A stretch of 64,000 bases of DNA, taken from assembly GCA_026770705.1 (NCBI GenBank), contig JANJGN010000016.1, forward strand, positions 85,994,001-86,058,000, in the 5' to 3' direction. Positions within the stretch are counted from its first letter, which is position 1; each line of letters begins with the position of its first letter. The notes below the pieces were generated by a model. It saw nothing but the letters and a program-made list of their open reading frames with translations. It ran no database searches and was not told the DNA's origin. This stretch comes from Isurus oxyrinchus (taxonomy: Eukaryota). Below, piece by piece: positions 1 to 64,000 of the stretch. The translations under genes and the position numbers were made by a program.

Positions 1-3000
1 GTACACAGACTGGATTGTGAAATGTGATGTACCTGAGCACACAGACTGGATTGTGAAATGTGATGTACCTGAGTATACAGACTGGAATGTGAAGTGTGAT
101 GTACCTGAGTACACAGTCTGGATTGTGAAGTTTGGTGTACCTGAGTACACAGACTGGATTGTGAAGTGTGATGTACCTGAGTACACTGACTGGATTGTGA
201 AGTGTGATGTACCTGAGTAGACAGACTGGATTGTGAAGTGTGATGTACCTGAGTACACAGACTGGATTGTGAAGTGTGATGTACCTGAGTACACAGTCTG
301 GATTGTGAAGTGTGGTGTACCTGAGTACACAGACTGGATTGTGAAGTGTGATGTACCTGAGTACACTGACTGGATTGTGAAGTGTGATGTACCTGAGTAG
401 ACAGACTGGATTGTGAAGTGTGGTGTATCTGAGTACACAGACTGGATTGTGAAGTGTGATGTACCTGAGTACACAGACTGGATTGTGAAGTGTGAAGTAC
501 CTGAGTACACAGACTGGATTGTTAAGTGTGATGTACCTGAATACACAGACAGGATTGTGAAGTGTAATATACCTGAGTACACAGAATGGATTGTGAAGTG
601 TGTTGTACCTGAGTACACAGACTGGATTGTGAAGTGTGATGTACCTGAGTACACAGACTGGATTGTGAAGTGTGATGTACGTGAGTACACAGACAGGATT
701 TTGAAGTGTGATGTACGTGAGTACACAGACTGGATTGTGAAATGTGATGTAACTGAGTTCACAGACTGGATTGTGAAGTGTGATGTACCTGAGTACAGAG
801 ACTGGATTGTGATGTGTGGTGTACCTGAGTACACAGACTGGATTGTGAAGTGTGATGTACCTGAGTACACAGACTGGATTGTGAAATGTGGTGTACCTGA
901 GTACACAGACTGGATTGTGAAGTGTGATGTACGTGAGTACACAGACTGGATTTTGAAGTGTGATGTACGTGAGTACACAGACTGGATTGTGAAATGTGAT
1001 GTAACTGAGTTCACAGACTGGATTGTGAAGTGTGATGTACCTGAGTACAGAGACTGGATTGTGATGTGTGGCGTACCTGAGTACACAGACTGGATTGTGA
1101 AATGTGATGTACCTGAGTATACAGACTGGATTGTGAAGTGTGATGTACCTGAGTACACTGACTGGATTGTGAAGTGTGATGTACCTGAGTACAGACACTG
1201 GATTGTGAAGTGTGATGTACCTGAGTACACAGACTGGATTGTGAAGTGTGATGTACCTGAGTACACAGACTGGATTGTGAAGTGTGATGTAACTGAGTAG
1301 ACAGAATTGATTGTGTAGTGTGGTGTACTTGAGGACACAGACTGGATTTTGAAGTGTGATGTACATGAGTACACAGACTGGATTGTGAAATGTGATGTAA
1401 CTGAGTTCACAGACTGGATTGTGAAGTGTGATGTACCTGAGTACACAGACTGGATTTTGAAGTGTGATGTACGTGAGTACACAGAATGGATTGTGAAATG
1501 TGATGTAACTGAGTTCACAGACTGGATTGTGAAGTGTGATGTACCTGAGTACACAGACTGGATTTTGAAGTGTGATGTACGTGAGTACACAGAATGGATT
1601 GTGAAGTGTGATGTACCTGAGTACACAGACTGGATTGTGAAGTGTGGTGTACCTGAGTACACAGACTGAATTGTGAAGTGTGATGTACCTGAGTACACAG
1701 ACTTGATTGTGAATTGTGATGTACCTGAATACACAGACTGGATTGTGAAGTGTGGTGTACCTGAGTACACAGACTGGATTGTGAAGTGTGATGTACCTGA
1801 GTACACTGACTGGATTGCAAAGTGTGATTTACCTGAGTACACAGACTGGATTGTGAAGAGTGGTGTACCTGAGTACACAGACTGGATTGTGAAGTGTGGT
1901 GTTCCTGAGTACACAGACTGGATTGTGAAGTGTGATGTAACTGAGTACACAGACTGGATTGTGAAGTGTGATGTACCTGAGTACACAGACTGGATTTTGA
2001 AGTGTGATGTACCTGAGTACACAGACTGGATTGCAAAATGTGATGTACCTGAGTACACAGACTGGAATGCGAAGTGTGGTGTACCTGAGTACACAGACTG
2101 GATTGTGAAGTGTGGTGTTCCTGAGTACACAGACTGGATTGTGAAGTGTGATGTACCTGAGTACACAGACTGGATTGTAAAGTGTGATGTACCTGAGTAC
2201 ACAGACTGGATTGTGAAGTGTGATGTACCTGAGTACACAGACTGGATTGTGAAGTGTGGTGTACCTGAGTTCACTGACTGGATTGTGAAGTGTGATGTAC
2301 CTGAGTACAGACACTGGATTGTGATGTGTGATGTACCTGAGTACACAGACTGGATTGTGAAGTGTGATGTACCTGAGTACACAGACTGGATTGTGAAGTG
2401 TGATGTACCTGAGTACACAGACTGGATTGTTAAGTGAGATGTACCTGAGTACACAGACTGGATTGTGAAGTGTGATGTACATGAGTACACAGACTGGATT
2501 GTGAAGTGTGATGTACCTGAGTACACAGTCTGGATTGTGAAGTCTGATGTAGCTGTGTACACAGACTGGATTGTGAAGTGTGGTGTATCTGAGTACACAG
2601 ACTGGATTGTGAAGTGTGATGTACCTGAGTACACAGACTGGATTGTGAAGTGTGATGTACCTGAGTACACAGAATGGATTGTGAAGTGTGATGTACCTGA
2701 GTACACAGACAGGGTTGTGAAGTATGATGTACCTGAGTAGGCAGACTGGATTGTGAAGCGTTATGTACCTGAGTACACACACTGGATTGTGAAGTGTGAT
2801 GTTCCTGGGTACACAGACTGAATTGTGTATTGTGATGTATCTGTATACACTGACTGGACTGTGAACTGTGATGTATTTGAGTACGCAGACTGGATTGTGA
2901 GGAGTGATATAACTGAGTACACAGACTGGATTGTGAAGTGTGATGTACCTGAGTACTCAGAGTGGATTGTGAAGTGTGATGTACCTGAGTACACAGACTG

Positions 3001-6000
3001 GATTGTGAAGTGTAATGTACCTGAGTACACTGACTGCATTGTGAAGTGTGATGTACCTGAGTACACAGACTGTATTGTGAAGTGTGATGTACCTGAGTAC
3101 ACAGACTGGATTGTGAATTGTGATGTAACTGAGTACACAGTCTGGATTGTGAAGTGTGATGTAACTGAGTTCAGAGACTGGATTGTGAAGTGTGATGTAC
3201 CTGAGTACACTGACTGGATTGTGAAATGTGATGTACCCGAGTACACAGACTGGATTGTGAAGCGTGATGTACCTGAGTACACAGACTGGATTGTGAAGTG
3301 CAATGTACCTGAGTACACAGACTGGATTGTGAAGTGTGATGTACCTGAGTACACAGACTGGATTGTGAAGTGTAATGTACCTGAGTACACACACTGTATT
3401 GTGAAGTGTGATGTACCTGAGTACACAGACTGGATTGTGAAGTGTAATGTACCTGAAAACACAGATTGGATTGTGAAGTGTGATGTACCTGAGTACACAC
3501 ACAGGATTGTGAAGTGTGGTGTACCTGAGTACACAGACTGGATTGCAAAGTGTGATGTACCTGAGTACACAGACTGGATTGTGAAATGTGGTGTACCTGA
3601 GTACACAGACTGGATTGTGAAGTGTGGTGTTCCTGAGTATACAGACTGGATTGTGAAGTGTGATGTAACTGAGTAGACAGAGTTGATTGTGAAGTGTGAT
3701 GTACCTGAGTACACAGACTGGATTTTGAAGTGTGATGTACGTGAGTACACAGACTGGATTGTGAAATGTGATGTAACTGAGTTCACAGACTGGATTGTGA
3801 AGTGCGATGTATATGAGTATACAGACTGGATTGTGAAGTGTGATGTACCTGAGTACACAGACTGGATTGTTAAGTGTGTTGTACCTGAGTACACAGACTG
3901 GATTGTGAAGTGTAACATACCTGAGTACACAGACAGGATTGTGAAGTGTAATATACCTGAGTACACAGAATGGATTGTGAAGTGCGATGTACCTGAGTAC
4001 ACAGACTGGATTGTGAAGTGTGGTGTACCTGAGTACACAGACTGGATTTTGAAGTGTGATGTACGTGAGTACACAGACTGGATTGTGAAATGTGATGTAA
4101 CAGAGTTCACAGACTGGATTGTGAAGTGTGATGTACCTGAGTACAGAGACTGGATTGTGAAGTCTGGTGTACCTGAGTACACAGACTGGATTGTGAAGTG
4201 TGATGTACCTGAGTACCCAGACTGGATTGTGAAGTGTGGTGTACCTGAGTACACAGACTGGATTGTGAAATGTGATGTACCTGAGTACACAGACTGGATT
4301 GTGAAATGTGATGTACCTGAGTATACAGACTGGATTGTGAAGTGTGATGTACCTGAGTACACTGACTGGATTGTGAAGTGTGATGTACCTGAGTACAGAC
4401 ACTGGATTGTGAAGTGTGATGTACCTGAGTACACAGAATGGATTGTGAAGTGTGATGTACCTGAGCACACAGACTGGATTGTGAAGTGTGATGTACCTGA
4501 GTACACAGACTGGATTGTTAAGTGTGATGTACCTGAATACACAGACTGGATTGTGAAGTGTAATATACCTGAGTACACAGACAGGATTGTGAAGTGTAAT
4601 ATACCTGAGTACACAGAATGGATTGTGAAGTGTGATGTACCTGAGTACACAGACTGGATTGTGAAGTGTGGTGTACCTGAGTACACAGACTGTATTGCAA
4701 AGTGTGATGTACCTGAGTACACAGACTGGATTGTGAAGTGTGGTGTACCTGAGTACACAGACTGGATTGTGACGTGTGGTGTTCCTGAGTACACAGACTG
4801 GATTGTGAAGTGTGATGTAACTGAGTACACAGAATTGATTGTGAAGTGTGATGTACCTGAGTACACAGACTGGATTTTGAAGTGTGATGTACGTGAATAC
4901 ACAGACTGGATTGTGAAATGTGATGTAACTGAGTTCACAGACTGGATTGTGGAGTGTGATGTATCTGAGTATACAGACTGGATTGTGAAGTGTGATGTAC
5001 TTGAGTACACAGACTGGATTGTGAAGTGTGATGTACCTGAGTACACAGACTGGATTGTGAATTGTGATGTACCTGAATACACAGACTGGATTGTGAAGCG
5101 TGATGTACCTGAGTACACAGACTGGATTGTGAAGTGTGGTGTACCTGAGTACACAGACTGGATTGCAAAGTGTGATATACCTGAGTACACAGACTGGATT
5201 GCGAAGTGTGGTGTACCTGAGTACACAGACTGGATTGTCAAGTGTGGTTTTCCTGAGTATACAGACTGGATTGTGAAGTGTGATGTACCTGAGTACACAG
5301 ACTGGATTGTGAAGTGTGATGTACCTGAGTACACAGACTGGATTGTGAAGTGTGATGTACCTGAGTACACAGACTGGATTGTGATGTGTGGTGTACCTGA
5401 GTACACAGACTGGATTGTGAAGTGTGATGTACCTGAGTACACTGACTGGATTGTGAAGTGTGATGTACCTGAGTACAGACACTGGATTGTGAAGTGTGAT
5501 GTACCTGAGTACACAGACTGGATTGTGAAGTGTGATGTACCTGAGTACACAGACTGGATTGTGAAGTGTGATGTACCTGAGTACACAGACTGGATTGTTA
5601 AGTGTGATGTACCTGAGTACACAGACTGGATTGTGAAGTGTGATGTACCTGATTACACAGACTGGATTGTGAAATATGATGTACCTGAGTACACAGACAG
5701 GATTGTGAAGTGTGATGTACCTCAGTACACAGACTGGATTGTGAAGTGTGATGTACCTGAGTACACACACTGGATTGTGAAGTGTGATGTTCCTGGGTAC
5801 ACAGACTGAATTGTGAATTGTGATGTATCTGAATACACTGACTGGACTGTGAACTGTGATGTATTTGAGTACACAGACTGGATTCTGAGGTGTGATATAA
5901 CTGAGTACACAGACTGGATTGTGAAGTGTGATGTACCTGAGTACTCAGAGTGGATTGTGAAGTGTGATGTACCTGAGTACACAGACTGGATTGTGAAGTG

Positions 6001-9000
6001 TGATGTACCTGAGTACACAGACTGGATTGTGAAGTGTGATGTAACTGAGTACACAGTCTGGATTGTGAAGTGTGATGTAACTGAGTTCACAGACTGGATT
6101 GTGAAGTGTGATGTACCTGAGTACACAGACTGGATTGTGAAATGTGATGTACCTGAGTGCACAGACTGGATTGTGAAGTGTGATGTACCTGAGTACACAG
6201 ACTGGATTGTGAAGTGTGATGTACCTGAGTACACAGACTGGATTGTGAATTGTGATGTACCTGAATACACAGACTGGATTGTGAAGCCTGATGTACCTGA
6301 GTACACACACTGGATTGTGAAGTGTGGTGTACCTGAGTACACAGACTGGATTGCAAAGTGTGAAGTACCTGAGTACACAGACTGGATTGTGAAGTGTGGT
6401 GTTCCTGAGTATACAGACTGGATTGTGAAGTGTGATGTAACTGAGTAGACAGAATTGATTGTGAAGTGTGATGTACGTGAGTACACAGACTGGATTGTGA
6501 AATGTGATGTAACTGAGTTCACAGACTGGATTGTGAAGTGTGATGTATATGAGTATACAGACTGGATTGTGAAGTGTGATGTACTTGAGTACACAGACTG
6601 GATTGTGAAGTGTGATGTACCTGAGTACACATACTGGATTGTGAAGTGTGATGTACCTGAGTACACAAACTGGATTGTGAAGTGTGATGTACCTGAGTAC
6701 ACAGACTGGATTGTGAAGTGTGATGTACCTGAGTACACAGACTGGATTGTGAAATGTGATGAACCTGAGTACACAGACTGGATTGTGAAGTGTGATGTAC
6801 CTGAGTACACAGAATGGTTTGTGTAGTCTGATGTACCTGAGTACACAGTCTGGATTTTGAAATGTGATGTACCTGAGTACACAGACTGGATTGTGAAGCG
6901 TGATGTACCTGAGTACACAGTCTGGATTTTGAAGTGTGATGTACCTGAGTACACAGACTGGATTGTGAAGCGTGATGTACCTGAGTACACACACTGGATT
7001 GTGAAGTTTGGTGTATCTGAGTACACAGACTGGACTGTGAAGTGTGATGTACCTGAGTACACAGACTGGATTGTGAAGTGTGATGTAACTGAGTAGACAG
7101 AATGGATTGTGAAGTGTGATGTACCTGAGTACACAGACTGGATTGTGAAGTGTGATGTACCTGAGTACACAGACTGGATTGTGAAGTGTGATGTACCTGA
7201 GTACACAGACTGGATTTTGAAGTGTGATGTACGTGAGTACACAGACTGGATTGTGAAGTGTGATGTAACTGAGTACACAGACTGGATTGTGAAGTGTGAT
7301 GTACCTGAGTACACAGACTGGATTGTGAAGTGTAATGTACCTGAGTATACAGACTGGATTGTGAAGTGTGATGTACCTGAGTACACAGACTGGATTGTGA
7401 AGTGTGATGTTCCTGAGTACACAGACTGGATTTTGAAGTGTGATGTACGTGAGTACACAGACTGGATTGTGAAATGTGATGTAACTGAGTTCACAGACTG
7501 GATTGTGAAGTGTGATGTACCTGAGTACACAGTCTGGATTTTGAAGTGTGATGTACCTGAGTACACAGACTGGATTTTGAAATGTGATGTACCTGAGTAC
7601 ACAGACTGGATTGTGAATTGTGATGTACCTGAATACACAGACTGGATTGTGAAGCGTGATGTACCTGATTACAAACACTGGATTGTGAAGTTTGGTGTAT
7701 CTGAGTACACAGACTGGTCTGCTAAGTGTGATGTACCTGAGTACACAGACTGGATTGCGAAGTGTGGTGTACCTGAGTACACAGACTGGATTGTGAAGTG
7801 TGGTGTTCCTGAGTATAAAGACTGGATTGTGAAATGTGATGTACCTGAGTACACAGACTGGATTGTGAAGTGTGATGTAACTGAGTACGCAGACTGGATT
7901 GTGAAGTGTGATGTACCTGACTACACAGTCTGGATTGTGAAGTCTGATGTACCTGAGTACACAGACTGGATTGTGAATTGTGATGTACCTGAATACACAG
8001 ACTGGATTGTGAAGCGTGATGTACCTGTGTACACACACTGGATTGTGAAGTGTGGTGTATCTGAGTACACAGACTGGATTGTGAAGTGTGATGTACCTGA
8101 GTACACAGACTGGATTGTGAAGTGTGATGTACCTGAGTACACAGACTGGATTGTGAAGAGTGGTGAATCTGAGTACACAGACTGGATTGTGAAGTGTGAT
8201 GTACCTGAGTACACAGACTGGATTGTGAAGTGTGGTGTACCTGAGTACACAGACTGGATTGTGAAATGTGATGTACCTGAGTACACAGACTGGATTGTGA
8301 AATGTGATGTACCTGAGTATACAGACTGGATTGTGAAGTGTGATGTACCTGAGTACACAGACTGGATTGTGAAATGTGATGTACCTGAGTATACAGACTG
8401 GATTGTGAAGTGTGATGTACCTGAGTACACTGACTCGATTGTGAAGTGTGATGTACCTGAGTACAGACACTGGATTGTGAAGTGTGGTGTACCTGAGTAC
8501 ACAGAATGGATTGTGAAGTCTGATGTACCTGAGCACACAGACTGGATTGTGAAGTGTGATGTACCTGAGTACACAGACTGGATTGTTAATTGTGATGTAC
8601 CTGAGTACACAGTCTGGATTGTGAAGTGTGATGTACCTGAGTACACAGACTGGATTGTGAAGTGTAATAAACCTGAGTACACAGACAGGATTGTGAAGTG
8701 TAATATACCTGAGTACACAGAATGGATTGTGAAGTGTGATGTACCTGAGAACACAGACTGGATTGTGAAGTGTGATGTACCTGAGTACACAGACTGGATT
8801 GTGAAGTGTGATGTACCTGAGTACACAGACTGGATTGTGAAGTGTGATGAACCTGAGTACACAGACTGGATTGTGAAGTGTGATGTACTTGAGTACACAG
8901 ACTGGATTGTGAAGTGTAATGTACCTGAGTATACAGACTGGATTGTGAAGTGTGATGTACCTGAGTACACAGACTGGATTGTGAAGTGTGATGTTCCTGA

Positions 9001-12000
9001 GTACACAGACTGGATTTTGAAGTGTGATGTACGTGAGTACACAGACTGGATTGTGAAATGTGATGTAACTGAGTTCACAGACTGGATTGTGAAGTGTGAT
9101 GTACCTGAGTACACAGTCTGGATTTTGAAGTGTGATGTACCTGAGTACACAGACTGGATTTTGAAATGTGATGTACCTGAGTACACAGACTGGATTGTGA
9201 ATTGTGATGTACCTGAATACACAGACTGGATTGTGAAGCGTGATGTACCTGATTACAAACACTGGATTGTGAAGTTTGGTGTATCTGAGTACACAGACTG
9301 GTCTGCTAAGTGTGATGTACCTGAGTACACAGACTGGATTGCGAAGTGTGGTATACCTGAGTACACAGACTGGATTGTGAAGTGTGGTGTTCCTGAGTAT
9401 AAAGACTGGATTGTGAAGTGTGATGTACCTGAGTACACAGACTGGATTGTGAAGTGTGATGTAACTGAGTACGCAGACTGGATTGTGAAGTGTGATGTAC
9501 CTGACTACACAGTCTGGATTGTGAAGTCTGATGTACCTTAGTACACAGACTGGATTGTGAATTGTGATGTACCTGAATACACAGACTGGATTGTGAAGCG
9601 TGATGTACCTGTGTACACACACTGGATTGTGAAGTGTGGTGTATCTGAGTAAACAGACTGGATTGTGAAGTGTGATGTACCTGAGTACACAGACTGGATT
9701 GTGAAGTGTGATGTACCTGAGTACACAGACTGGATTGTGAAGAGTGGTGAATCTGAGTACACAGACTGGATTGTGAAGTGTGATGTACCTGAGTACACAG
9801 ACTGGATTGTGAAGTGTGGTGTACCTGAGTACACAGACTGGATTGTGAAATGTGATGTACCTGAGTACACAGACTGGATTGTGAAATGTGATGTACCTGA
9901 GTATACAGACTGGATTGTGAAGAGTGATGTACCTGAGTACACAGACTGGATTGTGAAATGTGATGTACCTGAGTATACAGACTGGATTGTGAAGTGTGAT
10001 GTACCTGAGTACACTGACTCGATTGTGAAGTGTGATGTACCTGAGTACAGACACTGGATTGTGAAGTGTGATGTACCTGAGTACACAGACTGGATTGTTA
10101 ATTGTGATGTACCTGAGTACACAGTCTGGATTGTGAAGTGTGATGTACCTGAGTACACAGACTGGATTGTGAAGTGTAATAAACCTGAGTACACAGACAG
10201 GATTGTGAAGTGTAATATACCTGAGTACACAGAATGGATTGTGAAGTGTGATGTACCTGAGAACACAGACTGGATTGTGAAGTGTGATGTACCTGAGTAC
10301 ACAGACTGGATTGTGAAGTGTGATGTACCTGAGTACACAGACTGGATTGTGAAGTGTGATGAACCTGAGTACACAGACTGGATTGTGAAGTGTGATGTAC
10401 TTGAGTACACAGACTGGATTGTGAAGTGTGGTGTACCTGAGTACACAGACTGGATTGTGAAGTGTGATGTACCTGAGTACACTGACTGGATTGTGAAGTG
10501 TGATGTACCTGAGTACAGACACTGGATTGTGAAGTGTGATGTACCTGAGTACACAGACTGGATTGTGAAGCGTGATGTACCTGAGTACACACACTGGATT
10601 GTGAAGTGTGGCGTACCTGAGTACACAGACTGGATTGCAAAGTGTGATGTACCTGAGTACACAGACTGGATTGTGAAGTGTGGTGTACCTGAGTACACAG
10701 ACTGGATTGTGAAGTGTGGTGTTCCTGAGTACACAGACTGGATTGTGAAGTGTGATGTAACTGAGTACACAGACTGGATTGTGAAGTGTGATGTACCTGA
10801 GTACACAGACTGGATTTTGAAGTGTGATGTACGTGAGTACACAGACTGGATTGTGAAATGTGATGTACCTGAGTACACAGACTGGATTGTGCAGTGTGAT
10901 GTACCTGAGTACACAGATTGGATTGTTAATTGTGATGTACCTGAATACGCAGACTGGATTGTGATGCGTGATGTACCTGAGTACACACACTGGATTGTGA
11001 AGTGTGGTGTACATGAGTACACAGACTGGATTGCAAAGTGTGATGTACCTGAGTACACAGACTGGATTGCGAAGTGTGGTGTACCTGAGTACACAGACTG
11101 GATTGTGAAGTGTGGTGTTCCTGAGTATACAGACTGGATTGTGAAGTGTGATGTACCTGAGTACACAGACTGGATTGTAAAGTGTGATGTACCTGAGTAC
11201 ACAGACTGGATTGTGAAGTGTGGTGTACCTGAGTACACTGACTGGATTGTGATGTGTGATGTACCTGAGTACAGACACTGGATTGTGAAGTGTGATGTAC
11301 CTCAGTACACCGACTGGATTGTGAAGTGTGATGTACCTGAGTACACAGACTGGATTGTGAAGTGTGATGTACCTGAGTACACAGACTGGATTGTTAAGTG
11401 TGATGTACCTGAGTACACAGACTGGATTGTGAAGTGTGATGTACCTGAGTACACAGACTGGATTGTGAAGTGTGATGTACCTGAGTACACAGTCTGGATT
11501 GTGAAGTCTGATGTACCTGAGTACACAGACTGGATTGTGAAGTGTGGTGTATCTGAGTACACAGACTGGATTGTGAAGTGTGATGTACCTGAGTACACAG
11601 ACTGGACTGTGAAGTGTGATGTACCTGAGTACACAGACTGGATTGTGAAGTGTGATGTACCTGAGTACACATACAGGATTGTGAAGTGTGATGTACCTGA
11701 GTACACAGACTGGATTGTGAAGTATGATGTACCTGAGTACGCAGACTGGATTGTGAAGCGTGATGTACCTGAATACACAGACTGGATTGTGAATTGTGAT
11801 GTATCTGAATACACTGACTGGACTGTGAACTGTGATGTATTTGAGTACACAGACTGGATTGTGAGGAGTGATATAACTGAGTACACAGACTGGATTGTGA
11901 AGTGTGATGTACCTGAGTACTCAGAGTGGATTGTGAAGTGTGATGTACCTGAGTACACAGACTGGATTGTGAAGTGTAATGTACCTGAGTACACTGACTG

Positions 12001-15000
12001 CATTTTGAAGTGTGATGTACCTGAGTACACTGACTGGATTGTGAAGTGTGATGTACCTGAGTACACAGACTGGATTGTGAAGTGTGATGTAACTGAGTAC
12101 ACAGTCTGGATTGTGAAGTGTGATGTAACTGAGTTCACAGACTGGATTGTGAAGTGCGATGTACCTGAGTACACAGACTGGATTGTGAAATGTGATGTAC
12201 CCGAGTACACAGACTGGATTGTGAAGCGTGATGTACCTGAGTACACAGACTGGATTGTGAAGTGTAATGTACCTGAGTACACAGACTGGATTGTGAAGTG
12301 TGATGTACCTGAGTACTCAGACTGGATTGTGAAGTGTAATGTACATGAGTACACACACTGTATTGTGAAGTGTGATGTACCTGAGTACACAGACTGGATT
12401 GTGAAGTGTAATGTACCTGAGTACACAGACTGGATTGTGAAGTGTGATGTACCTGAGTACACACACTGGATTGTGAAGTGTGGTGTAACTGAGTACACAG
12501 ACTGGATTGTAAAGTGTGATGTACCTGAGTACACAGACTGGATTGTGAAATGTGGTGTACCTGAGTACACAGACTGGATTGTGAAGTGTGGTGTTCATGA
12601 GTATACAGACTGGATTGTGAAGTGTGATGTAACTGAGTAGACAGAATTGATTGTGAAGTGTGATGTACCTGAGTACACATACTGGATTGTGAAATGTGAT
12701 GTACCTGAGTACACAGACTGGATTTTGAAGTGTGATGTACATGAGTACACAGACTGGATTGTGAAAGGTGATGTAACTGAGTTCACAGACTGGATTTTGA
12801 AGTGTGATGTATATGAGTATACAGACTGGATTGTGAAGTGTGATGTACCTGATTACACAGACTGGATTGTTAAGTGTGATGTACCTGAGTACACAGACTG
12901 GATTGTGAAGTGTAATATACCTGAGTACACAGACAGGATTGTGAAGTGTAATATACCTGAGTACACAGAATGGATTGTGAAGTGTGATGTACCTGAGTAC
13001 ACAGACTGGATTGTGAAGTGTGATGAACCTGAGTACAAAGACTGGATTGTGAAGTGTGATGTAACTGAGTAGACAGAATTGATTGTGAAGTGTGATGTAC
13101 CTGAGTACACAGACTGGATTGTGAAGTGTGATGAACCTGAGTACACAGACTGGATTGTGAAGTGTGGTGTACCTGAGTACACAGACTGCATTGTGAAGTG
13201 TGATGTACCTGAGTACACAGACTGGATTGTGAATTGTGATGTACCTGAATACACAGACTGGATTGTGAAGCGTGATGTACCTGAGTACACACACTGGATT
13301 GTGCAGTGTGGTGTACCTGAGTACACAGACTGGATTGTGAAGTGTGATGTACCTGAGTACACATATTGGATTGTTAATTGTGATGTACCTGAATACACAG
13401 ACTGGATTGTGATTCGTGATGTACCTGAGTACACACACTGGATTGTGAAGTGTGGTGTACATGAGTACACAGACTGGATTGCAAAGTGTGATGTACCTGA
13501 GTACACAGACTGGATTGCGAAGTGTGGTGTACCTGATTACACAGACTGGATTGTGAAGTGTGGTGTTCCTGAGTATACAGACTGGATTGTGAAGTGTGAT
13601 GTACCTGAGTACACAGAATGGATTGTAAAGTGTGATGTACCTGAGTACACAGACTGGATTGTGAAGTGTGGTGTACCTGAGTACACTGACTGCATTGTGA
13701 TGTGTGATGTACCTGAGTACAGACACTGGATTGTGAAGTGTGATGTACCTCAGTACACAGACTGGATTGTGAAGTGTGATGTACCTGAGTACACAGACTG
13801 GATTGTGAAGTTTGATGTACCTGAGTACACAGACTGGATTGTTAAGTGTGATGTTCCTGAGTACACAGACTGGATTGTGAAGTGTGATGTACCTGAGTAC
13901 ACAGACTGGATTGTGAAGTGTGATGTACCTGAGTACACAGTCTGGATTGTGAAGTCTGATGTACCTGAGTACACAGACTGGATTGTGAAGTGTGGTGTCT
14001 CTGAGTACACAGACTGGATTGTGAAGTGTGATGTACCTGAGTACACAGACTGGACTGTGAAATGTGATGTACCTGAGTACACAGACTGGATTGTGAAGTG
14101 TGATGTACCTGAGTACACATACAGGATTGTGAAGTGTGATGTACCTGAGTACACAGACTGGATTGTGAAGTATGATGTACCTGAGTACGCAGACTGGATT
14201 GTGAAGCGTGATGTACCTGAATACACAGACTGGATTGTGAATTGTGATGTATCTGAATACACTGACTGGACTGTGAACTGTGATGTATTTGAGTACACAG
14301 ACTGGATTGTGAGGAGTGATATAACTGAGTACACAGACTGGATTGTGAAGTGTGATGTACCTGAGTACTCAGAGTGGATTGTGAAGTGTGATGTACCTGA
14401 GTACACAGACTGGATTGTGAAGTGTAATGTACCTGAGTACACTGACTGCATTTTGAAGTGTGATGTACCTGAGTACACTGACTGGATTGTGAAGTGTGAT
14501 GTACCTGAGTACACAGACTGGATTGTGAAGTGTGATGTAACTGAGTACACAGTCTGGATTGTGAAGTGTGATGTAACTGAGTTCACAGACTGGATTGTGA
14601 AGTGCGATGTACCTGAGTACACAGACTGGATTGTGAAATGTGATGTACCCGAGTACACAGACTGGATTGTGAAGCGTGATGTACCTGAGTACACAGACTG
14701 GATTGTGAAGTGTAATGTACCTGAGTACACAGACTGGATTGTGAAGTGTGATGTACCTGAGTACTCAGACTGGATTGTGAAGTGTAATGTACCTGAGTAC
14801 ACACACTGTATTGTGAAGTGTGATGTACCTGAGTACACAGACTGGATTGTGAAGTGTAATGTACCTGAGTACACAGACTGGATTGTGAAGTGTGATGTAC
14901 CTGAGTACACACACTGGATTGTGAAGTGTGGTGTAACTGAGTACACAGACTGGATTGTAAAGTGTGATGTACCTGAGTACACAGACTGGATTGTGAAATG

Positions 15001-18000
15001 TGGTGTACCTGAGTACCCAGACTGGATTGTGAAGTGTGGTGTTCATGAGTGTACAGACTGGATTGTGAAGTGTGATGTAACTGAGTAGACAGAATTGATT
15101 GTGAAGTGTGATGTACCTGAGTACACAGACTGGATTTTGAAGTGTGATGTACATGAGTACACAGACTGGATTGTGAAATGTGATGTAACTGAGTTCACAG
15201 ACTGGATTTTGAAGTGTGATGTATATGAGTATACAGACTGGATTGTGAAGTGTGATGTACCTGATTACACAGACTGGATTGTTAAGTGTGATGTACCTGA
15301 GTACACAGACTGGATTGTGAAGTGTAATATACCTGAGTACACAGACAGGATTGTGAAGTGTAATATACCTGAGTACACAGAATGGATTGTGAAGTGTGAT
15401 GTACCTGAGTACACAGACTGGATTGTGAAGTGTGATGAACCTGAGTACACAGACTGGATTGTGAAGTGTGATGTAACTGAGTAGACAGAATTGATTGTGA
15501 AGTGTGATGTACCTGAGTACACAGACTGGATTGTGAAGTGTGATGAACCTGAGTACACAGACTCTATTGTGAAGTGTGGTGTACCTGAGTACACAGACTG
15601 CATTGTGAAGTGTGATGTACCTGAGTACACAGACTGGATTGTGAATTGTGATGTACCTGAATACACAGACTGGATTGTGAAGCGTGATGTACCTGAGTAC
15701 ACACACTGGATTGTGCAGTGTGGTGTACCTGAGTACACAGACTGGATTGCAATGTGTGATGTACCTGTGTACACAGACTGGATAGTGAAGTGTGGTGTAC
15801 CTGAGTACACAGACTGGATTGTGAAGTGTGGTGTTCCTGAGTACACAGACTGGATTGTGAAGTGTGATGTAACTGAGTAGACAGAATTGATTGTGAAGTC
15901 TGATGTACCTGAGTACACAGACTGGATTTTGAAGTGTGATGTACGTGAGTACACAGACTGGATTGTGAAATGTGATGTAACTGAGATCACAGACTGGATT
16001 GTGGAGTGTGATGTATCTGAGTATACAGACTGGAATGTGAAGTGTGATGTACTTGAGTACACAGACTGGATTGTGAAGTGTGATGTACCTGAGTACACAG
16101 ACTGGATTGTGAAGTGTGATGGACCTGAGTACACAGACTGGATTGTGAATTGTGATGTACCTGAATAAACAGACTGGATTGTGAAGTGTGATGTAACTGA
16201 GTAGACAGAATTGATTGTGAAGTCTGATGTACCTGAGTGCACAGACTGGATTGTGAAGTGTGATGTACCTGAGTACACAGACTGGATTGTAAAGTGTGAT
16301 GTACCTGAGTACACAGACTGGATTGTGAAGTGTGGTGTACCTGAGTACACTGACTGGATTGTGATGTGTGATGTACCTGAGTACAGACACTGGATTGTGA
16401 AGTGTGATGTACCTCAGTACACAGACTGGATTGTGAAGTGTGATGTACCTGAGTACACAGACTGGATTGTGAAGTGTGATGTACCTGAGTACACAGACTG
16501 GATTGTTAAGTGTGATGTACCTGAGTACACAGACTGGATTGTGAAGTGTGATGTACCTGAGTACACAGACTGGATTGTGAAGTGTGATGTACCTGAGTAC
16601 ACAGTCTGGATTGTGAAGTCTGATGTACCTGAGTACACAGACTGGATTGTGAAGTGTGGTGTATCTGAGTACACAGACTGGATTGTGAAGTGTGATGTAC
16701 CTGAGTACACAGACTGGACTGTGAAGTGTGATGTACCTGAGTACACAGACTGGATTGTGAAGTGTGATGTACCTGAGTACACATACAGGATTGTGAAGTG
16801 TGATGTACCTGAGTACAGAGACTGGATTGTGAAGTATGATGTACCTGAGTACGCAGACTGGATTGTGAAGCGTGATGTACCTGAATACACAGACTGGATT
16901 GTGAATTGTGATGTATCTGAATACACTGACTGGACTGTGAACTGTGATGTATTTGAGTACACAGACTGGATTGTGAGGAGTGATATAACTGAGTACACAG
17001 ACTGGATTGTGAAGTGTGATGTACCTGAGTACTCAGAGTGGATTGTGAAGTGTGATGTACCTGAGTACACAGACTGGATTGTGAAGTGTAATGTACCTGA
17101 GTACACTGACTGCATTTTGAAGTGTGATGTACCTGAGTACACTGACTGGATTGTGAAGTGTGATGTACCAGAGTACACAGACTGGATTGTGAAGTGTGAT
17201 GTAACTGAGTACACAGTCTGGATTGTGAAGTGTGATGTAACTGAGTTCACAGACTGGATTGTGAAGTGTGATGTACCTGAGTACACAGACTGGATTGTGA
17301 AATGTGATGTACCCGAGTACACAGACTGGATTGTGAAGCGTGATGTACCTGAGTACACAGACTGGATTGTGAAGTGTAATGTACCTGAGTACACAGACTG
17401 GATTGTGAAGTGTGATGTACCTGAGTACTCAGACTGGATTGTGAAGTGTAATGTACCTGAGTACACACACTGTATTGTGAAGTGTGATGTACCTGAGTAC
17501 ACAGACTGGATTGTGAAGTGTAATGTACCTGAGTACACAGACTGGATTGTGAAGTGTGATGTACCTGAGTACACACACTGGATTGTGAAGTGTGGTGTAA
17601 CTGAGTACACAGACTGGATTGTAAAGTGTGATGTACCTGAGTACACAGACTGGATTGTGAAATGTGGTGTACCTGAGTACACAGACTGGATTGTGAAGTG
17701 TGGTGTTCATGAGTATACAGACTGGATTGTGAAGTGTGATGCAACTGAGTAGACAGAATTGATTGTGAAGTGTGGTGTATCTGAGTACACAGACTGGATT
17801 GTGAAGTGTGATGTACCTGAGTACACAGACTGGACTGTGAAGTGTGATGTACCTGAGTACACAGACTGGATTGTGAAGTGTGATGTACCTGAGTACACAT
17901 ACAGGATTGTGAAGTGTGATGTACCTGAGTACAGAGACTGGATTGTGAAGTATGATGTACCTGAGTACGCAGACTGGATTGTGAAGCGTGATGTACCTGA

Positions 18001-21000
18001 ATACACAGACTGGATTGTGAATTGTGATGTATCTGAATACACTGACTGGACTGTGAACTGTGATGTATTTGAGTACACAGACTGGATTGTGAGGAGTGAT
18101 ATAACTGAGTACACAGACTGGATTGTGAAGTGTGATGTACCTGAGTACTCAGAGTGGATTGTGAAGTGTGATGTACCTGAGTACACAGACTGGATTGTGA
18201 AGTGTAATGTACCTGAGTACACTGACTGCATTTTGAAGTGTGATGTACCTGAGTACACTGACTGGATTGTGAAGTGTGATGTACCAGAGTACACAGACTG
18301 GATTGTGAAGTGTGATGTAACTGAGTACACAGTCTGGATTGTGAAGTGTGATGTAACTGAGTTCACAGACTGGATTGTGAAGTGTGATGTACCTGAGTAC
18401 ACAGACTGGATTGTGAAATGTGATGTACCCGAGTACACAGACTGGATTGTGAAGCGTGATGTACCTGAGTACACAGACTGGATTGTGAAGTGTAATGTAC
18501 CTGAGTACACAGACTGGATTGTGAAGTGTGATGTACCTGAGTACTCAGACTGGATTGTGAAGTGTAATGTACCTGAGTACACACACTGTATTGTGAAGTG
18601 TGATGTACCTGAGTACACAGACTGGATTGTGAAGTGTAATGTACCTGAGTACACAGACTGGATTGTGAAGTGTGATGTACCTGAGTACACACACTGGATT
18701 GTGAAGTGTGGTGTAACTGAGTACACAGACTGGATTGTAAAGTGTGATGTACCTGAGTACACAGACTGGATTGTGAAATGTGGTGTACCTGAGTACACAG
18801 ACTGGATTGTGAAGTGTGGTGTTCATGAGTATACAGACTGGATTGTGAAGTGTGATGCAACTGAGTAGACAGAATTGATTGTGAAGTGTGATGTACCTGA
18901 GTACACAGACTGGATTTTGAAGTGTGATGTACATGAGTACACAGACTGGATTGTGAAATGTGATGTAACTGAGTTCACAGACTGGATTTTGAAGTGTGAT
19001 GTATATGAGTATACAGACTGGATTGTGAAGTGTGATGTACCTGATTACACAGACTGGATTGTTAAGTGTGATGTACCTGAGTACACAGACTGGATTGTGA
19101 AGTGTAATATACCTGAGTACACAGACAGGATTGTGAAGTGTAATATACCTGAGTACACAGAATGGATTGTGAAGTGTGATATACCTGAGTACACAGACTG
19201 GATTGTGAAGTGTGATGAACCTGAGTACACAGACTGGATTGTGAAGTGTGGTGTACCTGAGTACACAGACTGCATTGTGAAGTGTGATGTACCTGAGTAC
19301 ACAGACTGGATTGTGAATTGTGATGTACCTGAATACACAGACTGGATTGTGAAGCGTGATGTACCTGAGTACACACACTGGATTGTGCAGTGTGGTGTAC
19401 CTGAGTACACAGACTGGATTGCAAAGTGTGATGTACCTGTGTACACAGACTGGATTGTGAAGTGTGGTGTACCTGAGTACACAGACTGGATTGTGAAGTG
19501 TGGTGTTCCTGAGTACACAGACTGGATTGTGAAGTGTGATGTAACTGAGTAGACAGAATTGATTGCGAAGTCTGATGTACCTGAGTACACAGACTGGATT
19601 TTGAAGTGTGATGTACGTGAGTGCACAGACTGGATTGTGAAATGTGATGTAACTGAGATCACAGACTGGATTGTGGAGTGTGATGTATCTGAGTATACAG
19701 ACTGGATTGTGAAGTGTGATGTACTTGAGTACACAGACTGGATTGTGAAGTGTGATGTACCTGAGTACACTGACTGGATTGTGAAGTGTGATGGACCTGA
19801 GTACACAGACTGGATTGTGAATTGTGATGTACCTGAATAAACAGACTGGATTGTGAAGTGTGATGTAACTGAGTAGACCGAATTGATTGTGAAGTCTGAT
19901 GTACCTGAGTGCACAGACTGGATTTTGAAGTGTGATGTACGTGAGTACACAGACTGGATTGTGAAATGTGATGTAACTGAGTTCACAGATTGGATTGTGG
20001 AGTGTGATGTATCTGAGTATACAGACTGGATTGTGAAGTGTGATGTACTTGAGTACACAGACTGGATTGTGAAGTGTGATGTACCTGAGTACACAGACTG
20101 GATTGTGAAGTGTGATGTACCTGAGTACACAGACTGGATTGCGAAGTGTGGTGTACCTGAGTATACAGACAGGATTGTGAAGTGTGGTGTTCCTGAGTAT
20201 ACAGACTGGATTGTGAAGTGTGATGTAACTGAGTACACAGACTGGATTGTAAAGTGTGATGTACCTGAGTACACAGACTGGATTGTGAAGTGTGATGTAC
20301 CTGAGTACACAGACTGGATTGTGAAGTGTGGTGTACCTGAGTACACAGACTGGATTGTGAAGTGTGATGTACCTGAGTACACTGACTGGATTGTGAAGTG
20401 TGATGTACCTGAGTACACAGACTGGATTGTTAAGTGTGATGTACCTGAGTACACAGACTGGATTGTGAAGTGTGATGTACCTGAGTACACAGACTGGATT
20501 GTGAAGTGTGATGTACCTGAGTACACAGACTGGATTGTTAAGTGTGATGTACCTGAGTACACAGACTGGATTGTGAAGTGTGATGTAACTGAGTACACAG
20601 ACTGGATTGTGAAGTGTGATGTACCTGAGTACACAGTCTGGATTGTGAAGTCAGATGTACCTGAGTACACAGACTGGATTGTGAATTGTGATGAACCTGA
20701 ATACACAGACTGGATTGTGAAGCGTGATGTACCTGAGTACACAGACTGGATTGTGAAGTGTGGTGTATCTGAGTACACAGACTGGATTGTGAAGTGTGAT
20801 GTACCTGAGTACACAGACTGGATTGTGAAGTGTGATGTACCTGAGTACACAGACTGGATTGTGAAGTGTGGTGTATCTGAGTACACAGACTGGATTGTGA
20901 AGTGTGATGTACCTGAGTACACAGACTGGATTGTGAAGTGTGGTGTACCTGAGTACACAGACTGGATTGTGAAATGTGATGTACCTGAGCACACAGACTG

Positions 21001-24000
21001 GATTGTGAAATGTGATGTACCTGAGTATACAGACTGGAATGTGAAGTGTGATGTACCTGAGTACACAGTCTGGATTGTGAAGTTTGGTGTACCTGAGTAT
21101 ACAGACTGGATTGTGAAGTGTGATGTAGCTGAGTACACTGACTGGATTGTGAAGTGTGATGTACCTGAGTAGACAGACTGGATTGTGAAGTGTGATGTAC
21201 CTGAGTACACAGACTGGATTGTGAAGTGTGATGTACCTGAGTACACAGTCTGGATTGTGAAGTGTGGTGTACCTGAGTACACAGACTGGATTGTGAAGTG
21301 TGATGTACCTGAGTACACTGACTGGATTGTGAAGTGTGATGTACCTGAGTAGACAGACTGGATTGTGAAGTGTGGTGTATCTGAGTACACAGACTGGATT
21401 GTGAAGTGTGATGTACCTGAGTACACAGACTGGATTGTGAAGTGTGAAGTACCTGAGTACACAGACTGGATTGTTAAGTGTGATGTACCTGAGTACACAG
21501 ACAGGATTGTGAAGTGTAATATACCTGAGTACACAGAATGGATTGTGAAGTGTGTTGTACCTGAGTACACAGACTGGATTGTGAAGTGTGATGTACCTGA
21601 GTACACAGACTGGATTGTGAAGTGTGATGTACGTGAGTACACAGACTGGATTTTGAAGTGTGATGTACGTGAGTACAGAGACTGGATTGTGAAATGTGAT
21701 GTAACTGAGTTCACAGACTGGATTGTGAAGTGTGATGTACCTGAGTACACAGACTGGATTGTGATGTGTGGTGTACCTGAGTACACAGACTGGATTGTGA
21801 AGTGTGATGTACCTGAGTACACAGACTGGATTGTGAAGTGTGGTGTACCTGAGTACACAGACTGGATTGTGAAATGTGACGTACCTGAGTACACAGACTG
21901 GATTGTGAAATGTGATGTACCTGAGTATACAGACTGGATTGTGAAGTGTGATGTACCTGAGTACACTGACTGGATTGTGAAGTGTGATGTACCTGAGTAC
22001 AGACACTGGATTGTGAAGTGTGATGTACCTGAGTACACAGACTGGATTGTGAAGTGTGATGTACCTGAGTACACAGACTGGATTGTGAAGTGTGATGTAC
22101 CTGAGTACACAGACTGGATTGTGAAGTGTGATGAACCTGATTACACAGACTGGATTGTGAAGTGTGATGTACCTGAGTACACAGACTGGATTGTGAAGTG
22201 TGATGTAACTGAGTAGACAGAATTGATTGTGTAGTGTGGTGTACTTGAGGACACAGACTGGATTTTGAAGTGTGATGTACGTGAGTACACAGACTGGATT
22301 GTGAAATGTGATGTAACTGAGTTCACAGACTGGATTGTGAAGTGTGATGTACCTGAGTACACAGACTGGATTTTGAAGTGTGATGTACGTGAGTACACAG
22401 AATGGATTGTGAAATGTGATGTAACTGAGTTCACAGACTGGATTGTGAAGTGTGATGTACCTGAGTACACAGACTGGATTGTGAAGTGTGGTGTACCTGA
22501 GTACACAGACTGCATTGTGAAGTGTGATGTACCTGAGTACACAGACTGGATTGTGAATTGTGATGTACCTGAATACACAGACTGGATTGTGAAGCGTGAT
22601 GTACCTGAGTACACACACTGGATTGTGCAGTGTGGTGTACCTGAGTACACAGACTGGATTGCAAAGTGTGATGTACCTGTGTACACAGACTGGATAGTGA
22701 AGTGTGGTGTACCTGAGTACACAGACTGGATTGTGAAGTGTGGTGTTCCTGAGTACACAGACTGGATTGTGAAGTGTGATGTAACTGAGTAGACAGAATT
22801 GATTGTGAAGTCTGATGTACCTGAGTACACAGACTGGATTTTGAAGTGTGATGTACGTGAGTACACAGACTGGATTGTGAAATGTGATGTAACTGAGATC
22901 ACAGACTGGATTGTGGAGTGTGATGTATCTGAGTATACAGACTGGATTGTGAAGTGTGATGTACTTGAGTACACAGACTGGATTGTGAAGTGTGATGTAC
23001 CTGAGTACACAGACTGGATTGTGAAGTGTGATGGACCTGAGTACACAGACTGGATTGTGAATTGTGATGTACCTGAATAAACAGACTGGATTGTGAAGTG
23101 TGATGTAACTGAGTAGACAGAATTGATTGTGAAGTCTGATGTACCTGAGTGCACAGACTGGATTGTGAAGTGTGATGTACCTGAGTACACAGACTGGATT
23201 GTAAAGTGTGATGTACCTGAGTACACAGACTGGATTGTGAAGTGTGGTGTACCTGAGTACACTGACTGGATTGTGATGTGTGATGTACCTGAGTACAGAC
23301 ACTGGATTGTGAAGTGTGATGTACCTCAGTACACAGACTGGATTGTGAAGTGTGATGTACCTGAGTACACAGACTGGATTGTGAAGTGTGATGTACCTGA
23401 GTACACAGACTGGATTGTTAAGTGTGATGTACCTGAGTACACAGACTGGATTGTGAAGTGTGATGTACCTGAGTACACAGACTGGATTGTGAAGTGTGAT
23501 GTACCTGAGTACACAGTCTGGATTGTGAAGTCTGATGTACCTGAGTACACAGACTGGATTGTGAAGTGTGGTGTATCTGAGTACACAGACTGGATTGTGA
23601 AGTGTGATGTACCTGAGTACACAGACTGGACTGTGAAGTGTGATGTACCTGAGTACACAGACTGGATTGTGAAGTGTGATGTACCTGAGTACACATACAG
23701 GATTGTGAAGTGTGATGTACCTGAGTACAGAGACTGGATTGTGAAGTATGATGTACCTGAGTACGCAGACTGGATTGTGAAGCGTGATGTACCTGAATAC
23801 ACAGACTGGATTGTGAATTGTGATGTATCTGAATACACTGACTGGACTGTGAACTGTGATGTATTTGAGTACACAGACTGGATTGTGAGGAGTGATATAA
23901 CTGAGTACACAGACTGGATTGTGAAGTGTGATGTACCTGAGTACTCAGAGTGGATTGTGAAGTGTGATGTACCTGAGTACACAGACTGGATTGTGAAGTG

Positions 24001-27000
24001 TAATGTACCTGAGTACACTGACTGCATTTTGAAGTGTGATGTACCTGAGTACACTGACTGGATTGTGAAGTGTGATGTACCAGAGTACACAGACTGGATT
24101 GTGAAGTGTGATGTAACTGAGTACACAGTCTGGATTGTGAAGTGTGATGTAACTGAGTTCACAGACTGGATTGTGAAGTGTGATGTACCTGAGTACACAG
24201 ACTGGATTGTGAAATGTGATGTACCCGAGTACACAGACTGGATTGTGAAGCGTGATGTACCTGAGTACACAGACTGGATTGTGAAGTGTAATGTACCTGA
24301 GTACACAGACTGGATTGTGAAGTGTGATGTACCTGAGTACTCAGACTGGATTGTGAAGTGTAATGTACCTGAGTACACACACTGTATTGTGAAGTGTGAT
24401 GTACCTGAGTACACAGACTGGATTGTGAAGTGTAATGTACCTGAGTACACAGACTGGATTGTGAAGTGTGATGTACCTGAGTACACACACTGGATTGTGA
24501 AGTGTGGTGTAACTGAGTACACAGACTGGATTGTAAAGTGTGATGTACCTGAGTACACAGACTGGATTGTGAAATGTGGTGTACCTGAGTACACAGACTG
24601 GATTGTGAAGTGTGGTGTTCATGAGTATACAGACTGGATTGTGAAGTGTGATGCAACTGAGTAGACAGAATTGATTGTGAAGTGTGATGTACCTGAGTAC
24701 ACAGACTGGATTTTGAAGTGTGATGTACATGAGTACACAGACTGGATTGTGAAATGTGATGTAACTGAGTTCACAGACTGGATTTTGAAGTGTGATGTAT
24801 ATGAGTATACAGACTGGATTGTGAAGTGTGATGTACCTGATTACACAGACTGGATTGTTAAGTGTGATGTACCTGAGTACACAGACTGGATTGTGAAGTG
24901 TAATATACCTGAGTACACAGACAGGATTGTGAAGTGTAATATACCTGAGTACACAGAATGGATTGTGAAGTGTGATATACCTGAGTACACAGACTGGATT
25001 GTGAAGTGTGATGAACCTGAGTACACAGACTGGATTGTGAAGTGTGATGTAACTGAGTAGACAGAATTGATTGTGAAGTGTGATGTACCTGAGTACACAG
25101 ACTGGATTGTGAAGTGTGATGAACCTGAGTACACAGACTGGATTGTGAAGTGTGGTGTACCTGAGTACACAGACTGCATTGTGAAGTGTGATGTACCTGA
25201 GTACACAGACTGGATTGTGAATTGTGATGTACCTGAATACACAGACTGGATTGTGAAGCGTGATGTACCTGAGTACACACACTGGATTGTGCAGTGTGGT
25301 GTACCTGAGTACACAGACTGGATTGCAAAGTGTGATGTACCTGTGTACACAGACTGGATAGTGAAGTGTGGTGTACCTGAGTACACAGACTGGATTGTGA
25401 AGTGTGGTGTTCCTGAGTACACAGACTGGATTGTGAAGTGTGATGTAACTGAGTAGACAGAATTGATTGTGAAGTCTGATGTACCTGAGTACACAGACTG
25501 GATTTTGAAGTGTGATGTACGTGAGTACACAGACTGGATTGTGAAATGTGATGTAACTGAGATCACAGACTGGATTGTGGAGTCTGATGTATCTGAGTAT
25601 ACAGACTGGATTGTGAAGTGTGATGTACTTGAGTACACAGACTGGATTGTGAAGTGTGATGTACCTGAGTACACAGACTGGATTGTGAAGTGTGATGGAC
25701 CTGAGTACACAGACTGGATTGTGAATTGTGATGTACCTGAATAAACAGACTGGATTGTGAAGTGTGATGTAACTGAGTAGACAGAATTGATTGTGAAGTC
25801 TGATGTACCTGAGTGCACAGACTGGATTGTGAAGTGTGATGTACCTGAGTACACAGACTGGATTGTAAAGTGTGATGTACCTGAGTACACAGACTGGATT
25901 GTGAAGTGTGGTGTACCTGAGTACACTGACTGGATTGTGATGTGTGATGTACCTGAGTACAGACACTGGATTGTGAAGTGTGATGTACCTCAGTACACAG
26001 ACTGGATTGTGAAGTGTGATGTACCTGAGTACACAGACTGGATTGTGAAGTGTGATGTACCTGAGTACACAGACTGGATTGTTAAGTGTGATGTACCTGA
26101 GTACACAGACTGGATTGTGAAGTGTGATGTACCTGAGTACACAGACTGGATTGTGAAGTCTGATGTACCTGAGTACACAGTCTGGATTGTGAAGTCTGAT
26201 GTACCTGAGTACACAGACTGGATTGTGAAGTGTGGTGTATCTGAGTACACAGACTGGATTGTGAAGTGTGATGTACCTGAGTACACAGACTGGACTGTGA
26301 AGTGTGATGTACCTGAGTACACAGACTGGATTGTGAAGTGTGATGTACCTGAGTACACATACAGGATTGTGAAGTGTGATGTACCTGAGTACAGAGACTG
26401 GATTGTGAAGTATGATGTACCTGAGTACGCAGACTGGATTGTGAAGCGTGATGTACCTGAATACACAGACTGGATTGTGAATTGTGATGTATCTGAATAC
26501 ACTGACTGGACTGTGAACTGTGATGTATTTGAGTACACAGACTGGATTGTGAGGAGTGATATAACTGAGTACACAGACTGGATTGTGAAGTGTGATGTAC
26601 CTGAGTACTCAGAGTGGATTGTGAAGTGTGATGTACCTGAGTACACAGACTGGATTGTGAAGTGTAATGTACCTGAGTACACTGACTGCATTTTGAAGTG
26701 TGATGTACCTGAGTACACTGACTGGATTGTGAAGTGTGATGTACCAGAGTACACAGACTGGATTGTGAAGTGTGATGTAACTGAGTACACAGTCTGGATT
26801 GTGAAGTGTGATGTAACTGAGTTCACAGACTGGATTGTGAAGTGTGATGTACCTGAGTACACAGACTGGATTGTGAAATGTGATGTACCCGAGTACACAG
26901 ACTGGATTGTGAAGCGTGATGTACCTGAGTACACAGACTGGATTGTGAAGTGTAATGTACCTGAGTACACAGACTGGATTGTGAAGTGTGATGTACCTGA

Positions 27001-30000
27001 GTACTCAGACTGGATTGTGAAGTGTAATGTACCTGAGTACACACACTGTATTGTGAAGTGTGATGTACCTGAGTACACAGACTGGATTGTGAAGTGTAAT
27101 GTACCTGAGTACACAGACTGGATTGTGAAGTGTGATGTGCCTGAGTACACACACTGGATTGTGAAGTGTGGTGTAACTGAGTACACAGACTGGATTGTAA
27201 AGTGTGATGTACCTGAGTACACAGACTGGATTGTGAAATGTGGTGTACCTGAGTACACAGACTGGATTGTGAAGTGTGGTGTTCATGAGTATACAGACTG
27301 GATTGTGAAGTGTGATGCAACTGAGTAGACAGAATTGATTGTGAAGTGTGATGTACCTGAGTACACAGACTGGATTTTGAAGTGTGATGTACATGAGTAC
27401 ACAGACTGGATTGTGAAATGTGATGTAACTGAGTTCACAGACTGGATTTTGAAGTGTGATGTATATGAGTATACAGACTGGATTGTGAAGTGTGATGTAC
27501 CTGATTACACAGACTGGATTGTTAAGTGTGATGTACCTGAGTACACAGACTGGATTGTGAAGTGTAATATACCTGAGTACACAGACAGGATTGTGAAGTG
27601 TAATATACCTGAGTACACAGAATGGATTGTGAAGTGTGATATACCTGAGTACACAGACTGGATTGTGAAGTGTGATGAACCTGAGTACACAGACTGGATT
27701 GTGAAGTGTGATGTAACTGAGTAGACAGAATTGATTGTGAAGTGTGATGTACCTGAGTACACAGACTGGATTGTGAAGTGTGATGAACCTGAGTACACAG
27801 ACTGGATTGTGAAGTGTGGTGTACCTGAGTACACAGACTGCATTGTGAAGTGTGATGTACCTGAGTACACAGACTGGATTGTGAATTGTGATGTACCTGA
27901 ATACACAGACTGGATTGTGAAGCGTGATGTACCTGAGTACACACACTGGATTGTGCAGTGTGGTGTACCTGAGTACACAGACTGGATTGCAAAGTGTGAT
28001 GTACCTGTGTACACAGACTGGATTGTGAAGTGTGGTGTACCTGAGTACACAGACTGGATTGTGAAGTGTGGTGTTCCTGAGTACACAGACTGGATTGTGA
28101 AGTGTGATGTAACTGAGTAGACAGAATTGATTGTGAAGTCTGATGTACCTGAGTACACAGACTGGATTTTGAAGTGTGATGTACGTGAGTGCACAGACTG
28201 GATTGTGAAATGTGATGTAACTGAGATCACAGACTGGATTGTGGAGTGTGATGTATCTGAGTATACAGACTGGATTGTGAAGTGTGATGTACTTGAGTAC
28301 ACAGACTGGATTGTGAAGTGTGATGTACCTGAGTACACAGACTGGATTGTGAAGTGTGATGTACCTGAGTACACAGACTGGATTGCGAAGTGTGGTGTAC
28401 CTGAGTATACAGACAGGATTGTGAAGTGTGGTGTTCCTGAGTATACAGACTGGATTGTGAAGTGTGATGTAACTGAGTACACAGACTGGATTGTAAAGTG
28501 TGATGTACCTGAGTACACAGACTGGATTGTGAAGTGTGATGTACCTGAGTACACAGACTGGATTGTGAAGTGTGGTGTACCTGAGTACACAGACTGGATT
28601 GTGAAGTGTGATGTACCTGAGTACACTGACTGGATTGTGAAGTGTGATGTACCTGAGTACACAGACTGGATTGTTAAGTGTGATGTACCTGAGTACACAG
28701 ACTGGATTGTGAAGTGTGATGTACCTGAGTACACAGACTGGATTGTGAAGTGTGATGTACCTGAGTACACAGACTGGATTGTTAAGTGTGATGTACCTGA
28801 GTACACAGACTGGATTGTGAAGTGTGATGTAACTGAGTACACAGACTGGATTGTGAAGTGTGATGTACCTGAGTACACAGTCTGGATTGTGAAGTCAGAT
28901 GTACCTGAGTACACAGACTGGATTGTGAATTGTGATGAACCTGAATACACAGACTGGATTGTGAAGCGTGATGTACCTGAGTACACAGACTGGATTGTGA
29001 AGTGTGGTGTATCTGAGTACACAGACTGGATTGTGAAGTGTGATGTACCTGAGTACACAGACTGGATTGTGAAGTGTGATGTACCTGAGTACACAGACTG
29101 GATTGTGAAGTGTGGTGTATCTGAGTACACAGACTGGATTGTGAAGTGTGATGTACCTGAGTACACAGACTGGATTGTGAAGTGTGGTGTACCTGAGTAC
29201 ACAGACTGGATTGTGAAATGTGATGTACCTGAGCACACAGACTGGATTGTGAAATGTGATGTACCTGAGTATACAGACTGGAATGTGAAGTGTGATGTAC
29301 CTGAGTACACAGTCTGGATTGTGAAGTTTGGTGTACCTGAGTATACAGACTGGATTGTGAAGTGTGATGTAGCTGAGTACACTGACTGGATTGTGAAGTG
29401 TGATGTACCTGAGTAGACAGACTGGATTGTGAAGTGTGATGTACCTGAGTACACAGACTGGATTGTGAAGTGTGATGTACCTGAGTACACAGTCTGGATT
29501 GTGAAGTGTGGTGTACCTGAGTACACAGACTGGATTGTGAAGTGTGATGTACCTGAGTACACTGACTGGATTGTGAAGTGTGATGTACCTGAGTAGACAG
29601 ACTGGATTGTGAAGTGTGGTGTATCTGAGTACACAGACTGGATTGTGAAGTGTGATGTACCTGAGTACACAGACTGGATTGTGAAGTGTGAAGTACCTGA
29701 GTACACAGACTGGATTGTTAAGTGTGATGTACCTGAGTACACAGACAGGATTGTGAAGTGTAATATACCTGAGTACACAGAATGGATTGTGAAGTGTGTT
29801 GTACCTGAGTACACAGACTGGATTGTGAAGTGTGATGTACCTGAGTACACAGACTGGATTGTGAAGTGTGATGTACGTGAGTACACAGACTGGATTTTGA
29901 AGTGTGATGTACGTGAGTACACAGACTGGATTGTGAAATGTGATGTAACTGAGTTCACAGACTGGATTGTGAAGTGTGATGTACCTGAGTACACAGACTG

Positions 30001-33000
30001 GATTGTGATGTGTGGTGTACCTGAGTACACAGACTGGATTGTGAAGTGTGATGTACCTGAGTACACAGACTGGATTGTGAAGTGTGGTGTACCTGAGTAC
30101 ACAGACTGGATTGTGAAATGTGACGTACCTGAGTACACAGACTGGATTGTGAAATGTGATGTACCTGAGTATACAGACTGGATTGTGAAGTGTGATGTAC
30201 CTGAGTACACTGACTGGATTGTGAAGTGTGATGTACCTGAGTACAGACACTGGATTGTGAAGTGTGATGTACCTGAGTACACAGACTGGATTGTGAAGTG
30301 TGATGTACCTGAGTACACAGACTGGATTGTGAAGTGTGATGTACCTGAGTACACAGACTGGATTGTGAAGTGTGGTGTACCTGAGTACACTGACTGGATT
30401 GTGAAGTGTGATGTACCTGAGTACAGACACTGGATTGTGATGTGTGATATACCTGAGTACACAGACTGGATTGTGAAGTGTGATGTACCTGAGTACACAG
30501 ACTGGATTGTGAAGTGAGATGTACCTGAGTACACAGACTGGATTGTTAAGTGAGATGTTCCTGAGTACACAGACTGGATTGTGAAGTGTGATGTACATGA
30601 GTACACAGACTGGATTGTGAAGTGTGATGTACCTGAGTACACAGTCTGGATTGTGAAGTCTGATGTACCTGTGTACACAGACTGGATTGTGAAGTGTGGT
30701 GTATCTGAGTACACAGACTGGATTGTGAAGTGTGATGTACCTGAGTACACAGACAGGATTGTGAAGTGTGATGTACCTGAGTACACAGAATGGATTGTGA
30801 AGTGTGATGTACCTGAGTACACAGACAGGGTTGTGAAGTATGATGTACCTGAGTAGGCAGACTGGATTGTGAAGCGTTATGTACCTGAGTACACACACTG
30901 GATTGTGAAGTGTGATGTTCCTGGGTACACAGACTGAATTGTGTATTGTGATGTATCTGTATACACTGACTGGACTGTGAACTGTGATGTATTTGAGTAC
31001 GCAGACTGGATTGTGAGGAGTGATATAACTGAGTACACAGACTGGATTGTGAAGTGTGATGTACCTGAGTACTCAGAGTGGATTGTGAAGTGTGATGTAC
31101 CTGAGTACACAGACTGGATTGTGAAGTGTAATGTACCTGAGTACACTGACTGCATTGTGAAGTGTGATGTACCTGAGTACACAGACTGTATTGTGAAGTG
31201 TGATGTACCTGAGTACCCAGACTGGATTGTGAAGTGTGATGTAACTGAGTACACAGTCTGGATTGTGAAGTGTGATGTAACTGAGTTCAGAGACTGGATT
31301 GTGAAGTGTGATGTACCTGAGTACACAGACTGGATTGTGAAATGTGATGTACCCGAGTACACAGACTGGATTGTGAAGCGTGATGTACCTGAGTACACAG
31401 ACTGGATTGTGAAGTGTAATGTACCTGAGTACACAGACTGGATTGTGAAGTGTGATGTACCTGAGTACACAGACTGGATTGTGAAGTGTAATGTACCTGA
31501 GTACACACACTGTATTGTGAAGTGTGATGTACCTGAGTACACAGACTGGTTTGTGAAGTGTAATGTACCTGAAAACACAGACTGGATTGTGAAGTGTGAT
31601 GTACCTGAGTACACACACTGGATTGTGAAGTGTGGTGTACCTGAGTACACAGACTGGATTGCAAAGTGTGATGTACCTGAGTACACAGACTGGATTGTGA
31701 AATGTGGTGTACCTGAGTACACAGACTGGATTGTGAAGTGTGGTGTTCCTGAGTATACAGACTGGATTGTGAAGTGTGATGTAACTGAGTAGACAGAGTT
31801 GATTGTGAAGTGTGATGTACCTGAGTACACAGACTGGATTTTGAAGTGTGATGTACGTGAGTACACAGACTGGATTGTGAAATGTGATGTAACTGAGTTC
31901 ACAGACTGGATTGTGAAGTGCGATGTATATAAGTATACAGACTGGATTGTGAAGTGTGATGTACCTGAGTACACAGACTGGATTGTTAAGTGTGATGTAC
32001 CTGAGTACACAGACTGGATTGTGAAGTGTAATATACCTGAGTACACAGACAGGATTGTGAAGTGTAATATACCTGAGTACACAGAATGGATTGTGAAGTG
32101 TGATGTACCTGAGTACACAGACTGGATTGTGAAGTGTGATGTACCTGAGTACACAGACTGGATTGTGAAGTGTGATGTAACTGAGTAGACAGAATTGATT
32201 GTGAAGTGTGGTGTACCTGAGTACACAGACTGGATTTTGAAGTGTGATGTACGTGAGTACACAGACTGGATTGTGAAATGTGATGTAACAGAGTTCACAG
32301 ACTGGATTGTGAAGTGTGATGTACCTGAGTACAGAGACTGGATTGTGAAGTCTGGTGTACCTGAGTACACAGACTGGATTGTGAAGTGTGATGTACCTGA
32401 GTACCCAGACTGGATTGTGAAGTGTGGTGTACCTGAGTACACAGACTGGATTGTGAAATGTGATGTACCTGAGTACACAGACTGGATTGTGAAATGTGAT
32501 GTACCTGAGTATACAGACTGGATTGTGAAGTGTGATGTACCTGAGTACACTGACTGGATTGTGAAGTGTGATGTACCTGAGTACAGACACTGGATTGTGA
32601 AGTGTGATGTACCTGAGTACACAGACTGGATTGTGAAGTGTGATGTACCTGAGCACACAGACTGGATTGTGAAGTGTGATGTACCTGAGTACACAGACTG
32701 GATTGTTAAGTGTGATGTACCTGAATACACAGACTGGATTGTGAAGTGTAATATACCTGAGTACACATACAGGATTGTGAAGTATAATATACCTGAGTAC
32801 ACAGAGTGGATTGTGAAGTGTGATGTACCTGAGTACACAGACTGGATTGTGAAGTGTGGTGTACCTGAGTACACAGACTGTATTGCAAAGTGTCATGTAC
32901 CTGAGTACACAGACTGGATTGTGAAGTGTGGTGTACCTGAGTACACAGATTGGATTGTGAAGTGTGGTGTTCCTGAGTACACAGACTGGATTGTGAAGTG

Positions 33001-36000
33001 TGATGTAACTGAGTACACAGAATTGATTGTGAAGTGTGATGTACCTGAGTACACAGACTGGATTTTGAAGTGTGATGTACGTGAATACACAGACTGGATT
33101 GTGAAGTGTGATGTACTTGAGTACACAGACTGGATTGTGAAGTGTGATGTACCTGAGTACACAGACTGGATTGTGAATTGTGATGTACCTGAATACACAG
33201 ACTGGATTGTGAAGCGTGATGTACCTGAGTACACACACTGGATTGTGAAGTGTGGTGTACCTGAGTACACAGACTGGATTGCAAAGTGTGATATACCTGA
33301 GTACACAGACTGGATTGCGAAGTGTGGTGTACCTGAGTACACAGACTGGATTGTCAAGTGTGGTTTTCCTGAGTATACAGACTGGATTGTGAAGTGTGAT
33401 GTACCTGAGTACACAGACTGGATTGTGAAGTGTGATGTACCTGAGTACACAGACTGGATTGTGAAGTGTGATGTACCTGAGTACACAGACTGGATTGTGA
33501 TGTGTGGTGTACCTGAGTACACAGACTGGATTGTGAATTGTGATGTACCTGAGTACACTGACTGGATTGTGAAGTGTGATGTACCTGAGTACAGACACTG
33601 GATTGTGAAGTGTGATGTACCTGAGTACACAGAATGGATTGTGAAGTGTGATGTACCTGAGTACACAGACTGGATTGTGAAGTGTGATGTACCTGAGTAC
33701 ACAGACTGGATTGTTAAGTGTGATGTACCTGAGTACACAGACTGGATTGTGAAGTGTGATGTACCTGGTTACACAGACTGGATTGTGAAATATGATGTAC
33801 CTGAGTACACAGACAGGATTGTGAAGTGTGATGTACCTCAGTACACAGACTGGATTGTGAAGTGTGATGTACCTGAGTAAACACACTGGATTGTGAAGTG
33901 TGATGTTCCTGGGTACACAGACTGAATTGTGAATTGTGATGTATCTGAATACACTGACTGGACAGTGAACTGTGATGTATTTGAGTACACAGACTGGATT
34001 CTGAGGTGTGATATAACTGAGTACACAGACTGGATTGTGAAGTGTGATGTACCTGAGTACTCAGAGTGGATTGTGAAGTGTGATGTACCTGAGTACACAG
34101 ACTGGATTGTGAAGTGTGATGTACCTGAGTACACAGACTGGATTGTGAAGTGTGATGTAACTGAGTACACAGTCTGGATTGTGAAGTGTGATGTAACTGA
34201 GTTCACAGACTGGATTGTGAAGTGTGATGTACCTGAGTACACAGACTGGATTGTGAAATGTGATGTACCTGAGTGCACAGACTGGATTGTGAAGTGTGAT
34301 GTACCTGAGTACACAGACTGGATTGTGAAGTGTGATGTACCTGAGTACACAGACTGGATTGTGAATTGTGATGTACCTGAATACACAGACTGGAGTGTGA
34401 AGCGTGATGTACCTGAGTACACACACTGGATTGTGAAGTGTGGTGTACCTGAGTACACAGACTGGATTGCAAAGTGTGATGTACCTGAGTACACAGACTG
34501 GATTGTGAAGTGTGGTGTTCCTGAGTATACAGACTGGATTGTGAAGTGTGATGTAACTGAGTAGACAGAATTGATTGTGAAGTGTGATGTACGTGAGTAC
34601 ACAGACTGGATTGTGAAATGTGATGTAACTGAGTTCACAGACTGGATTGTGAAGTGTGATGTATATGAGTATACAGACTGGATTGTGAAGTGTGATGTAC
34701 TTGAGTACACAGACTGGATTGTGAAGTGTGATGTACCTGAGTACACATACTGGATTGTGAAGTGTGATGTACCTGAGTACACAAACTGGATTGTGAAGTG
34801 TGATGTACCTGAGTACACAGACTGGATTGTGAAGTGTGATGTACCTGAGTACACAGACTGGATTGTGAAATGTGATGTACCTGAGTACACAGACTGGATT
34901 GTGAAGTGTGATATACCTGAGTACACAGAATGGTTTGTGTAGTCTGATGTACCTGAGTACACAGTCTGGATTTTGAAGTGTGATGTACCTGAGTACACAG
35001 ACTGGATTGTGAAGCGTGATGTACCTGAGTACACAGTCTGGATTTTGAAGTGTGATGTACCTGAGTACACAGACTGGATTGTGAAGCGTGATGTACCTGA
35101 GTACACACACTGGATTGTGAAGTTTGGTGTATCTGAGTACACAGACTGGACTGTGAAGTGTGATGTACCTGAGTACACAGACTGGATTGTGAAGTGTGAT
35201 GTAACTGAGTAGACAGAATGGATTGTGAAGTGTGATGTACCTGAGTACACAGACTGGATTGTGAAGTGTGATGTACCTGAGTACACAGACTGGATTGTGA
35301 AGTGTGATGTACCTGAGTACACAGACTGGATTTTGAAGTGTGATGTACGTGAGTACACAGACTGGATTGTGAAGTGTGATGTAACTGAGTACACAGACTG
35401 GATTGTGAAGTGTGATGTACCTGAGTACACAGACTGGATTGTGAAGTGTGATGTACTTGAGTATACAGACTGGATTGTGAAGTGTGATGTACCTGAGTAC
35501 ACAGACTGGATTGTGAAGTGTGATGTTCCTGAGTACACAGACTGGATTTTGAAGTGTGATGTACGTGAGAACACAGACTGGATTGTGAAATGTGATGTAA
35601 CTGAGTTCACAGACTGGATTGTGAAGTGTGATGTACCTGAGTACAAAGTCTGGATTTTGAAGTGTGATGTACCTGAGTACACAGACTGGATTTTGAAATG
35701 TGATGTACCTGAGTACACAGACTGGATTGTGAATTGTGATGTACCTGAATACACAGACTGGATTGTGAATCGTGATGTACCTGATTACACACACTGGATT
35801 GTGAAGTTTGGTGTATCTGAGTACACAGACTGGACTGTTAAGTGTGATGTACCTGAGTACACAGACTGGATTGCGAAGTGTGGTGTACCTGAGTACACAG
35901 ACTGGATTGTGAAGTGTGGTGTTCCTGAGTATAAAGACTGGATTGTGAAGTGTGATGTACCTGAGTACACAGACTGGATTGTGAAGTGTGATGTACCTGA

Positions 36001-37894
36001 GTACACAGACTGGATTGTGAAGTGTGATGTACCTGAGTACACAGACTGGATTGTAAAGTGTGATGTACCTGAGTACACAGACTGGATTGTGAATTGTGAT
36101 GTACCTGAGTACACAGACTGGATTGTGAAGTGTGATGTACCTGAGTACACTGACTGGATTGTGAAGTGTGATGTACCTGAGTACAGACACTGGATTGTGA
36201 ATGTGATGTACCTGAGTACACAGACTCGATTGTGAAGTGTGATGTACCTGAGTACACAGACTGGATTGTGAAGTGTGATGTACCTGAGTACACAGACTGG
36301 ATTGTTAAGTGTGATGTACCTGAGTACACAGACTGGATTGTGAAGTGTGATGTACCTGAGTACACAGACTGGATTGTGAAGTGTGACGTACCTGAGTACA
36401 CAGTCTGGATTGTGAAGTCTGATGTACCTGAGTACACAGACTGGATTGTGAATTGTGATGTACCTGAGTACACAGACTGGATTGTGAAGTGTGATGTTCC
36501 TGAGTACACAGACTGGATTGTGAAGTGTGACGTATCTGAGTACACAGTCTGGATTGTGAAGTGTGATGTACCTGAGTACACAGACTGGATTGTGAAGTGT
36601 GGTGTACCTGAGTACACAGACTGGATTGTGAAATGTGATGTACCTGAGTACACAGACTGGATTGTGAAATGTGATGTACCTGAGTATACAGACTGGATTG
36701 TGAAGTGTGATGTACCTGAGTACACAGTCTGGATTGTGAACTGTGATGTACCTGAATACACAGACTGGATTGTGAAGTGTGATGTAACTGAGTAGACAGA
36801 ATGGATTGTGAAGTGTGATGTACCTGAGTACACAGACTGGATTGTGAAGTGTGATGTACCTGAGTACAGAGACTGGATTATGAAATGTGATGTACCTGAA
36901 TACACAGACTGGATTGTGAAGCGTGATGTACCTGAGTACACACACTGGATTGTGAAGTGTGATGTTCCTGGGTACACAGACTGAATTGTGATTTGTGATG
37001 TATCTGAATACACTGACTGGACTTTGGACTGTGATGTATTTGAGTGCACAGACTGGATTTTGAGGTGTGATATAACTGAGTACACAGACTGGATTGTGAA
37101 GTGTGATGTACCTGAGCACGCATTCTGGATTGTGAAGTGTGATGTACCTGTGTACACAGACTGGATTGTGAAATATGATGCACCTGGGTTCACAGACTGG
37201 ATTGTGTAGTGTGATTTACCTGAGTACACAGAGTGGATTGTGAAGTGTGATGTGCCTGAGTACACAGACAGGATTGTGAAGTGTGGTGTACCTGAGTACA
37301 CAGACTGGATTGTGAAATGTGATGTATCTTAGTACACAGAGTGGATTGTGAAGTGTGATGTACCTGAGTACACAGACTGGATTGTGAAATGTGATGTACC
37401 TGAGCACACAGACTGGATTGTGAAATGTGATGTACCTGAGTACACAGCCTGGATTGTGAAGTGTGATTTACCTGAGTACACCAACTGGATTGTGAAGTGT
37501 GCTTTACCTGAGTACATAGACTGGATTGTGAAGTGTGATGTACCTGAGTACACAGACTGGATTGTGAAGTGTGATTTACCTGAGTACACAGACTGGATTG
37601 TGAAGTGTGATGTACCTGTGTACACAGACTGGATTGTGAAGTGTGATGTACCTGAGTACACAGACTGGATTGTTACGTGTGATGTACTTGAGTACACTGA
37701 CTGGATTGTGAAGTGTGATGTACCTTTGTACACAGACTGGATTGTGAAGTGTGATGTACCTGAGTACACAGACTGGATTGTGAAGTGTGATGTACTTGAG
37801 TACACAGACTGGATTGTGAAGTGTGCTTTACTTGAGTACACAGACTGGATTGTGACGTGTGAATTACCTGAGTACATAGACTGGATTGTGAAGT
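1..37894. repeat. 36-bp satellite array, consensus GTACACAGACTGGATTGTGAAGTGTGATGTACCTGA, about 1,050 monomers, open at the window start
   Basis: The monomer is read directly. The 60-nt lines recur every 3 lines (180 = 5x36) up to 36181, there is a 1-bp deletion at ~36202, and the array ends abruptly at ~37894 into AT-rich unique DNA. Confidence 0.99.
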
Positions 37895-38544
37895 AAATCT
37901 TCACCAATAAGTAACCATTGTTAAACTATAAAAATGACATTTTGCTGAACATCATATTCCAAAACTTTTATTGTTGCATTTTTTAGATCTTTATACATTG
38001 GCACAATTATCTGATCTGCATATATTACTGTATATAGACAATATATAATTGTAATATATTATTGTAATAAATACTGTAACATGAAATGATATATATTATT
38101 TATTACTCAGGCTTCTCTATATATTACTCAGCAGGATATATCATCACTAACATTTTAACTATATAGTGACACAGCTCTGATAACCATATTAATAAAGTTT
38201 TAATTGTATCTTTCATTCTCTCTGTGTTTACTGACACAATTCTCTGGTTTGTGGGTTACCCTATGTACAAACCATCTGTGATGTCCTTGGAGTAATGGCT
38301 CAAACTGACTTCATCAAACTGACATTCCAAATAGGCCGACACTGTTCATAACGGGATTAACTGTAATTGTGTCAGATCTGAGCGTCAGCATCTAAACTAG
38401 AGAGAGGGATGGAGGATAGATAGAGAGAGGGATGGAGGTTAATTAGAGGGAGGGGTGGACGTCAAATAGAGAAGTGATTGAGGTCAGAGAGAGAGAGGGA
38501 TAGAGGTCAGATAGAGATAGGGATGGAGGTCAGATAGTTACACG

Positions 38545-39163
38545 GATGGAGATCAGAGAGCTGTGTATCTGAGAGGAAGGTCAGACACTCATAAGGAGGG
38601 TTTGAGATCAGGGAGGTGTGTATCTGAGAGGAAGGTTGGACACTCAGAGGGAGGGATGGAGATCAGGGAGGTGTATATCTGAGAGGAAGTTCGGACACTC
38701 AGAGGGAGGGATGGAGATCAGGGAGGTGTGTAACTGAGAGGAAGATCGGACACTCAGATGGAGGGATGGAGATCAGGGAGGTGTGTATCTGAGAGGAAGG
38801 TGGGACACTCAGAGGGAGGGATGGAGATCAGGGAGGTGTGTATCTGAGAGGAAGGTCGGACACTCAGAGGGAGGGATGGAGATCAGGGAGGTGTGTATCT
38901 GAGAGGAAGGTTGGACACTCAGAGGGAGGGATGGAGATCAGGGAGGTGTGTAACTGAGAGGAAGGTCGGACACTCAGAGGGAGGGATGGAGATCAGGGAG
39001 GTGTGTATCTGAGGTGAAGGTGGGACACTCACATGGAGGGATGGAGATCAGGGAGGTGTGTATCTGAGAGGAAGGTCGGACACTCAGAGGGAAGGATGGA
39101 GATCAGGGAGGTGTGTATCTGAGAGGAAGGTCGGACACTCAGAGGGAGGGATGGAGATCAGGT
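38545..39163. repeat. 55-bp minisatellite (GGAGGTGTGTATCTGAGAGGAAGGTCGGACACTCAGAGGGAGGGATGGAGATCAG), about 11 copies, preceded by degenerate GA-rich repeats from ~38400
   Basis: ATGGAGATCA recurs at 38821 and 38876; the ORF starts at 39058 and 39113 are also 55 bp apart. Confidence 0.95.
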
Positions 39164-39608
39164 GGAACGAGGTTACTGTCCATTCTCACCACCTGTGCTG
39201 CAGTTTGGTGCAGACTAACCTGTTGCTCTGTGGATCCCTGGTTAATGCAGTCCCCTTGCTCCCTGCCTTGCAGCCTCTCTCAATCCACACTACCACTTCT
39301 TCCCTGTAGGGAATGGGATTGAGCCAGAAACCCAGAGGGGATGAGTTCAAATCCCAGGATGGGAGTTAGTGAAATGGAATTGGATAAATCTGATCATTTG
39401 TTTTCTGGCTGTAGAAATTGTCCATAAATCCTGCTGGATTGATAGAAAACACAAGGGACTCAGTGAGGGAAGATGCCAGTCTCACCCTGTCACTGTCTAC
39501 CCTGTCAATCTGTACACAGTAATCCAGGTGTGGTCTCACCGAGGTCCGATAGAATTTTAATAAGACTTCTTCACTCAGGCAGGTACAGGAGCTGACACAG
39601 AGTCTTTC

Positions 39609-39802
39609 NNNNNNNNNNNNNNNNNNNNNNNNNNNNNNNNNNNNNNNNNNNNNNNNNNNNNNNNNNNNNNNNNNNNNNNNNNNNNNNNNNNNNNNNNNNN
39701 NNNNNNNNNNNNNNNNNNNNNNNNNNNNNNNNNNNNNNNNNNNNNNNNNNNNNNNNNNNNNNNNNNNNNNNNNNNNNNNNNNNNNNNNNNNNNNNNNNNN
39801 NN
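39609..39802. other. Assembly gap (194 N)
   Basis: Run of N, flanked on the right by CT-rich low-complexity sequence. Confidence 1.
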
Positions 39803-39970
39803 CACTCTTATGTCGCTCTCCCTCTATACCTAACTCTCCATCTCACCCTCCCTCTATCTCTCTGCCTCTCTCTGCCTCTGTCTCCATCTCCCCGTCTCTC
39901 TCTCTCTCACTCTCTCTCTCTCTCAATCTCTCTCTCTCTCTCTCAATCTCTATCCTGCCTTGTCCCTCTG
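39803..39970. repeat. (CT)n-rich polypyrimidine tract
   Basis: Read directly from the sequence. Confidence 0.9.
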
Positions 39971-40609
39971 TAGATGTTCTCTGGGTGTGAGTGTTTAATA
40001 TAAGGGGGTGTTTGTCAGTATATTTTCGATGCTCTATGGTTTCTGAGCATGGTGGGAGGGGATCAGGGCTCTGTTCTTTGACGTGACGCAGTGATATCTG
40101 TCCCAGTGTCTCAGACTGTGATGCTGTTGTTTTCTGTGACTGACGCTATGATATTGATTGTAATCTCACTCAGTGTGACACGAGGTTACATGTCTTGATC
40201 AGTGGTGAGGGAGGAGCAGACTGAACAAGGAGCTGCAATCATCAGTCACTGCTGAAATCCTTCACACAGCCCGCACACTCCGCAAACTTCTTCACTAAAT
40301 ATTCTTTCAGCTCCTTAATGAGAGGCCTGGAGCTGAAAAGGGAAAAAGAGAAAGACATCTTTTCGAGAGGCTCATGGACACAATGTACACTGTACATTAC
40401 CCACTAATGACACTCTGTCTACATTTAACTCATTGTTTAAGCTCCAGCCCACCTCCTGTTCCCATCCATATGTTTCAGTCAAGGAGCCTGATAAGCCTAT
40501 AGCACAGGAGGAGGCCATTCAGCCCCTTGTGTCTGTGCTAGCTGTGCACTCGGATCATTCAGAACTAACCTCTCAGTTTAATGCCTGTAATGGGGAAGTG
40601 ACTGGAACC

Positions 40610-41525
40610 TGTTATTAGAGACAGAATGAGTGATAAATATGAACTGATCAGAGAGAGTCAGCATGGATTTAAAAAGGATCAGACATCTTTAACTAACCTG
40701 GTTACGTTTTTTAAGGAGGTCACTAATGTGGTAGATTCGGGAATGTATATGGAAGTGATTGATATGGATTTCCAGAAGGCATTTGAGAAAATTCAACATG
40801 AGAGACTGTGAATAAAAATGGAAGCAGATGGAATTTGAGGAAACCTGTTGCCATGGATAAGGAACTGGTTAGGAGGCAGGAGACAGAGAGTAGGGATAAT
40901 GTGTATGTGCTCCAATGAGCAAGATGTGAATAGTGATGTCCCCAGGGATCTGTGCTGGAGCCTCAGCTTTCCACAATATTTATCAGTTGTGGGCACCGCA
41001 CCTCAGGAAGGATATATGAAGGACCATGGAGAGGGCACAGCTCAGATTCACCTGAATGATCCCGGGGTTAAAAGGGTTAAGTTGTCAGGACAGATTGTAT
41101 AAACTCAGCTTGGATTGTTTTGAACTGAGATCTAATTGAGATGTATAAGATGAATAAAGACTTAATCTGATTAGTGTAGACGGAGAGAAACCATGTCCTC
41201 TGGTGGGGGAGTCGAGAACGAGGGGGCAGAATCTTCAAATTCGAGCTCGGCCGTTCAGGGGTGATGTCAGGAAGCAATTCTTCACTGGAAGGGGAGTGGA
41301 AATCTGGAACTCTCTCCCCCTGAGAAAAAATGCTGTTGGGGCTGGGAGAGGGCGGTCACATGAAAATGTTAAACCTGAGCTTGTTAGGTTTTTCTTACAC
41401 AAGGGGATTGAGGGTTATGGGGCAAGCTGGAGAAATGGAGTTAAGATACAGATCAGCCATGATCTAATTGAATGGTGGGACAGGCTCGAGGGGCTGAATG
41501 GCCTCCTCCTGTTCCTATATTCCTA
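40610..41525 (+). mobile_element. Decayed CR1-clade LINE 3' fragment (RT remnants plus 3' tail)
   Basis: Frameshifted peptides SQHGFKK..SLTNLVTFFKEVT..DMDFQKAFEKI, WIRNWLGGRRQRV and RTRGQNL..FFTGRGVEIWNSLP, ending in a GGGCTGAATGGCCTCCTCCTGTTCCTAT tail typical of elasmobranch CR1/HER1-like elements. Confidence 0.9.
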
Positions 41526-41959
41526 ATCCCACTCCCCTGCTCTCTCCCCATCGTCCTGTATTCTCCACAGATTCACCTGTTTATTAACTGCAGTTTGAAC
41601 TACAACCCACACTTTCATTCCCCGCAGGCTGCTGAATGGTTAGTGAATTCTCTGTTTGGATTTCCCATTTCTACTCTCTGTAGTTTGTCCATTCCTAACG
41701 CTGTTGATCATTTTAATTCAAGGCTTTATCAATCTGCACTTCCACTTTCAGGGAATGATGGAATTGGAGCCAAGCTCTCTCTGCTTCTACACATCCTTCA
41801 CCATCTTTTCACTACTTCTCCCCCTCAAACCCATCATCTCAAACTCCTCTGCATTGAATTGTGTCAGTCACCTATCTGTCCCTTCCCTCATCCGTCTCTA
41901 CTCTCCCCAAGTCTTTGACTCTTCTCCTCCCTGTTTGTTAAACCGCTCCTTCTGTGTAG

Positions 41960-42145
41960 TCAGCACATTCCAGTTATCGGGGCAAGTGGCTGATCTTTGT
42001 GATGTGGAGGATTTGGGGGGTCAGATCGGGGTGAAAGATGAGGCCAAGGTTGTGAAGAGTCTGGTTCAGCAGCAGACAGTGCTCAGGGAGAGGGATGGAG
42101 TTTGTATCGGGAGCTGAAGACGATGGCTTTGATCTTCCCAATGTG
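41960..42145 (-). mobile_element. L2-clade LINE fragment
   Basis: The reverse complement (ATTGGGAAGATCAAAGCCATCGTCTTC..ACTCCATCCCTCTCCCTG..CACAACCTTGG) matches the L2 copy at 57440-57580. Confidence 0.7.
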
Positions 42146-42778
42146 TTTCCCAGTGAGCCTGCCTCCTCAGTCCTGACTGCTCTTAGCTGCTGTTCTTTTC
42201 ACTGATCGGACAGTTATTATTACAGATTCAGACCACAGCAGAAACCCCCAGTGTAAAAAATAACTGCAAAGATTGTCCGATCGCAAGATTGAAACGTAAC
42301 CAAGAGAGGAAGTGAAAGAAGGAGCTCAGAGCAGCTGGATGTTTGTTACTGACACGGGAGAAAACTGTGAACCGTGTCCACTACCTAGAATCTTACAGCA
42401 CAGAAGGAGGCCATTCAGCCCATCCTGCCTGTGAGTTACCCAGTGAGACCCACTCCCCCTCTCTGTCCCCATAGTGGAGCAGGTCAATAAGGTGAGGGGT
42501 ATCAGGTCAGTGAGTTCATGGGTAACAGGTCAGTGAGGCCAGGCAGGTCAGTGATGTCAGTGCTAGTGCTGGAACAACACTTGGTGTGGGACAGTGTATG
42601 GAAATCTGCACTTTGGGCAATTTGGGGGTTATGGAGCGTGGATGAAAGAAGCCAGGAGAGGACATTAGAATAATGGAGTCAGGAGGCAAGACAAGCAGGG
42701 AAAAGGGTTTTTTGTGGTCTAGGGGCTGATGAAGTGTAGAGACGGACAATATTGTGGGGATGGAAATGAGATGCCCAC

Positions 42779-45520
42779 ATAAAATCATAGAAAGTTTCTG
42801 GCACTGAAAGAGACCACTCGGCCCATCATGTCTGTGCCACTGAAATACGAGCCGTCTGGCCGAATCCCACTTTCCAGCATTTGGTCTGTAGTCCTCCAGG
42901 TTAAGGCTCTTGAGGTTCATATCCAGACACCTTTTAAATGGTTTGAGTGTTCCTGCCTCTGTGATCCTTTCAGGCCGTGAGTTCCAGAGCCTCATCTCCC
43001 ATCTAATCTTTCTCCCAGTCACTATAAATTTAACTAATGATTTATACAGTTCCAGAATAAGCCCCATGCTCTTATATTTCAACAACCTTGTTTAAATCCA
43101 TGTAGACCACAGTGACTACTCTACCCTCATCAATCCTCCTTGTTGCTTCCTCAAAAAATTCAACAGATTATTCAGGCATGACCTTCCCTCATCAAATCCA
43201 TGCTGATGTCCTTGGTTAATCACTGCCTTTCTAAATGCCAGTTTATCCTGTCTGCAGAATTTATTCCAATTACTTGCCTACGACTGAGCTCAGGCTGTTT
43301 ACAGACTTGATTTTCCAGACAGGTTTCTCATAAGAAAGAGTGAACTTTATTTGCAGGGCTTCAGCAGCCGTTACACTTTTCCATCACATCCACAACTAAA
43401 CACAAAAAATTACCACCTCCCCACCCCCTGTCCCACTAAGGTTCCCCGCGCTTAGACTGATTCATTCACACTGTCACATGATACTACACAGCACAATAAG
43501 TCTTAAAGCTACAGTCACTACATTCCCTAAGACTACAGTCACTATGGACTGACTGGTCTGTAATTATTCGGTCTATCCCTCGCGCCCTTTTTAAACAAAG
43601 GTACAACATTATCAGACCTCCAATCCTCCGGCCCCTCACCTGTATCCTGTGAGGATTGGAAAATGAGTATCAGACCCTCCGCAATTTCCTCCCTGGTTTC
43701 TGTTAACAGCCTGGGACACATTTCACCCGGCCCTGGTGGTTTATCCACTCTCAAGGATGTGCATCCCCCTCATACTTCCTCTCTCCCTATGGCCATCACA
43801 TCCAATATTTCACACTCCTCCTCCATAACGACAATGTCTACACTGTTCTCTTTCTTTTGTGAAGACAAAGTATTCATTCAGAACCATACCCACATCCTCC
43901 CCCTCCTCACATAGGTTACCTTTTTGGTCTTTTATCAACCCAACTCTTCCCTTAGTTATCCTCTTACTCTGAATGTGTTGAGAAAGCATCTCTGAGTTCT
44001 CCTTGATTCTGCTGCCAATATTCTTTTGTGCTCTCTCTTTTCTTTCCTAATTTCCTTTTTGATTTCACTCCTACTCTTTCTACACTCTCAGTTTTCTGCA
44101 GTATTGAACTCCTGGTGTCAGACATAACCTTTCCTTTTCTGACATTTCTTACCCTGTAAGCTCCTTGAAATCCAAGGGGCTCTAGATTTGGCCATCCCCC
44201 CATTTTCTTTGTGTGAACATGTTTACTCTGAGCCCCTCGAATCTCCCCTTTGATTCCCTCCCACTGCTCCGGCACTGATTCACCTTCAAGTAACTGTTTC
44301 CTGTCCACTTTTGCTAAATCACTCCTCAGCTGTAAAATTGACCTTGCCCCCATTTAGAAATTTAACTCTTGGTTTTATCTTTGTCCTTTTCCATATTTAT
44401 GTTAAAACTATCTGAATTATGATCACTATCATCAAAATGCTCCCACACTGTCATTCCTTCCACTTGCCCAGCTTCATTGCCTGAAACTGAGTCCAGAACT
44501 GTACCCTGTCCTGTTGGACTTGCTCCATACTGGCTAAAAAAAGCTCTCCTGAATTCACATTAAGAATTCGGGTGCCTCCATTCCTTTCACACTAAAACTA
44601 TCCCAGTTAATATTGGGATTGATTAAATCTCCTAATATTATTGCCCAATTGTTTTTGCACTTCTCAGAGATTTGCCTACATATTTGCTCTTCTATCTGCC
44701 TCTGACTGTTTGGGGGTATATAGTTCACTCCCAGTTCTGTGTCTGCCCCTTTTTGTTCCTAAGCTCAATCCACATGGCCTCAAATGATGATCCTTCTAAC
44801 ATATCTTTGCTCCTTGCGGCTGCACTTGCCAAAATTGCCACCCCGCCTTGGTTTTTATCCCCCCCTCTATCTCACCTAACAACCCTGTAACCAGGAATGT
44901 TGAGCTGCTATTCCTGTCCCTCTTTTAGTCATGTTTCTGTAATCGCTATAATATCACACTGCTATCTGTGCCCTCAGCTCCTCTGTATGTCGTATGTAGC
45001 AAGTCCAACTCTCTTTGTTATTTTCTATCTTTTGTTTCCTCTGTCTTCCAGACTCACTCTGATTTTCTGCCCTCCATTACAGCTCTGATGTTGCCCCATC
45101 TGAGTCGACCCTCAGGTTCCCATCCCCCTGCCAAACGAGTTTAAACCCCCCAACAGCACGAGCAAACCTCCCCCAAGGATATTGGACCCAGGCCCATTGA
45201 GGTGCAAACCATCCGGCTTGTACAGGTCCCACCTCCTGTAGAACCAGTCCCAATGTCCCAGGAAACTGAACCCCTCCCTCCTACACTGTCTCTCCAGCCA
45301 CGTACTCATCAGCTCCAGCCTCCTTTCTCTATGCTCACTAGCTCATGGCACTGGCACTAACCGGGAGATTACTCCCTCTGAACTCTTGCGTTTTAATGAC
45401 TCACTTAGCTCTGTGAAATTTGCTTTCAGTGCCTCATCCCTCTTTCGAACAATGTCATTGGAAACAATGTGAACCACAAACTCTGGCAATTCACCCTCTC
45501 CCATTAAGAATGTCCAGCAG
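42779..45520 (-). mobile_element. Large decayed CR1 LINE: ORF1 SGNH-esterase remnant, endonuclease, RT and 3' end, with internal deletions and an insertion
   Basis: Minus-strand peptides VVHIVSNDIVRKRDEAL..VISRLVPVP and WLERQCRREGFSFLGHW..DGLHLN (CR1 ORF1 esterase), SDHN endonuclease motif (~44420), PEDWRSDNVVPLFKKG..NYRPVS (RT N-terminal side), and RLWNS..3' tail. Confidence 0.88.
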
Positions 45521-45575
45521 CCGTGATGGAGACGATGTGGTGTTTGAAACTCAGCCACTGGAGGTCCAGCAGTCC

Positions 45576-45838
45576 GGAGGCCCATGTTTACTGGTCCCTA
45601 TTGGAGGATACTTTGGGAAGGAGGCCCATGTTTACTGGTCCCTATTGGAGGGTCCAGTGGGAAGGAGGCCCATGTTTACTGGTCTCTATTGGAGGGCCCA
45701 ATGGGAAGGAGGCCCATGTTTACTGGTCTCTATTGGAGGCCCCAGTGGGAAGGAGGCCCATGTTTACTGGTCTCTATTGGAGGGTCCAGTGGGAAGGAGG
45801 CCCATGTTTACTGGTCCCTACTGGAGGGTCCAGTGGGA
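45576..45838. repeat. 44-bp minisatellite (GGAGGCCCATGTTTACTGGTCCCTATTGGAGGGTCCAGTGGGAA), about 6 copies
   Basis: Units start at 45576, 45620 and onward; this explains the overlapping ORFs at 45420-45915. Confidence 0.95.
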
Positions 45839-46564
45839 CATGGACACCATGGTCGATGTGGAGGACAGTTCCTTTCTGTTGTAAATGTGTGATCATCCAC
45901 CCCTCATCCCAGTAAAACACACTGACCCGGAGCCTGACCATGGTAGGGAGGGAGAGGCAAGGGATTCGAACATGGTTCTGAATGGACAGGATGGCTCAGT
46001 GGGTCAGAATCTGCCCTGTCCCTCCAGCTCACACTGATGGGGTGAGGGTCTCCTCTCTCTGCTGGGCCTTCATGAAATGAGGTTTGTGTCCAAACCAGTC
46101 CCCAGTGAGAATTGGCCAACAGCACAGAACTGCCCTTAATTTGACAATAATCTGTCAGTTTGACTGAGAGAGGCCAAAGCATGGTCAGTGTGGGGATTGG
46201 GGCCTTACTCCAGGAGAAGACATGCTTCTGGGGTCAAGGGTTCACATCCATTGGTGGGGCAGAGCAGAGGGAGTTTTACCCTTCATTTCACTGCGTTCTC
46301 CCTGGGAGACTGTGGGAAAGAGAGAGCGAGGTGGAGACTGTGAGACTGAGCGAGAGAGAGAGGGAACATTTAACTGCTGCACCAGGACTCAAAGTGTTCC
46401 AACCTCCAGTAATAACGCCTGTTATAGAGTCAGTTAGAGAATTCCAGAACAATGGAGGGTGGGAGAGAGAGAGACTGAAAGTCAGAGAGTGAGAGATGGA
46501 GGGAGAAAGTTGGAGAAAGAGACAGACAGAGGGAGGGATAGAGAGGCAGAGGGAGAGAGTTGAA

Positions 46565-46661
46565 GAGGAAGTGAAAGGTGCTGACGTGGTTCTCTCTGGG
46601 TGATACCATTTACATACTGAGGAACAGCCAGTGAGACTCTGACAGGCTGCAGCATTATAAA
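46565..46661 (+). promoter_or_regulatory. Ig light-chain V promoter: Ets-IRF composite GAGGAAGTGAAA (46565-46576), TGACGTGG (46582-46589), variant octamer ATTTACAT (46608-46615), TATAAA (46656-46661)
   Basis: The octamer-like motif is in light-chain orientation (ATTTGCAT, 7/8 match), 40 bp upstream of a TATA box that lies about 60 bp upstream of the leader ATG. Confidence 0.75.
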
Positions 46662-46721
46662 GCTGAGCCCAGTGAAGGGAGAGTTTATCAGTGACCAGGC
46701 ACAGGGACAGGAGCAGACACC

Positions 46722-46770
46722 ATGATTTCAGCCATCCAGCTGATCTGGCCTCTGGCATTCTGCATCGCAG
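46722..46770 (+). CDS. Ig kappa-type light chain leader exon, MISAIQLIWPLAFCIA(G)
   Basis: Kozak context CACCATG, hydrophobic signal peptide, phase-1 donor CAG|GTACAA at 46771; splices in frame to V across a 186-bp intron. Not in the ORF track. Confidence 0.95.
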
Positions 46771-46956
46771 GTACAAATCTCTCTCCTTCCACCGTGAATA
46801 TTTTCCTGCTCTCCATTTCCAGCCAATTCGACTGACCTGTGATTGAAGGGAAAATGCTGAAAGCAGAGGAACGGTCACTGTCTCTAACAATATCTCATTT
46901 TACAGGCTCTTTGTGTGACAGTTCTTACTTCACACTGTTTCTCTATTACCCCTCAG

Positions 46957-47248
46957 GTATCAGTGGGGACATCACCATGACCCAGTCTCCCCTGGTGTCA
47001 GTGAGTCTGGGCCAGACCGCCACCATCACCTGTACGGCCAGTCAGTCTGTTAGCTATGTGAGTTGGTACCAGCAGCGAGAAGGACAGAAACCGACTCTCC
47101 TGATCTATGCTGCAACAACTCGATTCACAGGAACATCCGAGCGATTCACCGGCAGTGGATCTGGCACTCAATTCACCCTGACAATCAGCAATGTACAGAA
47201 TGAGGATGTCGCTGATTATTACTGTCAGCAAGGTTCCAGCTACCCCTA
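46957..47248 (+). CDS. IGKV: Germline Ig kappa-type V segment: [55 protein letters not shown]
   Basis: Acceptor CCTCAG|GT at 46956/46957; both Ig cysteines, [17 protein letters not shown] and D-x-A-D-YYC are present; no stop codons; followed by a 12-RSS. Resembles shark kappa (type III/NS4-like) V regions as I recall them. Confidence 0.96.
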
Positions 47249-47276
47249 CACAGTGATACAGAGCCTGACAAAAACC
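47249..47276 (+). other. 12-spacer recombination signal sequence of V
   Basis: CACAGTG + ATACAGAGCCTG (12 bp) + ACAAAAACC: perfect consensus heptamer and nonamer. V-12/J-23 is the kappa configuration. Confidence 0.99.
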
Positions 47277-47281
47277 TCAAT

Positions 47282-48563
47282 ACACACAGCACCATCTCCT
47301 GAACTGACACATCCCACAGTTATATAGAATATATAATAATGGACACACATTCCCACTTCCTGTACTGACACAACTCACAGTTATATAGAATATATAATAA
47401 TGGACACACAGTCCCACCTCCTGTACTGACACATCCCACAGTTATATAGAATATATAATAATGGACACACAGTCCCACCTCCTGTACTGACACATCCCAT
47501 AGTTATATAGAATATATAATAATGGACACGCAGCACCACCTCCTGTACTGACACATCCCACAGTTATATAGAATATATAATAATGGACACACAGTCCCAC
47601 CTCCTGTACTGACATATCCCACAATTATTTATAATATATAATGATGGACACACAGTCCCACCTCCTGTACTGATACATCCCACAGTTATATAGAATATAT
47701 AATAATGGACACACAGTCCCACCTCCTGTACTGACATATCCCACAATTATTTATAATATCTCATGATGGACACACAGTCCCTCCTCCTGTACTGATACAT
47801 CCCACAGTTATATAGAATATATAATAAAGGACACACAGCACCATCTCCTGTACTGATACATCCCAATTATATAGAATATATAATAATGGACACACAGCTC
47901 CACCTCCTGTACTGATACATCCCACAGTTATATAGAATATATAATAATGGACACACAGTCCCACCTCCTGTACTGACATAGCCCACAATTATTTATAATA
48001 TATAATGATGCACACACAGTCCCACCTCCTGTACTGATATATCCCACAATTATTTATAATATATAATAATGGACACACAGTCCCACCTCCTGTACTGACG
48101 TATCCCACAATTATTTATAATATATAATGATGGACAGACAGTCCCACCTCCTGTACTGATACATCCCACAATTATATAGAATATATAATAATGGACACAC
48201 AGCTCCACCTCCTGTACTGATACATCCCACAGTGATATAAAATATATAATAATGGACACACAGTCCCACCTCCTGTACTGATACATCCCACAGTTATATA
48301 AGAATATATAATAATGGACACACAGCTCCACCTCCTGTACTGATACATCCCACAGTTATATAGAATATATAATAATGGACACACAGTCCCACCTCCTGTA
48401 CTGACATATCCCACAATTATTTATAATATATAATGATGGAAACACTGTCCCACCTCCTGTACTGACAGATCCCACAGTTATACAGAATATATAATAATGG
48501 ACACACAGTCCCACCCCCTGTACTGACACATCCCACAGTTATATATAATATATAATAATGGTC
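47282..48563. repeat. 61-bp minisatellite in the V-J interval (GGACACACAGTCCCACCTCCTGTACTGACACATCCCACAGTTATATAGAATATATAATAAT), about 21 copies
   Basis: Read directly; begins 5 bp after the V nonamer. Confidence 0.97.
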
Positions 48564-48688
48564 ACTTTACCTCTTACCCTCCATGTCCACATATGAAGAG
48601 CAGCTGAAAGATTTATCAGATAAAATCAGGATTCTCAACTCTTGGAACAAAAAAAGACATTGAGAGGAAGAGAGAGGAAAAGGGCGAG

Positions 48689-49757
48689 AGTTAAAGGTGA
48701 GTGTGAGTGAGAGACAGAGGGTGAGAGTGAGTTAAAGGTGAGTGTGAGTGAGAGACAGAGAGAGGGTGAGAGTGAGTTAAAGGTGAGTGTGAGTGAGAGA
48801 CAGAGAGAGGGTGAGAGTGAGTTAAAGGTGAGTGTGAGTGAGAGACAGAGAGGGTGAGTGTGAGTGAAAGGTGAGTGTGAGTGAGAGACAGAGAGAGGGT
48901 GAGAGTGAGTTAAAGGTGTGTGTGAGTGAGAGACAGAGAGAGGGTGAGAGTGAGTTAAAGGTGAGTGTGAGTGAGAGACAGAGAGAGGGTGAGAGTGAGT
49001 TAAAGGTGAGTGTGAGTGAGAGACAGAGAGAGGGTGAGAGTGAGTTAAAGTTGAGTGTGAGTGAGGGACAGAGAGAGGGTGAGAGTGATTTAAAGGTGAG
49101 TGTGAGTGAGAGACAGAGAGAAGGTGAGAGTGAGTTAAAGGTGAGTGTGAGTGAGAGACAGAGAGAGGGTGAGAGTGAGTTAAAGGTGAGTGTGAGTGAG
49201 AGACAGAGAGGGTGAGTGTGAGTGAAAGGTGAGTGTGAGTGAGAGACAGAGAGAGGGTGAGAGTGAGTTAAAGGTGTGTGTGAGTGAGAGACAGAGAGAG
49301 GGTGAGAGTGAGTTAAAGGTGAGTGTGAGTGAGAGACAGAGAGAGGGTGAGAGTGAGTTAAAGGTGAGTGTGAGTGAGAGACAGAGAGAGGGTGAGAGTG
49401 AGTTAAAGTTGAGTGTGAGTGAGGGACAGAGAGAGGGTGAGAGTGATTTAAAGGTGAGTGTGAGTGAGAGACAGAGAGAAGGTGAGAGTGAGTTAAAGGT
49501 GAGTGTGAGTGAGAGACAGAGAGAGGGTGAGAGTGAGTTAAAGGTGAGTGTGAGTGAGAGACAGAGAGAGGGTGAGAGTGAGTTAAAGGTGAGTGTGAGT
49601 GAGAGACAGAGGGTGAGAGTGAGTTAAAGGTGAGTGTGAGTGAGAGACAGAGAGAGGGTGAGAGTGAGTGAAAGGTGAGTGTGAGTGAGAGACAGAGAGA
49701 GGGTGAGAGTGAGTTAAAGGTGAGTGTGAGTGAGAGACAGAGAGAGGGTGAGAGTGA
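48689..49757. repeat. 45-bp purine-rich minisatellite (GTTAAAGGTGAGTGTGAGTGAGAGACAGAGAGAGGGTGAGAGTGA), about 24 copies, with a 358-bp higher-order duplication
   Basis: 15-codon periodicity in the ORF track; ORF starts at 48871 and 49229 are 358 bp apart and share variants. Confidence 0.97.
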
Positions 49758-49778
49758 CTGAATGAAGCAGAGAGCTGA

Positions 49779-49817
49779 GGTTTTTGTACAGCCCCTGCAC
49801 TGGAATCTCTCAGTGTG
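49779..49817 (-). other. 23-spacer RSS of J
   Basis: GGTTTTTGT (49779-49787) + 23 bp + CAGTGTG (49811-49817). The nonamer is perfect and the heptamer is 6/7 with the critical CAC retained. Confidence 0.97.
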
Positions 49818-49852
49818 GGTTACATTCGGTAAAGGAACCAAACTCAGACTGA
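49818..49852 (+). CDS. IGKJ: Ig light-chain J segment, VTFGKGTKLRL(S)
   Basis: FGxG motif after the 23-RSS; perfect phase-1 donor A|GTAAGT at 49853. Not in the ORF track. Confidence 0.97.
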
Positions 49853-50563
49853 GTAAGTAAACCCCAATCCTCCCTTATTAACCCTTTCAATACTGAAACT
49901 TTCTCAAACACTAATGCTGAATAGTTGAAGGCGTTAGTGAGGAGCTGCAGTGAATGAAATGGTTCAGCGAACAACCCTGTATATAACAAGGTGCCCAGCT
50001 GTATTTCTTTCATTACATTCCCCCCTTTAAGCAGCAAGATAGAAATAACCAACTTTTACCCACCGTCTAGAGGAGATCTGGACGTTTGCAGACTGTGCTG
50101 ACATTGCTGCACCATGGACTGAAATCACTCACTAGACTCCTGTCAGCCTCAGTGTGACAGACACGGGCAGAGTTTGATATGAGCTCCGGCTCCCTCTCAC
50201 AGTCTCTGATATAACTGATCACAGCACCAGCACAGTGAGACACCGAGGTCCCACCTCCCCCAGCTTGAACTCTGCTCTCTCCACTCCCTGGTTGTCTCTT
50301 GGCAAATTTCTGATGACAAACAGGTAGAGCAGGGCCCACAATCCAGTGGCTTCAGTGTTCCAGGGTTTCGGGGAGACTCTCCGTTTCCCCCGAATGTTGA
50401 AATGTCACCCTCTAGACTCCAGGCCTCCCGGAATCTGCTCTCCATCTCTCTCCTGAACACACTGTCTCTGACTGGGGAACAGCTCCACCCTCCCCAAGTG
50501 GGCTCATTCCTCCAAGTGTGAGGCGGGAGGGTGAACATGACAGGCTATTGGACCGTGAGATGT

Positions 50564-50960
50564 CGGCCGTGCCTCAATGGGTAGCACTCTCCCCTCAGAG
50601 TCACAATGTTGTGGGTTCAAATCCCACTCCAGAGACTTGAGCACATAATCCAGGCTGAGACCCCAGTGCGGTATTGAGGGAGGGCAGCACTGTCAGAGGA
50701 GCCGTCTTTCTGATGAGACAAACTGAGGTCTGCCCTCTCAGGGGGATGTCAAATATCCCACGGCGCTGTGAGAAGAAGAGCAGGAGAGTTCCCCCGGATT
50801 TCCTGGACAATATTTATCCCTCAATCTGCATCACTACACATCCGATTATTTGGTCATTGTGAATCCGCTATCTGGGATCTTGCTGTGCACAGTTGGCTGT
50901 GGAACAATCTGGGACATCCTGAGGTGGTTATAGGTACCATTGAAATGCAAGCCTTTCTTT
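50564..50960 (+). mobile_element. tRNA-headed SINE with a Deu-domain-like core (DeuSINE/SacSINE1-like) in the J-C intron
   Basis: Pol III A/B-box-like head (GGTTCAAATCCC), central GTCTTTCTGATGAGAC..ATCCCACGGC..GAAGAAGAGCAGG..AATATTTATCCCTCAA, and an AAATGCAAGCCTTTCTTT tail. Family assigned from recall. Confidence 0.8.
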
Positions 50961-51109
50961 GAAGTTGGAGATTCCTGATGCTGACCCTGTGAGGTGCCAT
51001 TGACCTCGCACTGACCCTGTCTGACCCCCAGACTCTGAGACTAATTGAAGCCTCACCATTAACGTCACCCAATGCTGGCCGGCAAGGTTTGAAATGAAAT
51101 CTAGAACCT

Positions 51110-52590
51110 TCTACACCCAAAGCTGTTTCCTCAATACATTAAGAGTAAGGGGATAACTAAGGGCGAGTAGGGCCCATAAAAGACCAAAAAGGTAACCTAT
51201 GTGAGGAGGGGGAGGATGTGGGTATGGTTCTGAATGAATACTTTGCGTCTGTCTTCACAAAAGAAAGGGAACAATTAGACATTGTTGTTATGGAGGAGGA
51301 GTGTGAAATATTGGATGTGATAAACATAGGGAGAGAGGAAGTAGGAGGGGGATTAGCATCCTTGAGAGTGAAATGTGCCCCAGGCTGTTATCAGAAACCA
51401 GGGAGGAAATTGCGAAGGGTCTGACCCTTATTTTCCAATCCTCACTAGATACAGGTGAGGTGCCGGAGGATTGGAGGTCTGATAATGTTGCACCTTTGTT
51501 TAAGCCAAATAATCACAGGGCAATCACTGTGTCCTCGTTGGTGGTCAAATAATTGGAATCAATTCTGATGGGCAGGATAAACTGTCACTTAGAAAGGCAC
51601 AGATTAATCCAGGACAGTCAGCATGGATTTGATAAGGGAACGTCATGTCTGACTAATTTGTTGATCTTTTTTGAGGAAGTAACAAGGAGAATTGATGAGG
51701 GTAGTGTAGTTGATGTTATCTACATGGATTTTAGCAAGGTTTTTGAGAAGGTTCCACATGGCAGACTGGTTAATAAAATAAAAGCCAATGGGGTCCATGG
51801 GAATCGGACCCGTTGGATACAAAATTAGCTCAGTGGCCAGGAACAAAGGGTAATTATTGATGGTGTTTTTGTGACTGGAAGGCTGTTTCCAGTGTGTTTC
51901 TGCAGGGCTCAGGCCTAGGTCCCCTGCTTTTTGTGTGTATATTATTGATTTGGACATAAATGTAGGGGATTGATCAAGGAGTTTACAGGTGACACAAAAA
52001 TTGGCTGCATTGTAGATAACAAGGAGGATTGTTGTAGGCTGCAGGAAGATATCAATGGACTGGTCAGGTGGACAGAAAAGTGGCAAATGGAATTCTCCCC
52101 AGAGAAGTGTGAGGTGATGCATCTGAGGAGGTCAAACAAAGCAAAGGAATAAACAATAAATGGGAAGATACTGAGAGGTGTAGAGGAAGTGAGGGACCTT
52201 GGGGTGAATGTCCAGACTCCTGAAGGTAGCAGAACAGGTCGATAAGGTGGTTAAGAAGGAACATGGAATCCTTTCAATCATTAGCCGAGGTATAGAGCAA
52301 GGAGGTTATGCTGGAACTGTATAAATCATTAGTTAAATTTATAGTGACGGGGAGAAAGATTAGGTGGGAGATGAGGCTCTGGAACTCACGGTCTGAAAGG
52401 GTCACAGAGGCAGGAACACTCAAACCATTTAAAAGGTGTCTGGATACGAACCTCAAGAGCCTTAACCTGGAGGACTACAGACCAAATGCTGGAAAGTGGG
52501 ATTCGGCCAGACAGCTCGTATTTCAGTGGCACAGACATGATGGGCCGAGTGGTCACTTTCTGTGCCAGAAACTTTCTATCATTTTATTCT
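51110..52590 (+). mobile_element. Decayed CR1 LINE (RT region and 3' end)
   Basis: Peptides VLNEYFASVFTKE, DSQHGFDKGTSCLTNLLIFFEEVT..VIYMDFSKVFEKVPHGRL, FTGDTKIG (decayed FADD), WQMEFSPEKCEVMHL and RLWNS. Confidence 0.92.
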
Positions 52591-52914
52591 ATGACACCCA
52601 ATCTGAATCCTTTCTGAAGTGGGTTGATCCAAGTGTGCTCCAACATTCTGGGATAAAGTTCTCTCGATGTGTGTGTGATCTGAGGATTGTTAATGTGAAC
52701 CTGTTTCCCCCGGACAGGCTGATCAATAGTCAGAGCTTCCTGACAGCTTAACAGTGTCTTCGAGGGACACTGAGTCTTTAAACACTCTTACTATTAACCA
52801 TTTCAGTGCTGAATTTGTGGTAACCCTCTTTACAAATGTCTAAGTAACAGCCCAATATGATTTAACCAGCTTAACATCAAACATTTACCTCCTGCCACTC
52901 AATTAATTTGAAAC

Positions 52915-53175
52915 ACAACTTGCCCCTTTCCCTGGGATCCCATGAATTTTTAATTTTCTGACCAGTCTGTCATGTGGAACCTTGTCAGAAGTCTTGCTAA
53001 AATCCTAATAGACCACATCAAACTCGCTCCCCTCATCAACCCTCCTTGTTACCTCCTCAAAAAATTCAAGCAACTTAGTCAGACACGGCCTTCCCTTAAC
53101 AAGTCCATGTTGACTGTCCTTGGTCGTATCTTTCTCAAAGATGTTTAAAATTTCCCTCAGAATATCTTCCAACAA
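52915..53175 (-). mobile_element. CR1 RT fragment
   Basis: The reverse complement matches the QHG..CLTNLLEFFEEVT..DFSKTSDKVPH region of the neighbouring copy. Confidence 0.8.
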
Positions 53176-53469
53176 TTAATATTTCCTCTCTCACTATGGC
53201 CAGAATTTTCCGGCCCCATTGGTGTCAGGTGTCATGGTGAGCAGTGGGAATAATATGGTGAGACAGCCAAAAATCTGAAACTAATGGCCCTCCTGTGGCC
53301 AGAGCGGGGTTAGAGGACATCAGGATGGGCCTCCACAGTGTCCAGAAGGCATCCCAGGAATGTGTCACTGATTTGGGGGGCTGCACTCTGCTTGGTTTTT
53401 GGGGCCAAGTCTTCACGGAGCAGCCCCCGGCTGCAAAAATTGAGAAGTGTGCGCACGGCTGCAGTTTAA

Positions 53470-54440
53470 ATACAGTGTCCAGCTTCTTCAGTGTTGTTGG
53501 AGATGCACTCATCCAGGCAAGTGGAGAGTACTCCAACACATTCCTGACTTGTGCTTTGTAGATGGTGGACAGGCTTTGGAGAGTCAGGAGGTGAGTTACT
53601 CGTCACAGGATTCCTAGCCTCTGACCTGCTCTTGTAGCCACAGTATTTATATGGCTAGTCCACTTCAGTTTCTGCTCAATGGTAACCCCCAGGACATTGA
53701 TAGTGGGGGATTGAGTCATGGTAATGCCATTGAACATCAAGGGGCGATGGTTGGGTTCTCTCTTGTTGGAAATGGTCATTGCCTGGCACTTGTGTGGCAT
53801 GTATGTTACTTGCCACTTGTCAGCCCAAGCCTGGATATTGTCCAGGTCTTGCTGCATTTGTACAGGGACTGCTGCAGTATCTGAGGTGCTGAACATTATG
53901 CAATCTTCAGCGAACACACTGACTTCTGCACTTATGATGGAAGGAAGGTCATCGATGAAGCAGCTGAAGATGGTTGGGCTGAGGACACTACCCTGAGGAA
54001 CTCCTGCAGTGATGTCCTGGAGCTGAGATGACTGACCTCCAACAACCACAACCATCTTGCTTTGTGCTAGGTATGACTCCAACCCACAGAGAGTTTTCCC
54101 CCGATTCCCTTTGACTCCAGTTTTTCTCGGGTCCTTGACACCACACAGTCAAATGCGGCCTTGATGTCTACGACAGTCACTCTCTCCTCACCTCAGGAGT
54201 TCAGCTCCACTGTCCATGTCTGAACTGAGGCTGTAATGAGGTCAGGAGCTGAGTGGCCCTGGCAGAACCCAAACTGGGCGTTAGTGAGCTGGTTATTGCT
54301 GAGCAAGTGCCACCTGATAGCACAGTTGATGATCCCTTACATCACTTACTGATGATGGAGAGTAGACTGATGGGGCGGTAATTGGCCAGGTTGGATTTGT
54401 CCTGCTTTTTGTGTACAGGACATACCTGGGCAATTTTCCA
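53470..54440 (-). mobile_element. LINE RT fragment of a second family (clade uncertain, possibly RTEX/Crack-like)
   Basis: WKIAQVCPVHKKQDKSNLANYRPISLL, GVPQGSVLSPTIFSCFIDDLP..VFAEDC..QQDLDNIQAWADKWQV, and LEYSPLAWMSASPTTLKKLDT. Confidence 0.88.
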
Positions 54441-54454
54441 GGTGTTGCTGTGTG

Positions 54455-55015
54455 CCGCACAGCAATATGGTTGGCTCTTTACTGCCCTCTGAAGTGGCCC
54501 AGCCACCACTCAGTTGTAAGAAACTTCTACATAGTCACATAAAAGGAATGAAACTGGACTGACCACCCGGTATCTACCTAGGCACCGGAAACAACAATGG
54601 CAATCTCAGCCCCGTTGACCCTGCAAAGTCCCTCTTACTAACATCTGGGGGCTAGTGCCAAACGTGGGAGAACTGTCTCACAGACCCGTCAAGCAACAGC
54701 CTGACAGAGTCATCTTCACAGAATCATACCTTACAGATAATGACCCAGACACCACCATCACCATCCCCGGGTATGTCCTGTCCCAACAGCAGGTCAGACC
54801 CAGCACAGGTGGCAACACAGTGGCATACAGTCAGTGGGGAGTTGCTCTGGGAGTCCTCAAAATCCACTCCGACACCATGAAGTCTCATGGCATCAGGTCA
54901 AACACAGGGAAGGAAACCTCCTCCTGATTACCACGTACCCCCTCCCTCAGTTGAAGAATCAGTGCCCCTCCATGTTGTACACTGCTTGGAGGAAAGACTG
55001 AGAGTGGCAAGGGCA
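54455..55015 (+). mobile_element. LINE 5' region and APE-endonuclease start, inverted relative to the adjacent RT piece
   Basis: NIWGLVPNVGELSHRPVKQQPDRVIFTESYL..IPGY..RPSTGGNTVAY contains APE endonuclease N-terminal motifs. Confidence 0.75.
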
Positions 55016-55089
55016 CAGGGGATGTAAAACGATCTTTCTCCCACCCGCCATTGCACTTTGTGCAAATCTGGGAGAATTCCGCACTGTTT

Positions 55090-55488
55090 TTATCCCATCC
55101 AATATTTCACAATTCTGCATGAAAACCTCCCACTGCTCTGACACTGATTTACCTTCATGTTGCTGTTTCCTGTCCATTTCGGCAAATCGCAGCTTAGATA
55201 AATTGGCCTTTCCCTAATTTATAACTTTTACACTTGGTCTATCTTTATCCTTTTCCATAACTGCTCTAAATCTAACTGAATTATGATCACTATTAGCCAA
55301 ATACTCTCCCACTGATACACCTTCCACCTCCCCAGATTCATTCCCTGAAATTGTCTAAAACTGCCCCTTCTCTGTTGGGTTTGTTACATTCGGGCAAAAA
55401 GAATTCACCTGGATGGATTATAAGAATTTTGCATCATCTATACATTTACACAGATTTGATCCCAGTTAATATTCGGGAAGTTGAAATA
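55090..55488 (-). mobile_element. CR1 endonuclease-region fragment ending about 45 bp upstream of the C-exon acceptor
   Basis: Aligns by eye to 44255-44640, including GAATTATGATCACT (SDHN on the minus strand). Confidence 0.8.
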
Positions 55489-55531
55489 CATTATAATGAC
55501 AGTGATTATACTTCCTTCTCTTCCATTTCAG

Positions 55532-55860
55532 GCAGAGAGAAGTCACCACCCACAGTGACCCTGCTGCCCCCCTCCCCAGAGGAGGTCAAGACCAAGGGCA
55601 CTGCCACCCTGGTGTGCCTTGCCAATCACTTCTATCCCGATGAGGTGAAGGTGGAGTGGAAGAAGGACGGTGCAGCCATTTCGGACGGGGTTCAGACCAG
55701 CAACTACCTGCGAGCTTCAGACAGCACCTACAGCGTCAGCAGCCTGCTGACCCTCTCTGGCTCCGGCTGGGAGTCCAACGCCAGCTTCTCCTGTGTCGTC
55801 ACCCACGAGAGTCTTTCCTCTCCCCTCAGCAAGAGCATCAGGAGATCAGAATGTGCGTAG
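55532..55860 (+). CDS. IGKC: Ig kappa-type constant exon, (S)REKSPPTVTLLPPSPEEV..ATLVCLANHFYP..EWKKDG..STYSVSSLLTL..FSCVVTHESLSSPLSKSIRRSECA*
   Basis: Polypyrimidine tract and TTTCAG acceptor at 55531; phase matches J (A+GC = Ser); C1-set Cys/Trp/FSCxxxH motifs, penultimate inter-chain Cys, TAG stop. The ORF-track N-terminus (55351-55531) is intronic. Confidence 0.98.
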
Positions 55861-56020
55861 AGTGTTAGAGACAGTCCACAGAGGAGATACAACTTTAAAT
55901 AGAACAGGGGTGAGCTGGGAGGGCAAAGGTCATTGTCAGCACCAAATTACAACTCTCTTCCTTCTCAAGACTGGCTCTGAGACACTTCTGAGGGTCAGGG
56001 GTTAAGGCACGTTATTGGTG

Positions 56021-56160
56021 CAGTGTACAGGGATCTTTACTCTGTATCTAACCCTGTGCTGTACCTGCCCTGGGAGTGTTTGATGGGGACAGTGTAGAGG
56101 GACCTTTACTCTGTATCTAGCCCCCTGCAGCACCTGTCCTGGGAGTGTTTGTTGGGACAG
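56021..56160. repeat. Two ~69-bp tandem units (CTTTACTCTGTATCTAACCCTGTGCTGTACCTGCCCTGGGAGTGTTTGATGGGGACAGTGTAGAGGG) in the 3' UTR
   Basis: Direct duplication visible in the sequence; I recognise the motif as a common dispersed shark repeat. Confidence 0.8.
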
Positions 56161-56359
56161 TTTAATCTCGTGATGCTAAGTTAAACCTCTCTAAGATGCT
56201 GAAGACTGTCAGCTGTACAAAAATAATGTGACCCTCCGAAGTGTCTGCTTCAGTAAACCAGACCCCTTCCTGCTCACCCTGCAGTTACAATTTAAGGTTT
56301 AGTCACTGTTTAAAGGGACAGGATTCTCATGTTCTGGAGAAAATCTCCACAAGCGTTTT

Positions 56360-56460
56360 AATAAACCTCCATTCTCCCTGTGAATTTCTCCAGCTTCCTC
56401 TGGCTGGGCTGTTTATTCAAGTCTTTTTTCTGTAAATGTCAATGTGTAAAAGGTAATAAA
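56360..56460 (+). terminator. Candidate polyadenylation signals AATAAA at 56360-56365 and 56455-56460
   Basis: Two canonical hexamers 0.5-0.6 kb after the stop codon; the second is followed by a GT-rich element. Confidence 0.7.
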
Positions 56461-56719
56461 CATTAAGAATATTCAGTCTCTGTCTGGTGAGTGCTTTGGA
56501 AATGTCCCACCTCCCCATCAGCTGATTGGCTGCATTTCAGCAAGTGATTGTCCTGATTGGCTGGTTGGCCAGTCAATCAATGACACATCTTCAGCAGATT
56601 TGGTTCAAAGCCAAGTATCAATCATTTTAAAATGATCAGTTTTATCCTGAATCTCTTGAATTTACAAGATTAAAAACAGAAAAGAATCTGGAAGTTGCTG
56701 GGATTAAATCATCACAACC

Positions 56720-58165
56720 ACAATTCCCCAAACCATATTCACGACCTCCCCGTGACCTTCCCATCTCACGTGGTCTCGCTACTCCCATAGTTTCAATCAC
56801 AGATAAGACCATCTCTGATCACTTCCTTGTATCACTCCCCACCCACATCCCCCTTCCACAGCCCAACCCTACCCCCTTCTGTATCCATCCCTGGAAAAAC
56901 CTATTCCCCAAATCACTTACAACTGCACTTTCACAATCCCAACGATCTGGTCTCTGGCCCTCCGATCACCACAACATTTCTGCAGCTACTGATTTACACA
57001 ACCTCACCCTCACCTCCACCTTTCATATCCTAGTCCCCAATAAAACCATTCCTCTCCCTCACCCTGGCCCTTCCCCCTGCTACCACCCTCATCTCCACTC
57101 ACTCAATCCAAGGGAGGCAGACTTGAAACCGGTTTATCCATCACCGCCAGATCTGGCTGGACGCTCCAAACACTCCCGGCTCCTCCTCTCATCTGCTAAA
57201 ACTGTCCCTGCTCCGTTCCCTCTGGTGTCCCCCAAGGATCGATCCTTGGCCCCTCCTATTTCTCACCTACATGCTGCCCCTCGGACACATCATCTGAAAG
57301 CATAGCGTTAGTTTTCACATGTACGCTGAAGACCCCCAGCTCTACCTCACCACCACCTCTCTCAACTCCTCCACTGTTGCTAAATTATCAGACTGCTTAT
57401 CCCACATCCTGTACTGAGTGAACAGGAATTCCTCCAATTAAATATTGGGAAGACTGAAGCCATTGTTTTCAGTCCCCACTCCAAACTCTGTTCTCTAACT
57501 CCTGACTCCATCCCTCTCCCCGGTAACAGTCTGAGATTAAACCCGTCTGTTCACAACCTTGGGGTCACATCTGACCCTGAGATGAGCTTCCGACCTCATA
57601 TTCGTGACATCAGTAAGACCGCCTATTTCCACCTCCATAACATCGCTCGACTTTACCCCAGTCTTAGCTCATCAGCTGCTGAAGCCCTCACCCATGCCTT
57701 GGTTACCTCTGGATGTGACTATTCCAATACACTCCTGGCTGCTCTCCCACATTCTACCCTCCACAATCGTGGGGTCATCCAAAACTCTGTTGCCCGTGTC
57801 CTAACTCACAGCGAGTCCTGTTCCCCTGTCACCCCTGTGCTCACTGACCGACATTGTTTCCTGGTCAAGCAACATCCTGATTTCCCAATTCCCATCCTTG
57901 TTTTCAATTCCCTCCATTACCTCACCCCTCCCTATCTCTGGAATCTCCTCCAGCCCTACAACCCTCTGAGATATCTGCACTCCTCTAATCCTGGACTCTG
58001 TTGGATTCCTGATCAGAATCGCTCCACCATTGGTGGCCCTGCCTTCAGCTGCCTGGGCCCCAAGCTCTGGAATTCCCTCCCTACACCTCTCCCCCTCTCC
58101 CCCTCACTTTCCTCCTGTAAGACACTCCTTAAAGTCCACATCTTTGGCCAAGCTTTTGGTCGTCT
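56720..58165 (+). mobile_element. Decayed L2-clade LINE
   Basis: GVPQGSILGPLLFLTYMLPLG, FHMYAEDPQLY (YADD mutated), KTAYFHLHNIARL..CDYSN and AFSCLGPKLWNSLP..KTLLKVHIF. The 5' boundary is approximate. Confidence 0.9.
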
Positions 58166-58629
58166 GATCCATTGGCCCAGAAATTCCGATCTCCGGTAGC
58201 CCGGTGGCACAGGCCAAGATGCACTGGGGAACCCCTCAGAATTCCCTACACACTGATTACAAGGGAATTATACAGGAAGTCTGAACTTCCGATGGGAAAT
58301 TACCCTGTGCCTGGATCCCTCTGAAACTCTGACTTAAAGCCCGGAGACTTCCGATCATTCCAACTTACTGATTGGAAATGTTTCCCGGGAAAGGTTGGGA
58401 GGATTAAAACCAGTTCTAACTCCTGGGTAACTAGACGACTAAAACCCCCAACCCTCAAATATACCCAGGACAACCCCCTCCGCTACCCACCTGACCTGAT
58501 GAACACCCCTGGTCCCCAATGACACCCGACCTGAGCATCAGCCCGAATGCCCCTACAGATTACCCCCTACCTCCCCAATAGCCCCCCAAGCAGCCAAGAA
58601 CCATCCAAATACAAGAACAACACCCCAGC

Positions 58630-61600
58630 CCTGACCCACCCTATCCACTCACCGCCCACCTGCCACCCTAACCACTTGCCCAATTACCTGATGCTCTACC
58701 CCCTAGCCCACCTGCCTGACACCCTATCCACTCACCCCCCCACCTGACACCCTACCCCCTCACCCACTTGCCTGACACCCTACCCCCTCACCCACTTGCC
58801 TGACACCCTACCCCCTCACCCACTTGCCTGACACCCTACCCCCTCGCCCACTTTCCTGACACCCGACTTCCTCACAAACTTACTTGACATCTACCCCCTC
58901 ACCAACTGAAGTGACACTCTGCCCCCTCACCCACTTTGCTGCCACTCTACCCCCTGGCCAACATACCTGCCACCATACCCCCTCCCCCACTTACCTCACA
59001 CACTACTACCTCACCCAATTCCCTGGCACTCTACCCCCTCACCCACTTACCTGCCACTCTATCCCCTCACCCACTTACCTGCCTCACTATCCCCTCATCC
59101 TATTGCCTGACACCATACCCTCTCACCCACTTGGCTGCCACTCTACCCACTCACCCATTTGCCTGCCACCCTACACCCTCACCCTGTCACTCTACCCACT
59201 CACCAACCTACCTGACACCCCAACCCCTCACTCACTTACCTGACATCCTACCCTCTTCACCTGACAATCTACCCGCTCGCACACTTGTCTAACACCCTGC
59301 CCACTCACCCACATATTTGCCACTCCACCCACTCACCCACTTGCCTGCCATCCTAACCCCTGGCCAAATTACCTGCCACCCTAGCCCTTCACCCACTTAC
59401 CAGCCACTCTATCACCTCGCCCACTTACCTGCCACAAGACACCCTCAACCTATTGCCTGACACCCTACCCACTCACCCACTTGCCTGCCAATCTACCACC
59501 ACACACACTTGCCTGCCACTCTACCCCCTCACCCAATTGATTGACACCCTAACTAAAGAACCTAATGCCTGACACCATACCCCCTCACCCACTGATCTGA
59601 CACAGTACCCCCTCAACTTAGTTCCTGACAATCAACCCCCTCGCCAATTGCCTGACACCCTACCACTCACCCAATTACCTGACACACTACCCACTCACCC
59701 ACTTGCCTGCCACCCCACCCACTCACCCACTTGCCTGCCACTCTAACCCTGACCCATTTACCTGACCCTCTGCTCCCTCACACAATTACCTGACACTATA
59801 TCCCCTCACCCACTTGCCTGACACCCTAATCCCTCAACCACTTCCTGACCCAGTAACCCCTTAACTACTGACTGTCATCCTACTCACTCAAGCACTTACC
59901 TGACCCTCTACCACCTCACACAAATACCTGACACACTACCACCTACCCCACTTGCCTGCCACAATAACCCCTCACCCACCTGCCTGCCACCAAAACCCCC
60001 TTGCCCACTTACCTGACACCCAATCCCCTCACCCAATTGCCTGCCACCCTACCCCCTCACTCACTTACCTGACAGTCTAACCCCTATCCCAATTGTCTGG
60101 CACAGTACCCCCATCACGCACTTATCTAATACCCTAACCCTTCACCCACTTACCTGACACACTACCCCTTCACCCACTTGGATGCCACCCTACCCTCTCA
60201 CCCACTTACCTGACACACTACCCCTTCACCCACTTGGATGCCACCCTACCCCCTCACCCACTTACCTGACACACTACCCCTTCACCCACTTGGATGCCAC
60301 CCTACCCCCTCACCCACTTACCTGACACACTACCCGCTGAACCACTTGCCTGCCACCCTACACTCACACCCACATGCCTGCCACCGTATCCCCTAACCAA
60401 ATTATCTGACACTCTACACCCTCACCCACTTACCTGACACTTTACACCCTCACCCAGTTGCATGACACTCTATCCCCTCACCCACTTGCCTGAAACCCTA
60501 CCCCCTCAGACACTTCCTGACCCACTACCCCCTCAACCACTAGCCTGCCATCCTACTCACTCAACTACTTACCTGACACTCTACCACCTCACACACTTAC
60601 CTGGCACATAACTCCCTACCCTACTTGCATGCCACAATAACCCCTCACCCACTTGCCTGCCACCAAAACCCCCTCATCCACTTACCCGACACCCAACTTC
60701 CTCACCCACTTGCCTGCCACCTTACCACCTCACTCACTTACCTGACAGTCCAGCCCCTATTCCACTTGTCTGGCACTGTACCCCCCCTCACGCACATACC
60801 TGACACACTACCCCCTCACCCACTTACCTAACACTCTACCCCCTCACCCACTTGACACACTACCCCCTCACCCACTTGCCTGTCACGCTGCTTCCTCACC
60901 CAATTGCTTCACACCCTACCCCCTCACTCACTTGCCTGCCACCCTACCCCCTCACCCAATTACCTAACATTCTATCACCTCGCCCACTTGCTTAACACTC
61001 AACCCCTTCACCCACTAGCCTGCCACAATACCCCCTCACCCTATTGCTTGACACCCTACCCACTCACCCACTTACATGCCACTCTACAACCTCACACACT
61101 TGCATGACACTGTACCCCCTCACCTATTGCCTGACACCTTACCCCCACACCCACATACCTGCCACGCTACCCCCTCACCCTATTGTCTGCCAATCTACCA
61201 ACACACACACTTGCCTGCCACTCTAACGCCTCACCCAATCGACTGACACCCTAAATCCACAACCAAATGCCTGACACTCTACCCCCTCACCCAATCGACG
61301 GACACCCTAACTCCACAACCAAATGCCTGACACTCTACCCCCTCAACTTAGTTCCTGACGAACTACCCCCTCGCCCACGTGCCCGACACTCTGCCCTCTC
61401 ACACAATTACCTGCCATTCTACGCCCTCACCCACTTGCCTGACACCCTACTCCCTCAGGCAATTCCTGACCCACTACCCCCTCAACCACTTACCTGCCAT
61501 CCAACTTACTCAACCACTTACCTGACACACCTCACACACTTACCTGACACACAACCCCTCACCCACTTACCTGCCACCCTACCCCCTCACCCACTTACCT

Positions 61601-64000
61601 GCCATTCTACCCCCTCACCCACTTGCCTGCCACCCTACCCCACTGAACCACATTCCTGCCATCTTAGACCATCACTCACTTGCCTGCCACACTATCCCCT
61701 CACCAACTTACCTGATACACTATATCCTCACCCACTAACATGACACGCTAGCCGTTCACCGACTTACCTGACACACTACCCCCTCACCCACTTGTCTGCC
61801 ACTCTACCACTTCAAACATTTGCCTGACATGCTACGCCATCACTCAATTGCCGGACCCCCTACCCCTCACAAATTTGCCTGCCTCCCTAACCCTCAACCA
61901 CTTTCCTGCCACTCTACCCCTCACCCACTTGCCTGCCACCCTACCCCTCAACAACTTGACAGCCACCCTACACCCTCACCCACTTTCCTGACACCCTACC
62001 ACCTCCCCCACTTGCCTGCCATGCTACCCCCTTGCCCTCTTGACTGCCATTCTACCCCCTCACCCACTTGCCTGCCACCCTATCCTCTCACCCACTTACC
62101 TGACCCACTACCCACTCACCCATTTGCCTGCCTCCTTATCCCCTCACTCACCAGACTGACACGCTACACACTCACCCACTTGCCTCACTCTACCCCCTCA
62201 CCCACTTACCAGATACCCTTCCCTCTCTACCACTTTCCTGACACACTGGCTCCTCACCAACTTGTCTGCCACCCTACCCCCTCACCCATTTATTGGCCAC
62301 TCTACCCCCTCGCAGACTAATCTGAAACTCTAAGCCCTCACCCACTTTGCTGCCCCATCCCACTCGCCCACTTACCTGCCACCCTAACCCCTTACCCACT
62401 GGCCTGACACCCTACACCCTCACTCACCGGCCTGAAAATCTACCACCTCACACATCTCACCTGACACACTGCCCCCTCACCCAATTACCTGGAAATCTGC
62501 TCCCTCACCCACTTACCCGCCACTCTATGACCATACCCAATTACCTGACATCCTACCCCCTCATGCACTTACATGAAACCCTACCCCCTCAACCACTTGC
62601 CAGCCACCCTACACCCTCACCCAATATCCTGACTCCACCACCTCACCCACTTCCTTGCCACCCAACCCCCAATGCCCACTTGCCTGCCATTCTAACCCCT
62701 CACCCAATTGCCTGTCACCCAATCCCTTACCCACTTACCTGACACTCTACACCCTCACCAATTACCTGACACTCTACACCCTCAAGATCTTACCTGACAC
62801 CCTACACACTCACCCACTTACCTTCCACTCAACCCACTGGCCCACTTACCTTCCACTCAACCCCATTACCCACTTACCGGCCACCCTAACCCCTCGCCAA
62901 CTTACCTGCTGCCCTATCTCCTAACCCAATTACCTGCCACTCTAACAACTCACCCACTTACCTGCCACTCTAACCCCTCACCCAATTACCTGACATTCTA
63001 TCACCTTGCCCACTTGCTTGGCACAGTACCCCCTCAACTTATTGCCTGACACCCTACCCACTCACCCACTTACATGCCACTCTACAACCTCACCCACTTG
63101 CATGACACTCTACCCCCTCAACCTATTGCCTGACACCTTACCCCCACACCCACGTACCTGCCACACTACCCCCTCACCCTATGGCCTGACACCCTACCCC
63201 CACACCCACATACCTGCCACACTAACCCCTCACCCTATTGCCTGACACCCTACCCACTCACCCACTTGCCTGCCAATCTACCAACACACACACTTGCCTG
63301 CCACTCTACCCCCTCACCCAATCGACTGACACCCTAACTCCACAATCAAATGCCTGACACTCTACCCCCTCAACTTAGTTCCTGACAATATACCCCCTCG
63401 CCCACTTGCCTGACACCCTACCCCCTCAGGCACTTCCTGACCCACGATCCCCTAAACCACTTGCCTGCCATCCTACTCACTCAACCACTTACCTGACACT
63501 CTGACACCTCACAAACTTACCTGACACATGACTCCCTACCCCACTCGCCTGTCACAATAACCCCTCACCCACTTGCCTGCCACCTTACCCCCTCACTCAC
63601 TTACCTGACAGTCTAACCCCCCACTCACTTGCCTGCCACTTTGCCCCCTCATCCACTTACCTGACAGTCCAACACCTATCCCACTTGTCTGGCACTGTAC
63701 CCCCCCTCACCCACTTACCTAACACCCTACCCCCTCACCCACTTACCTAACACCCTACCCCCTCACCCACTTACCTAACACCCTACCCCCTCACCCACTT
63801 ACCTAACACCCTACCCCCTCACCCACTTGCCTGCCACCCTACCCCCTCACCCACTTACCTGACTATCTAACCTATCGCCCACTTTCCTGACTCCTGGCAA
63901 TCTCACAAACTTACTTGACAACAACCCCCTCACCAACTGAAGTGACACACTGCCCCCTCACCCACATACCTACCAACCTATCCCCTGGCCAACATAACTG
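58630..64000. repeat. Degenerate 28-bp C-rich tandem repeat (CACCCTACCCCCTCACCCACTTGCCTGA), >5 kb, open at the window end
   Basis: Near-perfect units at 58744, 58772 and 58800 and at 63720-63830; diverged units elsewhere. Confidence 0.95.

Follow-up and report, generated by a model that had tools for sequence, protein, structure and literature searches.

The window analysed here, a stretch of 64,000 nucleotides, contains an unrearranged light-chain cluster with one V, one J and one C, in which the V carries a 12-RSS and the J a 23-RSS (Table 1). The best PDB matches of the V are antibody light chains, several of them named kappa, and the cluster shows an NS4-like leader intron of 186 bp, an FR1 primer site and a kappa-like V; its assignment to the NS4/kappa type rests on these features and on the PDB matches. 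The nurse shark NS4 (type III) light chain is taken here to be kappa. The read runs used are probably RNA, as supported by spliced leader-V and J-C joints, and in all four runs aligned to the paralogous cluster L054 the leader-V joint skips 186 bases. None of 100 shuffled sequences matches the V 12-RSS. On its upstream side the cluster abuts a 36-bp satellite of approximately 1,050 copies (window 1-37894), and it is also flanked by VNTRs of 55, 44, 69 and 28 bp. Besides the 61-mer and the 45-mer described below, the window holds four multi-copy repeats with units of 28-55 bp.

Table 1. Features of the kappa-type cluster, in window coordinates.
Feature	Position	Strand	Remarks
Octamer-like promoter motif	46608..46615	+	1 mismatch
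Leader exon	46722..46770	+	followed by a 186-bp intron, 46771-46956
Kappa-type V exon	46957..47248	+	open frame
V 12-RSS	47249..47276	+	CACAGTG-12-ACAAAAACC; heptamer and nonamer perfect
TCAAT linker, RSS to array	47277..47281	+	5 bp; identical in 24/25 clusters
61-bp VNTR	47282..48561	+	21 units; from repeat finding and unit parsing
Lone perfect CACAGTG	48228..48234	+	unit 16; 1/416 units; nonamer there still 3/9
Unique middle spacer, short form	48562..48687	+	without the older end unit and flank retained in L037, L050 and L052
45-bp GA/GT-rich VNTR	48688..49757	+	24 copies, not RSS-like; consensus 5' splice donors in units, the first at 48697
J 23-RSS	49779..49817	-	CACACTG-23-ACAAAAACC; convergent with the V RSS and the array heptamers
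Single J segment	49818..49852	+	J-C splice evidence in contigs
C exon	55532..55860	+	open frame

Five bases after the V 12-RSS begins a tandem array, to which Tandem Repeats Finder assigns a period of 61, 21.1 copies and 90% matches (47282-48565). Each 61-bp unit consists of a 33-bp C-rich half and a 28-bp RSS-like half beginning with CACAGTT. With head-to-tail units in the range of 10-100 bp and a copy number that varies among paralogues, the array belongs to the minisatellites (VNTRs). A sequence-only reading of this DNA had described an array of about 21 units behind the V RSS, with heptamer-like motifs all oriented like that RSS and a nonamer position matching only 3/9, and this description is borne out. 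Both elements lie where it had placed them, the consensus unit carries all five of its CAC motifs on the strand of the V RSS and none on the opposite strand, and the nonamer position scores 3/9 in 15 of the 21 units in the window and in 364 of the 416 units found across the locus. Locus-wide, the CACAGTT heptamer is present in 344 of these 416 units and its CAC is intact in 383, while A5-A7 of the nonamer are intact in only 13. Compared with a functional 12-RSS, the amplified unit thus has a CAC-initiated heptamer and lacks an A-tract nonamer at 12-bp spacing.

Other parts of the earlier description need revision. Two motifs had been viewed as kept from the ancestral RSS, namely the perfect CACAGTG of unit 16 and the spacer start ATACAGA near 48480. 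Both are present, the latter in unit 20 (heptamer at 48473), but their retention is not supported, since ATACAGA occurs in 6 of the 416 units and CACAGTG in one alone, so that the latter is most likely a fresh point change. The RSS had also been regarded as a "unit zero" in register with the array. Instead, the 33 + 28 bp phase starts after TCAAT, and as cluster L054 holds exactly one such unit, the real RSS is dispensable as an array member. Two other structural readings of the repeat were set aside. Read as a 23-RSS, the 61-mer offers a nonamer of 6/9 with a broken A-tract, in the same orientation as the V RSS; and the hairpin formed by two units is ordinary (z = -1.0).

Genome-wide, 25 V and 25 J of this type pair one to one on contig C16, at 85.79-88.47 Mb. 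All 25 V matches are without a stop, none of the 25 genes is germline-joined in the assembly, and C lies within 10 kb in 24 of the 25 clusters, a count that concerns DNA presence only, the query being an off-frame translation of the C exon. The array follows directly on the RSS plus 5 bp in every cluster and ranges from 1 to 69 units, 416 in total. Pattern searches of the genome return 393 matches to the RSS-like half and 277 to the C-rich one, and 391 and 277 of these, respectively, fall inside the 25 clusters and one orphan array; the two remaining matches form a small insertion 33 Mb away. The wide occurrence of the 61-mer away from Ig loci, which the first description had raised against its own account, is therefore not seen. 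Among 45 other V genes scanned, several of which are germline-joined or have no called RSS, none is followed by an RSS-like array. A tandem 61-mer junction is present in a second species too (read run X20). A search limited to the open-access literature and bioRxiv found no report of the repeat. The orphan array (L055, contig C16 85.714-85.717 Mb) lies at the locus edge and consists of approximately 15 units, interrupted by about 1.1 kb of inserted sequence, and its right flank is unrelated. It was considered as the remnant of a broken cluster, and rejected as such because neither V nor J nor C lies within 50 kb.

The copy number changes rapidly. In a tree of the J-C intron, clusters with 1, 2, 13 and 29 units group together on branches shorter than about 1% (support 83/95); the one-unit cluster L054, nested among them, is thus likely a contraction and was rejected as the ancestral state. 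Units are as alike between clusters (92.6% identity) as within them (93.0%), whereas the older flanks of L037, L050 and L052 are merely 81-85% alike, and these figures together fit a fast turnover of the 61-mer with exchange between clusters. In the 69-unit array of L037, long internal block repeats recur as matches about 1.9 kb apart, representing either a true higher-order duplication or an assembly error. The 45-bp VNTR before J varies as well, from 2 to 33 copies, independently of the 61-mer number (rho 0.20, p 0.34). Across the 25 clusters the span from RSS to RSS ranges from 553 to 6,070 bp, that is, elevenfold. In L047 the middle spacer is deleted, which brings the 61-mer and 45-mer arrays into direct contact; by eye, this junction shows an apparent short shared stretch and a small inverted 45-mer copy.

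The 45-mer was also tried as a copy of the J RSS and rejected, its heptamers matching 3-5/7 and its nonamers at 23-bp spacing 2-4/9. Exact matches to the splice donor AAGGTGAGT number 20 in 47201-49900. One contig of run X2 joins the first 45-mer donor (region L054:919-1028) to the C exon, forming a J-less sterile transcript. Such a transcript resembles mammalian germline kappa transcripts.

The derivation of the array from the V RSS, as originally proposed, finds moderate support. In a global alignment anchored by position, the RSS fits the unit better than expected (82 of 20,000 shuffles and 125 of 20,000 background 28-mers reach its score; p ~0.005). This test compares the sequence that precedes the first 33-bp half with that preceding the later ones, and so suits a hypothesis of tandem duplication. 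By contrast, a free gapped local alignment of the 33-bp RSS plus linker with the unit is no better than chance, 640-1,453 of 10,000 shuffles and 234 of 1,950 background windows scoring as high. A 12/14 match over heptamer and spacer (60/20,000 shuffles; 7/1,950 background windows) was picked post hoc and carries little weight. The 33-bp half was rejected as a decayed V 3' end, with 564-3,616 of 5,000 shuffles being as good.

An older end unit provides further evidence. It is retained with its flank in three of the 25 clusters (L037, L050, L052); the flank is shortened in 21 and lost in L047. After the hexamer, the three older units match the RSS at 16, 16 and 17 of 26 bases with one gap, a level that none of 71 background CACAGT sites reaches and that 37, 39 and 11 of 1,500 shuffled tails attain. 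The amplified consensus matches at merely 13 of 26, with 12 of the 71 background sites as good, which counts against an RSS origin. The older units have a 5/9 nonamer at exactly 12 bp, including A5-A7 and C8, and a heptamer of at least 6/7 together with such a nonamer occurs 5 times per 269,892 background strand-bases. One of the three has a heptamer of only 5/7, and, sharing ancestry, they amount to approximately one test, not three independent ones. A contig of the second species covers the older unit with 16 differences in 100; the nine of them that are listed leave the heptamer and nonamer positions 5-8 unchanged. Given the anchored alignment, the confinement of the repeat to the kappa locus and the more RSS-like older unit in 3/25 clusters, an RSS origin of the 61-mer is likely, if not proven. 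The older middle flank has a separate counterpart on contig C10 at 71.47 Mb (L144), where 53 bp are matched at 87%, which suggests an old repeat as the source of part of the flank.

Whether RAG would use such units can be gauged from published assays and from the conservation of the heptamer. Among the SARP-seq plasmid joints given in the available part of PMC9723617, CACAGTTAT accounts for 0.067% and CACAGTGAT for 1.14%. From rows of the same source, CACAGTTAT with the weak LMO2 nonamer yields 30 reads, compared with 1,114 x 15 when the real heptamer is paired with a consensus nonamer, or approximately 0.18%, a figure that assumes the "pMAX" column to be a 1:15 spike-in and that stems from core RAG in HEK 293T cells, not from shark. 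Weak nonamers scale recombination down, according to the available text of PMC12205992. Because the array nonamer is poorer than that of LMO2, 0.18% is a ceiling, and each unit is predicted to have about 0.2% of the RAG activity of the real RSS, or less. Summed over all units, the ceiling comes to about 4% in an array of 21 and to 12% in one of 69, which is not negligible. Within the heptamer, the three CAC positions deviate 11, 11 and 19 times, where the median position of the unit deviates 11 times, meaning that CAC is no better conserved than its surroundings; for the heptamer as a whole, the comparison with the remaining positions gives p=0.99 when deviations are counted and 0.84 when clusters are. 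A signal conserved above its surroundings, as is characteristic of KDE/RS-type elements, is thus not found in the 61-mer.

Junctions in the probable RNA runs agree with use of the true RSS. All seven V-J junction contigs, from four runs, are ordinary V-to-J joints; contigs drop rare joins, which makes this a weak test. Joins of the array to J number 0/7 in these same contigs, which lose rare variants, and 0/25 among the germline clusters. Four further runs on a cluster with a divergent J list no array-J joint, with J cover absent in two of them. One V-J junction carries a V end unique to the 69-unit cluster (1/25 V ends), in a different animal whose allele may differ in length. Low-level cryptic joining of the array to J may nevertheless occur.

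One fragment of the array has left the locus. At 52.63 Mb of contig C16 (L141:4870-4995), 33 Mb from the clusters, two 61-mer units are inserted in a high-copy repeat. The insertion begins at the first heptamer base, as a RAG signal end would, and shows 3-4 bp of microhomology, the loss of 6-7 bp of the host repeat, no target-site duplication and an AT-rich stutter at its end. These features fit ordinary break repair at least as well as a RAG cut.

It is reasonably probable, on the evidence above, that the array is a locus-specific 61-bp minisatellite which likely arose from an old, decayed duplicate of the V 12-RSS and its preceding bases, and which is most likely a neutral passenger. The order of the events that follow is inferred. 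An old duplication would have left a second RSS-like element approximately 60 bp past the real RSS, and this element would survive as the end unit in 3/25 clusters and in a related species. Slippage or unequal crossover would then have created the 61-bp unit and replaced the nonamer end, so that a 5/9 nonamer with an A-tract gave way to a 3/9 one without. Subsequent fast turnover of the copy number is visible as a pattern, and units from different clusters resemble each other as much as units of one cluster do, which unequal exchange and gene conversion would predict. The array lies in the DNA deleted by V-J joining. In nearly all cases, RAG is predicted to choose the true V 12-RSS as the partner of the J 23-RSS, and the array would then leave on the excision circle; cryptic J-to-array joins would make up a few percent at most and have no selected value. 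No cluster of the 25 is without any unit, which counts against neutrality to the extent that selection for retention would give the same picture. Unequal crossing-over, for its part, cannot remove the last copy of a repeat.

The origin and the neutrality of the array can each be disputed. Its likeness to an RSS could be an accident, in that a neutral 61-bp VNTR behind the RSS happened to contain a CACAGTT-ATATAGA stretch. This reading, to which a modest share of the probability is assigned, is consistent with the failure of the free alignment to exceed shuffles or background, with the frequency of a 6/7 heptamer plus a nonamer of at least 3/9 (138 times per 269,892 strand-bases), with an array that starts after TCAAT and is reduced in L054 to one whole unit excluding the RSS, and with a 33-bp half not copied from the V end. 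However, it leaves unaccounted for the anchored alignment (p ~0.005), the older end units, which exceed all 71 background sites, and their exact 12-bp spacing with A5-A7, which is rare in the background. A rival of another kind accepts the repeat as it is and gives it an effect that involves no cutting: by shifting the V-J span (0.55-6.1 kb) and bringing in AT-rich tracts and splice donors, the two VNTRs could alter accessibility or sterile transcription, with a bias in cluster use as a by-product. The span of 553-6,070 bp against approximately 500 bp in the portion of the nurse shark NS4 study consulted (PMC2193156) is in keeping with this, as are array and 45-mer sequences in the probable RNA runs, including the J-less transcript spliced from 45-mer to C. 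On the other side, contig depth cannot rank genes by usage, and the V-J contigs include V ends from clusters with 12 units, with 12 or 21, and with 69. Such an effect is improbable.

The decoy field put forward by the sequence-only reading is rated lowest and considered very improbable. It supposes that array heptamers capture and delete the J 23-RSS, which would silence the cluster, and that the number of copies tunes the light-chain yield. The geometry allows it, as the heptamers are convergent with the J RSS and a deleting join is possible, and the intact CAC of 383/416 units, the array in 25/25 clusters and in a second species, the summed ceiling of 4-12% in long arrays and the start of the far insertion at a heptamer are all in its favour. 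RAG also cuts repeat-borne cryptic RSSs in mouse gamma-satellite DNA, as reported in the accessible text of PMC2193808. Against these points, CAC is conserved no more than other positions, only one unit has the perfect heptamer, and the RAG activity predicted for each unit is about 0.2% or less. The amplified unit resembles an RSS less than the older end unit does and has a worse nonamer. Copy number jumps from 1 to 29 among near-identical sister clusters, array-J joins are seen in 0/7 junction contigs (a weak test) and 0/25 germline clusters, one V-J contig carries the V end of the 69-unit cluster, and the distant insertion shows microhomology of 3-4 bp and lacks a target-site duplication. 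The proposed function in tuning usage is thus not supported on present evidence. A bolder combination, in which copy number (1-69 weak RAG targets plus the elevenfold V-J distance) serves as a dial on cluster use or burn-out and RAG cuts in germ cells threw at least one piece 33 Mb away, is a speculation of low probability.

As a passenger that probably grew from a recombination signal, the 61-mer can be compared with several known systems. In the available text on nurse shark NS4 (PMC2193156), the leader intron measures 186 bp and the V-J interval is nearly constant at 502-524 bp. The single V-J-C clusters, the 186-bp leader intron and the FR1 primer site are shared with the present locus, whose shortest span is 553 bp including both RSSs (PMC2193156). 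By contrast, approximately 10% of the NS4 genes are germline-joined against 0/25 here, and the word "repeat" is absent from the paper in the form available, whereas here two VNTRs accompany an elevenfold range of intervals (PMC2193156). For shark IgH, intersegment distances are about 400 bp, and cryptic signals go unmentioned in the accessible part of the source (PMC2435157).

Mouse gamma-satellite DNA is likewise a tandem repeat with CAC-initiated RSS-like motifs, and its authors too consider that it might serve as a safe sink for RAG breaks (PMC2193808, in the part available). It differs in its 23-spacer signals with near-physiological RIC scores, in demonstrated cleavage and in its genome-wide spread (PMC2193808); the 61-mer lies inside an Ig locus, is likely RSS-derived, has a 3/9 nonamer and is known here from sequence alone. 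The 37-bp VNTR in intron 7 of human F7, as described in the accessible text, is also a minisatellite grown from a functional signal, with downstream pseudo-sites that are normally silent (PMC1557585). However, it copies a splice donor, the pseudo-sites are all functional and identical, and its array opens with the true site (PMC1557585), while the 61-mer copies have decayed and an offset of 5 bp puts the true RSS out of register.

A further parallel is found in the kappa locus of mammals. The kappa intron RSS there consists of a heptamer only. Together with KDE (RS) it represents a non-coding RSS-like site that silences the kappa locus upon recombination, according to the available part of PMC12443594. 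KDE is one conserved site, used in approximately 30% of kappa B cells, and deletes C (PMC12443594); the 61-mer, by contrast, offers many unconserved sites between V and J, with no use seen in seven contigs.

The locus amounts to a natural experiment, with 25 near-identical clusters that have nearly the same true RSSs and differ elevenfold in V-J distance and 69-fold in the number of pseudo-signals. Whether light-chain choice in a multicluster locus depends on distance or on cryptic heptamers could be learnt from a single genotyped shark. The array itself would document the path of a recombination signal through duplication and decay to amplification; the decoy reading, if true, would add a new way of setting antibody gene usage by repeat number. 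Single clusters also depart from the rest in their coding or signal sequences. In L046 and L051, YSC replaces YYC before CDR3 and the RSS spacer is changed, L052 differs in its J heptamer and in the start of its J, and the V heptamer of L034 reads CACTGTG.
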